Source of the DNA: Microthyrium microscopicum
Taxonomy: Eukaryota
Reading direction: 5' to 3'
Assembly: GCA_010405405.1 (NCBI GenBank)
Contig: MU004233.1
Coordinates: 499,067 to 563,066, forward strand
DNA: 64,000 bases
Positions 1 to 64,000 of the stretch are shown here, in pieces (within the stretch, counting starts at the first letter, position 1; the number at the start of each line of letters is the position of its first letter). A program made the translations under genes and the position numbers. The notes beneath the pieces were generated by a model. It worked only from the letters and a program-made list of their open reading frames with translations. It ran no database searches and was not told the DNA's origin.

Positions 1-17
1 ACATTGAAAGTGATACC

Positions 18-1985
18 TCAATGCTCGCAGAAGTTATAAGTCTCAAAGTTGTTCTCAACAGCGTTCGTAAAGCCAGTTCTCTCAGCCATCAACTCCAGTC
101 TCAGTCTTTTAGCCTCTTCCAAACTCATCATCCCTGCAATAGCCTCTTTCGTAATCATATCGGCGAGTTCATGCGGCAGTTTCTCCACGTTGCCATGTTT
201 CACTGCTTCGGCAGCCCACTCCTGTTGCTGAGGCGGCACGTTTGCTGTCGATAAGATACGATAGTGCGGATCCACGAGCCAGAGAACCAAGAGTCTTCGA
301 TGGCCTTTCTTAGTCGGATCAACTAGATGAAAAGGCTCAACCTTGTGCTGCAACGCATTCGGGAAAACAAGTAATCGATCTCCTGGCGTAGCCACACTGC
401 CAATTTCCTGAACTGCAGGCTCATCACTCAATCCCTCCGTCCCAAACACAACAGACAGCGGTTGATGGTCGTCCTGTTCATTTTCCATATTCATATCATC
501 CAACTTCGACTCTTGGCGAAATCGAAGACGAGCTTCACTGACATTTTCGACATCATAATAGTAGATCGCTGTTGCGACAATATGTTCGTTCCGCATGCCT
601 TCTAGATGCCAATTGCCACCCGCATATTCCGGCTTTTCCGGGCTCAACTCAATTGAGGACAATTTGACAATGACCTGTAAACCTTGCTTGCGAAACTTCT
701 CTTGAAGCTTGACCACGTTCGCATCTCGAGGGGCACCACCGGTTTTGCCATAGTACGGTTTACCGAAAACACCGTTGCCAGTGTCGCCGCGCTTCCATTG
801 GTCGTAGGAGAAGCTGATGCCCGGCTCGGGATGTAGCACCTTACGCATCCGAATCCATTTCCAGCGAATTGCGGATTCGTCAAGCCACGCCTCTTCGGAC
901 TGGTAATCGTCTTCATCGTGTTCCTCGTCATGTGCGAAGCCTGGACGATAGTCGGGGTTGTCAGGTTCTCGGAGATATTCCCGGACTTTGGTGAAATCAG
1001 GGTCTTCGCCAAAATCAGGAGGCTCTGCAGGGTCCAATTCAGCGCCGTAAGTGCGGATGCGAGGACTCAAGTAGCTGTGACCGCTTAGTAGAACCTGATT
1101 CCAAAGTGGTATAGACTTGGCGATTACGGACTCAATGATCTGGTACAGCGGCTGATGCAAACTAGGATTAAGATTGTTAATGTAAGATGTGATATGGACG
1201 GCGGTGTCGTCAGGGTCTTCCGAATTGCGAAATTTGACCTCAGCTGGTAGCCATTGGAAGCGATTGGACCAGAGTGGCTCATTAGAGATGCTGCTTTGTA
1301 ACCATTGTCCCTGTCTGGTACGAGCAATAGTCTGGTTGGCGGCCGCGATATCTCCTTGGCCGGAGGAAGCCAGGCAGTTCAGGAGACCAACTTGGCCAGT
1401 TTGCAAAACCCGGGTTTGGCCATAGACAAGAGGATACAGAGACGGATGTACGAGATTGAGGACTTGATCGTTGGAATTTGGGTGCCAATCCTTTTCAGAA
1501 TCTTCCACACTGAGTAGCAGTTCAACGACCTTTCTCAGCTCGTCGCGTAGTTCTGATGGAATAGTACTGTCACTCTTGATAACACTAGATTCGGTCTCAT
1601 ATGTTCGAATGAAGCCATCCTTCACAAAGTCCGATGCACGATCACGGAGCTCGATGATGCACCACTCAAATGCCTTTTCGCTCAAAAGTCCATCAGGTAA
1701 AGCCGCTGCCTCGTCTTTCCACTTGTTAACAATTTTGTCATCAAATATCTTGGCATTCCAATTTGGCTTCTCCGTCAAGGCGTCCATAAAGCGTAGCATG
1801 GAAATTTCTCGCACTGTTAGCCTTTCGGCAACGAAATCGTTGGCTCCATGGCGGAAGTAAAGCTCGCAGTCTGGATAGGAATTGAAGCGGCGCGGTTCAT
1901 AGTCTATCGCAACGCCAAATCCAGGAACTTGTAGTTTGCCCTTTCCAGAATTGTCTAGGTCCATATCTGATGAGCGATCGGACAT
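18..1985 (-). CDS. DUF4246-family protein (possible 2OG-Fe(II) oxygenase-like C-terminal fold)
   Basis: Long intronless ORF. Motifs DWHPNSNDQVLNLVHPSLYPLVYG, FQWLP, YINNL, LQVIVKLSSIELSPEKPEYAGGNWHLEG, FPNALQHKVEPF and GHRRLLVLWLVDP match my recollection of DUF4246. The start is placed at ATG 1985 (MSDRS); ATG 1964 is an alternative, and the track's GTG start at 2207 is unlikely in a eukaryote. Confidence 0.85.
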   Translation of the reverse strand: MSDRSSDMDLDNSGKGKLQVPGFGVAIDYEPRRFNSYPDCELYFRHGANDFVAERLTVREISMLRFMDALTEKPNWNAKIFDDKIVNKWKDEAAALPDGLLSEKAFEWCIIELRDRASDFVKDGFIRTYETESSVIKSDSTIPSELRDELRKVVELLLSVEDSEKDWHPNSNDQVLNLVHPSLYPLVYGQTRVLQTGQVGLLNCLASSGQGDIAAANQTIARTRQGQWLQSSISNEPLWSNRFQWLPAEVKFRNSEDPDDTAVHITSYINNLNPSLHQPLYQIIESVIAKSIPLWNQVLLSGHSYLSPRIRTYGAELDPAEPPDFGEDPDFTKVREYLREPDNPDYRPGFAHDEEHDEDDYQSEEAWLDESAIRWKWIRMRKVLHPEPGISFSYDQWKRGDTGNGVFGKPYYGKTGGAPRDANVVKLQEKFRKQGLQVIVKLSSIELSPEKPEYAGGNWHLEGMRNEHIVATAIYYYDVENVSEARLRFRQESKLDDMNMENEQDDHQPLSVVFGTEGLSDEPAVQEIGSVATPGDRLLVFPNALQHKVEPFHLVDPTKKGHRRLLVLWLVDPHYRILSTANVPPQQQEWAAEAVKHGNVEKLPHELADMITKEAIAGMMSLEEAKRLRLELMAERTGFTNAVENNFETYNFCEH

Positions 1986-2769
1986 TTTGAGATGATTGAT
2001 GAACCGAGCGAATTTGGCCGAGCAAGAAGGTAGTGCGAATGGATCCGTTTTGTGACACACGCCTGTCGTTGAAATGTTGATTGAATGTGCTCTCGAGAAA
2101 ATCAGTAGTATCGCGAAAGTAATGTACGACTTGCGCATTGTGCGAGGCGTGAATATACTCGTATCTGTAGAAAAGACTGGACTGCCCTTTATATTGTTGC
2201 CGTACACATCTTGAATCTAACAGACTTTGACACCAAAAGAATCCTTCAAGGCAGCAACACGATTTCCCTGTATGGGATCCAATCAGACATACAAACGGTC
2301 TGGAAATAGATCCTTGGGTTTTTAAGTTAGTGATGCCAAGATGAAGATCGGGCTGAGGTGCATGATATTTGGACTTCTCAGCGACGGCTGCTGAGATTGG
2401 TGGATATGTTGCCTATCCTCAGGGGTCGGCTTTCGGATCTTCCAGGCCTTCAGCATCCAGCTGCTTCACCCTGAACAGAAGCCGAATCAACGGCAAGTCC
2501 GAACCTGCAAATCGAATTGCGTGACTTGTGAGCGACGTTGTTGGAGGTTCTCGGAGTTGAGAACAGGATAGGGGCAAATGAAAACAACAGGCGTCAAAAC
2601 GCGCTAGCCCAATCGAGACATGAACCGTTACTCCCTTCGGTCCTCTGGGACCATTTAGTTTCTGTCCTTCGATTTCTCACAACTCGATTCGGTCTCCTCC
2701 ATCATTGAATGAATTTGCCTCTGACGGACGCCGGTTGCTTTTTGTCATGGTATATCCAACCCACAAGAC

Positions 2770-4675
2770 TCAAATAATAGTGATCTCCCTTCTTTCTTCA
2801 GCCACATTGATCCACTTATTTGTGTCAATCATTGCTATGCCAAACCTCTTGAACTGAGTTGACATCCCATCGGGTTGAAATAGAAGGAGCAAGATAGTTC
2901 TGCCTTTTGTGGCAATAAAACCGCCCGATCCAAGACGCAAGCCAAAGGCCGTGCCTTTGCTCCTTTGAATAGCTTCTTGGTCATCTTCAAATGCATCTGG
3001 GTAGAATTTAAGGTAACCAAACATACCAGAAAACCCAACAGATGGCTTGGAAACATCATCAGGCCACATCCCAATTACCTTACCTGTTGCCAGATAACCA
3101 GTAACGCAAATATGTCCTGAAGATACCGATCCCGTTGGATTGCTTGTAGTAGGAATGCAAACCGAGCTCTGAATATCGATATGATCCTTGTTTACCCAAC
3201 GGCTTAAATGCGACACTTTCCCAAGAACAGAGCACCAAGACCAGGAGGGTGCCAGGTACGATTGTGGTCGTCGACCATACTCAGCAACATGCCAACACAG
3301 ATCATGGATAAGGTTGTCTTTCCACAAACCAGCAAGATACTGACTTCCTCGAATGACTTGAAATCTTTGTGCTATGCCTGACAAAGCAGGTAGCCGATCC
3401 TGCTCATGGGTGATGTCTTTGCCAGAGTAAAGCTCAACAATGCGTTGCCAAGGTTGTGTGCACTCGCGTTCTTCGCGTATGACGTCTGCAAACATTGCTT
3501 TTATGCCGTCAAATCTGTATACGCGCGTACTGCAATAACACTGAAGTTCTTGATTGCATTGCCAGTAGAGCTCATGGTGCCCGCAAAAGAGGACCCTTGG
3601 AGAGAGCAATTGCTCTTGATAAGCCCAGGCTCGTCGGAGTAAAGGGTGCTCGTAATCCCATTCTTCCCGTCCGTCTCCCGGTGTCGGTGTCAGAAATCTA
3701 AATTGGTCATGGGCCACATACCGGTAACTGCGTACGAACAGGCCCGTAGAAGCTCCCAGTATCAACGGATCTGGTACTTCGATTTGACCAGCACTATGGG
3801 AAACTCGTCGGAATATTCCCTCTGTAGAGTTCACAGAGACAGTCGCGGAGATGGTCAAGAAGGAACCGCCATAGATGTTGGACATTTGCGGTGATTGATT
3901 AACCCAATCCTGAGTGTCATCCTGTATGATGCACAAACAATCAATCCACAAATACCGGATCCCCAAGTATCTTGTGAGTTTCACTGCGTCTCGAAATGTT
4001 GCCGGTAAAGTCAACCATGGAATCCCTGCAGCATGTTGTTGATAGTTGTTTTTCTTTGTCTGGAGGGGCAGATATATTTGGCGTCCATATCCAACTTTTC
4101 CGTGGCTAATAGTTTCACAAAACCCGCATTATCTGTACCAACGTCTAAAACCCGTGCCGGCATGAATTGCTCCCCTTGGCTGTTGCATTTTAGGTGATTC
4201 TGGGAACAAGCGTTGATCCAAGGCATGATCAAGTCGAGATTTGCTTTCGAACCAACGTAGAGTTGTTGCTTTCTCCCTAATGGGACTAAAGGCCAGGTTG
4301 TTTCATGACCTAGTTTGTCACCCAGAGGTCATGATATTCACCCAAATAATTTCCTTTAGGGAAGGACTTACTGGGAAGGGTAAACATTTGAAAGATCGGC
4401 TTATCGTTCATAGAGATGTCCCATAAGCCAGAATAGCCCTCGCGAATATCTACTGCACAATCGCTATCTTGGTCAACCTTTTTTGAGAATAGTCTAATAG
4501 CTTCCACCAAGATGGTACAAAATTGGCAGCCTTGAGCAGAAGTCAACTTAAGCTCCTTGAGCCCTACTTCTGTTGTATTAGTTTCCTGGTCCAATTGTCG
4601 GTAGTATGGACAACTATTTGAGTCATGACCTCGATATTCATTTGACTCCATGTCCAATGGCTCTGAGTAGAGCAT
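2770..4675 (-). pseudogene. Heterokaryon incompatibility (HET-domain) gene, apparently frameshifted
   Basis: Three track ORFs form one HET gene: N-terminal GCQFC, WINAC..H..C, PARVLDVG, then LPATFRDAV..TR.LGIRYLWIDCLCIIQDD, M..IY, RAWAYQE..LSPR, DRLPALSGIA and APSWSW. Near 4065-4075 the frame reading DAKYIC shifts to the frame reading PLQTKKNN..GIPW, and the conserved LSHxWG motif is missing. Confidence 0.7.
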
Positions 4676-5145
4676 TCGTGTGTTCTAAGAAGCCATCAGT
4701 GTTTGCTCTCCCGCTGATATCAGAGCTAGAGGCTTATGCTACCAGTGCCGTGTAGACTGCGCCCTTAAGCTTTCACTTCCTTCCACAGTCGCTTGTCTTC
4801 GAAAGAGTATTAGTCTTGTGACTTTCTCCCCAACCTTGACTTAGCCGCGTGATGCATGTGACTAGTGGAGGCGTAGCTTGGCGTAGTTACCGCGTACCGC
4901 TGCCAAGTCCTTGCTGACCAGTTGCTGACTAGATTTACGCCCTCGCACTTTAGCAGCCTGGATGACCGTCAATACGACGCGACTGCGAGATCTCAGACAA
5001 AATATCTACCTACATAAAATACCAAACAGCCATGGTACTGTATGTGTTCACCTGGGCTCCAGCTCTGCGCGCGGATCGAGTGCACCAAACTGTGTAGATG
5101 CCGCACTAGCACTCTGTGACGACACTGTCGAGTGAGGAATCGAGG

Positions 5146-6758
5146 ATGATTCATCGAAATGGGTCAGCAAGCAAAGCTTGTCACAATTGTCGTCAAAATC
5201 GCCGGAAATGCGATCGCTCGGTTCCTACGTGCAATAAATGCCACTCCACCAGGCAAGAATGCCTTGGCTATGGGAAACTTTTGCAGTGGACCAACAGTGT
5301 TGCAACTCGCGGGAAGATGATGGGCAAGAACTTTTCAGCTGCCGGAACATCGCAATCAATTGGTGGTCCTGGTTTTATCAAGATCTCCAAGCAAAGTCAA
5401 GCGTTTTTGTCTTCGACATTAAGGTCAAGTTGGTGTTTACAACCCAGCGATCCCCCTTTCAGCGACCTGAGCAAGACATCAAGATTCTATTTGTCCTATT
5501 GTAAGCACAAACGAAAACTGCCTCATAGTTTGTGCCACTGATAACTTATAATACCAAAGATGATTCACAGGTCTGCAAAGATCTTGTACTTCAAGATGTA
5601 CACGAGCATAATCCATTCCGAGATCTCTTATCTCTCACTGGCGATTACTTGGTCTTGCGAGAAATAATCATTGCGAACTCTGCACTTCATTTTGCAAACG
5701 TAACGAAAAAGGGCACGTTGAAATGTAATATCGGATCGGCTTCGCCTTCAGAGGCGTATAAAGATGCTCTAGTAGCCAAACAACAAGCTCTGCGCTTGCT
5801 ATCTGATGCTTTGTCTAGTGGTGATTTTAGAAACTCGGCTATCATCCTCGCCTCAATGATGCTTTTTATCAAGTTCGAGCTTTTGGACTCGGGTAGAAAT
5901 GGCTGGAGGTTTCATACAGAAGGTGCCCGACAACTCATGGTGTACCTACGCGACAACGGGAAACCAGATCTGCCTGCTCTTTACAATTTAAAGCACATTC
6001 TGATATCGAATTGCACAATGTAAGGACCTCCAGTAAGTCATACAGTTACCAAAATTCTAAATCGAAACAGATATGACATCCTTGGCACTACTTTAACTGC
6101 CTCAGCGTTAACGAGGAGCTCAGATATCGCTTTGCTCAACATAGCCTCGAAGGATATTGACGAAGATATGGCCAATGGCTGTCTGTCCTGTCCGCCGTTG
6201 CTACTTCAAGTCATTCGCGATGTATCCCGCTTTTCACAGTCAACCAGCGAATCCAATATGATTGAAAACAACGCTATCCAGCTCTTATCGGTGGTGGATG
6301 CATTCAATCCATATGCCTGGGCAAGCTCCCTACAGAAGATTTCCACGTCATTCGACCTAGACAAACGTGCTCATATAGGTTGCGCATACAAGGAAGCAGT
6401 GAAGATCTATATCATTCGAGCTACGAGCGCGGCCAATTCGCCTGCAATTCATTCGGATTCGCTTGAAGATCTTGTGTCCGAAATTATTCTCCATTTGACC
6501 CCTGTCCCACCGGAGGACTCCTTTTTCAAGGCAACTTGCTGGCCTTCATTCATGGCAGGAGCCGAGACCAATGATCCTGCCCAACGCAAATGGGTTTTAA
6601 GCCGTCTGGAAACTGGTTTAAATACTCTTCCCTGGGGATTCCTCTCAAGTGCTGTTGATCTATTGCCTCTCGTTTGGGACTATAAGAGTCAGTATGAACC
6701 AGGACCGGACTGGTTGATTCATCTGAAGCTCTCGGATAATGACTGGCTCATTGCATGA
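5146..6758 (+). CDS. Zn(II)2Cys6 transcription factor with fungal-specific TF domain
   Basis: ACHNCRQNRRKCDRSVPTCNKC..C binuclear cluster followed by L.W.NSVATRGKM; C-terminal WPSFMAGAE. Predicted introns 5501-5559 and 6020-6070 (GT..AG) join the three ORF segments in frame. Confidence 0.9.
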
Positions 6759-7965
6759 TCTCGAAGGACGTTCTCACTGCAAAACCATGGAATTTCCTGA
6801 AAGGAAAAAACTGCCTTATGGCCACCAGCAGGCTCAGATAAGGACGGCGACAGACATATATCTAATCTGCACCTCCCTCAAAATCCTTACAGTGAGCCTC
6901 CGAAAGGTACACTTGAAGCTCAATCCGGCGACTAGATGCTCGCCTGGTCGGCTTCGCGTGTAGAGACTCTTGACTGGCAATGACCTTATATTAGATATGC
7001 TTAGGTAAGGCGGCCATTGCGGTTAACTTTGTAGCTGGAATCAATCTAACTGAATACCATTCGAAGAATCATCTAAAACTCAAAGAAAATCCAATTCTCT
7101 CCTCTAGAGTTATCTTAGGCAAATCCCACGACCAAGGCTAATGGCCTCCTTTTGCAACTAATCTTGAGCTCTGTCTCTTTCCAATGTGCCTCCTTCGATC
7201 ATGGTAGATCGCGTTGCAGTAATTGCTTTTGGCTCTCGTTCATGAATGGCTTGAACGTGTTCTAGAAACTCTGATGGCTACCACCAGCGCTGCTTACCAA
7301 AAGGGGCTGCACTTGCCATCGTATCTAATGAATGCTCCCATTCCGAAAGCCCTTGATAGCAGATAGAACACTCGATAACAGAGCGTAGCTTCTGCGCGCC
7401 ATCTGAGTTGATGGGAGTACGCCATATATTTTGTCTCTCAGTTGCCAGTCTTGATATCTATGATTGGGCGCTAGCTGTCAATCTGTGACAGATAAGCGCT
7501 AGCAGTCCATCTTCATAGCTGCTCGCTAATTTTTTGAGTTTCTCAAATGTCTGGGTTTCATTGCAGATAGGATTGACAATATTGATCAGAGTTGTGAGAG
7601 GATGCGAGAAGTTAGGAAATCAAGACGTGAAGTTACACGGTTGTGGACTTGTTTCCGCCCCGGTTACTGCGCCACAAGGCTTTTGATCGGTCACTGCCAT
7701 GGCCGCTGATCAGAACCTCAGTCTGGGAAATTTGGATTCTTTCTCCTCTTTGGAAACACAATCTTGTTCATCATTGTTTATCATCCGTTGAAGAATTCCA
7801 CGACATGGGCTTCCGACATCGAGGCACCGCTGCGTCTCTGCATTGAGAAGATCGACATTGAACTCATCAGCATCATTCCCTTCTTGGCTACCTAGTAGAC
7901 GCGATTTCCTAAAGACCGACCAATATATCATACCGTCAGTCGAGCTTAGCGAATTCGTCTACAAA

Positions 7966-10277
7966 ATGCCAAAGATTAGCAGCAGGGGTCCCGCCTTTGG
8001 AAGAAAGAGAAAGGCTCCGGCAAAGCAGCCAACTGCTGGTATCAGAACCTCGAAGCGACTTCAAAAGGAAGAGATGCGGGTAGCAGCACTAGCATCTGCA
8101 TCGTCTACCACAAATGTGTCAGAACTCCAATTGTGCTGCTCCTATTGCACTCGCAATGGGCTTGGAGATATAAGTGCTTATGTTATAATCGAGTCGATAA
8201 ATCGAGATGAATTGCGCCATATTCTGCACAATATGAATAATTCAGCTTGCAACTCTTGTGAGCTTTTGGGCGGTGCCATACGCATGACCGACCTCCTGCC
8301 AGACAGAGAAGGAATTGGGTCTGGAGATCTCAACTCATTTGCCCCATTTAAAATGACGACGTACAAGGGGAAGCTTGTGATTAGCGATTCGCATAAATCA
8401 TACGACTCCGTGGTAGGTGTAAACTGTCCAAGTACAATCAATAATACTCATGGCTTATCATAATACAGCTTCTCGACACTAATCACGGCGACAATCCCAT
8501 CACCATTCCAGAATCGATCGACTTCGCCGCTCCTATAGCCTGGCTCGAGCATTGCAAAAGAAATCACGAGAAAGGTTGCGGTCAACGAGACGTTGCGCTA
8601 CGACACTTGACGCCAATAGATGTCATCCTAGTTGACGTGAATAGAGACTGTTTGACGATGAGTACAACTGCCTCTACATACTTTGCCTTGAGCTACGTCT
8701 GGGGTGGTACGGAGATTGCAAAGACAACCATGAATAGTCAGGCTGCCTTCAGGCAACCTGGGTCATTGAAAGATGGATTAACCTTGCCTAAAACTATATC
8801 CGACGCAATGTTGTTGACCAAAAAGATGGGAGTGGGGTATCTTTGGGTGGACTGTCTTTGTGTCGTACAAGATTCTCCGAACAAACACCAAGAAATCGGT
8901 AATATGGATATCGTGTATTCGCAGGCTGAGCTCACGATCGTAGCCGCCAATGGAATGGACGCCGACTCCGGGCTACCTGGTGTTCGACCAAAGACACGCC
9001 GGGAAACAGTCGCGTCTAAGATCCAGGGACCATACTTCTTAAAAAGACAGATGCCAGTGGATAAGCCCAGCATTTTTGATCAAACTACGTATAGTACTCG
9101 TGGATGGACATTCCAGGAGCTGACTTTATCAAAGCGAGTACTTTTGGTTACGAACAATCAACTCGTATTTCACTGCGACACCACAAGATGTTCGGAATCA
9201 CAGTCGGGAGAAGAGAGTCACCGTAATGGAGAAGTTGGTGCTGGCATAATTGATCTGCGGAATAAGAAAAGTTCAACTCGAAGCAATATTTCCATTCTGC
9301 AGTCATACTTTGCAATGGTCACGGAGTACTGCAAGAAGCGACTAAGCTACCAAGCAGACATTGAAAATGCCTTTGCTGGACTGGCTTCCATCCTACAAGA
9401 ATGGTGTGGGGAGACTCCGGTCATCCATGGAATGCTGTCTAGCCTTTTCGGCCATTCGATGATGTGGTTTTTCGATACTCATCAGCATCTGTTTAGCGCC
9501 TACTCTCTGACTGAAAGAGGGAAGAGAAGAGACGGTTTCCCATCGTGGTCTTGGACCGGCTGGATCGCCTGCTACAGCAACTTGAACAGTGACTCAAACC
9601 CAGAATTGCCAGTTCAGTCACTAATTGATAATGTCGAGATAACGATCTATAGTGAACGTTATATATCATCGGAGTCTTTAAGCATCGCAGACAAATCATT
9701 CATGAGGGAGGGCGCGGTTGGGACTGGACAGCAAATACAGGTCAACTTGGAACCTACGCAGTACAACTCGAGTGTCGGTTGTTCGAGTACCCTAGCATTT
9801 GATGGAGAGCGAACGGAGTGGAAAAACTTCGCAGTTAAAGGCACAACTGCTCATAATGCAACATTTGCCTTCGCACGCTCCGGGAAAACACTGGAGTGTG
9901 GTTTCCTTTCCGTAGCGCCAGAGGCAGAGATTTGTCACGAGATATATGAATCAGCAACAGATCCACTATCAGAGGCTGATTGCGGTTGGAGTTTAGTGCG
10001 ACTCTATCATTTGCGGATGGCAAAAGAGGCTCAATTTGAGGGCCTCCAGTTTACATTTGAAAGAATTGAGAAAAACTCTGAAGGTCTTGAGAGCGGTTTC
10101 GCTGAGAGGTTTCAGGAGCGACTACAGGCAACTGATCTGTTATTTGTTTTGCTCATTAGACGCAATGGTCAACATTGGGAGCGAATAGGCTCGGGTGTGA
10201 TGTTCCAGAAAGACTGGCCGTCGACTAGCAAACGAGCCAAGGTTCGAGCATATCGCGAGAGAATAGTGCTTGTTTGA
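7966..10277 (+). CDS. HET-domain protein
   Basis: YFALSYVWGG, LPKTISDAM, YLWVDCLCVVQD, MDIVYSQAELTIVAA.G.DA.SGLPG, TRGWTFQE and FPSWSWTGW. Predicted phase-0 intron 8413-8468 joins exon 7966-8412 to the long ORF. Confidence 0.88.
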
Positions 10278-10816
10278 TTATGGAAGACGATCGACGATTT
10301 TGGAACGACGCTTTGATCTGAAAGCCAATGACGCCATGAAGTATTCGGGTACAGGATGGATTACGGAACAACCTCACTAACGAGAGGTTGGCGCTCAGCT
10401 TTACCAGCGTTCATCACTGCGTGATATTGATATCTGGCAGCCGATGGAATATTAAGGTCTCATGTATATACAACGATTGACCAAATTCAATGGTTGCGTC
10501 CGTGAGGAGGCGAGTCAATGTAGTGCCTCCAGTGTCTATTCAGCAATGACCAATAGATGACTAGGTAGGTAGGAAAACACATGCATGAGATATCATTGCG
10601 TGAATTGGAAAGGATGAAGAAAGTCAGCAATCAAGATGAGCATGATGTGAAGTACAGTAGTAGAGACGAATACGCTAAGCCCATTTATGGCCCGTGATTG
10701 GCCCGAGCTACCTGGCTACGATCTATGATGTTTACTCTCCTCTCGCCTCCAAAACATTTATGGATACCGTTATATCCACCACCACTTTCGTATAACTTGC
10801 CTTTACAAGGGATGGC

Positions 10817-12664
10817 ATGGCTACTCTACCAGAGCCTCGCCCACCACATATAGCACCCGACAGCGCCACTGACTCCGACGAATATGGCTCCGATATTGAC
10901 ATGACTATCGATCTCGAGCCCCCAGCACACCCGGACGCGGGCATAACCAGCGCCCAAACAAGTTTCCTAAATAATATCGACGCTACAAGCGACTACGGCT
11001 CCGACCTGAACTCCGACGAAGAACGCGAACTCTCGAAAGTCCTCGGCGAAATCGAGGCGCGCGGAACAGGAGGCGTAGACATCAAAGTATCTGAAGCAAT
11101 CGATCAAGATGTCTCCTACATTGATGTCGTGGCGCGTGTGCCAAAGTTCTTGTCTAGCCAAGACAGCACAAAGACGGGGAGCACTGCCTTCTACACTGCT
11201 GTCGAAAGTTGGAGTCAAAGCACGGGCAAGCGGAGTGGTCGGCCGAGTCTCAATCAGGAGGCAGGCCAGGTGGTATCAGTCGGCAGTAGTAAGTTCTTCG
11301 TGAGGTTGCATATAGGCGTGTCTGACTGACTGTAGCGATTAGTCGCGAGAACAGTTGACGGCGACATATTAGATCGTCCTGGGTCCATACCCAATCCTGC
11401 CGAAAGCTTAGCTAAACCACCACCAGAAGCACCCTTAATCGAGGTTACGAAAGAGCCTGAATCACCGGATCCATCTCCTCCGGTTACATGGCAGCAGCTG
11501 GCAGATAAGATCGCGCCAGTCAAGCGATTTCGGGAATATCGGCCTCTGACGGTGAGCGATCTAGTGTCACCAATGTGGTGCGAATTACAATACTTCAACT
11601 CCTTGTCGAAATACGGGAAAATAAAACGAAGTGCACAAATGAAGCGCGGTGGCGAAGTACACAAGAAGCTAGAACTGGAAGTACATGAGTTCGTCCCAGT
11701 CGATATCCAGACTCGAGAAGATGGCTGGGGTCTACGTCTTTGGAATATCATACAAGGGCTCCGCACTCTTCGGGTAACCGGGATGACTCGAGAACTCGAC
11801 GTCTGGGGCATCGTCAATGGTCAAGTCATATCCGGAGTCATCGACGAAGTCAGCTACACCTGCCCAGACCCGGAGCTAGAAATAGCTCTCTTAGCCTCTG
11901 CGGAGGAAGCGAAAACCGGAAAGAAGGATCCAGATCAGATGTCGATCGAAGAGTTCTTTGCCAAGCGCAAATCTCGTGAAGACAAACTCACTGAAGCCGG
12001 TCCTCGAGTCTACGTGATAGATACCAAAACACGCGCCTATCCCAGTCTTCCCTCCGCCGCGAGTTCGAGGGCTGTTAAGATGCAACTTATGCTCTATCGT
12101 TTCCTCATCACCCAACTGTGTACTGACAAAGTCTCTGGCACAGCCATATTCTCACGGTACGGCGTGGACGCTAACGTCACATTCTCCGAAACCTTCCTCA
12201 AGCAAATCGCCGAGCTCGAGTTCAACTTCAGCCAGCAAGCATCTAGTGCAGAGGCCGCATTATCATCCCAAGCGAGCACCTTCAGCGAGCTTAGAGAGCA
12301 CGCAAACTTGTCCACGCTTTGGGATCTCGTTATACGAGAATATAAGACGACATTTACACCAGCCATGCTATCGCCTGTCCTCACGGCGGTGTTCCGCACA
12401 CAGTCGATGGGTGCGTACATAGGACAACGAACCTTTGTACACGACGACGCTGAGCTAGAGAAACATGTCGTGGATGAATTGGCTTGGTGGGCAGGTCAGC
12501 GAGCGCCCAGAGGCGTCGATATCGAGGATGCATTCAAATGTCGAATGTGTGAGTTTGCGGAAGGATGTGACTGGCGTAAGGATCGCGAGAAGGAGGCCAT
12601 GGAGATGGCGAAGGCGAAGCGCGGCCGGCCAAAGAAGCGGAAAAGCGATGAGACAAGTCCGTGA
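10817..12664 (+). CDS. EXO5: Exonuclease V (Exo5/Dem1), Fe-S 5' exonuclease
   Basis: VSDLVSPMWCELQY, G.EVHKKLE, RELDVWG, GVIDE, DTKTR, QLMLY and C-terminal KCRMCEFAEGCDWR. Acidic N-terminus with SDYGSD-type motifs. Predicted intron about 11289-11342. Confidence 0.88.
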
Positions 12665-12848
12665 AATGGTATGTGAGAGCTTTGTACATTATATTTGATC
12701 GATGACACTGTAACTATACTAAATATATAGGCCCTATGACACCTTATATTAGTCCATAATGAAACGACTGTAATGCTTGCTAAATCCATTGTACATCACC
12801 GAATACCTCAGTCGCTAGATCCAACCCATCCTCTTATATCAGAACACA

Positions 12849-14700
12849 TTACTCCATCCATCTTGGCCTCGGCGTCGCTCCACCATCCATCTCAACTCGG
12901 TCCAGCGGCAGCGCATACGCAGCATACCGATCACTGGCAGCACTCATCTCCGAACTATGCGCCTGACCATATGCCTGACCATACGTCTGCTGCGCCTGCT
13001 GCTGATGCACACCCGCCGGGTACCTCCCTCCAGGCATCGGCGCTGACCCACTCCACTCCTGGGAATCCGCCTCCACCGGCGCCACATACTCCTTCCCTGG
13101 CAACTCCGTATATCTACTGACGCCCAGCGCACTCGCCGGGAACTGCGCACTCGTTGGCATCGACTTCATATTATCCGGCCGCTGCGGTATAGGACGCACA
13201 TAAGACTGTGGTTTATACGCAGTCTCATCATCCACATATGCCGGCTGTTCGCCCACAACACCAAGTTTCGGGCTCGTCCACGCAGAGCTACCAGGTTGTA
13301 CCTGCGTCAGCGTCGACCCCATTGACTGCCGATGAGGATTCGCATAAAATGGATTTCCCTGCTGCGTCGTCCCGGTCCCCTGCGTCCAAGCACTAACCTG
13401 ACTTTGGGTCTGGCTCATCATCCGTTCCCTCCGATCCTTCCTGCGCCAAAGCGTACACCAAGCCAACAGAATGAGGGCAATCAGTGCACCGAGACCTGCG
13501 CCGACGCCGATGCCGATCTTGGCGCCGAGGCTTAGACTGCTGGTCTTGTGGGTGACTTCGACGCCGTTTTTTAGGGGTAGGAGGAGTGCGAAGATTTGGT
13601 TGGTGATTACGTTTACGCAGACGGATGCTGAGGCGGCTGTTGCGGTGGCGGCGATTATGGCGGAGAGGGATGATATTTGGGAGGATATTTCAGCTGGAAC
13701 GGGCAGAGATGTGGATAGGATTGTGTAGCAGGGGGTTTGGTTGAGGAGTCGTTGGTTGTAGAGAGAGAAACCGCTGGAGCATTTGTCAGTGGTACGGATG
13801 GTGGGAATGGGAGAGGGTGGACTTACACGGGGCAGCAGTTTGAGGCGGTGGAGGTGTAGTCTGCTGGACAGAGGGTGAGAGGGGCGGCATTGAGTGCTGA
13901 TACTAATTCAGAGTTTGCTTGACTTAGAGGTATGATGCTGGCGGTGATTGTTGGTGTGGAGCCGCTTGCGGTCAAGGGTGGACAGCATTCTGGGTTGGCT
14001 TGTCCGCAGCCTACAACTGGGAATAGGGTGTATGATCCATCGGCTAGTGGGAAAGCAGTGTACTGTGGAATTGCACATGTTGCTGTGAGAAGAGCTTGTC
14101 CGGAATAGGTTGATGATGCTACTTGAGCTATGGGATTTGGAACAGATGCTTGTGGTGAGGCGAAAAGTGACATGGTTGGCACGACGATCTCAGTTGATAT
14201 TGCTAGAGATGCTATTTTGCTCGGTGTTGTTACGGGAGTTGAAGTGGACGATGATCCAGAAACAACAGAGCTTACTGCATTCGGGGTTGAAATACCGGAA
14301 GCATTGAGGCCTGTGGCACTAGTTCCTCTTGAGATCGCTCCAGAAGCAGAGTTCGCTACTCCTGGACTAGATCCAGCCGCTATCGTCGAACTGGATGCAG
14401 CGTCGCTTGCAGAGATAGAGCTCACTGCTGACGCTGTCCCAGCCGTCGTAGTCTGCAGCGTTGTTATAGTTATGCCCGCGGCTGTCGTAGATATCACCGT
14501 ATTTATGTTGGTGAATGGAGTAGTTGTTATTTGAGCGACAGTTGTAGGCGCTGCTTTGGTTGTAGCGGTGGTCAGAGCAACGCTTGCTAAAGTCACAATC
14601 AGATTGTTTCAAGGAGGACAGATTATTCGAATCATACCTTGACGTTTCTTCAACTCCAGCCGTTCATCCCCAGGGAGGTTCGGACAGGACTCTTCTAGAA
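12849..14700 (-). CDS. Ser/Thr-rich, Cys-containing single-pass membrane protein (cell-surface sensor-like); 5' end uncertain
   Basis: Ser/Thr/Ala-rich ectodomain, Cys cluster (GCGQANPECCP, CPADY...CCP), TM segment LSLGAKIGIGVGAGLGALIALILLAW followed by RRK, and a cytoplasmic tail. Introns near 13775-13827 and 14587-14637. The upstream exon ends LKKRQ, but I found no in-frame ATG. Confidence 0.65.
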
Positions 14701-15989
14701 GACGCAGAGCGAGTTCATAGTCCGATCCTGCTCTGGTAGAGCTTTGTGAATGTGTGCAATAGGAGGAAAGATTGTAGATGTAGCGATCGACCTGAGAATC
14801 ATAAGAGTAAGAATGGGTAGGATTATCGTTACTTCATACTACGTCCTGGTTGCCACAGATCTTTCGAATGTCATGGGAACAATAACTTCTCCTTCGTTTG
14901 ATGGGCTTCTGATATGCTTCGTGAAGTGCTAAAACCTATTGCAAAAGCGTTAGGCTGAGTCTGTGTGAATATTGCCTGGATCTACTTACACCACAGACTG
15001 GTAATGTGTGAGCGATATCCTTTTCTGAACTAGAGATTAACGACTTGAAGAATCTCAGAGTATGATCAACCATTTGATACATCGTGACCTTTCGGGCCTT
15101 TTGTTGAAGAAGATAGAACCTCAAAAACGGAAGTAGTCAGAATAGGCAACGAGCAACATGGTAACCCGGGCCGGCAGATGGGCCTTTTGAACGATAAGAG
15201 GAAATCAATCATAGCAGAGAAAGCAAAACAATGCCAATACTCTGCACAGTAGGCGCTTTAGAGCTTGCATGCCCAGAAAGCTGGGCGAAAGTCATACCAC
15301 ACTCTACGGCGCCTTTGGATTCGAGACTCAGCCTCGAAGGTTCAGCTGCTGCATACTGGAGGCAACTTCATTGGATACGGCATATTGGTGCATTCCCCAA
15401 ACGTAAAACACTTTTAGAAGCACAATTGCTGAGACAAGTGCGAACTACAGACATGAGGTTTCTTCACCGGGAAGTTCCGGCTCTTGCTGCAGTGCTGTAA
15501 TCTGAGGATGCCATCATTGTCGAGAGCATGATCAATAGCCTTTGATGAGCATGAAACTCTTCTTACGATTCATTAGCGAAGGGAGATGGTGTTGGTTAAC
15601 AAGTGAAGTTAGAGTTCGGAACATTTGCAAGACACCACGGCGCAGATCCGGAGTCGTTTCCGAGGCAGCCCTGGAGGTCTCCACGAAGTTTGATTGTGGC
15701 TGAGCGGTTTACGATCGCCAAAAATAGATCATGAAGTGCTACAAAAAGAACCATAACCTTTGAAGCACGAGGTCATCGCTGTACGCTGCAAGAAATACTT
15801 GGAGACGTAATTGTGATTCGCTAGGTAGACTTTTTGTTGCTGTGAACATGAAAACTGGAACAGCACTTTATCCTTGCTTTTGGTTCAGCCTTATGGAGGT
15901 TGCCTGTGAAGCTGAAATGACATGACCTCAAAATTGAAAACCTCATCCATTCGAGTTATTACCTCGGGATATGCTCCCTTTGTACAAGG

Positions 15990-16067
15990 GTTAAGAAACT
16001 AAAGGTTAAGAAACTAAATGTTAAGAAACTAAATGTTAAGAAACTAAATGTTAAGAAACTAAAGGTT
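15990..16067. repeat. 15-bp minisatellite GTTAAGAAACTAAA(G/T), 5 copies
   Basis: Directly visible tandem array, units starting at 15990, 16005, 16020, 16035 and 16050. Confidence 0.95.
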
Positions 16068-16461
16068 GACGTTTATGCAATAGCATTGACGTGTGGTTCA
16101 TGTGGTGGCGAATAGAGTACACCTTTTGGTGAAGGAGCCGATCCACTGCTCGTTGTTGACCATCCAGAGATTGATCTTAAATCGTGATAGAGTAGGTAGC
16201 AATAGGTACTAACAGGTAGTACGATCAAGCAGGTGCAAAAAAGGAAGAACAATACATGTAACAAAGGGAGTAAAGAGTGGTACCCATGGAAATTACAAGG
16301 CGAGGCCCCGCGGTTCCGACTTCGGCCGATCGCGTCTTCATCTTCACCAAAAATCTGAGGGCCAGGTTTGTCACATGAAATTGATTAAAAAAAATCCAAT
16401 TCTAGGAATTCGTTCTTAGGACCACCTACCAAACAAATTCAGACAGAACTTCCATATCGAA

Positions 16462-18531
16462 ATGGCAACTGATACACGCAAAATTGGTATGTAGCCCTTC
16501 AGTGACGCGAGAATAAATCTAACTTTTTCTAGCCATTCTGTCAGTCTATGACAAAACTGGTTTGCTTGATCTTGCTAATGGCTTGCTCAAATCAAATGTC
16601 CGGTAAGATAGTTCTAAAATTCTGACGGCATCCTTCTTATCTTTCCAGGTTACTCGCTTCAGGAGGTACTGCGCGTATGATACGGGATGCTGGCCTTGAG
16701 GTCGAGGATGTCTCCAGCATCACCAAGGCTCCTGAGATGCTTGGTGGTCGAGTCAAAACGCTCCATCCAGCTGTTCATGTACGAGTTGAACATTTGCAGA
16801 AGTGGTCGAATTACTAATATCAAATGTAGGGAGGAATTTTGGCACGAAACATAGAGTCCGACGAGAAAGATCTTGCGGAGCAAGGCATTAGTAAAGTCGA
16901 TTATGTCGTGTGCAATCTCTATCCATTCAAAGAGACTGTTGCGAAAACCAATGTTACCATTCCAGAAGCAGTGGAGGAGATTGATATTGGTACTTGGAAA
17001 TCATGAAAATCATGCATCTTAAACTGACTTGTTCAGGTGGCGTTACACTTCTCAGAGCCGCGGCCAAAAATCACTCAAGAGTGACCATTCTCAGCGACCC
17101 AAATGACTACCCAAGTTTCTTGAAAGAAATAGAAGGTGGACAAGTATCAGAGCAATCGCGCCAACTATATGCCTTGAAAGCATTCACTCACACAGCCGAC
17201 TACGATAGTGCGATATCAGATTATTTCCGAAAGACATGGTCAAGTGAGCAGCAAATACCCCTGAGATATGGTGCAAACCCACATCAAAAACCAGCAGCAG
17301 CATACGTCAAGGAAGGAAAGCTACCATTCAAGGCCCTCGCAGGACAACCTGGATACATCAATCTTCTTGACGCATTAAACGCATGGGCTTTAGTAAAGGA
17401 ACTTGACGAAGCTACTGGACTTGCCGCTGCTGCTAGCTTCAAGCATGTCTCCCCAGCTGGAGCTGCAATTGGTGTTCCTCTCTCTGAATCCGAAGCCAAG
17501 GTTTATATGGTACACGACATCGCAGGCATCGACGAATCACAACTGGTATGTGTATTTCAAATATTTGGCATTCATGCTGACAGTTCCAGGCACAAGCATA
17601 CGCAAGAGCTCGTGGAGCCGATCGCATGTCGAGTTTCGGTGACCTGATTGCTCTTTCACGAAAAGTTGATGTCCCCACAGCGAAGATCATCTCAAGAGAA
17701 GTTTCCGACGGTGTAGTCGCTCCCGATTATGAGCCCGAAGCATTCGAGATCCTCAAGAAAAAGAAGGGCGGCAAATACCTGGTCCTCCAATTCGATAAAT
17801 CATTCGTCCCACCAGCACAAGAGACAAGGATGGTGTACGGCGTCTATCTCCAACAAGGACGGAACGACGTACAGATCAAAGCCGACGAAACATTTTCCAA
17901 TGTGTTAGTTCCCAAAGGCGCCGACAAACTCCCCGAATCAGCTCGACGAGATCTCACAGTCGCCACTATCGCTCTCAAGTACACACAGTCCAATTCAGTA
18001 TGCTATGCACTAAACGGCCAAGTTATTGGTCTCGGCGCAGGCCAACAATCACGTATCCACTGCACCCGTCTAGCCGGTGACAAGGCCGATAACTGGTGGA
18101 TGCGATTTCACGAGCGCACACTCGCCCTACAATTCAAGCAAGGCACCAAACGCGCCGACAAGAGGTATTTTACTCCCGCCCCATGAAATTTCTGATACTA
18201 ACAGATCTCTAGCAATGCCATCGACATGCTCTGCAGCAACCAAGTTCCCGCTAGCGGCGTCGAGCGCGAAGATTTTGAAAAGAATTTTGAAGCAGTCCCC
18301 ACTCTCTTCACGCCTGAGGAGCGCAGTTCGTGGCTCTCCAAGCTGAGTGATGTAGCAGTCAGCAGCGATGCATTCTTCCCGTTCAGCGATAATGTGTATC
18401 GACTGGGTCGCAGTGGAGTCAAATATGCGGCAGCACCCACGGGCAGTGTGAATGATGGTGCGGTGTTTGAGGCGGCGGGGAAGCTGGGGATAACGTTTGT
18501 AGAGCAGCCGATTCGTTTGTTCCATCATTAA
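16462..18531 (+). CDS. ADE17: Bifunctional AICAR transformylase / IMP cyclohydrolase (PurH, Ade16/17)
   Basis: [98 protein letters not shown] and a terminal RLFHH. Several short introns. Confidence 0.96.
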
Positions 18532-19119
18532 AAGGATTGGAGGGTGGTCTGAGGAAGCATGGGAGTGGATAAAAGAGGCAGTTGCAAAGATGTACTGTAG
18601 TTCAACCATGTATGAAACGATAACGGCATACATTAAAATGCTGGAAATAGTATAAAGATGACTACTATTGCATTGAATCTCGATTGGTACTACGAAAGTT
18701 ATCCACTGGCGCGACCGTGGATAATGAATACAATCGTGTCGATATACTATCCCAAGACCTATTTCTCCTCCCAGGTGCGGAGATTACCATAACTGGTAGG
18801 AACAAGCCTAAGCTAGATCTCATACAGGCAGCTAAATTATTTTAGGTTCGACTAAAGTTATACCGGTATGTTCGTAATCCATCCGCTAGCCATCGACGAT
18901 GGAGGCTTAATAGTGAAAGTCAACATTAGCTTGTGGGTTTTGGTTTGGATGCCAAACTTGAGGGTAGTCGGTCGCGAAGATAGTATGAAGAGAAGTATTT
19001 CATATATAAATCATGAATTCATTAGATGTATCTAACATTATTTTCCAATTTCCCATTTCACTGCCACTCGCATCCTCAAGATGGCGGCATTTTTCATATC
19101 ATCATGCTCATGTAATCAT

Positions 19120-19926
19120 CTAGACATCAGTGCCAGCAGTGTCCAAGATCCCGCCAACTGGTGCAGCAAGAGTTGGCAGTCCAAGGGCTGTGACGAGGCC
19201 GGCAACATCAGGGCTCAAGTCGTTGAGAAGTTGACGTTTCTTCAAGTCAGTTCCAGCAGTGTCGAGAATTCCGCCGACTGGTGCGGCAATTGATGCTAGA
19301 CCAAGAGTTGTTACGAGGCCGGCGACGTCGGGGCTGAGATCGTTGAGGAGTTGACGCTTCTTGAGGTCACTGCCGAGTGTGGTGACAACACCGCCGACAC
19401 TTGGTGATAGCGTGCCGAGACCGAGACCAGCGAGCAGACCGGCAACGTCGGGGCTGAGATCGTTGAGAAGTTGGCGTTTCTTAAGGTCACTGCCGAGTGT
19501 AGTGACAACACCGCCGACGCTTGGTGATAGCGTGCCGAGTCCGAGGCTAGCAAGCAGGCCAGCAACGTCTGGGCTAAGATCATTGAGCAGCTGTCGCTTT
19601 TTTAGGTCGCTGCCGAGTGTAGTTACGACGCCGCCTACTGATGGTGATAGCGTGCCAAGTCCAAGACCTGCTAGAAGGCCGGCGACATCAGGGCTCAAGT
19701 CGTTGAGGAGTTGGCGTTTCTTGACGTCGTTGCCGAGGGTGGTTACAATGCCGCCTACGGAAGGTGATAGCGTGCCGAGTCCAAGACCTGCGAGAAGGCC
19801 TGCAACATCTGGGCTGAGGTCGGTGAGGAGTTGGCGTTTGTTGTTCTCTGGTTGAGGGTTTGCTACTGGAGCAGCGATGGCAGCTGTGGCCAATGAGGCG
19901 ATTGTGATTGATTTGATGAAATGCAT
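19120..19926 (-). CDS. Secreted Kex2-processed repeat protein (KEP): signal/pro region plus six ~40-aa hydrophobic repeats
   Basis: Signal-peptide-like MHFIKSITIASLATAAIAAP and pro-segment ending NNKR, then six units of consensus QLLNDLSPDVAGLLAGLGLGTLSPSVGGVVTTLGSDL separated by KKR (31+5x40+37=268 aa). The 120-nt DNA repeats differ largely at synonymous positions in this frame. Confidence 0.9.
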   Translation of the reverse strand: MHFIKSITIASLATAAIAAPVANPQPENNKRQLLTDLSPDVAGLLAGLGLGTLSPSVGGIVTTLGNDVKKRQLLNDLSPDVAGLLAGLGLGTLSPSVGGVVTTLGSDLKKRQLLNDLSPDVAGLLASLGLGTLSPSVGGVVTTLGSDLKKRQLLNDLSPDVAGLLAGLGLGTLSPSVGGVVTTLGSDLKKRQLLNDLSPDVAGLVTTLGLASIAAPVGGILDTAGTDLKKRQLLNDLSPDVAGLVTALGLPTLAAPVGGILDTAGTDV

Positions 19927-22900
19927 TGTGAAGTAGGGAATATGATAGTAGATGTAAGAGGTCTTGGGGTAGAAGAGATATGGAAGATCTTATTGGAGTA
20001 GATGATGGAGTTGGAAGTATTGGTTGTTGATGAGATTGGTATTTCGAGCAGTTTGGGTCGTCTTATATACACCTGCTTGATGCTTTCTCGACGTGACAGC
20101 ACATGTTCTTCATTCTTGGACAGAATAGAACCATCGTCATCTTCGGATACACCGTTCTTGAGATCGACAATGTAACTGTTGAGTTGTGGATGTTGAAGCA
20201 CGATCGACAGCAGCGATTTTGACAGCTTCCTTGCCTCAGCTGAAGCCATTCACAGTTGGTTGTTTCTTAGCCTTGACACATGCAACGTTGAGACCTTGGA
20301 CTCTGCATCTCTGGTCATTTTGCTGGTTCAGTGTGAAGATCGTTCTTAACTTTCATGGATGATTGGAGTCTTGGAGATGTGGTAGCTGAAGATCGGCATG
20401 TGTTTGGCCCGACCTGTAGGCAACACTGATGGATATCACGGCATAGAAGTCTCGGAGGTCGGATAATTTCTTTGAATCCTGAATCTGATGATGGGACCTA
20501 CTGTGCAATTACGTCAAAATGCTTTGGGAGAAGGTCAAGTATAGTCGCATGGCCTTTTTGACGGCTGGCTGGTGTGAGACCATCGGAGGAGAATGTGGTG
20601 GATGGCACGCTGGCTAGGAAGTCATTATACTCAGATATCCAATGTAGTGGTTGTAGTAGGACTACAGGCAGTCGAACGAACGCATGTCCCTGCTTGGTAC
20701 AACGGTAAGGCTCTACCTATACTAACGACTAGCTCGTTGAGATCTCCGGCTTGCGGTACGGTAGCCAGATGCGGGCGGGATCGACGAACGCTCCCATCCA
20801 CCGAGCTTGTGAGAATATCGTGACACCAGCGAAGCAGTAAGCGTGGGTGATGAATATGTCCGTCTTGACACTGCACGTAAAGCAACCGAGGTCGTCTTCA
20901 ACAGACTGAAGTTTCTAGATCTTGGTGGGATTCGAAGTCGTCGAACACTCGCAACGCATTCGTAGATGTTGAATTCGAGGCTCATCACTCGAGTACAAAA
21001 TCATCAGTGGGGGAAGAAAGAGAACCAGGGACATGGCTCAGGCCCGGAAAGGGTCCGCGATTATGTTCAATCGGAAATACCTCCGATATGGTTGCACCAC
21101 GATCTTGAAGATCTCCAAGATCTGCGCTTGCGCCAAAGCATACCAAGATTTAACGCGCTTTCTTCCAGTTAGACCCTGCGATTTCAACGACGGCTCCTTG
21201 ACGGTGCACTTCCATCTCGGTTGCCCATACTGCATAAGACCTTCGCTTAGTGACTGAATGTATTGGGCCACTCTGCATGTACTTCAATGGATCTAAGACA
21301 ACCACGATCCTGGTTCCCCAGCTCCTTTGGAACTGCCGTTGACTAAGACGACGAAAAACATCGTCATATTTGGCAGTTTTGGTTCCTTCCAAGAAACTTG
21401 ACCGTCGGTGTGGGACAGAGCCGCATATCCGACAGGCGGATGGCTGGCTCAAAGTGGAACCACTAGACGAGTATCCATGCTCCCTGTCTAACTTCAACCC
21501 AACTCTTGCCAACTGACTACCGTAGACACATGCGAGGATTACATTCGAAGGTGATCTGAACGAATGATAATCTGGATCAAGAGAAAGGAACACACTCCAT
21601 CAAGTCAGTGTTTCACATATTCTACGGGATTAGGAGTATTCAGGAAGCTCATGTCGTTGAAATCAGAAGATTCCAATGCTAGTATCAAAAACCTGCAGCA
21701 TAAAAAACGCCCGAGTTTGAGAAGCGAAAAAAAACTTGCGCCCTAGCGCACGCTCCGTTTCGCGGTCTACAAAAAAGAGGAGGGTGGAGTGTCCAGAAAG
21801 TGGCAGGTGTAAAATGGCGCCATGCAGGCGTGCTCAGATCTTCCCTGTGGACGAAGCTTGGAACTTGCAAGATACCTTCAAAGATCGAAACTCATGACTT
21901 GCTTCGATTCGGGACTTGGCTGGGAATCGTGAGTTCATCGAAGCGAGTTATCTTCGTGCAATTGGCTGGGAAGGACTTTGGCGATCCCAATGTGACATGG
22001 TGTGGAGGACTTGGAACTTTGGAAGTATGTTGCATCGTGATCTAGGAGCGTAGTGTAAGTCAACGAAAAAGATAATACCTTTTAAGTCATTGTAAAGACC
22101 GAGAGCGGAAGATGATCAGAGTCCTCAGTCCTATCATAACTGCAGGGTAAGAGACCTTATCTGTTCAAAAGCTATGTCGGCGAGTTTCGCAAGAAGCAGC
22201 CCAATCTTGATTTTTGATAGAACCTGACAACTTGTTTCGGAAACTGACTTTTGATGAGCTATTGGAAGGCAATATACAACCAAAGATAGCCAGTCCACTG
22301 TTTCCTCGTGAATAACTTCAAAGTGAAGTTCCACGTTGTCGGGAAACTTCATTTCTTCCTTGTCTTGGTCACTGCCTTCTGAATTGTACCTGAGCTCGTA
22401 CAGACGCACCTTCATCAAAACCTTAAAAAGAGTGTGTGACTAGAATGGTCTTCAGGAAGCCAATCTAAGCTTCCTGTCAAGGGACCAAAACTGGCTTGCC
22501 TGATTCTACCCGTCAAGTGCAGAGTTGCTGGAAGCACTTCTTTGCAAGCAAAGTCTTATACTCCGAGCCAGACATGGACGAAATCCTATTGATAGAGGGA
22601 ATACCATGATTTAGCCAAGCGAGGGAGTGTATATTCGGAAAATCTATCTCACATATTGCAACCGGTTGACAAAATAAATGGCGTGCTCCCATCAACTCCG
22701 GTGTCTCCCATCGCGCACTAGGAAGAGAATATGCTTCAACCCCCAGCGCAATCGATAGAGAATCAACGGTTCTACGCAATTACAGGGTAATAAAGTACTC
22801 GGTCAAGAAGCGTAGCAGATGGTAGCCACTACACTTGATGGGAGCGCGCCATTCGTTCTGTCGGCTAGTTGATATTGGTTTTGCCACATAATGCTGTGAT

Positions 22901-23813
22901 CCTTTGCCAGAAAGGTGCACTCAGCATCAGATACTGCAGCTGCAGGCCTTCGGGACTACTCTACGTATGTAACATAAAAATTTACTGGGGATCGTCGTGA
23001 AGTCTACAAAAAAGAGCTCAAAAACAACGAGTTTAGACTGTTATGTGACCAGAACAAACCATTAGAGACTAGCCTTCGTAGTATAGATAGAGAGTCCTGC
23101 AGTAGTATACAGTAAAATTTGAATTACAATTAGTATCTGCTTTCTTGTTAGATTCGGAATGCAGGCATCGAACCTGTAGGCTGTAATATCCTTTTGAATA
23201 TACAAATACAACGCTTGATGCAAAATTTCGATTGAAAGTGACAGAAAATGATAGTCGGCATACCTTAGTATGAAGAATAGTATGATATATGAAGAGAGCA
23301 AGCAGAGGACATTCTGTGGTTTGTATACAGTAATATCAGTGATATGAAAAAGTTCAATATCAAGACAGCTTGGGTAGCTCTTTTGATTAGAGCGTTGCAC
23401 TTCCAGTATTGAGCTTTTTCTGGGGTCTCACAGCTACATTTTTTCACTGTAGAGGCATTGGCTTCCAAAGTTGTGCTGGCCTCGATAATTTTTGGACTGA
23501 CATCACTGACAATCAAATCTGGGACTGGAGTTGTTGTTGAAAATGTGAAGCTCAAAATGTGGTGTAAGCATCCCTGGTCGGCGCTAGCTACAAATCAGGG
23601 ATAGCGGGAGCTAACCCCTGCTCACGCCACCATAGATTCCTGAGCTTCATCAAATCGTTGACCTATCTTTCTCAAAATCTAAGGCCAAATGTGAGGAACC
23701 ATCGCCCTCCCGCCTCATATCTCTCCCATTGGTGTCGCGTGTGTATTCTTTCGTCATGAACCAATGCTGTGCTGTGCTATTTCCGAGGTGTCTGAACCGA
23801 AGAGCTTGTTCCA

Positions 23814-26800
23814 ATGGCATCGACATCAGAAGCATCCAAAGCGCCTCGACGGTTCATACGGCCTAGTGTATGTCATACAACACCCTCTCCCATAAAGAAC
23901 TATATTCTCTGACCGTCGCTACAGCTTCGACAAGCTACGCTAGTTCTCCCCAAGACTGGAGAACATGTCCGTCGCGTCTTCACCCTTACTCCCAATGGCA
24001 ACGACTCGCCCAATGCCTCCTCCTCCGCTGTGCCTACCCGTCGACGCCCGCTCCTGCGGGGCAGCCCAGACTCGCTGTTAGAAATACTCTCCGTCTTGTC
24101 CGGCGGCTTTCTTGAAGCAGCAAATTCGACGACGGGACGCGGCGTCTTCAAATGCGCCATTGCGTACACACTCGGCTCGCTCTTTACATTCGTGCCTGGG
24201 TTGACAGACCTGCTTGGCCATGGCGATGGAAAGCATATGGTGGCTACAGTTAGCGTATACTTTCACCCGGCGCGCAGTATGGGCAGCATGCTGGAAGCGA
24301 CAGGTCTGGCATGCGCGGCATTCGTATATGCCGCTGTCGTGAGCTTTGCTAGCATGGCAGTCAGCTTGTTCTTCGGGCGGCAACATATGCTCACAGCAGG
24401 CCACGTAATCGTGTTGATAATATTCTGTGGTGGTGGACTTGGCGCGGTGGGCTGGACGAAGCAGAAACTGGGCAACCCGCTTGTCAACGTTGCGTGTTCG
24501 CTGGTTAGTCTAGTGATCATCACAGTACTGACGCGCGAGGGCTCGGTACAAGCCGCGAAGTTTTCGTACGACAAGGTGGTGCAAGTGCTCAAAATGGTGT
24601 CGATGGGCGTTTTGGCGTCGGCCCTGGTCTCGTTTTCGATCATGCCGCGTTCGGCGCGTAAAGAGCTACGTGATGATTTGGTTAAGATTACGGATTTGTT
24701 GGAGGAGATTTTGACGGCGATCACGAGGGGATTTTTGAGCGGGAGCGAGTATGATTTGGATAATGATTCATTTCGAGCTGCGCAGCGTGGATATAAGAGC
24801 ACGTTTACCTCGCTAGTGAAGAATTTGCGAGAAAGCAAATTTGAGCACTATGCAGTCGGTACCGCAGATGAGCACGAGATGGAAGTCAAACTGGTTAAAT
24901 GCATTGAGCGTCTTGCGCAAAGTCTATTCGGGCTCAGAAGTGCAGCCTCTACACAATTTCAGCTACTGGAAAAGGAACAAAATGGTTATGGAGGTCTTTC
25001 AAGGGTGTCATCTGAGGGTGACATGTTCTCGAGTCCAGTGCAAACGATGAATTCAGTAAACTTCGATCGGCCGACACATCTAACTTTGGATGCGATAGTA
25101 GAGCTTCCCGAATCACCACAAAATGAGCTAGATCGAATGATGACTGCGGAATCTCGAGGCTCTGTAACAGCTACTGGTGCAGCAGAGATATTTTCCATGT
25201 TCATCAGCCAATTGGGGCCACCCATGAAATCATTGGCATTTACATTGAAGGAAGTGCTCAACGAGTTGCCTTTTGGGCCACCACCAAAATATGACATTAC
25301 CTTCGATCAGAACTTCACCCATAGCTTAGAAGATGCGCGAGATCTTTATATCACGGCAAGAAAGGAGGCCTTGGAAATGTTGTATACTCAGCGAGTATGG
25401 GCAAGGAATCGATCTCCAGAGGTTGCGGCCGATTATGAAGAAGTCGCGGCAAGTTGTGGGCATTTCAGTTCCTCCCTTGAGGATTTTGCAGAAGATACGA
25501 TTCATTATTTGGAAATATTAGACGATCTCAAGGATCTTCTTCAAGCAAAACCACGACAGCGAAGTTGGAACTGGTTAAAATTCTGGAAACGCAAGTCCCC
25601 AAAAACCGAGCATTTACGTGAGGAAGAGGAGCGTCTTCTGGGTAGTCAAAATCCAGAATCATCGACTCGCCGAGAACCAAGTCCGCATCTCATAAAACAT
25701 CCCCGAGAACAAAAGATTGTCAAAAACAGAGATGAAAGCCATAGATCAGTACAAGTCTGGAAGCTCCTAGCTCCATTACGTCGGGAAGATATCAAATACG
25801 CGATCAAAGTTGGAACTGGTGCAGTCATATACGCCATGTTCTCGTTCATACCAGCAACTAGGCCAATTTATGCTCTGTGGCGTGGCGAATGGGGACTTTT
25901 GTCATACATGTTGGTAGCCTCCATGACGATAGGAGCGTCTAATACTACTGGCCTCCAGCGATTCATCGGTACATGCATGGGGGCCATCATAGGAGTTCTG
26001 TCATGGATCATATCAACAGGAAATCCAGTCGCACTTGCTTTCTTCGGTTGGTTGGTATCACTGTGGTGCTTTTACATCATTCTGGGGCAAGGGAAAGGAC
26101 CAATGGGTCGCTTTATCTTACTAACATACAACCTCTCTTGCCTATATGCGTATTCGCTGTCCGCAAAAGATGACGAAGACGATGACGATGAAGGTGGTAA
26201 TACACCAGACATCTACGAAATTGTCGGCCATCGAGTGGTTGCTGTTATCAGTGGCTGCCTCTGGGGCATCATCGTGACACGACTTATCTGGCCTATTTCT
26301 GCTCGTCGCAAGGTCAAAGATGGGACGGCCCTATTATGGCTACGAATGGGTCTAATCTGGAAGCGCGATCCACTGCAGATTTTACTCGATGGGCCAACTC
26401 GAAGTACTTACATGGACATTCGAGAATCAATTGACTTGCAGCGTTATCTCAATCGTCTAGAAGCGCTGAGGAGTAGCGCCACACACGAATTCGATCTGCG
26501 AGGACCTTTCGCCGATGCGACATACAGTCAGATTCTAGAGCGGACTGGAAGACTACTTGGCTCGTTCCATGCAATGAGCGTGGTAATATCCAAGGACCTT
26601 AAGGCATCACCTGGCGAAGCCGAGTTACTCCAACTAACAACCGGCGAGCGCAAAGAACTCTCTGCTCGCATCAGCCATTTGTTCTCCGGTAAGTTCCTTG
26701 ATTTCTCACTTACTTCTAGAAATTGACAAGTGCCAGTCCTCGCATCGTCCATGAAGCTAGAATACCCCATGAACGACACCCTCCCAAACATTGAGCATGC

Positions 26801-27053
26801 TCGTGATCGCTTTCTAGCCAAACTGTTCGCTTGCCGCAAACAAGAAAACCTAGAGAAGAAAGCTACAGACGAAGACTTTGAGGTTCTCTACGCCTACGGT
26901 ATGATTTGCACTCGACTGATGTTAGCAATCAGATGTTGACTGAGGATTATAGGTCTTGTAACTGGCCAGATCGCAGACGAAATTGAAGGCATTGGCAAGT
27001 GTATCGAGCAGCTCTACGGAGTGTTGGATGAAGATAGCTTGAAGTTGCGGTAG
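23814..27053 (+). CDS. FUSC / aromatic-acid-exporter (ArAE) family multi-pass membrane protein
   Basis: KCAIAYTLGSL, HMVATVSVYFHPARSMGSM, KYAIKVG, RGEWGLLSYM, RFIGT and WPISARRK, with two clusters of hydrophobic helices. ATG 23814 with phase-0 intron 23868-23924, further introns near 26688-26731 and 26899-26952, stop TAG 27051-27053. Confidence 0.85.
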
Positions 27054-28431
27054 ACCGGTCCAGAATGGGTCATCAAACATTTACTCAAGTGAGGCTCAAG
27101 ATCAGGGTTCAGATCAACTCACATCACGAAATAGATCTGCTCCATGACGGACCATTACTCGGGCCATTTTCTAACCCAGTTCTGATGGCTGGGATCGGTC
27201 ACAGGGTACCTTTCTCGAACAAGCCGCTTCCCACCAACTGGATTTGGCCCCAACCTGAAGTAATTCGACGTCTAACAAATTCAAACGAATAATTTCGAAT
27301 ACCCTTTGCAAGTGGATCGTTCTTCAACTTATACCCTAAATAGAGACAGAACTGACCCCACAGTAAAAGGTTATTTGTTGCTGTTTTTGGGTTTCTCGAG
27401 CAATTGTCTCCTTTGGCTTCTGGAAGTATGCGCAGCCTGCGAAACGCCAATGGCAAAGAGAGGTGTTTGAAAACACTAGCCCGTGGCTCGAAACGTTCAG
27501 ACCTTCCAAGATCTTCTTTAAGAGCCTCCAGGAACCGACAGGGGTAGGGTGTTGTGATTGGTGTGGAGACCTGTCAATATGCACATCATTGTTTTAGGTT
27601 CGCAGATTCAAGACAACTTCGCTACACCTTCAATGTACTGCGGATCTCGCAGCTTGCAACACCAAAAAATGTTATTAACTTTGCCGATTTGACAAAAACC
27701 CGGATTTCATGTGATTTGCGAGTATGGGTAGAGTTATTCCTGGTATGCTGATTTTGGGAGATCGATCATGGTTGAGTTGGGGGTCAGAGTTGGTTGTTTC
27801 AGTGCTTATGGGATATTTGGGCGGGAGGAATTGCGGGAGGAATGGCGGGAGGAATAACTCTATATTTCGAAGAGTCTAGTTGATTCTCACAGGCAACGCG
27901 AAATACTTTCTGCGAGTATGCTAACAGCAGTGTGGTTGACAACTTCGGCGTTGCATCCATACTACTCTACTCGAAGCTTGATGCCTTCAACAACCAAATA
28001 CGTCTTCACCAGCAATCAACCATGTTAATTTGAGAGGCTCATCAAGTAACAAAATGTTCTCCGCTTTCATGGATTAAACTAACATTTAATAGGTATTATG
28101 CAGATTTACAGGCCACAGTTTTGCACTAGCCAGGAACGCTGGATACTTCCGCAACGAACCCACTGTTTCGACTCCCGCATGTCACTTCTTGGCCGCATGA
28201 TCGACAACGGAGAATCGGACAACTAACTAACAACCATTAAGCAATTTTCGCTTTTCATACATGTATCCTGCATACAACATGTCGGAGAAATATAAATTCT
28301 GTATCAACGCCGGTCTTTTCTGCCCTTATCCACCAGATCGCTGATATCATTCCTTCTTCAGCATCTGTTCGAACTTCGCCTTTAAACACACAACCCACAC
28401 TCTTTCAGCAACTACAATCACTAAGCTCACC

Positions 28432-30823
28432 ATGGTTCAATTCAACGCCATTGTTCTGGCTGCGGCTATTGCAGACTCAGCATTAGCTGCTCCGGCTTTC
28501 GGTCCTTTCGGCTTGAACTTTCCTGGCCTTGCGTTCCCAGCGTTTAATCCAGCTGCAGCAAGTGGACAAAATTCACCAGCTACTGGCAATACACCGGCTA
28601 CTGGCAATGTACCAGCTTCAGGCAATGCACCGGCTATTCCAAAGTTCCCCAGCTTTCCCAAATTTCCAAAGCCGGCGGGCGCGCAAGGGGCCCCGCAAGC
28701 TTCAATAGCAGCAAATCCAAATGTCCCGCTCGGAACAGCAACTCCTAACGTTGTGCCAGCGATTCCAAATGGTCCAGCTGGTGCCTCTCCGAAAAGCCCC
28801 AAGGTACCAGCTGGTGCAGCTCCAAATGCGCCTCTTAATGGCCCAGCGACTGGAGTCTCGCCTTTGAGCCCAACAGTCCCAAAGATTCCAGCGGGCGGCG
28901 CCAATCCACGAGCTTCATCGTTTCCAAAGATTCCAGCAGGCGGCACTGCTCCCAAGATCCCAGCAGGCGGCTCTTCTCCTAAGATTCCCGCCGGTGCTGG
29001 TGTGGGTGGAGGAGCTGGTGCACCAACACCTCAAGTTTCGACGCTCCCTACTGTGCCAATTCCAGCTTCAAACCCATCGCCAGATGCTCCGCTATTCCCA
29101 AATATTGCGGGTGGTGCCTCGCCAAATGTTCCAGCAGTCCCGAATGTGCCCGCCGGAGGAGCATCTACCAACGGCCCAGCCACTGCTGGAGGAGCTTTGC
29201 CAAAAAGCATCATCCCTAAGGCAGGCGGAGGAGTCGGTGGAGGAGCCGGATCAGCAACAACGCCCTTTGCCATTCCCAAGCTGCCCAACTTCCCCGGATT
29301 CAACGGCCTGAGCTTTCCATTCAAGAAGGTAGCGCAAGGCGCCCAGATGTTCACAGCTTCCGATGTTTCTGATGGAAAGTGTGCGCCAGTCACTCTCATC
29401 TTTGCCCGTGGAACTGGCGAAATTGGCAACTTGGGAACCGTTGTTGGACCACAGCTCGTTGCTGCTTTGACGAAGGTTTTGCCACTCGATTCGCTCGCAG
29501 TTCAAGGAGTCAATTACTCCGCGTCTGCGGCCACAGCGGCTGTCAACGCGTTCAATCCTAAGGGTGCGGCCGGTGCTGTCTCCATGGCGTCTTTGATCAA
29601 CAATGCTGCTGAGGCTTGTGCTGATACCAAGGTCGTTCTTGCTGGGTATACGCAAGGAGCGGATATTGTTCGTGGTGCTTTGATGAATCTGGGACAAAAC
29701 AACAGTGTTGCCGTAAGTATTTCTGCAACGACCAAATGGGGTGCTTGCTAACATCGATTAACAGGCTGCTGTGACATTTGCCGACCCATTGGCCAAGCAG
29801 AAATTCGTCAACATTGATCCAGCAAAGACCAAAGTTAGTGGTTCTTCGGGTGCTGGAGCTATTGGCCTCGGAAGTGCAATTCATGTTTCTGGTGGTATCG
29901 CCAAGTCCATTGCAGCGGATGTTGCATTCATACTCAAAGCTGTTGGCATCACTGCCGCCAATGCAACCATTCCTGCCGCCAGCCCTGTGACGGGCGCCCC
30001 TCCAGCAGATGCTTCTCCAGCAGTTTCTGCCGTTCCTGCGGCATCTGGTCCTGGTGTTGGGGGTGGAGCCGGTGCTGGCTCTCCTGATGCTTCCTCGCCC
30101 ACCGATCTTCCACCCGCAGATGCGTCTCCCATAGCTCCATCTCCAGCAGCTCCAACCGGATCTGGTGAAGGTGCTGGTGCTGGCTCTCCAGATACCGTGC
30201 CCGCCAACGCACCACCCGCTGGTGATGGCTCTTCGGACCCTACCGATCCATCTACTCCAGACGCTGGTAGCGGCCTTGGAGGCGGCCTTGCATCTCCTGC
30301 CACTGGCGACCCAGCCGGCGGCCTCTTCCCTACAGGTTCTACCCCAGGTTTGGTACCAAGTCTTCCACCTCTGCCACCACTGCCAGGTCTCAACCAAAGC
30401 TTGCCATCAATCCCCGGCCTACCAACTGGTAACAGCCCTCAGCTCTCAGGTCTTTTGGGGTTCTTGTCATCTCTTGGACTCAAGAAGTCTGCCAAGTATC
30501 GCCGCTCAATCACTCGAGCTGGCTCAAGTCATCCATTGATTCCAAACATTACCCCAAGTGCCGGAGCAAAGAGCCCAATTGCCAGTGTCCCAATCGACGG
30601 AGGCGCTACAATTCAAGGAAGTGCTCCGCCAGCTTCCGCACCAGGATTGGTGCCAAGTATTCCTCAATCTCCTGCTGTGCCAGGCTTGAACCTTACACTC
30701 CCCACCATTCCCGGCCTTCCCACCGGCCACGCTCCCGAGATCTCTGCGGCCGGTCTTCTTAGCTTTTTGCAATCATTGGGAGTCAAGAAGTCACCAAAAT
30801 ATCGTGCCCCAAGCCGATCTTAA
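28432..30823 (+). CDS. Secreted cutinase-like protein with long Pro/Gly/Ala-rich N- and C-terminal extensions and an atypical active site
   Basis: Signal peptide; cutinase-fold motifs CAPVTLIFARGTGEIGNLG.VVGP, VQGVNYSA, AC.DTKVVLAGYTQGA and AAVTFADP. Intron 29713-29764 (GTAAGT..GCTAAC..ACAG) joins the two ORFs in frame. Confidence 0.85.
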
Positions 30824-31130
30824 GTAATGATAAGGATATGACTTGAAAGTCTTCTGAGCACCGGAAAATAGTGATCTTAATTTAATTGTAAACTAGATAG
30901 TAAATCCATGTTCCTTTAGCGATACCACTTTTCCAGCCTTGCGTGACCAATGTGTACATTATTGCTTTTGCAACGGCTACAAGGCTGAGAACATGTGCCA
31001 GCCTTGCGCTAGTTGTCAGTGGCGACCAATCATAGGGCAAGCTTCGATCACGCCATTGAGCCTCATTCCATCATATGGATACTCAATCGTTCGGAAAGCA
31101 CAGCTTCAATTGTTTCCTATCACACACAAA

Positions 31131-31988
31131 ATGGCGACCTTATTTTCTCGAACAGCTGCGCGCTTTGCCGCGCAGGCCGTACGGCCAAAATCCACACCAA
31201 TACGCCCCGCGCAATTGTCACAATTTGCTCGTCTAAGCAGCACGCAAGCCGAGCAACCAAGATTGCGCATAGGGTCACTCGGTAAGTGATAACAGCTTCC
31301 AAAAGCTCCAAGTAGACCCGAAAACATTCCAATGGCCATGCCAAACCAATTAATGAGCTAACGAAAGCTCCAAACAGCACCGAACTTCCAAGCCCAAACC
31401 ACCCACGGCGACATCGACTTCCACACCTACATATCCGACTCGTGGGCCATCCTCTTCTCCCACCCCGCCGACTTCACACCCGTCTGCACAACCGAGCTCG
31501 GCGCCTTCTCCCGCCTAAAACCCGAATTCGACACCCGAGGCGTCAAACTCCTCGCCCTCTCCGCCGACCCGCTCACATCCCACGAAAAATGGATCGCTGA
31601 CATCAACGAGACGCAAGACACTTCCATGAGCTTCCCGATAATCGCTGACCCAGAGCGCAAAGTCGCTTGGCTATACGATATGTTGACGGAAGAAGATGCG
31701 CTGAAAAAAGACATTGCGTTTACGATACGGGCGGTCTTTGTGATTGATCCGAGTAAGAAGATACGCTTAACGATGTTATATCCAGCGAGTACGGGGCGGA
31801 ATACGGCGGAGGTGTTGCGGGTGGTGGATAGTTTGCAGCTGGGTGATAAGAAGGGGGTTGCGACGCCGGTGGATTGGGTGGAGGGTGGGGATGTTATTGT
31901 GCCGCCGAGTGTGACGACGGCGGATGCGAGGAAGAAGTTTGGGGACGTTAGGGAGGTTAAGCCCTATTTGAGATATACGAGGGTGTAG
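31131..31988 (+). CDS. PRX1: 1-Cys peroxiredoxin (Prx6 class) with mitochondrial presequence
   Basis: Arg/Ala/Ser-rich leader, LRIGSLAPNF, FSHPADFTPVCTTELG, FPIIAD, YPASTGRN..EVLR..DSLQL. Intron 31282-31377. Confidence 0.93.
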
Positions 31989-32668
31989 AATTAAAACAGC
32001 GTAGGTGCGCTGCGGTGGCTCAGGGACGAGATAGTATCATAGTAATGTATTTGTGAGCTCGAAGTCGTCTAAAATGGACCCGCTCCTTTATATTAGAGGA
32101 GACAGTTGTAAATAAAACACCAGCTTCCACATATTTTGATCTATAAGGTTCATAATGACGCAGAAAATACACTACTAGTAAGATAAGAGATGGCGTCCCC
32201 TTTTCTGCTCATCTTCCTATTGTTACGTTGAGAAGGGGCAACCAACAGGGGCTGTTTCAGCCAAGAACAGGTGTTATTTAGATCTCTGAAGGGGCTGAGA
32301 TTCTGGTTCCTTAAGCATATTTTAACCAATACAAATACCATCAAGATCCTCTAATGCTGCTCTACATACATCAACGTTTTATTCAATAAGTTTCCTATCT
32401 TCCAGCGTGGGGTAGATGCTATATCAATTTACAAGAATACATGTAGAGAATATTCGACAAAAACTTGTTTTCTAGAAAACGGTCTTCATGGAACATCAAC
32501 TTGCAGACGGTACTCAAGATGCGCTAAATCTTATATAACGTCGAACCTCGGACTGCCATATCAGCCGATATGACTCACAGATAAGCAAGCTACTCTAGAA
32601 AAGATTTCAAAACCTTCAATAACTATCAACATTCTACAAATTCATTGCACGCTCTAAAATATTGAAAC

Positions 32669-33376
32669 ATGTCACAGAGCACTCCACTCTTGGGTGCAAT
32701 AGTCTCCAATACTGAGCCTTCACAACCCCCAGGGCCAGAGCCGTTGATAGGCAAACATGTCAGACTAGAGCTTCTAGAGGCCAAACACTACCCCGATCTC
32801 TGGGAAAGCTTTGGAACCCAAAACGATCTTTGGACATATTGGCTTGACGAGCCGCCCAGCTCGCTCGCTGAATTCAAGACCTACTTTGAGAATTTCTCAA
32901 CCACGGCTGGCATGCCGGATCTCTACGGCTACGCCGTTATCCCTTTATCCGGTCCCCACAAAGGCAAAGCACTCGGTATAGGCTGGGCACTCGTTGAAAA
33001 TCGCAAGAATCAAGTCGGCGAATTAGGCGCCTTCTTTGGACCCAAGTTATCCAGAACGCGAGCAGGCACGGAAGCGATCTATCTACTCGTGGATCTCATG
33101 TTTAGAAAGAATCATCGACGACTACAGTGGAAGACAAATGTGCTGAATGTGGCTTCTAGGAGGGCGGCGGAACGGTATGGGTTTGTGTTTGAGGGGACTT
33201 GGAGACAGCATATGATCAATAAGGGGAGGAGTAGGGATAGTTGTTGGTATTCGATTATTGATTCGGAATGGCCGGTTTGTAAGGAAGCGTTTGAGACGTG
33301 GTTGGACGATGGGAATTTTGATGAAGAAGGACAGCAGAAGAGGAAGATTGAAGAGATTAGGGACAGTCTGAAGTAG
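32669..33376 (+). CDS. GNAT acetyltransferase (RimJ/RimL-like)
   Basis: L.GKHVRLE, LSRTRAGTEA, RRLQWKTNVLN.ASRRAAERYGFVFEGTWRQHMI.KGRSRD..WYSIID.EWP and WLD.GNFD..GQQ. Confidence 0.9.
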   Translation: MSQSTPLLGAIVSNTEPSQPPGPEPLIGKHVRLELLEAKHYPDLWESFGTQNDLWTYWLDEPPSSLAEFKTYFENFSTTAGMPDLYGYAVIPLSGPHKGKALGIGWALVENRKNQVGELGAFFGPKLSRTRAGTEAIYLLVDLMFRKNHRRLQWKTNVLNVASRRAAERYGFVFEGTWRQHMINKGRSRDSCWYSIIDSEWPVCKEAFETWLDDGNFDEEGQQKRKIEEIRDSLK

Positions 33377-33770
33377 ATATTTATATTGTATATCTATACT
33401 ATGTGACTTGTGGGAAGAAAAACAAAAGCAAGGCATGCTCTTGGTAGACTCGCGAGTCACACAAACTCGCAACCATCATAACCTAAGAGCCTTGCGATCC
33501 AATCTGTTGGCTCTCATACAACGAATCCAAAGAAGACTCTTGAAACAGCACAACATTTCCTTAATTCCTTGCCATATTTCCCTGTACTAACAGGTATGTG
33601 ACAGACCTCCTGTTATGCTCGCGAGTGAGCGTTCCCCAATCTTCTCTCAGGCTATGACCTTGAAATATACCGTCGAGCAACAGGCTTGAATTGAATCTAT
33701 CATTGTAGTAAGGAGCACTTGCCTTGCACTCCCACCATAGTGACAACTGACAATACGTCTTCAAGCTCTC

Positions 33771-34832
33771 TTATGCTATACTTGATGTCGACGCGTCCGG
33801 CTCCGATGGAAGCTTCAACTCCTCCCCGTTCTTTGTCACCCAAATCTTGAAGTTTTCGTCTTCCAGAGTGTTGACCTTAGCTTTGAACTCGATATTTTCG
33901 AATCTCAGAGTCAAGGTATCTTGTATTTTCCATGTCTCCCAACGAAGAGCAAAGCGGAAGAACAATCTAATTATAGCAGGATGGTGTTCCTGCAAATCCC
34001 AAGAGCTTGGCTCGCTACCAATGCCGTAGTCTTTGAGGTCTGGAAACGGGAACTCTTCGATGTTGAAAATCAAGTTCTTGAATTTTGCGCTTCGCGTATC
34101 GCTTACAGTTTCCTGTGTTTTCTTACGATGCCCCCAGAAATCAGAACGGGCAAAATCCAACGCCGAGTAGGTGTGATTTTTCAGCAGTATGTCCAGAATG
34201 CATTGGTCGCATATCGGATCATACTCACTCTCATGGCGCCATTCTATGTCGAAATCACCGTACCATAGCTCTATATCGGACCGCTTCTTTGTGTGCAGTT
34301 CTTTGAATCGTCGAGGTGGTAACTTGCAATCGATCGTCAGCGATTCGTACGTTCGTCCTGCCAGTAATTCTGGTTGCTGGGATATTTGACAAGGCAAATG
34401 CGTCCAAGTCAGGCGCTGGTGTTCTGAACCGTACGAATCGCGTCTCAAGCCCCTCACGAAGGTCAACTGGAATTTGAGTGGAGTCCGATCAACAATGCGA
34501 AACTCGTCTATAATATCAGATATTTCTTTCGATGTTTGTCTAAGAATAGTTTCGTTCGAAAATGCCAGATCTGTCGTGTGAGCAGTTCTATTTTCGGAAT
34601 CCTCGCCCTCGGAATCCTCGCCGTCGACCGGGAAAGCGTAGTGCACAGATTTCGTAGTGGCTGGCTTACTAGCATTGTTGATGGCTTCCTCTAGAACCAT
34701 GACCTTGATTTCTGTAGGGAGCCCGGCCCAGTTGAATGCTTGATCATAATCATGGGCTTCTTGAGGCGTGCGCACTGCGGCGTTACTCTTGCTAGCGAGG
34801 TCTTGTTCGGCGGATTGGTTGGAAAAAGCCAT
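33771..34832 (-). CDS. Hypothetical protein with F-box-like N-terminal motif (paralogue A)
   Basis: 353-aa ATG ORF containing WAGLPTEIKVMVLE; collinear similarity to 35754-36827. Confidence 0.7.
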   Translation of the reverse strand: MAFSNQSAEQDLASKSNAAVRTPQEAHDYDQAFNWAGLPTEIKVMVLEEAINNASKPATTKSVHYAFPVDGEDSEGEDSENRTAHTTDLAFSNETILRQTSKEISDIIDEFRIVDRTPLKFQLTFVRGLRRDSYGSEHQRLTWTHLPCQISQQPELLAGRTYESLTIDCKLPPRRFKELHTKKRSDIELWYGDFDIEWRHESEYDPICDQCILDILLKNHTYSALDFARSDFWGHRKKTQETVSDTRSAKFKNLIFNIEEFPFPDLKDYGIGSEPSSWDLQEHHPAIIRLFFRFALRWETWKIQDTLTLRFENIEFKAKVNTLEDENFKIWVTKNGEELKLPSEPDASTSSIA

Positions 34833-35207
34833 GCCGATCTGGAATTCTATTTTGCGCGATGTGTTTAGCGGTGGGAATAAGCCTGGATTGCTGTAGCTGG
34901 TGCCGGAATGTGAAGGAGTCTGGGAAAGGGCGGTAAAGGATTGGTAAAGAAGTGGTCAACGCGATTTGAAGATGAGGGGAAGAGGTGTTGGGAGAAAGAC
35001 AATCAGCAAGACTTCCCTCGATGCTTTATAAGAATGATGGTCATGGATAACGGTGACTACAAGTCGAAGTAGTGACCGCGGTTTGTACTAAGCTGATATC
35101 GAGTGTGGCGAGGTGACCTCCAATTTAAGGTGACAGAAGGGAGCCCGACCCGCCTAACTTCCAGAAGAAGAGAAGAAAAGAGGAATAAAACAGAAGAACA
35201 GAAGAGT

Positions 35208-35415
35208 TATAGAGTTATAGAAGTATAGAAGTATAGAAGTATAGAAGTATAGAAGTATAGAAGTATAGAAGTATAGAAGTATAGAAGTATAGAAGTATAG
35301 AAGTATAGAANNNNNNNNNNTAGAAGTATAGAAGTATAGAAGTATAGAAGTATAGAAGTATAGAAGTATAGAAGTATAGAAGTATAGAAGTATAGAAGTA
35401 TAGAAGTATAGAAGT
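35208..35415. repeat. (TATAGAAG)n octamer satellite spanning a 10-N gap
   Basis: More than 20 visible copies. Ns at 35311-35320 mean the true length is unknown. Confidence 0.97.
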
Positions 35416-35753
35416 GGTGTAAATTGAATATACCATCGCTTTTTAAAGTCATGCATGACTGCAACTATGAAACCGCGGAAGTCTTCATAATTGGGTTTCG
35501 TGAGGATTATCTATATGAGACAATAACAAACATGACTTGTCGGCAATTGGAACAAACTAAGGTCCTCTTCTTCATCTGAGATTATTACCCATTGTGGTGC
35601 AGAAGTCCTCATGTCTCTCCCACATGCCCTCGACATTCAAATTGACTGACAGTCGAATCGCATCTCCATCACGACTCTGATCGACAGTTCTCGTTCAGTA
35701 ATCCATAATCATCAGTGACAGCTTGCGAGCGTGAGCCATGAATAGCTCACTAC

Positions 35754-36827
35754 TTAGCTTGCCACCGAATCAGCAGTAACTGGCTCCATTGGATTCACGC
35801 TATCCTTCCCAGTGTGTTTGACCCAGATATTGAAGCCTAGGTTTTGTAGGCTGTTCATTTTGGCTGTAAATTGGATGGTGTTGAATTTTACCGTCAAGGT
35901 TTCCTGTATTCGATTAGGCGAGCCACGATTCATCATCGTGTCACCAATACCCTCAAACAAGTATCTGATGGGAGCATTCAATACTTTCTGGTAGGAATAC
36001 CAACCATTCTCATAAGCAATTCCGTGGCCTTCAATGTCAGGGAATTGAAACCCCTGAAAGTCAAGAATCAAATGTTTGAATTTGGGAGCATTGTCATGAT
36101 CATGCCCCTCGAAATCGAGGTTCCAGAATTTCATATGATACCAGACTTCCACATAGCAAACTCTGAGCATTTGGATCAGGACTCTTTTGCCACTTAGTGG
36201 CTGATCCATGTTCTGGTGTACTTCGATATCGTCGGGGCCAAAGAAATCAAGATGATACTTTTCGAACAGCTTGGACTTCTTCTCTGTCCGTAAGATGTGT
36301 AATGCCGCTGGTTGAAGTCGAACATCAATGGTCAAGGATTCATAGACAGCGTTATTCGACAAATCCAGTGGGCGAGGTACTTGTGTCCACGTTAGGCGAA
36401 ACCGGTACTGATTCGGTGTCTTTGTTTGCAGTCCAGTTAGAAAAGTGGCTCGAAAATGCAAAGGGGTTTTGTCGACAGTTCGGAGATTAGCAAAGCCGTT
36501 CACCGGGTCTGTCAATGGCTTTCTCAGGATGAAGCGATTGAGAATCGCTGACATTTCTTTCGACGTGTGTCTAAGAATAGTCTCGTTCGACAATGGCTTG
36601 TTTGTTATGATGGTAAGCCGACCAGGCCACTCGGGCCAGTATTCAAGGTGCGTCGTTGCTGTTATACCTTCGTTGTTGATGGATTCTTCCAGAATTTGGA
36701 TCTTGATTTCCATGGGAAGATCATCCCAGTACAATCCTGGAAGACGGGCATGTTCTGCGACTGTTGGTAGTTCTTTTGGGTAGATCTCGGTGAGGTGTGG
36801 GCTGGTTGTTTGCTCAGACGTAGCCAT
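35754..36827 (-). CDS. Hypothetical protein with F-box-like N-terminal motif (paralogue B)
   Basis: 357-aa ATG ORF containing WDDLPMEIKIQILE. It shares SNETILR.TSKE, RLTWT, YESLTID, KFK.LI and IQ.TLT..F with paralogue A. Confidence 0.7.
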   Translation of the reverse strand: MATSEQTTSPHLTEIYPKELPTVAEHARLPGLYWDDLPMEIKIQILEESINNEGITATTHLEYWPEWPGRLTIITNKPLSNETILRHTSKEMSAILNRFILRKPLTDPVNGFANLRTVDKTPLHFRATFLTGLQTKTPNQYRFRLTWTQVPRPLDLSNNAVYESLTIDVRLQPAALHILRTEKKSKLFEKYHLDFFGPDDIEVHQNMDQPLSGKRVLIQMLRVCYVEVWYHMKFWNLDFEGHDHDNAPKFKHLILDFQGFQFPDIEGHGIAYENGWYSYQKVLNAPIRYLFEGIGDTMMNRGSPNRIQETLTVKFNTIQFTAKMNSLQNLGFNIWVKHTGKDSVNPMEPVTADSVAS

Positions 36828-37141
36828 TTTGCTCTCGAGTTCCGTCCGATGAGCTTAGTTTGTGATAAAGGCTGCGAGTTCTGGCGTATGTAGAATTGCG
36901 ATAAATTATAGGAATCTCTGGCGCAGAATGGATGAAGGGTAGTGTCGAGACAGTTTGGACTCTGAGGGCGGACGAAGGTGTTGGGATGAAGACGGCAGTT
37001 TTGTTAAGCCCCAGGGCTTTAGTGTAATGTTAGTTGCTCTTGGTAGTGACCGCAGATCTAAGCGGTGACTATGAATGCGCTAAGCTGGATTCAAGGATCT
37101 TGAGGTGAAGCTCACTAGAAGGTGACTGAACAGAGTTTCAT

Positions 37142-37220
37142 TATACCTACCAGACACCTCACGCGAAACTAAGCTATCTAGTATTGGTTATCGCTGATCT
37201 TAGGCCTCTCTTCTAAAGGT
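37142..37220 (+). repeat. 79-bp direct repeat, copy A
   Basis: Aligns without gaps to 42762-42840 with 9 mismatches (manual count). Confidence 0.9.
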
Positions 37221-37735
37221 TGCCGTCACGGCTGCGATTATGTTCAAGGAGAACTTCTGGCTTTATTGACGCGGAGAAAATAGAGTGTGAAACAGACAAA
37301 ATGTAGCGTCAGAAACCTCAAAGACATCCGACCCAGCAGTAGTCGGCACAAGCCGGAAGTTCTGCGACCACACAGCGCATTTCGAAGTTGCTACTATAAG
37401 GCTGATCATGGTAGGATATGATTGGCTGATAGTCACTGCTTGAGATTCCCGCCTCGGTGTTAGTTTCGCCCATCTACATCTTTGATTGCCTCGACGCCAA
37501 ATTGCTCCATTTTGTGTCATCTTTATCGATGAGCTAGTCTAGTTGTTGATCGTTAGCCATGGCAAGGCATGGGTTATCACACCTATGACGATTCGGATGG
37601 ACCCTGGCATACATTGACCGATGCAATCATTATGACTTCATTACAAACAACTGAGAGATTACACCATTGAATATTCTTCGCGCTCAGTTTTCATCATCAA
37701 TCCAAAAACCTTAGGCGTGTATCAAGTGGGTGATA

Positions 37736-39469
37736 ATGTCGAACGTGAGTGGTTAAGCATTCAATACAATAGACGTCAAGCTGATACCACATTACAGTCT
37801 ACAGAACCTCCAGTATATACTCTCGCAGAGGGTAGACCTGTTCAAGATCCAACTTCTTCCGTTGTTCTTCGGGGCCCAAAAGTTCGAGGTGGCGGAGTCT
37901 CATTGCTGGAAGACACCCAACTTATCGAGACATTGGCACATTTTCCGCGCGAAAGAATCCCCGAAAGGTACGGCCCTTTGAAACCTATTTCATGCAACTT
38001 GCTAATCGAGGTCAGAGTCGTTCACGCAAAGGCTGCTGGCGCATGGGGAGAATTTGAATGCACTCATGATATCACTGACTGGTGCTCTGCTGCTCCTTTT
38101 CAAAAGGTCGGTAAGAAAACACAGGTTCTGGCACGAATCTCAACCGTTGCCGGTGAAAAGGGCTCTTCAGATACCGCGCGAGACATTCGTGGATTCGCAC
38201 TGAAGTTCAAAACTGAAGAAGGGAACTGGGACTTTGTTGGCAATGACCTTCCTGTATTCTTCATTCGAGATCCAACCAAGTTCCCATCTCTCAACAGATC
38301 CCACAAACGCCATCCTCAAACTGGTGTAGCAGACATGTCCATGTTCTGGGATTTCCACAACAACAATCAAGAGGGTGCACATTGTTTGATGCAACTTTTC
38401 GGCGGTCGAGGTGTTCCTGCGTCGCTGCGCAACATCAATGGCTTTGGTAATCATACCTTCAAATTCGGCAAACCAGAGGATGGTTCCTTCAAATATGTCA
38501 AGATTCATTTCAAGCCTGATGCTGGCGTCAAAAATTTATCTCAAGCAGAAGCTGTTCGCCTGGCTGGTGAAGAGCCCGATTACCACGTCAAAGACATGTT
38601 CAACGCCATCGAACGAGGTGAATATCCTTCTTGGACTCTGAACCTTCAAGTCATGGATCCAAAAGATGCAGAGACATACAAATGGAACATCTTTGACATA
38701 ACCAAGATCTGGCCACACAGTGATTACCCTCTAATTCCAGTTGGCAAACTCACACTCAACAAAAATCCCGAAAATCATTTTCAGGACATTGAACAAGCGG
38801 CTTTTTCGCCATCAAACCTGATACCAGGAATTGGTCCATCTGCAGATATCATGCTACAAGCCCGTATGTTCAGTTATCCAGATGCTGCACGATATCGTGT
38901 TGGACCCAATTATCAGCAATTGGACTGCAACAGAGCACTAAATGTATATTCTCCATATCAAAGGGACGGACCGATGCGTATGGACGGAAATTACGGATCT
39001 GATCCGGATTACGGTACCCAGTTCTTCAAACCCCCTGACACCCTTTTACTGACCCTATCACAGTTCGTTCATCTTTCCGCAAGATCAAAAGCGGTCCAGC
39101 AGATGTTGCCCACGATGAATGGGTTGGCACCGTCCAAGGGTATTCATCAGAAGTGACGGACGAGGACTGGGAACAACCTCGTAACCTCTGGGAGTTGTTC
39201 AAAAAATCCGGCGAAGATAAAGAGTTTTTGAGCAATCTGTCGGGACATGTTAACAAAGCCCTGCCGGAAGTCAAAGAAGACACAATCAGTGAGTATCATC
39301 CTGCAACAAAAAGTCAAGCATTGTACTGAGAAAAGTACCAGAATCCTGGGGTAACGTAAGTGAAGAAATTAGCAAACGACTCGAAGAGGCCTTGGATAAA
39401 CTTGATGGAAATCCAGACCACAGTAAGGTGCCGCCAAGTCAGGCTGCTTTGGCCACGAATAGGAAATGA
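37736..39469 (+). CDS. Monofunctional heme catalase (small-subunit type)
   Basis: [22 protein letters not shown] (distal His), RISTVAGEKGS.DTARD.RGFALKF, WDFVGN.LPVFFIRDP.KFP and QARMFSYPDA.RYR (proximal Tyr). Predicted introns near 37745-37797, 37968-38015, 39015-39063 and 39289-39341. Confidence 0.93.
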
Positions 39470-39966
39470 TCATGAACAATCGACCTGCTAGGAATACAAG
39501 CAACTCACACAAGCATCAATGTCCCTTTGAACAGTTACCCTATACAATCTTTTTCTAAGCAATCAACTCTTTTACTCCCCAAGACTCCCATCTACCCAGT
39601 GCACCTCTAAATACTCACTACCTAAGAAAATACAGTCAGATCCTTGACTGTGTAATGTTATGGATAGCTGTTGCTCAAAGTCCTTGGTAATCGCAAAAAA
39701 ATGACCTGTTCACAATGAAAATAACGTGTGCATCTCATTAGTGACGGACATGTTACTTCAATTTTTCAACTTTATTTCTAACTGAAAGATTTAATTTGAT
39801 ATCCTGGATTGCAAGTCATTCTGTTTGGTCTTATGGCGAAGATTTACATGATAGCTCTTCGGATCGCGTTGTTAAAACGGTTTCTACGGATTATCGTTAC
39901 TTTGGGGTAACATGTTACCTTCGTTTCGTAGCAGAATCGAGACATTCGGCTACCAATCATCGCATC

Positions 39967-41834
39967 TCAATCCTCCAAATCTCTTGAATCATATTCATTT
40001 TCTGCATCGCGAGGATCGTGCTGCTTCCAGTAGTTTTCGTAGTCATCCCAGCTTTGGATCTGCCATTCTGTAGGATTGGTGATTGGAGCAAATGGCACAC
40101 CACGATCTTCGTATTCCTTAAGTCGTTTCGCTGTGGTGGGTTTCGTTTTATTGACACTGTAGATATTGATGCGGTGAGCGCTACTTGTGACATGCAGCCC
40201 CCAATTCCAACTGGATCGCACAGTCAGAGGTTGAGTGTTGAGAGAGTTATCCCAACAACGACAAACAACTTCAATCCAGCCTTCCACATCACACGGTATG
40301 TCGATCTCCCAAGTACGCCAGGCGTATTTGTACTTCTTGGACATATTTTCGGGTGGGACGGGATACCAGTTCTGTCCACCATCAGTGGAAACTTCAACTC
40401 TCTCAGGCCATCTTCCTCCTCCAGAATATGCCCAGCCTTTACACTTAATGACTCCATTGTGTACAACAACTTGCTTGGTCCAGGGAGACATGATAGCGGA
40501 GCTGACAGGCATCTCCTGGATCTGGATACCATCGGTCATTCGTTGATTGTGCTTTCCAACTTGTTGGTTGAAGTAGAGGTACTCTTGTGACTGAACCGGG
40601 GCTCTGGACGGATTCTCGATCGCTTTGATCCGATAAAGCCACTTTACGCTTCGAGCACCAATGTATCCCATGACAACAACTCGTAGTGGGTAACCATGTA
40701 TCTTTGGCAGAGGTTCTCCATTCATCTCCCAAGCCAAAATCACTTCATTCGCTCTTACTTTCGACCAAGGCACGCTCACCACATAGTTCATGACTTGATT
40801 TTTCTTGAAGTAGGTGTCAGCTCCATAGAACTCAAAGTGTTTACCACCGTTGACAAGCCCGCCGCATGCTTTAATAACCTTCTTCAGGCTAACGCCTACG
40901 TAACGAGCAGTTCCAATAGCGCCTTTGCAGTTGTCAGCAAGCATATACTAACTTCAGTTTCAGTCATATACCTTCTGCCCATGGAGCATTAATCATTTCA
41001 TCTCCTTCACCAGCATACAAAGAAATTTGTTCCACTCGACGGGTTCCAGAACATTGAATGGTCACGGTTTTCTCGATCCTTGGAAACTTATTCTCATCTT
41101 GCAAATCTTTCAAGGTGAATGTTTTTGGGTTTGCAACGAGGCCGTCCAACGACAATTCAAACTTCTGACTATCGATGATGGGAATGCCGCCATGATTCCT
41201 TACAAAATGTAGGGGATTGGGTGTCATAGGTTCGGCAGTGACAAGTCTTTTTGGTGGTTCGCCGTTGTAAGGAAACTGTAAAAGATGAAGCATATCAGGG
41301 TGTTTTTCCTTGACGATAATCTCCCATGAATCTTCCGGTACAGTACCCAAAGCACCGCCGATAGCATAATGCCACATCTTCCAGCGAATACCTTCCAGAA
41401 CAGGATTTGTCTCGGGAATTGGTCCCATTTGGAACTCTGGTGGTGGTGGAAACTGCAACCTCAAATCAATACACTACCAATCTACTGGAAGTGAACTGCA
41501 TACGTTTTGTGAGGTCAAAATCTTATGTGCTTTAGCCTTTTTGTCCGGATACTTTTCCCATTCAACGTAACTAAAATCACCGCGTTAGACTTCTTCTATT
41601 GTAAAATCTAGATCGTGTATCGTTCACTCACCCTTTCCAACCATCAAGCTCTTCTGCGAAGAGTTGATCAAGGTCGCCAACAGCTGATATCGCAGCCTCA
41701 TCTTTCCATTTCTTGAATTCTCCTTGAGGAGCAATCATACGAGGTTCCGGTCCAGTCTGATCAAGAACAGGCAATTGTCCTCCTGAAAACCCTTGCTCAA
41801 TCTTCCATTCATCAGGGCGGTTTTTCAAGTCCAT
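39967..41834 (-). CDS. Sulfite oxidase-family molybdopterin oxidoreductase (Moco plus dimerisation domains; no cytochrome b5 domain seen)
   Basis: HFVRNHGGIP, TIQCSGTRR (Mo-ligating Cys), EMNGEPLPKIHGYPLRVVVMGYIGARSVKWL, QEMPVSSAI and GWAYSGGGR..ERVEVS.DGG. Three predicted introns near 41570-41631, 41457-41503 and 40930-40970. Confidence 0.88.
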
Positions 41835-42397
41835 TTTGAGCTCCGCTGGATCACTGCAAATTGTGCAAATTATCAGGATCGATGACTGGTCAAGGTAATT
41901 CAAGCTCACAGAGTCAACAGAAAAAGTTGTACCTAGTAAGCAGCTGGAGGAAAGGAATGTGACTGATGATTGAACCCCCTTCTACGTTTTACAGTTACAT
42001 GTCAACGTCATTGGTACTATGTATTGTGGGTCGACCTCAACCCTGCCATAACGAGACCTCGGATGATTCAAAGATAAGTACACAGTCATGATTACCCAAG
42101 CAATTATCAGCCTGGACTAAAGCCTGATGATTTACGATTAGGAAGAACTCTAAATTTGCTGGAGAAGGCTGATGTCTGTCAACACCGTGGCTCCCAAGTC
42201 TTTAAGCTCAGCCTTGCTATTACCTGCGTACGACTTTGGCTCAGACGCATCAATGCTGACGACTCCCCAGATATTCCAGCTAGTTAACATATCTTTTCAA
42301 CGTCACATACGGGCTTAACAGTATTCGAAATTTGCACCGGGATTACTACAGATTTTCTTGTCAACGACCCAGAGTGAACCCTACATCCAATTCAGAT

Positions 42398-42766
42398 CTA
42401 AGAACTGGGAAACACTAAACCCTCAAACTCTTCATCAACAACAACAACAACAAGTGCACCTAATCCACCTTCTTCAACAACTTTCGTCTCCACAACAAAA
42501 GTAACAAGAATAAGATAATCTTCCGTCTCGCTGGCATTGGCGCTGACTCTATGATGGCAGCCAGGGGCTTCATACCATGTTTCTCCCTCCGTGAGCAGCT
42601 GAGTAGGTGAGTCGTTCATTTTGTTGTAGCCGCTGTCTTGGAGGGTTACAGCTGTAACGGAGGCACCTCCATGAAGATGAGGTGGAGAAGATGCACCTGG
42701 GCTAAAGAACACTTGGAGGCCAATGATTGAAAAGCCTGGAACATTCTTGAGGGCGTTTGTGTATAT
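42398..42766 (-). pseudogene. Cupin-domain protein, apparently 5'-truncated
   Basis: NVPGFSIIGLQVFFSPGASSPPHLHGGASV and GETWYEAPGCHHRVSAN are cupin motifs. The frame is open upstream to a TAG inside the repeat at about 42767 with no ATG; an upstream intron cannot be excluded. Confidence 0.6.
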
Positions 42767-42840
42767 CTACCAGACACCTCACGCGAAACCAAGCTGTCTG
42801 GGATTGGTTATCGTTGATATCAGGCCTCTCTTCTAAAAGT
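42762..42840 (+). repeat. 79-bp direct repeat, copy B
   Basis: Ungapped match to 37142-37220. Confidence 0.9.
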
Positions 42841-43159
42841 GATTCATGGGCTCTTTTTTGTTATATATTGCTTTCTTGCACGCGGCTTGAGCAGAAAACC
42901 TGTGGAGCACGCTGAAACTTGCTTTGCAGTACTCCAGGACGATTTATGTATAACAAAAATGCAATATGTTTAGCAAACATGTTTGCAATTCGTTTGATCT
43001 ATTGCGCAACTCGACTTCTACTAATAGGTTTTACGGAAGATGCCCGTTTTAGCAATATAATATCCAGGGTTTATCTGCCTCTCGTGAATCCATTTGCTAT
43101 GAGGCTGAAGCCTGGTGGTCTGTGTACCTCATTTGTCGGGTGCAGAATTATTTTCCCTC

Positions 43160-43630
43160 CGTGCACGGGCCTTTTAAAAAAGACAGATCCAACACCTTAA
43201 ACTAAGTATACAACTCTCTTAACTTAAGGCTAAAATTGCTAAAGCCTAGCTTGTTAGATATAGAATATCAAATAATGCATCCTTGTAGGCTATTACTTAT
43301 TTATTTACGTTATTAGGTGAGCATATCTAGCTTGAAAGTAGTCAAAAAGGTAAAGCCAAAGACTTAAGAATGTAAATAAGGCTGCTAAGCCTTGCTAAGC
43401 CTTTAGATCAAATCTTAAGTTGTTAAGCTTTCTAGACGTTTATTAAGTCTGCTCTATTACTATTAATCTTTAAAGACTCTAGGCTACTAAGAAAGATACA
43501 TATTCTTAAGATATCTTATCTTATAAAAGGTTAATTTTAATTAGATTTGTAGTCATAACGTAGACGTAGTTATTACTCTAAATCTAACTTTAAGATATTA
43601 GATCTTTTTTTTTTAAAAGGCCTATGTACG
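43160..43630. mobile_element. MITE-like non-autonomous element (~470 bp) with ~40-bp terminal inverted repeats
   Basis: Left CGTGCACGGGCCTTTTAAAAAAGACAGATCCAACACCTTAA versus reverse complement of the right end CGTACATAGGCCTTTTAAAAAAAAAAGATCTAATATCTTAA. Differences are mostly C>T and G>A. No convincing TSD. Confidence 0.7.
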
Positions 43631-44642
43631 TTATCTTACTTAGTTAGACTTATAGTAAAATTATAGCGTTTACTAGTATATATAAGGGTATATTCTAGCT
43701 AATTAGAGCTTATTCTACTCCCTCTAACTTTTTACTATAATATTTAAGCAACTCTTATAGATATTTATTAGTATCTTAGCTTAACTTTTTAGCTTTACTT
43801 GCCTATAATAAGTTTTCTTATAAAATAGGCGCGTAAATTCCTAAATCTACTAAAAAGAAATTATATAGAATTAACTATACTTTTAAATAAATATATTTTT
43901 AAGCTACTAACGCTTCTAATTATTTTAGTAATATAATTCCTATATAATAAAAAAAATTGCTAGCTTAGTTAACTTTTACCCTTCTTTGCTAACTATTAAT
44001 TATATAATAATAATATAATTTTATTACTTTAAAATACTATATAATACTTTATAATTAGCTATTCTATTACCTTGTATATTTGTTTTTATTATAAAATAGT
44101 ATAGTTATAGATTCTTATTTATCTTTTAGTTAATCTTATATTTAGTTAGACTAGGCCTTCTTTTTATTAAGACTTCTTACTACTATCTCTATCTTACTTA
44201 TATAAGTATCTCTATAAGTCTTTATGAGTTCCTAAATAGCCTATATTTACTCTTTATTACTTTTTATATATTTAGTAGTATTCTTCTTAGTTATTTTTAT
44301 ACCTCTAGCTATATATTAAGCTTATATAAGTATCTTTATAAGACTTTTCTAGTTTCTTACCTACTCTTTATAATAAATTAGTAGCTCTAGTAAAGAGTAA
44401 ATAAAGGACTAGGAGGGTCTTATGTAAAGAGTAAGCTCTAGTATTTAGGTAGCTTTAATATTTTTACGTCTTTAGTACTTTAGTACTAAATAACTATATA
44501 AAAGTATTAGTAATATTTTTACTAGTTTTTATATTACTTAGTTTTATTAAGTAGGTTATAGTAGTAGTTTTGTTATAGCTAAGAAATCTTATAAGCTTAA
44601 AGATATAGCCCTTATTCTTCTTACTTTATTTTTTAGACTTAG

Positions 44643-44761
44643 TATTAGTATTTTAATACTATTAGTATTCTAATACTATTAGTATTTTAATACTATTAGG
44701 GTTCTAATACTTTTAGTATTCTAATATCTTTAGTATTCTAATACCTTTAGTATTTTAAGTA
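44643..44761. repeat. 17-bp tandem repeat (TATTAGTATTCTAATAC-like), about 7 copies
   Basis: Visible degenerate tandem units with period 17. Confidence 0.8.
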
Positions 44762-45279
44762 TCTTTAGAGAACTTACTTCTTTATAGATACTAATAGTAT
44801 ATTTAGCTTACGTAAGCATCTTTACGTAACTTAGTAGAACCTTTATACGCCTTTAGCTATTCTTTATACCTTTTTTTTAATTAGTTAGTATTATTTATAA
44901 GTTAGTAAGTATAATAGTTAGATATAGGTTATTATATAGTATACCTTAGTAATAATACTAATATTATCTTTATAGTATTATAAGTAAAAGGAAGAACTAA
45001 ATAGACTAATATCTTTAGACTTTAAAACTAAGACTAAGACTACTATAATCTTAGTACTTATAATTACTATAATAGGATTAGCCTAATTACTTATTCTTAT
45101 AATTGCCTAAACCTTATCTCTTTTAGAAATCTAAGAAGTTACTTAAAGTTATATATATTACTCTATAACTAGGATTAGTTAATGCTATTTACGCTCTTAT
45201 ATAATTTATTTAAATCTAGCTATTAGCTAAAATATAAGAGTATATATTATAATTATACTTATAGAAGTTAACTAGCTAT

Positions 45280-46450
45280 AACCCTTATTCTAAATAAGTT
45301 AAGGCCTTAAGGTTTTTTATATATAGAGGTTATAATATCCTACTTATTACTTATACTAGATAAAGTAAAAGTTTAATATTATATAACTTTTCTATATTAA
45401 TAAAGAAGATTACCTTATAGTTAATTCCTATAAACTAATTAAGAAATAAATAATTTAATAGTATTTTAGCTATCTCTAAATCTAAGCCTATTATTATTTA
45501 TAGTAAGATAATAACCTAGTTAAAAGATATTACTACTAATATTATATCTAGTTAGTATACCTATATATTAATTTTATTAGAGACTACGTCTAGTAGGCTC
45601 TTCTATATTATATTAGGTAATTCTATTTTCTAGAATAGAATTAGAATAGTTACTATTAATAAATACTACTTAGTTAAATAGTAGTAGGATTTTAAGTCTT
45701 AGTTTATTATAATTTATAAGCTTTATATAATACTATACTAGGACGTTATATAGTTTAGTTATACTAGCACCCTAAGTTTATCTATATAATAATTTGTTCT
45801 TTATTATAGTAGATTTTAAGAAGAGGGACTATATAAATAATAAACTACTATTATACGCTCCTTTATTAACTATTAAGATATTATAATCTAGTTTAAGCCT
45901 ATACTTAAGTAAAGGTTAGTATCTTTTAATAGACTCTATTAAATTTTAAATACTATAGTTAACTCTAAAGCTAAGAAGGCTACCCTTAAGTTAATTAAAA
46001 AGATTATTATATATATTAATAGTAGGTTAAAGATCTATATAGTATTAAAATACTTTTAGGCTACTCTAGTTAGTTTAATTAAAGACTTTCTAGAAGATTA
46101 GTAGTATACTTATTTTAATAAAAATAGCGTACGTTATATTTATAACTTTATTTAAGAAATTACCTCTATTATTTTTAGCTATAATAAGATAGTTTAGTAC
46201 TAAGAGTTTAAGCTTCTAGGTTTGCTTTATTAAATTATAATTATAACTATAAGCCTAGGACTTAGTATTAATATATTAGATATTATATTAATTATTATTT
46301 AAGAGTTCCTAATACTATATAGTCTTATAAATCTATAGTAGTATATTAGTTATAGTAGGCGTAGTTATAGATTATTTAGTATTATTATAGTATTTCTCTT
46401 ATATTAGATATTTAATATATTTAGATAAGAATAACTTAATCTATAGAAAG
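45280..46450 (+). pseudogene. RIP-degraded RecQ-like SF2 helicase relic
   Basis: In one frame starting at 45301: LLITYTR*SKSLI (reverts to LLIARTGWGKSLI, motif I, 45355-45372), LIPIN*LRNK* (Ia), VTINKYYLVK***DF (reverts to VAIDECHLVKQW.DF, motif II, 45655-45669) and *FSYTSTL (motif III, about 45750-45774). The reversions need only A>G and T>C changes. Boundaries approximate. Confidence 0.7.
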
Positions 46451-46951
46451 ATATTTAGATAAGTTTACTAACTATTTAATCTATTTAGGTTATATCCTCT
46501 TTATATAGAACTTAAAATTNNNNNNNNNNTAAGAAGCTAATATACTACTAGATAGTATATCTAGTTTAATTCCTCTATTCTAGTTTAGAGCTAAGGTTAA
46601 AACCTATAGTAAAGTCTTATATAAATAGTTTATTATTATAAATTATTTATACTATTTCTAGAGAGCTATTCTTTATAAGCTAGATAAATTCCTACTCTAG
46701 ATAATAGATTATAATCCTATACTAATTTTAAGGTATTATAATAAATATTATTTAGATAAGTTTTATAAATTAGTTTAGCTAGCGCTTTTACTATATAAGT
46801 AAGCTCTAAATAAGAATAGTTATAAAGCTATTATAAGAATATAATTATAGGTCTAGTCCTTAGTAGTAGAAAAGGCTATATATATAAAGGATAATTATAA
46901 GAGTAAATATCCTTAAGGTAAGGACTAGTTACTAAATAATAATTTAATTAA

Positions 46952-49900
46952 GGAATATTATAATTGGCCTCTATATTCTAGATATTTGGCTCTTAGATTC
47001 TAGATATTTAGTCCCTATAGTATCCAAAGCTAAGATCTTAGGGCACAAAGCCCTAGCTCTAACTTAAACAAGCCTAGCGGCAGCTATATTTAGTTTAGTC
47101 TTAATATAATTACAATAAGGTTAATTACTAGCGTTAAGACCTACGTAATAATTCCTTAAGTCCTAACTTTAAGTCTAACTTTACGTTATTATAATAAATT
47201 CCTCTATACTATAATAATACTATAACATTATAACTATATATAATGCTGCCTCTAATTCTAAACCCTCCTAATAGTTTATAGCTATCCTCTAAAGTAGTAA
47301 TTAAAGCGATTAAAAAATATAGCAATTTATATAGTTACGCTATTAATACTCGTTAATTAAAGCCTAATAGCACTACACTAAATATTTTAGCTAAAAAATA
47401 TACTTATTATCTTAAATGTAACCTATCTCGCGAGCCTAAGAATATATTAACTAGACTTTAAAATAATATAGGATTAAAATAGTAAAATTGCCCTTAGAAG
47501 ATTATTATACGAAAAGACGATATAATAGAATAATAGGCCCTTAAATACTATAAGTTTGAATATAACTATAATTCCTCTTAAGATCCTTCTGTATATATAT
47601 TAAATTATTGCAACGATTTAAAGAAGAATAATAGTATTAATAAACTTCTTAACGCCTCTCGTAATAGTATCTAAACTTAATGCTTAATAGGTACTATTAT
47701 TATAGAGTAACTAACCGTATTTAATACTAAAGATATTACTAATCTCTTTTAAAAAGAACGCTATTTATAACTAAAAGGGCGCACCCTAATTAAAGCTATA
47801 ATAGACACTCTAAAAGAAGATAAAGATTAGATTTATAAAGCACTTTTAAACAAAAATAGTATATTAAAAACTTTATTCTTTATAATATTAGAGCAAATTA
47901 AGATATTTTAATTATATCTAAATATCTTGCTAATAGACTTAACATACTATATAAACTAATATAATATACTACTATTTTACCTTACTAGCGCTATACTAAC
48001 GAACTAATACTTCTCTATAGGATTTACCTTCTTATCTAGTAAGAATATTCTAGATTATATATAGGCTTTTCACGTATTTAATGCGCGTATTTAATATAAT
48101 AAGTTAAAGCCTCTAAATATTATTCTTACTAATAAATATAATAGTTTAAAAGCAGCTATTAAGGTCGAATTCCCTAGTATTTAATAGATAATATATATAT
48201 TTTACGTTAATTAAGTAGTTAAAGCCTACTTCAAGTTAACATTTAGTACTATTAGTAAGCCATTAGGTTCAATTGCTTTTAATATATTAATTTTAAAGTA
48301 AAATACTACTATATTAATATAGTAAGATGTTATAAACGCGTACTCTTTAGAGACACATAATACTACCTAGTTAAGCTTCGTTAGTACGTTTAATAGTAAA
48401 TAGGACCTATTATCCTACCTTTGCGATTATTAGTTAACTATTTAAGACGACTTCTATAAAGCGTTCCTAAAGAATACTCTCTATTTTAGTATTCTTACTA
48501 CTTTACTACTAGAGGGCCTCTATAGCGTAATTAAACTCTAGTTATAAAGCGTACGCTTAAACCTTAATATAGTAGTTAATATATATAAGAAATAGATATA
48601 TTTAGCTATTAATAATATTTAAAAAGCTATAGCTAAAGATATGCTTTAAATTCTATCTTAACTCTAACCTTTAGTTATTCTAATCCTTTCTCTATATATT
48701 TACGCCGCTATATTGAATTACGCCCTTAAAATAATTGCTAACTAATAGCTTTTAGCTAAAAATCTTATATACTTAAACCCTTGTAGCGACATCTTTATCT
48801 TAGTATTTAGTCTACCTTGTTGCTATTATATTTAAGATCGTCGTATATAGAATTTAGAGTAGACTCTAAATAGAACTAACGTTAATTTATATTAGTACTA
48901 TAAACGACCTTAAGATACTAAAGAACCTATTCCTATAGCAGGATTCCTACTAGAGCCTAAGCTTTCTTAAATTCTATAAGTTCTAGTACTAAATAATATA
49001 CATAGTAGCAATTACTCTTAATCTAATAAAACAGCTACCTCTACTCGTTAAGATTCCTCGTTTTAAGAGATTCCTACTACTTTAATGGCTTTAGTACCTT
49101 TAATGGCGCTAACACCTTTAATAGTATCTTTAATAGCACCTCTAAAATGTAAATAAGGACGCCCTTGTAAGAATGTGACTCTAGCGGCGTTAAATGGTAG
49201 TAATTTAGCTATAATAACTTCATTAGTGCTCGTAGTAATTAAGGAGGACTTTAATAAGGATTTTAAGGACATTAACGCAATTCTTAAAGCTCTACTAGAT
49301 CCTGTTTAGACTGTTAACTTAGCTGAAGATACTAATTAGGCTAAAAATAGTAATTAGACTAAAGCTAAAGCTCTATAGCGTAAGAAACGCGTTATTAAAC
49401 TATTAGCGCGCGTCCGCAAGAATATTATGGCTAATAAAGATCTTAAGATAGTAAAATTACGCTACTAAATTATAACTCTTTAAGCCGCTTTAGCTTGACT
49501 AATACTATAACGCGGAGGATATAAAAGACGCGGATCTCGTAGAGGACAAGAAGGACGAGCTCGTAGCAAGTAATTATAATATTGCTATACTAAAAATAGG
49601 ATTAAGATTAAATATAGAATACTTAATTTATTACTATACTAAAAACGAGGTTAAGATACATTATAGAATAATTATTTTATGCTTTAAAAACGATAAAGAG
49701 ATATTATATAGTTAGAATTCTATAGATCTTATAGTTTTATACCTAAAATTGTAGAATTCTTAGGATTATAGCTTTAAAGTTACTAGCGTAGTTTTAGTGT
49801 TTTAGCTTTTAAAATATTAGATCTTTAGACACTAAAATTATACTTTAGTACTATTGCAATACTATAGATTATATTACGGACTTCCTATTTAGGAATAGCT

Positions 49901-49992
49901 TTAAAATATCTTAGCTTTAGATACTATAGGAGCCAAATATCTAGAATCTAAGGGCTAAATATCTAGAATATAGGAGCTAATTATAACATCCC
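46952..49992 (+). mobile_element. Mutator-like (MULE) DNA transposon, RIP-inactivated, ~3.04 kb
   Basis: About 90-bp TIRs (GGAATATTATAATTGGCCTCTATATTCTAGATATTTGG... versus the reverse complement of the end, GGGATGTTATAATTAGCTCCTATATTCTAGATATTTAG...). Exact 9-bp TSD TTTAATTAA at 46943-46951 and 49993-50001. Relic transposase motifs YFSILTTLLLEGLYSVIK (HFG..TTS..EG.H, ~48482) and CSDIF...FSLPCCY (SWIM-like, ~48782). Confidence 0.9.
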
Positions 49993-51460
49993 TTTAATTA
50001 AGTAGCTAGCCTATCTCTACGCTACTAAATTTCCTTTTAATATTTAGTATTCTATCTAGGATGAATTATATATATATATTCTTAATTTAGTTAACTAGAC
50101 TAATACTATTATATTAAAGGAAAAGCTATTATTTATTCTTTAAAAACTAGAAACTATTATTAAGTAGTTATATAAGGATATCTATAAGGCTAACTAATTA
50201 GTACGCCTTACGGCTAAGGAAGTAAAACTCTTAAAGAAAATATAAGTTATAGCATTATAGTTAGAGTCTTAGTTATAACTATTTATATTATCTTAAACTA
50301 GTAATCTTTAGCACTAGGTTCTTAAGAAACTAATAGATAATAAGTTAATATAAGAAAGGGCTTATAAGGTATAAAAAGAAGATAAAAAAGTTTATTTATT
50401 TATAAGTTAGCCTATTAGATATATATCTACTCTTATTAGTTTATTTAGAAGTTTTATATTAATAAATATTCTAATCTTACTATCTACTAAGTATTAGTAG
50501 AATATTATAGATTTAGATAATAGTAATATCCTAGATAAATATAGAAGATTTATAGATACTAATTCTAAAGATAATACTAATTCTAAAAATAATAAAGGAG
50601 ATATAGATAGTAATTTATTTAATTAGCTAATATCTATATTAGATAAAGATAGTATTACTTTACTTACTACTTCTTATACTTATTACTTAACTTATACTTA
50701 ATAAAAGAGTTATTTACTAAGCTAAGACTTATTAAGCTAGTTAATACTATATTGTTACTAAATTAGGGCTAGTATAAGATAGTTCTTACTTATAACCCTA
50801 GAGAAGAATAGTTTAACTACTACTATTAGAAGGACTATAAAAAAGAGTATAAAGAAGTATTCTCCTTAACTAATAAGAAAAGGATTAAAGATAAGTAAGA
50901 AGATATTATATCTAATATTAGAGTAGGCTAGACTTAGTATATAATTCTAAATATTTAGTTTTTTAACTATTTTATTATCCTAGGTATTATAATAAACTCT
51001 ATAAGATTATATAGGATTCTAAGAAGTAGGTAAGTATAGTTATATAAGTACTATATTTTATATTTTTAATCTAAAGGTTTATAGATATTAGTATTTAGGG
51101 TTCTTATTTATTATAGGCGTTATATTCTTTTATATATATTTATAGTATATTATATTTATTAGTTTATTATACCTACTTTACTTATTTATTATTATTATAG
51201 TATCTTTAATAAATAGATATTTAAGTATTAAGCCTTATTACGTAGCTTATATATTATAATATACGTTATAGAAGAAGCTCTTTATAAGTATAATAATAAG
51301 GATAAATTTACTAGTCTATATAAGATTAGTAAGTATATTAAAGTATTCCTAAGACGTAATAGGATATTACTATAAGTATTAGTAAAACTTAGATAGTATC
51401 CTAACTTAGATTTATTTAAATATAGTATATATATATCTAAGTAGGAAAGTTATTTTAGTA

Positions 51461-51668
51461 CTTAGCTTCTCTACGTTACTTAGTATTATAATAGCGCTTA
51501 GTTTCTCTATATTACTTAGTATTATTATAGCGCTTAGCTTTTTTATATTATTTAGTATTACTATAGTACTTAGCTTCTCTACGTTACTTAGTATTACTAT
51601 ATTACTTAGCTTCTTTATATTACTTAGTATTATTATAGTACTTAGCTTCTCTATATTACTTAGTATTA
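51461..51668. repeat. 36-bp tandem repeat, about 6 copies
   Basis: Units like CTTAGCTTCTCTACGTTACTTAGTATTATAATAGCG start at 51461, 51497, 51533, 51569, 51605 and 51641. Confidence 0.85.
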
Positions 51669-54600
51669 CCTACTTATTAGTTTTGTTAAGTAATAGAAAC
51701 TAGATACTATAATAAGAACTAGATATTAGAAAATCTAACGATAAGTAGACTCTATTTAGCTAAGGCTTATACTTTAATCTCTTATACGTAAAGCTAATAT
51801 AGCTAATTATTAGTAGCTTAAGTACTTTACTTTTTAACGTTATATATAGAGACGTAGAGTTAAGTAGGTTTACTAGAAATTTATATTAAGGAATATTTAG
51901 TATCTTACTATTTAACTATTTAGAAAGCATAGTTTATATACTAGCCTTTAAGAGACTATTAATTATTCTTAGTTATAAAAATAGTAATTAAGCTATATTA
52001 GGAGATATAACTATAGTTAAAGTACTATTTAAAGAGTAATATAATTTAGAGTATAGAGTTAGTATTACTAATAGTATTAAATCTATACTAAACTTTAGTA
52101 GATTAACTTATAGGTACGCTAATATTAATATATATTAGAAAGTACTAGTAGTAAGTATTTTTATTATTTATTTTATTCTTTAGTAGTACGCCTTACTCTT
52201 TAATAAAGACTTTCTTACGAATTATTATAATATTAATAAACTCTTATAAGACTCTATACTATTAATTTAGTAAGATAAAGTAATTATAGTTCTATAAAGC
52301 TAATTTATACTTTAGCGTTAGCTTAAAGTAAGTAGTAAACTTAGTTACCCTAATACTTATTAGGGAATATTAGAAAGAATATAATATAAATAGCTAAATA
52401 GCCTATCGCCCTCTATTATTAGTATCTTATTATATTATAGTAGTTCTTTATTAAGAACCTTTCCTATATATATTTTCTTAATATTATTACTACTTTGCTA
52501 AATCTTTATTATAAAGATAAAGAGAAGTTTTATTAGACTCTCTTTAAAAGCGATATATCTATTTAGATTAAAACTATTAAGTTATATAGAAACGCTATAT
52601 ATTATTAATATAAAGAGTTAGTTTTTAAGCTAGTAGTTATTTAAAGTTATAAGGATTATAATTTTAGTATAGTATTTAGTCTAAGAGATAATATTATATA
52701 ATTCTATATTAGTATTTTATAATATATTAATAAATAAAATACTATATAATATATCTATTTTACTAGTCTAAGTAGAGGCTAGGTTAGATAGGAATAATAT
52801 AGTAAGTATAAGTATTTCCCTTTAAGTAATTAATACGCTAGTAGAATATACTTAATAGATCTTTCTATTATATATAATATATCTTTTACTTATTACTATT
52901 TTAGTTATACTTTATAACTAAATAGTATATATATAATAAGTACAAACTATATAGTAACTCTTACTATATATTTAACTATTTATAACTCTTTATAATTAAT
53001 TAAGACTATTAATATTATAATTATATTATCTTAATCTAGTAATAGTAAGAACTTTATAAAGTACTACTTACTATATCTACTACTTAAATAGTATATTCTT
53101 TACTATACTAGATATATTCTCTTCTTTTTTTTATCTTTATATACCTTTAGGTTTTCTCTTAAGCGGTTCTCTTTATACTTAACTAGACTACTTTTAAGAA
53201 GGTTAGGCCTTAGGTCTTTATTATACTTTTTTAATATAACTTTTAGGCCTTTAATACTTCTTATATATTAACTAATTCTATTCTGTTTTTTTTATTAGAT
53301 AAGGGCCTTATAGGAACATAATAAGCTAATTAGGTATTACTAAATTAAGTAATTATAACTATTTAATAGCTAATACTCTTAGTTAGACTAAGTATTTAAA
53401 ACGGTAAGACTATAGTATTATAGTCTTTTTAAAGCCTTTATGCTTTTTAGCTTTTAAATTTTAACTTCTTAACTTTATAACTTTATATATTTATATTTTT
53501 TACTACCCTTAAAAGAAAGATATACTCTTAATACTATTCTATGCCTAATATATATATTATCTACGCTTATTAGCTATTTAATAGTCTTTTATTATCTTAG
53601 CTTATTATAGTAATAAAGTTAATTCTTTATAGTATACTATACTAAAAAGGTAAATATACTTATCTAGAAGGCAAGATTTCTAATTATATTATAAAGCGTC
53701 GCAACTTTAATAATTTATAAGTTCTAGTATATTACTTATAAATATTAGTAATAATAATTATAGTTAGTAAGTTAAGTTTAATATTTACTAAGCTATTTAC
53801 TAAGCTTATTTAGCTACGCTTATTAAGTAAGAAAAGAGTCTCCTTTTTATTCTAAATTCTTATATATTTAGCTTACCTAAGCTATCTCTTTTCTTAGGTT
53901 CACTCTTTAATTTTAGTAATAATAAGCTAATAGATAATAATAGCAACAACGATAATAAAGATAAAGAAAACGACGAGACTCTTATTAATCCTAACCCTCT
54001 TCCTTTTTCTACCCCTCTCCTTACTAAGGCTAAGTACAACGTACTTATATAAAAATTTAACTCTAGCTTAATAACTAGAATTAACCTTAGCTAGCTAGGT
54101 CCTATAGAGATAAAGCTAATTCTAAATATAAAGTGCCCTACTATGCTTAATAAATAGTAGTCTTAGACTATTAAGAAGTAAGACGTCTTAACGTCTAAAA
54201 AAAAATAATTACGTAGTAATATTAGCTATATAATAAAAACGACTTTTAGTAAATACGTATTAAATACTATTATATATTTAGCGTATATTAAGCGTAGATA
54301 GAAATATTAATAGTTTATAAAGAAAGTAAAGACTATATAAAGAAATCCTAAAAGTTATTATATTTATTATATTATATATCTAAAGGACTATATCTTTAGA
54401 AATAATTATTATAAATCTAAGAGTAAAGTTATAAAGTATAAGAATTTAAGTAAATTATCTAGTCTATAGACTAGTTAGAAGATAAAGATTTAAAGAGTAA
54501 TAGTTTAGAGTAGGTAGTTAGTATAGAATAGTATATTAATATATACTTCTTATAATAATAGTAACTATCTAAGCGTTTAGTATTTTACGCTTCCTTTATA

Positions 54601-57600
54601 ATTATATTATTTAATTAGGTTCTATAAGAAATAAGTAAAAGTTGCTCTAAAAGCTATAAGTATCCTATAAGATATATATTATAAGAATTATAAGTATATC
54701 TAGTATTTTTTAATATTTTTATAATTATATTATTTAATTAGGTTCTATAAAAAGTAAGTAGAAGTTACTCTAAAAGCTATAGATATCTTATAAAGCGTAC
54801 GTTATAAGTATTATAGATATATAATAATATATTATAGTTATTTAAATTAATTATATAGAGTATATTAATTATATTATTCTTATTATCTTATTATCTATTA
54901 TATATGCTATAATATAAATATTAATATTAGTAAATAGTTAGTTATAAATAAGTAAAGTTAGAAAATATATAATATCTATATAGCTACTATATATATTATA
55001 CTATCTTCTACTTTATTCTCCTAATCTAATAGTTATTCTAGTATACTAAGCTACTATATTATATTATCTTTAGTTTATCTATTTCTCTTACTACTAAAAC
55101 TTACATTCTTATTAACTATAGCTCTACTAATACTAGAACGCTATCTACTTTATTCTTTAAAAGTATTTAGAAAATAGTAATGAATAGCTTATATCCTTTT
55201 TTAGCTTTAGTACTAGCTTTTAATAGGCTATATTAAATAGAAACTACCTTTACTATCGTACTTACTAATATATATATATATTAGCCTTTACTATATATAT
55301 TTAGGTTATACTATTAAACTAAAGAATAGAAACGCTAGATTAAGAGATAGTTATTAGTTTAATTAATAGAGAAACTAAGAAGGTAACTTAATAGTAAAAG
55401 CGTAAGAGTATAATAAGTATTATTACTCTTAATATAGTAGTAGGTAATAGCTAAATTAGCGTAAGTATATATAGTATATAGTTTAACGCTAGAGAATAAT
55501 CTATTATATTGTATTTATATAGTAATATTTTAGCTACATATAGCTAGTAATAATTAGTTCTACTATTTAGTAATAATAGTAGGTATAAATATCTAGGCTA
55601 AAAGAATGTATATTATTACTAATAAACAAGACAGCCTAGAATAATATAAGGCTAAGAGATAGGTAGAATAAGATAAGTTTATATCTTATAAGTACTTATA
55701 ATAAGTAGTAAAATATAAATATTATAATCCCTTAAATACTTTATAAAGACTTAATTAGAGTATATACTCTTACCGCTAGACTATAGTATATAAATTTATA
55801 ATTAAACTAGACTATTATAATTCTTAAGGAGTAGAAGGGCTAGACTATATAGTTCTTAAGAAGTAGAAGGTTAGACTATATAGTTCTTAAGAAGTAGAAG
55901 AGTCTTTAGTAAAAAATACTAATATTAACTTAAGTTATTAGGTTTCTATTAGTAACGTTAACTTTAAAGTCTATAACTAAATAATTTTTAAAAGAATAAT
56001 AAATATTTACTACGCATAGTTAGTAAAGATTAGTTATACTATAAATACTTTATAGTATAATTATTAGGTTCTAAACGTAATAAAGTCTATAAATATATAG
56101 TACTATAGAGTTCTTATAGATATTAACGTATATTAATTAAATATTATTATAGCGTTTAATATTTAAACGTTATAGTGTCTTTAGATAGCTTTATTAAATA
56201 ACTTTTAAGCTATATAGAATCTAAGTAGCTACTTATACTAGAGACTTATAAGTTTAAGGCCTTCTACTTAACTAAGATTATAAAAGTAAAGTTCTCTTAT
56301 TTATTAACTAGAGTTACGCCTTTTCTAATAAGGTTCTAGGGTTAGGATAAAGTAATTATATAATTAGCAAAATATATTAATTAATAGATTTAACACTACG
56401 TTAGTAAGTAGATATCTACTTAGGATAAGGCTAAAATTATTTTAGCTTACGCTTATTACTCTTAAGTCTTATCTACTAGTATTATATTTATCTATATAGG
56501 CTATTTCTAATAGGCTATAAGAATAACGTACCTTCTTATAAAACATCCTACTAATAAATAGTTTTATCTTTAAAGTATAAAAGGAAATATTTATTATTAG
56601 AATAAAATACTAGTACGTAAATCTAGTTATTATAGCTAATAAGTATTTTAATTAGTATTCTTCTACTATCCTAAAGCTTAATAAGCTTATTATAACTAAT
56701 AGTAGGAATTTAGGTAGGCTAACTATATAAAGTTATAGGAATTAGGCTTAAAGTAATAAATAGTAGTAGATATTAGTAGTTAGTAAAGTTTAGAATATAG
56801 AAAGTTAAGTAACTTAAAGATTTTGCTATAGAATATTAGAGATTATAGTTAGATTATAATAATATAAGTATATCTACTCTACCCTACCTTATCTATATAT
56901 ATCCTACCTTATCTAGATATAGCTAAATACTTTGTAATAATCTTTTTAGAGTTAGCTTATATTAAACGTTATCTACTAAGATTATAAATACTTAAAGTTT
57001 AATTATTAGCTCTTTATAAATTTTATTTAAAAAATTATTAGCCTATAATAAGTAGGTATAGAACGTAGCCTAAAGATACTATATATTTTAAGTAAGGCCT
57101 TTCTACTTATATTAGGATAGCTATATATTATCTATTAATAAAATAAAGAGTTATAAGTAACCTAGTAAGCTATTACTAGTTTATATACTTAATTATATAC
57201 TAAGTAGCTATCTATTAGATAAGGTTACTCTATAAGTAGTACTTAGGTTATATTAATAATAATATAAGTTTATAATATTAAGGAAAAGGTTAGATCTAAA
57301 TAGNNNNNNNNNNNNNNNNNNNNNNNNNNNNNNNNNNNNNNNNNNNNNNNNNNNNNNNNNNNNNNNNNNNNNNNNNNNNNNNNNNNNNNNNNNNNNNNNN
57401 NNNNNNNNNNNNNNNNNNNNNNNNNNNNNNNNNNNNNNNNNNNNNNNNNNNNNNNNNNNNNNNNNNNNNNNNNNNNNNNNNNNNNNNNNNNNNNNNNNNN
57501 NNNNNNNNNNNNNNNNNNNNNNNNNNNNNNNNNNNNNNNNNNNNNNNNNNNNNNNNNNNNNNNNNNNNNNNNNNNNNNNNNNNNNNNNNNNNNNNNNNNN

Positions 57601-58399
57601 NNNNNNNNNNNNNNNNNNNNNNNNNNNNNNNNNNNNNNNNNNNNNNNNNNNNNNNNNNNNNNNCTATTCTATAGCTAATTATTATTTAAAGTTTACTTAT
57701 ACTAGTTTATATACTACTACTATTTAGGATTATATTCTATTTATATATTTCTTAAATAATACAATTTTATATAATATATATATACTTTAGTATAGAGATT
57801 TAGTTTAACTTATATATCTTAATTACTAACTTATACTATAATATATAACTATTACTTACCTTATTGCTACTCTACTTATTTATCTAATAGCTTATTTTAA
57901 ATATAACGCTATTTAACTATTATTCTAAGTAGTTAAATATATAATATAAAACTATACTAGAATATATTAATTAAAGCCTAACCTTCTATTACTCTATTTA
58001 TTTACTATATTAACTTAAAGTAATACTTATAATACTACCTTAAGTAAGAAAGATTAATACTATATATGCTAAGCTATACTAATAGCGTAAAAGAATAATA
58101 TAAGGAAGTTAAGTTAATATTAACGTTAATATAGACTCTTATATTTAAGACGCTAGTTCTATTAACTAAGTCTATAAGATCTTACTTACTATTATAAGCT
58201 TAGAAGAAAGTACCTATCTATTATGTCTACTTCTAATATTATAATAAAAGGTTAAAGACTTACTTCTAATTTTAATTATATTATAACGACCCTTTTATAA
58301 TAAATAGCTAGTAGTTATACTTATATATCTTCCTATCTAAAGCTAAATAAGGCATATAGTAGTAAGTACTTAATACTAACTACTTTATTTTATACTTCT

Positions 58400-61300
58400 T
58401 TATAGGTTAGAGGTAGGAATAAGTCTATTAAATTAATAGGAAGGAGAAGAAGAAAAGGAGGTTATACCCTAGGTATTATAAGAGACTAGATTAATATCTA
58501 GTTCTATAATATAAGCTTTAAGAATGATCGTAACTACTAAACGTAATAGACACGTTAAGCTAATCTAGTAGTTACCTAATACTAATATAATTAACTTGTA
58601 AGAAGCTAATAGGCGCAATAGGTAAGCAGAAAGTAGCTAGTATTATAGGATCTAAGTACGAAGAGAAGAAATCTAGAGATATAGCTATAAATATAAAGAA
58701 GTAGAAGCCTAAGATATCCTTAGGCATACTAACCCTAAATAGGATAAAGAGATCTTATCTATAGAATTAGATCTTAGTATCTAAATACTATAATACTAAA
58801 CCTATAAGGATTCCTTATATAACTCTCCTCCTCTAAAATAGACCTTATAGGCTATATCTTAATCTAATTTATTCTAGTCTAGTTTAGGCTAATCTAGGCT
58901 AGGCTAGGCTAGTCTATATAAATACAAAACTCCTTTATATATATTACTACTAAGGAATATAGTAATATACTATCTACTTACCTTAGTACTATCTAAATCT
59001 CTTTAATAAAGAAGAGAATATCTATTTAAGCTAATTTATAGTATTCTATAATCCCTTTAGTAGTATAAATAAAAAAAACTAAACTAGAAGTATAATACTA
59101 TTAATAAAAATAAATAAATATAACGCTTTTTATATTATATAATCCTAATCTATAAATAGTCTATTAGTATTATAATCTTCTTCTTTAACTTTATTTACTA
59201 ATAAAGACTAAAAAGAGTATAGACTAGGCTTCTAAGAATAAAGCCTATAGAATTCTAATATAGTATTAAGTATATTAATAGTATCTTTCTAGGGCTACTA
59301 AGTTTTATTATAAAATCCTATCTATTTAATCTTATATTTAAGCACCTTATTCTTATCTCTACTATCCTATTTACTATTAATAATAGTATTAATAAGCTAT
59401 TTTTCTTTACCTTCTTTTTTACTAATAACTACTAAGAGTAGGTTTAATTCCTATAATAGGTATATATTATTATTAATTAGATATAGTAGCTAAGCGTAGA
59501 ATACTAGGTATATCTTTATTAATTTAGAAAGATCTAATTTATAAATTACTCTATTAATCTTATATAATACCTTAAAGAGACTAGCGCTTTTATTATTAAG
59601 TATTTTTAAAGAATAAGTTATATTATAATTTTAAACGTTAAGTTATACCTAGTCTCTAGAATAGAGATCTAGTACTAAACGTTAATACTTATTAATATAG
59701 AGCTTTTATTAAGTTTAAGCTTATACTAATTACTCCTTTAAGAACTTATAAAGCTTCTCTTAACTATCTTATACTTAATTAGTAGTAATAACTTTTTTAT
59801 ACACTATAATAAAAGCGTATAACGCTTTAAGTAGTAAATAGTAAGCAAACTTAAGTCCTAATTTTAGTAGAAAACTATTTTATACCTTAAAAGATACAAA
59901 ACTAGTAGTAGTACTTATAGTAAAATTTACTACAAATTTAGTAAATAGTAATAGGGCTACTTAATTATCCTAATCCTAATTAATAAAAGATCTAAGATAC
60001 TATTTTAAGGTAGTAATAGTTATTTTAGTAATACTATTAGACTCTAGATACTATATAGTACTTAATCTTAATATAACGCCTATATATTTATATAAGTAAC
60101 CCTAGAAGGTAGATATAAATTAAGTTCCTTAATCTAAAAGAATAGAGTCTAGCTAACTATATAGCTTCTATACTTAATTAATAAATACTATAACTATTAT
60201 TTCTACTAAAAGACTTAAGAATATAATAAACTATTATAATTACGTTAAATAATTAATAATAACTATAATATACTAGTAAACTATACTCTAGTAAATATAG
60301 CGTAGTAGTAAAATAATAAAGTCTATAAAGATATTAGACTAAGCCTAATCTAGTAGAGAAAATAAGTAAAGAAGTCTTTACTTCTTTTAGTATACTAGTT
60401 TTAAAAAGATATAGTAATAATCTTTAATATATTTCTTAATATATTCTAATATTCTTAGCTACTAATAATCTTATTAAAAGTAGTAGTAGGTTATTATAGT
60501 TCTTTTATAACTTATAACTTTATATTAATATACTTATTTTATTACTTTATTCTATAAATATATTATTAGTATAAATAGCTTCTATTAATAAAGGATAGTA
60601 CTATTTAGTAGGGCTTTATAATCTATTAACTTAATTTAATCTTAATCTAGTATACTAAAGAGCAAGAAGTAGTCTTTCTATACCTTTGCTAGTTAAATTA
60701 TAATTAGTAACTTATTTTTCTTATTTACCTTTATTACTTTCTATATAAACTACTTTAGGTTAAAATCTAAGGATTTAGTATTAACTAGTAGCAAATTATC
60801 TAAACTAGCTAGAGCTCTATTCTAAGAGCTTTCTATAATAGGTTCTAAATTAGACTTCCCTACTATAGTAATATCTAACTTATTTAATATAAGTATAGTT
60901 ATCTATATAAAGAATAAAGTAATTAAGTTAATAAGGATTATAGCTAGCTTAATAGCTTATTTAGTATTAAATTAATATAGAAATAGGAGTAGTTAATACT
61001 ATTACTTAACTTATAAGTCTTTATTACTTTAGAGTATATTCTATAATCTTTAGGTTAAAGCGTTAGCTTTACTATTATCTTTATTAGAGCGATATTTAAT
61101 TAAAAAGTAGAATTATAATAGGAATTTAGCCTAGCGTATTTAATAGCATATAAGCTTCTTAGTTTTTATAAAGGTTTAAAAATTCTAATAATCTAAGAAT
61201 ACTTTTATAATATCTTTAGTACTAAATAACTTAGGTTTCTACTTTTTAAAAGTATAGATAATAGTAAGTAGTTCTTTATTATAGATATTATAATTATATT

Positions 61301-64000
61301 CTACTAGTAATATTTTTTTAGAGAAGAAAATAACTAGTCTTAGATTACTATTTATATCTTTCTATAATAATATAGTAGTATAAGCTTAATCTAATATATC
61401 TATCTCTATTTAAGTTTCCTTAGTATAATTAAAGTATTATAGAATTAGTATACTAGTAAAGTCTACTTTTAGCTTCTTAAAAGCTTATTCTTTAGGCTTA
61501 TTAAGGTCTTAAGGAAATATAGCTAGAATATTCTTCTAAGTAAGATTTATTAAGGATACTACTATAGTAAAGTAATTAAAAATAAACTATTAGTAGAAGT
61601 TAGTAAATCTAAGGAACGCCTAAATATCTTTAAGATAGCTTAGTTATTTCTAGTTAACTACTATATTAACCTTTAAAGGGTCTATCTTAATACTTTCTAT
61701 AGTAATAATTAAACTAAGGTATTTTATTTCTTAAATAGTAAACTTTAATTTCTTAATATTAAAGAATAAGCCTATACGTTCTAATACGTCTAGTACTAAA
61801 TATATATAGGTATTATATTCTTCTAGTATTTTACTAAATACTAGAATATTATCTAAATAAATAGTTATAAAATTATCTAAAAACTATATTAGTATATAAT
61901 TAACGTACGCTTAGAATATTCCTAATCCCTCTATAAGGCTAAAAGGTAGTACTTTAAACTTAAATAGGCTATAGTATATTAAGAATACTATTTTATATTT
62001 ATCTCTAAGTTTAATATAGATGCGTTTAAAGATAGCAATAACGTTAAACTTAAAGTAATACTTTGCTTTTATAAGGTATATAAGCGTCTTACTAATAAGT
62101 AGTAGAATATTACTATTTTTAATAATAATATTATTTAACTTATAGTAATTAATATAAATATAAATACCTCCTCTTAGCTTATTTATATAAAGTATAAGTA
62201 TAGTATATTAAAATTTTAAACCTATAGTAAAACTACGCTAAAGTAAACTCTTAATATATTATTTAATAACTAAGGCTTATTTTAGTAATATTAATATAAG
62301 TTAGTATTTTAGAATTTTAGTATTAAAAATAAGGTTAATAGCGTAGTTATATTTACTATAGTAAAGTATAAAAATATTTAAACACTTTAGATTAAAGACT
62401 TTAAAATATTAGTAAAAATATTCTAAGATAAGTTTTAAGATCTCCTCTTTTAATAAGTAAGAGTAATCTTACTTATCTTACTATTTAAGATAATCTTCCT
62501 TTAATATAGTATATATAATAAGGTTTATAGTAAATTTATTATTATTATCTTTATTACTATTAAGAGGTTTTTTTTCTTTTTTATTATTAAAATCTTTAGG
62601 CTAGAATATATTAACTATAACGTCTTTATATTTTATTAGTTTCTTAAATACTACTATAGATATAAAAGTAATATCTAATTCTTTAGGTAATTCTAAGTTT
62701 ATAAATCGTCCTTTTAGGTTTATAGTAATTAAGTATTATAATATAATATAATTTATAATATATCTTATACTATAGAAGGTTAATATTCTTAAACTTCTAT
62801 ATAGGTTAACTTTATATTAATCTAACTAGAATATTTCTAAGATTAGATTATAAGAGGCTACTTCTATAATAAAATAGCTAATCTACTTAATATAGTATCT
62901 AATACGTAGGTTAAGGATAGTAGCTTTATTAATTATAGATACTAACTTATTATTAGTAAGTATTACTAAGCGTAGATATATAAGTTAAAAAGTAGGAATA
63001 CTATATTACTAAAGATAATAAGGGTTAATAATTCCTATTATACTACTATTAATATTAATTAAAATACTAGCGTTAGAGTAGGTTAAATACTATAGTATAA
63101 ATACTAAGCTAATAGTAGTCTATTATAATTTAATAATAGAATCTTTCTTTTTAATATCTTAAGGCTATGCTACTAGTATAATAGAGACTAGTAAGATATA
63201 GATAGCATATAAGTATACTAGTAAGACTTATTCTTTATAAATAGCATCTTTATACTTAAGGTACTAAATATACTAGTAAAAGTAGCTAAGTATCTTCTTA
63301 GTCTTCTCTTATATCTTCTTTTTAATATTTTTATAGTCTTCTTTAGCTTAATGAAATATTTCTTTAGCTTTCTTAATATTTTAGTACTACTCTTTATTAT
63401 ATTAATAAAATATCTTCTTTATATACTTAATATTAGCATTAAAGGTATGTTTCTTTTTTTTATTATATGCTTTAGTTTTATTTAGCTTCTCTTTATAGCT
63501 TAGTAAAGAAGTATCTAGTTTAAAAACTAATAATTATTATTCTTAGTAGTATTCTTTATAGAGAGTTACTATTCTTTTTAAACTTTTATAAATATTACTA
63601 CTAAAGGTATAACTAAGGCTTTAATCTTATTATTAGATAAGGGTTTCTAATCTTTATATAGTATAGTCTTATTAAAGTAGTAGTAACCCTTTTACTTATA
63701 ATAAATATAACGTTTATCTATTTTTAAGGTATTAAAGACGTCTATAAGATAGTTAATATTACTAGTTTTATTATTTTAGGCCTCTTTATTAGTAGACTAA
63801 TTATTATTATAGCTATAAGAGGTATTATTTATAGTAATAGGCTTATAATTAATTTAGTGCGCAACTAAGTAAAGTTAAGCGTAAAATATAGTAAAACTAC
63901 TAAAATACTAGCTTACTAGTAGGTTTATAAACTTATAATTAATAAGATTTTATAATTTAATAATCTTTTTATACTTAGATAGTTCTATATCTATTAAATT
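58400..64000 (-). mobile_element. Ty3/Gypsy LTR retrotransposon, RIP-degraded, probably extending past the window end
   Basis: Minus-strand relic motifs in RT-RNaseH-IN order: FKVLPFSL and FLDNFITIYLDNILVFSK (YLDD, 61848-61859), NYNIYNKELLTI (RNase H, ~61261-61298), ILLD*GT*FISTF* (integrase SDRGTQF, 60102-60143). Polypurine tract AGAGGAGGAGAG at 58823-58834. The left (3' LTR) boundary is approximate. Confidence 0.85.

What the first reader, a model, noticed from the sequence alone, without database searches (positions are those of the whole stretch)
19120..19926. Secreted precursor predicted to release six 37-aa Gln-initiated hydrophobic peptides of two sequence types
Seen: a signal peptide, a short pro-segment, and six repeats each preceded by KR and starting with Gln. 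Repeats 1-4 have the core LLAGLGLGTLSPSVGGVVTTLGSD and repeats 5-6 have LVT.LGL....APVGGILDTAGTD. The peptides have no Cys or aromatic residues and are Leu/Gly-rich with a few Asp. Established: Kex2 cleaves after KR and Kex1 trims C-terminal basic residues. Ustilago Rep1 repellents and Candida Ece1 (candidalysin) share this architecture, and N-terminal Gln can cyclise to pyroglutamate. Inference: this may encode an uncharacterised family of surface-active, amyloid-like or membrane-active peptides made in a 4:2 ratio. I see no DUF3328/UstYa tailoring gene in the window, so linear peptides are more likely than a dikaritin-type RiPP.
Basis: partly seen in the sequence, partly recalled or inferred. 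Interest (0 to 1): 0.85.

Follow-up and report, generated by a model that had tools for sequence, protein, structure and literature searches.

The report
Fungal precursor of six secreted peptides
This is a real fungal gene whose secreted product is built to be cut into six nearly identical 37-residue oily, acidic peptides; it belongs to a widespread peptide family that has not been described, and the job of the peptides is still unknown.

Summary
Window 19120..19926 (minus strand) is one intact 268-codon ORF. It encodes a signal-peptide-like start, a 13-residue pro-segment ending KR, then six 37-residue units, each starting with Gln. Units 1-5 are followed by KKR; unit 6 runs to the stop. Units 1-4 are one type and units 5-6 another. 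The units are under strong purifying selection: units 2 and 4 differ in 21 of 37 codons, all synonymous. The window matches the Dothideomycete Microthyrium microscopicum. Relatives exist: 35 representative proteins share the short-unit, basic-linker layout. Their linkers vary but always end in Arg. The last unit often ends exactly at the stop codon. First units lacking KR follow X-Ala/X-Pro dipeptides, so all routes yield the same Gln start. The same module also occurs uncut in about 300-residue four-module proteins of Aspergillus and Penicillium and in long Pseudogymnoascus arrays. No Pfam family, solved structure or paper covers it, and no DUF3328 gene lies nearby. So it is a Kex2-processed repeat protein (a known class) carrying an undescribed peptide family. 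Processing is well supported by comparison but not shown. Function is inferred only: a self-associating surface peptide is my first choice, with a signal or membrane-active role as rivals.

The parts
19120..19926 (-). Complete coding sequence of the precursor (268 codons plus TAG stop at 19120-19122), single exon
   Evidence: tblastn finds no second copy elsewhere in the window: every hit with E<1e-3 lies within 19123-19968
19873..19926 (-). Predicted signal peptide, residues 1-18 (n-region with K5, hydrophobic core, AIA|AP cleavage site)
   Evidence: Heuristic only. The ..A-A-P-[VI].. stretch aligns across relatives
19834..19872 (-). Pro-segment, residues 19-31, ending in Lys-Arg
19723..19833 (-). 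Unit 1 (type A, 37 aa), followed by KKR at 19714-19722
19603..19713 (-). Unit 2 (type A, 37 aa), followed by KKR at 19594-19602
19483..19593 (-). Unit 3 (type A, 37 aa), followed by KKR at 19474-19482
19363..19473 (-). Unit 4 (type A, 37 aa, same peptide as unit 2), followed by KKR at 19354-19362
19243..19353 (-). Unit 5 (type B, 37 aa), followed by KKR at 19234-19242
19123..19233 (-). Unit 6 (type B, 37 aa), ending directly at the stop codon
20062..20069 (-). TATA-box-like TATATAAG, 136 nt upstream of the ATG. The start codon sits in a CACAATG context
   Evidence: Read directly from the sequence. Not tested

Best explanation
The ORF is a real gene of a filamentous ascomycete (the window matches Microthyrium microscopicum). 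It encodes a secreted Kex2-processed repeat protein (KEP). Proposed route, all inferred: signal peptidase cuts after about residue 18. In the Golgi, Kex2 cuts after each Lys-Arg, six sites, with Leu or Val at P4 at the five unit junctions. Kex1-type carboxypeptidase removes the trailing K-K-R. The result is six linear 37-residue peptides, four of type A and two of type B. Each has an N-terminal Gln that can cyclise to pyroglutamate, 3-4 Asp, no basic residue, and a Leu/Gly-rich hydrophobic centre. The unit is one module of an undescribed family widespread in Pezizomycotina. The same module also occurs covalently linked in larger secreted proteins. The role I think most likely is an abundant extracellular peptide that associates with itself or with the cell wall or a hydrophobic surface, working like the Ustilago repellents. 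My odds: real gene 0.97; processed into the 37-residue peptides 0.8; self-associating or surface role 0.3-0.35.
For: Real, selected gene: 21 of 21 codon differences between units 2 and 4 are synonymous, and the KKR linkers are kept with varied codons. dN is far below dS. There is a TATA-like box and a good start context. Organism: the neighbouring Exo5 ORF is 100% identical over 100% of its length to a Microthyrium microscopicum protein.

Family: an exhaustive phmmer search of 1.84 billion representatives gave 72 hits at E<=1e-3 and 35 at E<=1e-10. Sorted by eye, these are 35 short-unit basic-linker proteins, 1 variant of that layout, 16 four-module proteins, 5 long arrays and 15 unrelated long proteins.

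Processing, from the 35 short-unit relatives:
- All 29 junctions between successive units carry a basic linker ending in Arg: KKR, KRR, KVKR, KAKR, KPR, KAR, or KR-spacer-[KR]R with spacers that vary.
- Gln follows the site directly in 22 of 29 junctions.
- In 16 of 29 proteins the last unit ends exactly at the stop codon, where Kex2 plus Kex1 would end the internal units.
- Nine of the 22 first units that could be examined follow the signal peptide through a run of at least two X-Ala/X-Pro dipeptides (for example AP-VP, AP-VA, AP-IA-SP, AP-VA-DP). This is the Ste13 signature described in PMC6339444 (passages). It again exposes the same Gln.
- Kex2 prefers an aliphatic P4 residue (PMC8528282, passages), which the window's L/V-K-K-R sites have.

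Module conservation: across 48 units from 31 relatives, Q1 L2 L3 D5 L6 S7 P8 V10 L13 L17 G18 L19 T32 G34 D36 V37 are strongest.

Self-association or surface role (indirect only): the module works in covalent arrays in relatives. 22 of 26 four-module proteins have one unit-end-plus-dibasic site at the midpoint, and 25 of 26 end in the unit-end motif. The precursor carries six copies, which suggests bulk production. V10, L13, L14 and L17 form a conserved i, i+3, i+4, i+7 face, while positions 11, 12, 15 and 16 vary and are polar in relatives. AlphaFold2 gives each unit as helix, break at LGLG, helix (mean pLDDT 72.5). Rep1 of Ustilago has the same precursor logic and yields peptides of 34-53 aa (PMC3133707, passages).
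Against: No expression or peptide data exist for this gene. The exact protein is absent from the 15-billion-protein collection, so it is probably unannotated or modelled differently in the deposited genome. SignalP, TMHMM and ProP were not available. In the AlphaFold2 model the helices run straight through the KKR junctions and pTM is only 0.30, so the sites are not predicted as exposed loops. The window's own peptides are poor facial amphiphiles: the Eisenberg moment is at most 0.44 and about 0.02-0.1 over the central 13 residues. No aromatic or amyloid-typical features were tested. Several relatives carry Ste13-type dipeptides, which Le Marquer et al. take as a hint of hormone-like peptides and note are absent from Rep1. 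There is no sequence or fold link to repellents, hydrophobins or any solved structure.
Confidence: 0.4

Rival explanations
1. The released peptides are diffusible signals (hormone, pheromone-like or quorum-type peptides) read by a receptor of the fungus itself or of a partner organism.
For: Multi-copy KEP precursors make the alpha-type pheromones. X-Ala/X-Pro dipeptide runs precede the Gln in several relatives, and PMC6339444 argues that KEPs with this Ste13 signature are good hormone candidates (passages). The unit is conserved over its whole length with precisely fixed ends. A protected pGlu N-terminus is common in peptide hormones (recalled).
Against: At 37 residues with a glycine-rich hydrophobic centre it is unlike the 9-15-residue fungal signalling peptides described in the KEP surveys. 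The same module occurs in uncut tandem arrays in other fungi, which fits a structural or binding module better than a ligand. The window's own internal junctions have no Ste13 dipeptides.
Confidence: 0.2
2. The peptides are membrane-active toxins used against competitors or hosts, working like candidalysin from Candida Ece1.
For: The processing logic is the same: Kex2 then Kex1 acting on a secreted polyprotein (PMC6339444, section 17). The peptides have hydrophobic Leu/Gly-rich helices with small-xxx-small spacing (G12, G16, G18, G20). The insignificant Foldseek matches are mostly transmembrane helices.
Against: Net charge is -3 to -4 with no basic residue, which is unusual for lytic peptides. 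The uninterrupted hydrophobic stretch is only about 13 residues, between D9 and S23/P24. There is no similarity to any toxin family in Pfam or the PDB. The best Foldseek E-value is 4.2. The host fungus is a leaf-surface saprobe, not a known pathogen (listing).
Confidence: 0.15
3. The protein is not cut into units. It is secreted whole as a helical repeat protein of the wall or surface, and the KKR triplets are just surface residues.
For: AlphaFold2 models continuous helices across the junctions. Relatives with four modules carry only one dibasic site, and the long arrays carry none of the KR type, so the module can work uncut.
Against: The linkers vary in length and sequence but always end in Arg. 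Spacers are bracketed by two dibasic sites. The last unit stops where trimming would stop. Signal-peptidase plus dipeptide routes converge on the same Gln. KKR is kept under synonymous codon change. None of this is expected for a mere surface loop.
Confidence: 0.1
4. It is the precursor of a post-translationally modified peptide (RiPP) whose tailoring genes lie elsewhere or were missed.
For: 22% of catalogued KEPs have a DUF3328 gene nearby (PMC7329392, abstract). Small intron-split genes could escape an ORF-based scan.
Against: No DUF3328 or other recognisable tailoring domain was found in ORFs of at least 70 aa from 12.8 to 28.5 kb, or at least 120 aa over the window. The units are 37 residues long without Tyr, Trp, Phe, His or Cys. 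The conserved termini fit a linear product.
Confidence: 0.05
5. It is a non-coding minisatellite that happens to be open in one frame.
For: Tandem 120-nt repeats also leave other frames partly open (antisense ORF 19355..19855).
Against: Differences between repeats sit overwhelmingly at third codon positions of this frame and are synonymous. There are protein-level relatives in several fungal classes.
Confidence: 0.01

Closest known systems
Kex2-processed repeat proteins (KEPs) as defined by Le Marquer et al. 2019 (PMC6339444) and Umemura 2020 (PMC7329392)
   Same: It has a signal peptide, a pro-segment, at least three near-identical tandem units between KR sites, and repeats covering most of the protein. 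Two unit types in one precursor is also documented: 77 of 1193 KEPs.
   Different: The peptide itself is not among the conserved motifs named in the main text of PMC6339444 (section 10). The species and the named relatives I could check are absent from the tables held for both papers. At 37 aa the unit is long for a KEP peptide.
Ustilago maydis Rep1 repellent precursor
   Same: It is a secreted precursor with repeats cut at Kex2 sites into peptides of 34-53 aa. These act outside the cell, on the hyphal surface, as amphipathic amyloid fibrils (PMC3133707, passages). The size class and precursor logic are the same.
   Different: No sequence relationship was found by any search here. Rep1 is from a basidiomycete, has 12 repeats and yields one large 229-aa product. 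Surface activity and amyloid formation are shown for Rep1 and untested here. Relatives of the window's protein carry Ste13-type dipeptides, which Rep1 lacks.
Candida albicans Ece1 / candidalysin
   Same: It is a secreted polyprotein cut by Kex2 and trimmed by Kex1 into hydrophobic helical peptides (PMC6339444, section 17).
   Different: Ece1 peptides are non-identical and only one is the toxin. The window's peptides are near-identical, acidic and lack basic residues. There is no sequence relationship.
Four-module secreted proteins of Aspergillus, Penicillium and Canariomyces (e.g. PYH98037.1, KAB8235783.1, CDM36895.1, KAK4113000.1) and the long Pseudogymnoascus arrays (KFY98618.1)
   Same: They carry the same module, LLx-LSPxV-xxLxxGLGL-...VG..V..T.G (E 1e-25 to 1e-14). 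They have signal-peptide-like starts. Most have one unit-end-plus-dibasic site at the midpoint and the unit-end motif at the C-terminus.
   Different: In these proteins each module is preceded by an extra strand-like segment and only every second module is followed by a dibasic site. The predicted products are about 110-120 aa, not 37. All are annotated as hypothetical. One A. alliaceus member is labelled 'Hydrophobic surface binding protein A-domain-containing' in UniRef, but Pfam did not reproduce that label.

Membership tests
KEP (Umemura 2020 criteria, PMC7329392 section 13) | N-terminal signal peptide for ER entry (SignalP 4.1 in the paper) | tested here: inconclusive
   The hydropathy and -3/-1 heuristic fits: K5, hydrophobic residues 6-19, AIA|AP. 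SignalP itself was not available.
KEP (Umemura 2020 criteria) | At least 3 tandem repeats of at least 8 aa between Kex2 sites (KR, KK, RK, RR), none longer than 100 aa | tested here: met
   There are six repeats of 37 aa. Each is bounded by KR on its N side and KKR or the stop on its C side.
KEP (Le Marquer 2019 criteria, PMC6339444 section 24) | At least four fragments on cutting at KR/RR, at least three of them similar, repeats at least 15% of the protein, no transmembrane helix by TMHMM | tested here: met
   Cutting gives seven fragments, six of them similar. The repeats cover 222 of 268 residues. The TMHMM filter could not be run, so that one sub-criterion is untested.
KEP | Actual cleavage by Kex2 (and trimming by Kex1) in the secretory pathway | not testable with these tools
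   There is comparative support only: linkers, stop-codon position and convergent Gln N-terminus in relatives. Kex2 genes lie outside the window.
Dikaritin / ustiloxin-type RiPP precursor | DUF3328 (UstYa) gene close to the precursor gene | tested here: not met
   No DUF3328 hit was found among 28 ORFs of at least 120 aa across 1-43 kb or 34 ORFs of at least 70 aa in 12.8-28.5 kb. Small intron-split exons could be missed.
Dikaritin / ustiloxin-type RiPP precursor | Short core peptides with aromatic residues for cross-linking (the EDYXI-type core of ustiloxins and phomopsins) | tested here: not met
   The units are 37 aa with no Tyr, Trp, Phe, His or Cys.
Repellents (Ustilago Rep1) | Sequence relationship to Rep1 peptides | not tested
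   No Rep1 sequence was on hand. Nothing annotated as a repellent appeared among the hits whose source names I saw (the 13 and the 30 proteins looked up). The library itself carries no names.
Repellents (Ustilago Rep1) | Peptides form surface-active amyloid-like fibrils on hyphae and are needed for aerial hyphae and attachment | not testable with these tools
   This needs peptide chemistry and a knockout.
HsbA (hydrophobic surface binding protein A, Pfam PF12296; accession recalled) | Match to the HsbA profile | tested here: not met
   No HsbA hit at E<=10 for the window protein. None at E<=1 for 17 four-module relatives or for 5 more, including the A. alliaceus protein that carries that UniRef label.
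Alpha-factor-type mating pheromone | Short repeated peptide (about 9-15 aa, usually with Trp/Cys/Pro-Gly core) after KR plus X-Ala dipeptides | tested here: not met
   The units are 37 aa without Trp or Cys. The internal junctions of the window protein have no X-Ala/X-Pro dipeptides.

The most novel reading that the evidence does not exclude
The 37-residue 'LSPxV-GLGL' module defines a Pezizomycotina-wide family of secreted, Kex2-released acidic peptides. These would be the ascomycete counterpart of the basidiomycete repellents: cysteine-free, hydrophobin-like surface or wall peptides made in bulk from polyprotein precursors. Both KEP catalogues missed the family because most members have only two units or have mis-annotated starts. 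The four-module and long-array relatives would be covalently linked versions of the same assembly.
Probability: 0.2. Interest if true: 0.7.

Novelty: new member of a known kind. Interest (0 to 1): 0.45.

Why it matters
KEPs are a recognised but functionally almost blank class. Only a handful (pheromones, repellents, candidalysin, RiPP toxins) have known roles. This case adds a peptide family that is conserved over its whole 37 residues in several classes of Ascomycota. Three independent maturation routes converge on the same ends, so the mature product can be predicted to the residue and tested directly with synthetic peptide and mass spectrometry. It also shows a blind spot of the catalogues. 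The gene seems to be missing from the deposited annotation of its own genome. A relative in a species that Umemura surveyed was not listed, apparently because its annotated start lacks the signal peptide. Most relatives have two units, below the three-repeat cut-offs. If the peptides prove to be surface-active, that would be a hydrophobin-independent way for leaf-surface ascomycetes to deal with hydrophobic cuticles. If not, it is one more KEP type.

Tried and rejected
- Pfam on the protein gave only a DUF2523 score of 33.2 bits with no single stretch passing, plus noise. I read this as repeat-summed low-complexity similarity, not membership.
- Profile search of PDB sequences found 0 hits for the short-unit alignment. 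For the four-module alignment it found only a phage fibre protein at E 0.01.
- Foldseek of the AlphaFold2 model against the PDB gave a best E of 4.2, which is not usable.
- AlphaFold2 of a four-module relative reached mean pLDDT 53.8, too low to interpret beyond local hairpin-plus-helix hints.
- ESM Atlas searches gave no hit of 0.9 or more. The TPR-like structural neighbours had TM<0.5.
- Complex prediction with four copies of unit 2 returned 'no answer' (score 0.02, mark 0.32, controls not run). It is neither for nor against self-association.
- The search for homologous proteins with the alignment and lengths 'shorter' searched only proteins of 30-33 residues and found nothing. That search was wasted.
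- Literature searches found no relevant paper for six motif strings (2 unrelated hits), for six locus tags (0 hits) or for six accessions (0 hits).
- In the supplements, motif strings and accessions were absent from the three tables held for PMC7329392. Those tables list accessions, not sequences.
- They were also absent from the four files held for PMC6339444. That paper's Table S2 is held only as a 1,644-character PDF, so the full KEP list could not be checked.
- Neighbourhoods of relatives could not be studied.
Full report
**1. What is in the sequence**

Window 19120..19926 holds, on the minus strand, a single uninterrupted ORF from ATG to TAG of 268 codons. The stop-to-stop frame reaches only 21 codons further upstream and holds no earlier ATG.

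The product starts with a signal-peptide-like segment: a Lys at position 5, a hydrophobic stretch at residues 6-19, and a small-x-small site AIA|AP after residue 18. This is a heuristic call; SignalP was not available. A 13-residue pro-segment ending in Lys-Arg follows, then six units of exactly 37 residues. Each unit begins with Gln. Units 1-5 are followed by Lys-Lys-Arg; unit 6 runs into the stop codon.

- Units 1-4 (type A) are 86-100% identical to each other.
- Units 5-6 (type B) are 86% identical to each other.
- Type A and type B are 59-68% identical.
- The whole protein has no Cys. Its only aromatic residue is Phe3 in the signal peptide.
- Each unit has 3-4 Asp, no basic residue, 8-10 Leu and 5-7 Gly, with GRAVY about 0.8.

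Only the strand was left unstated.

**2. More than chance, and under selection**

Tandem Repeats Finder reports a 120-nt period, 5.8 copies and score 491, with only 79% nucleotide matches. The DNA repeats have drifted while the peptides have not.

- Units 2 and 4 encode the same peptide yet differ in 21 of 37 codons, all 21 synonymous.
- Units 2 and 3 differ in 22 codons, 21 of them synonymous.
- Differences pile up at third codon positions.
- The five KKR linkers are kept with four different codon spellings.
- Within type A, dN is 0.01-0.09 against dS 0.5-1.6.

This rules out a non-coding minisatellite. It shows selection on both the peptide and the basic linker. A TATATAAG box lies 136 nt upstream of the ATG, and the start codon sits in CACAATG (read). 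No second copy exists in the window.

**3. Where it comes from and what surrounds it**

The window is from a filamentous ascomycete. Pfam finds two HET-domain ORFs, a Zn2Cys6 transcription factor, Exo5, AICAR transformylase/IMP cyclohydrolase (directly beside the gene), a FUSC-like membrane protein, a cutinase-domain ORF, a peroxiredoxin, a GNAT, a catalase and a sulfite-oxidase-like protein.

The Exo5 ORF is 100% identical over its whole length to a protein of Microthyrium microscopicum, and the next best hit is 61%. This is a Dothideomycete of the leaf-surface 'fly-speck' fungi (listing).

No DUF3328/UstYa or other recognisable tailoring domain was found among 28 ORFs of at least 120 aa or 34 ORFs of at least 70 aa between 12.8 and 28.5 kb. 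Small intron-split genes could be missed. Nothing suggests a gene cluster.

The exact 268-aa sequence is not in the 15-billion-protein collection, although the neighbour's protein is. The gene is therefore probably unannotated or modelled differently in the deposited genome. The ESM Atlas does hold the sequence.

**4. Relatives**

The word-indexed search found 13 proteins. The exhaustive phmmer search of 1.84 billion representatives found 72 at E<=1e-3 and 35 at E<=1e-10. I read all 72 and sorted them by eye:

| Group | Count | Description |
|---|---|---|
| Short-unit basic-linker proteins | 35 | Same layout as the window's protein |
| Variant of that layout | 1 | Two alternating units |
| Four-module proteins | 16 | About 300 aa (10 more came) |
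| Long arrays | 5 | Module followed by L-K-T/A-R |
| Unrelated long proteins | 15 | At the weak end of the list |

Named members:
- Short-unit type: Paraphaeosphaeria sporulosa, Aureobasidium melanogenum and Xylariales sp. PMI_506.
- Four-module type: Aspergillus ellipticus, A. alliaceus, A. saccharolyticus, A. nanangensis, Penicillium roqueforti, P. psychrosexuale, P. glandicola and Canariomyces.
- Long arrays: Pseudogymnoascus.

Most short-unit relatives come from unnamed environmental assemblies. All named ones are 'hypothetical'. With six units, the window's protein has the most seen among the short-unit relatives; the next have four, though many records are fragments.

**5. Comparative evidence for the cleavage model**

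I built a profile from the six window units and located units in all fetched proteins. I then examined unit boundaries in the 35 short-unit relatives.

(a) All 29 junctions between successive units carry a basic linker ending in Arg. The forms are KKR, KRR, KVKR, KAKR, KPR, KAR, or a KR-spacer-[KR]R arrangement with spacers of varying length and sequence. In the last form, two cleavage sites bracket a throw-away spacer, which is the hallmark of polyprotein processing.

(b) Gln follows the basic site directly in 22 of 29 junctions.

(c) In 16 of 29 proteins the last unit ends at the stop codon, exactly at unit position 36/37. That is where Kex2 cleavage plus removal of the trailing basic residues would end every internal unit.

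(d) Where the first unit is not preceded by KR, it often follows the signal peptide through runs of X-Pro/X-Ala dipeptides (AP-VP, AP-VA, AP-IA-SP, AP-VA-DP). Nine of the 22 first units that could be examined show at least two such dipeptides. One relative also has KR-DP and another KSKR-SP before the Gln. X-Ala/X-Pro dipeptides are what the Ste13 dipeptidyl aminopeptidase removes (PMC6339444, passages).

So three different routes all expose the same Gln: Kex2 alone, Kex2 plus dipeptide removal, and signal peptidase plus dipeptide removal.

The window's own sites read L/V-K-K-R. They fit both the dibasic rule and the P4-aliphatic preference of Kex2 (PMC8528282, passages). The KPR and KAR linkers of some relatives lack a basic P2. 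From memory Kex2 also accepts Pro-Arg, but I did not check this.

Across 48 units from 31 relatives, conservation runs over the whole unit. It is strongest at Q1 L2 L3 D5 L6 S7 P8 V10 L13 L17 G18 L19 T32 G34 D36 V37. Both unit types occur in other fungi. B-like units are the commoner, and a few relatives combine an A-like and a B-like unit.

**6. The wider family**

In the four-module proteins, each module is preceded by an extra segment. 22 of 26 have exactly one unit-end-plus-dibasic site at the midpoint, and 25 of 26 end with the unit-end motif. They look like two-repeat precursors whose halves (about 110-120 aa, two modules each) would get identical C-termini after Kex2/Kex1. The Pseudogymnoascus arrays repeat the module up to seven times, each followed by L-K-T-R or L-K-A-R (an LxxR pattern). 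The module can thus act singly or covalently linked.

**7. Structure**

- AlphaFold2 on the precursor with the 26-sequence alignment gives mean pLDDT 72.5 and pTM 0.30. Helices break at the L-G-L-G centre of each unit and run through the KKR junctions. Each free peptide would then be helix-turn-helix.
- A four-module relative modelled poorly (pLDDT 53.8), with hints of a hairpin plus helices.
- The PDB gave nothing by sequence or by fold (best E 4.2).
- In the window's peptides the hydrophobic centre (about residues 10-22) has almost no helical amphipathic moment. The polar and acidic residues sit at the two ends.
- In relatives, positions 12, 15 and 16 are often polar or charged while V10, L13, L14 and L17 stay hydrophobic. 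This is a packing face, suggesting helix-helix contacts.

**8. How it most likely works**

Shown by sequence and comparison: this is a selected gene for a secretory repeat precursor whose unit boundaries are defined by basic sites.

Inferred maturation: signal peptidase, then Kex2, then Kex1, giving six linear peptides (four A, two B) with Gln/pGlu-1 and a C-terminal Asp-Leu or Asp-Val. I put this at about 0.8.

The function is inference only. I rank the options as follows:

| Option | Probability | Main reasons for | Main reasons against |
|---|---|---|---|
| Abundant extracellular peptide that self-associates or binds wall or hydrophobic surfaces, like the repellents | about 0.3-0.35 | High copy number; module works in covalent arrays; conserved packing face; Rep1 shares size class and logic | No self-assembly shown; poor facial amphiphile |
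| Diffusible signal | about 0.2 | Ste13 signatures in relatives; exact ends; Le Marquer's argument | Long, glycine-rich unit; uncut arrays in relatives |
| Membrane-active toxin | about 0.15 | Hydrophobic Gly-rich helices | Net charge -3/-4; only about 13 uninterrupted hydrophobic residues |
| Uncut repeat protein | about 0.1 | Helices model across junctions | Linker, stop-codon and N-terminus evidence |
| RiPP precursor | about 0.05 | 22% of KEPs have a DUF3328 neighbour | No tailoring gene found; no cross-linkable residues |

**9. Comparison with what is known**

It meets the repeat and Kex2-site criteria of both KEP definitions. The signal peptide is supported only heuristically, and actual cleavage cannot be tested here.

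It is not a dikaritin-type precursor, because there is no DUF3328 gene and no aromatic core. It is not an alpha-pheromone. It is not an HsbA-family protein: UniRef gives that label to one A. alliaceus relative, but Pfam did not reproduce it in any of 23 proteins scanned.

It works like Rep1 and Ece1 at the level of precursor processing. Membership in either family is not supported.

The peptide family itself seems undescribed:
- It is not among the conserved motifs named in PMC6339444 (section 10).
- Motif strings, locus tags and accessions are in no paper of the library.
- Neither the species nor the six relatives' accessions I checked (five, one) appear in the tables held for the two catalogues.
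- The relative in Paraphaeosphaeria sporulosa, a species Umemura surveyed (19 KEPs), is not listed. Its annotated start lacks a signal peptide.

Limits: Umemura's tables give accessions, not sequences. Table S2 of Le Marquer et al. is held only as a short PDF text. An entry under another accession cannot be excluded.

**10. Verdict**

The KEP reading is well supported by comparison, and the function is open. It is a new peptide family within a known class. That class already counts 838 types and 2560 singletons (abstract), so a new type is not in itself surprising.

What lifts it above routine is threefold. The module is conserved in several fungal classes. Three maturation routes converge on one N-terminus. 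The same module exists in cleaved and covalently linked architectures. Interest 0.45.

Noticed in passing
window 43000-64000: GC content falls from about 45-54% to about 17-28% for the last 21 kb, with almost no long ORFs. This is an AT-rich isochore of the kind left by repeat-induced point mutation in fungal genomes.
   Followed up: no
window 57253-57727: Inside the AT-rich block, one stretch of about 450 bp is open in all six frames (six ORFs of 124-154 aa). It is presumably a stop-free simple or low-complexity tract.
   Followed up: no
window 19120-19926: The exact 268-aa protein is absent from the 15-billion-protein collection, although the neighbouring Exo5 protein of the same genome is present at 100% identity. 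The gene is probably unannotated or modelled differently in the deposited genome.
   Followed up: partly
P0209 / P0210 / P0022 (Paraphaeosphaeria sporulosa relatives): The annotated models start with about 45 residues that do not look like a signal peptide, ahead of a ..GAPVAEKR|Q.. junction. The three models also differ at the C-terminus. The likely mis-set start would explain why the protein is missing from Umemura's KEP list for that species.
   Followed up: partly
P0206 (Aspergillus alliaceus, KAE8396040.1): UniRef names this four-module relative 'Hydrophobic surface binding protein A-domain-containing protein'. Pfam gives no HsbA match at E<=1. The origin of the label is unexplained.
   Followed up: partly
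window 28345-29751 (+): A 468-aa open frame has a cutinase domain only in its last 120 residues or so, about 8.4 kb from the peptide gene. A long N-terminal extension or unrecognised introns are possible. It is interesting for a cuticle-dwelling fungus, but no link to the peptide gene is shown.
   Followed up: no
window 2770-4128 (-) and 8445-10277 (+): Two HET (heterokaryon incompatibility) domain ORFs flank a Zn2Cys6 transcription factor that is split over three frames (5110-6758), presumably by introns.
   Followed up: no
window 19355-19855 (+): A 166-aa antisense open frame runs through the repeats. It is a by-product of the repeated codon structure and has no support as a gene.
   Followed up: no
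P0015 / P0020 (Pseudogymnoascus): The long-array relatives interleave the module with two other repeat types. Nearly every repeat ends in a single Arg followed by Gln or Asp. This hints at processing at monobasic LxxR-type sites.
   Followed up: no
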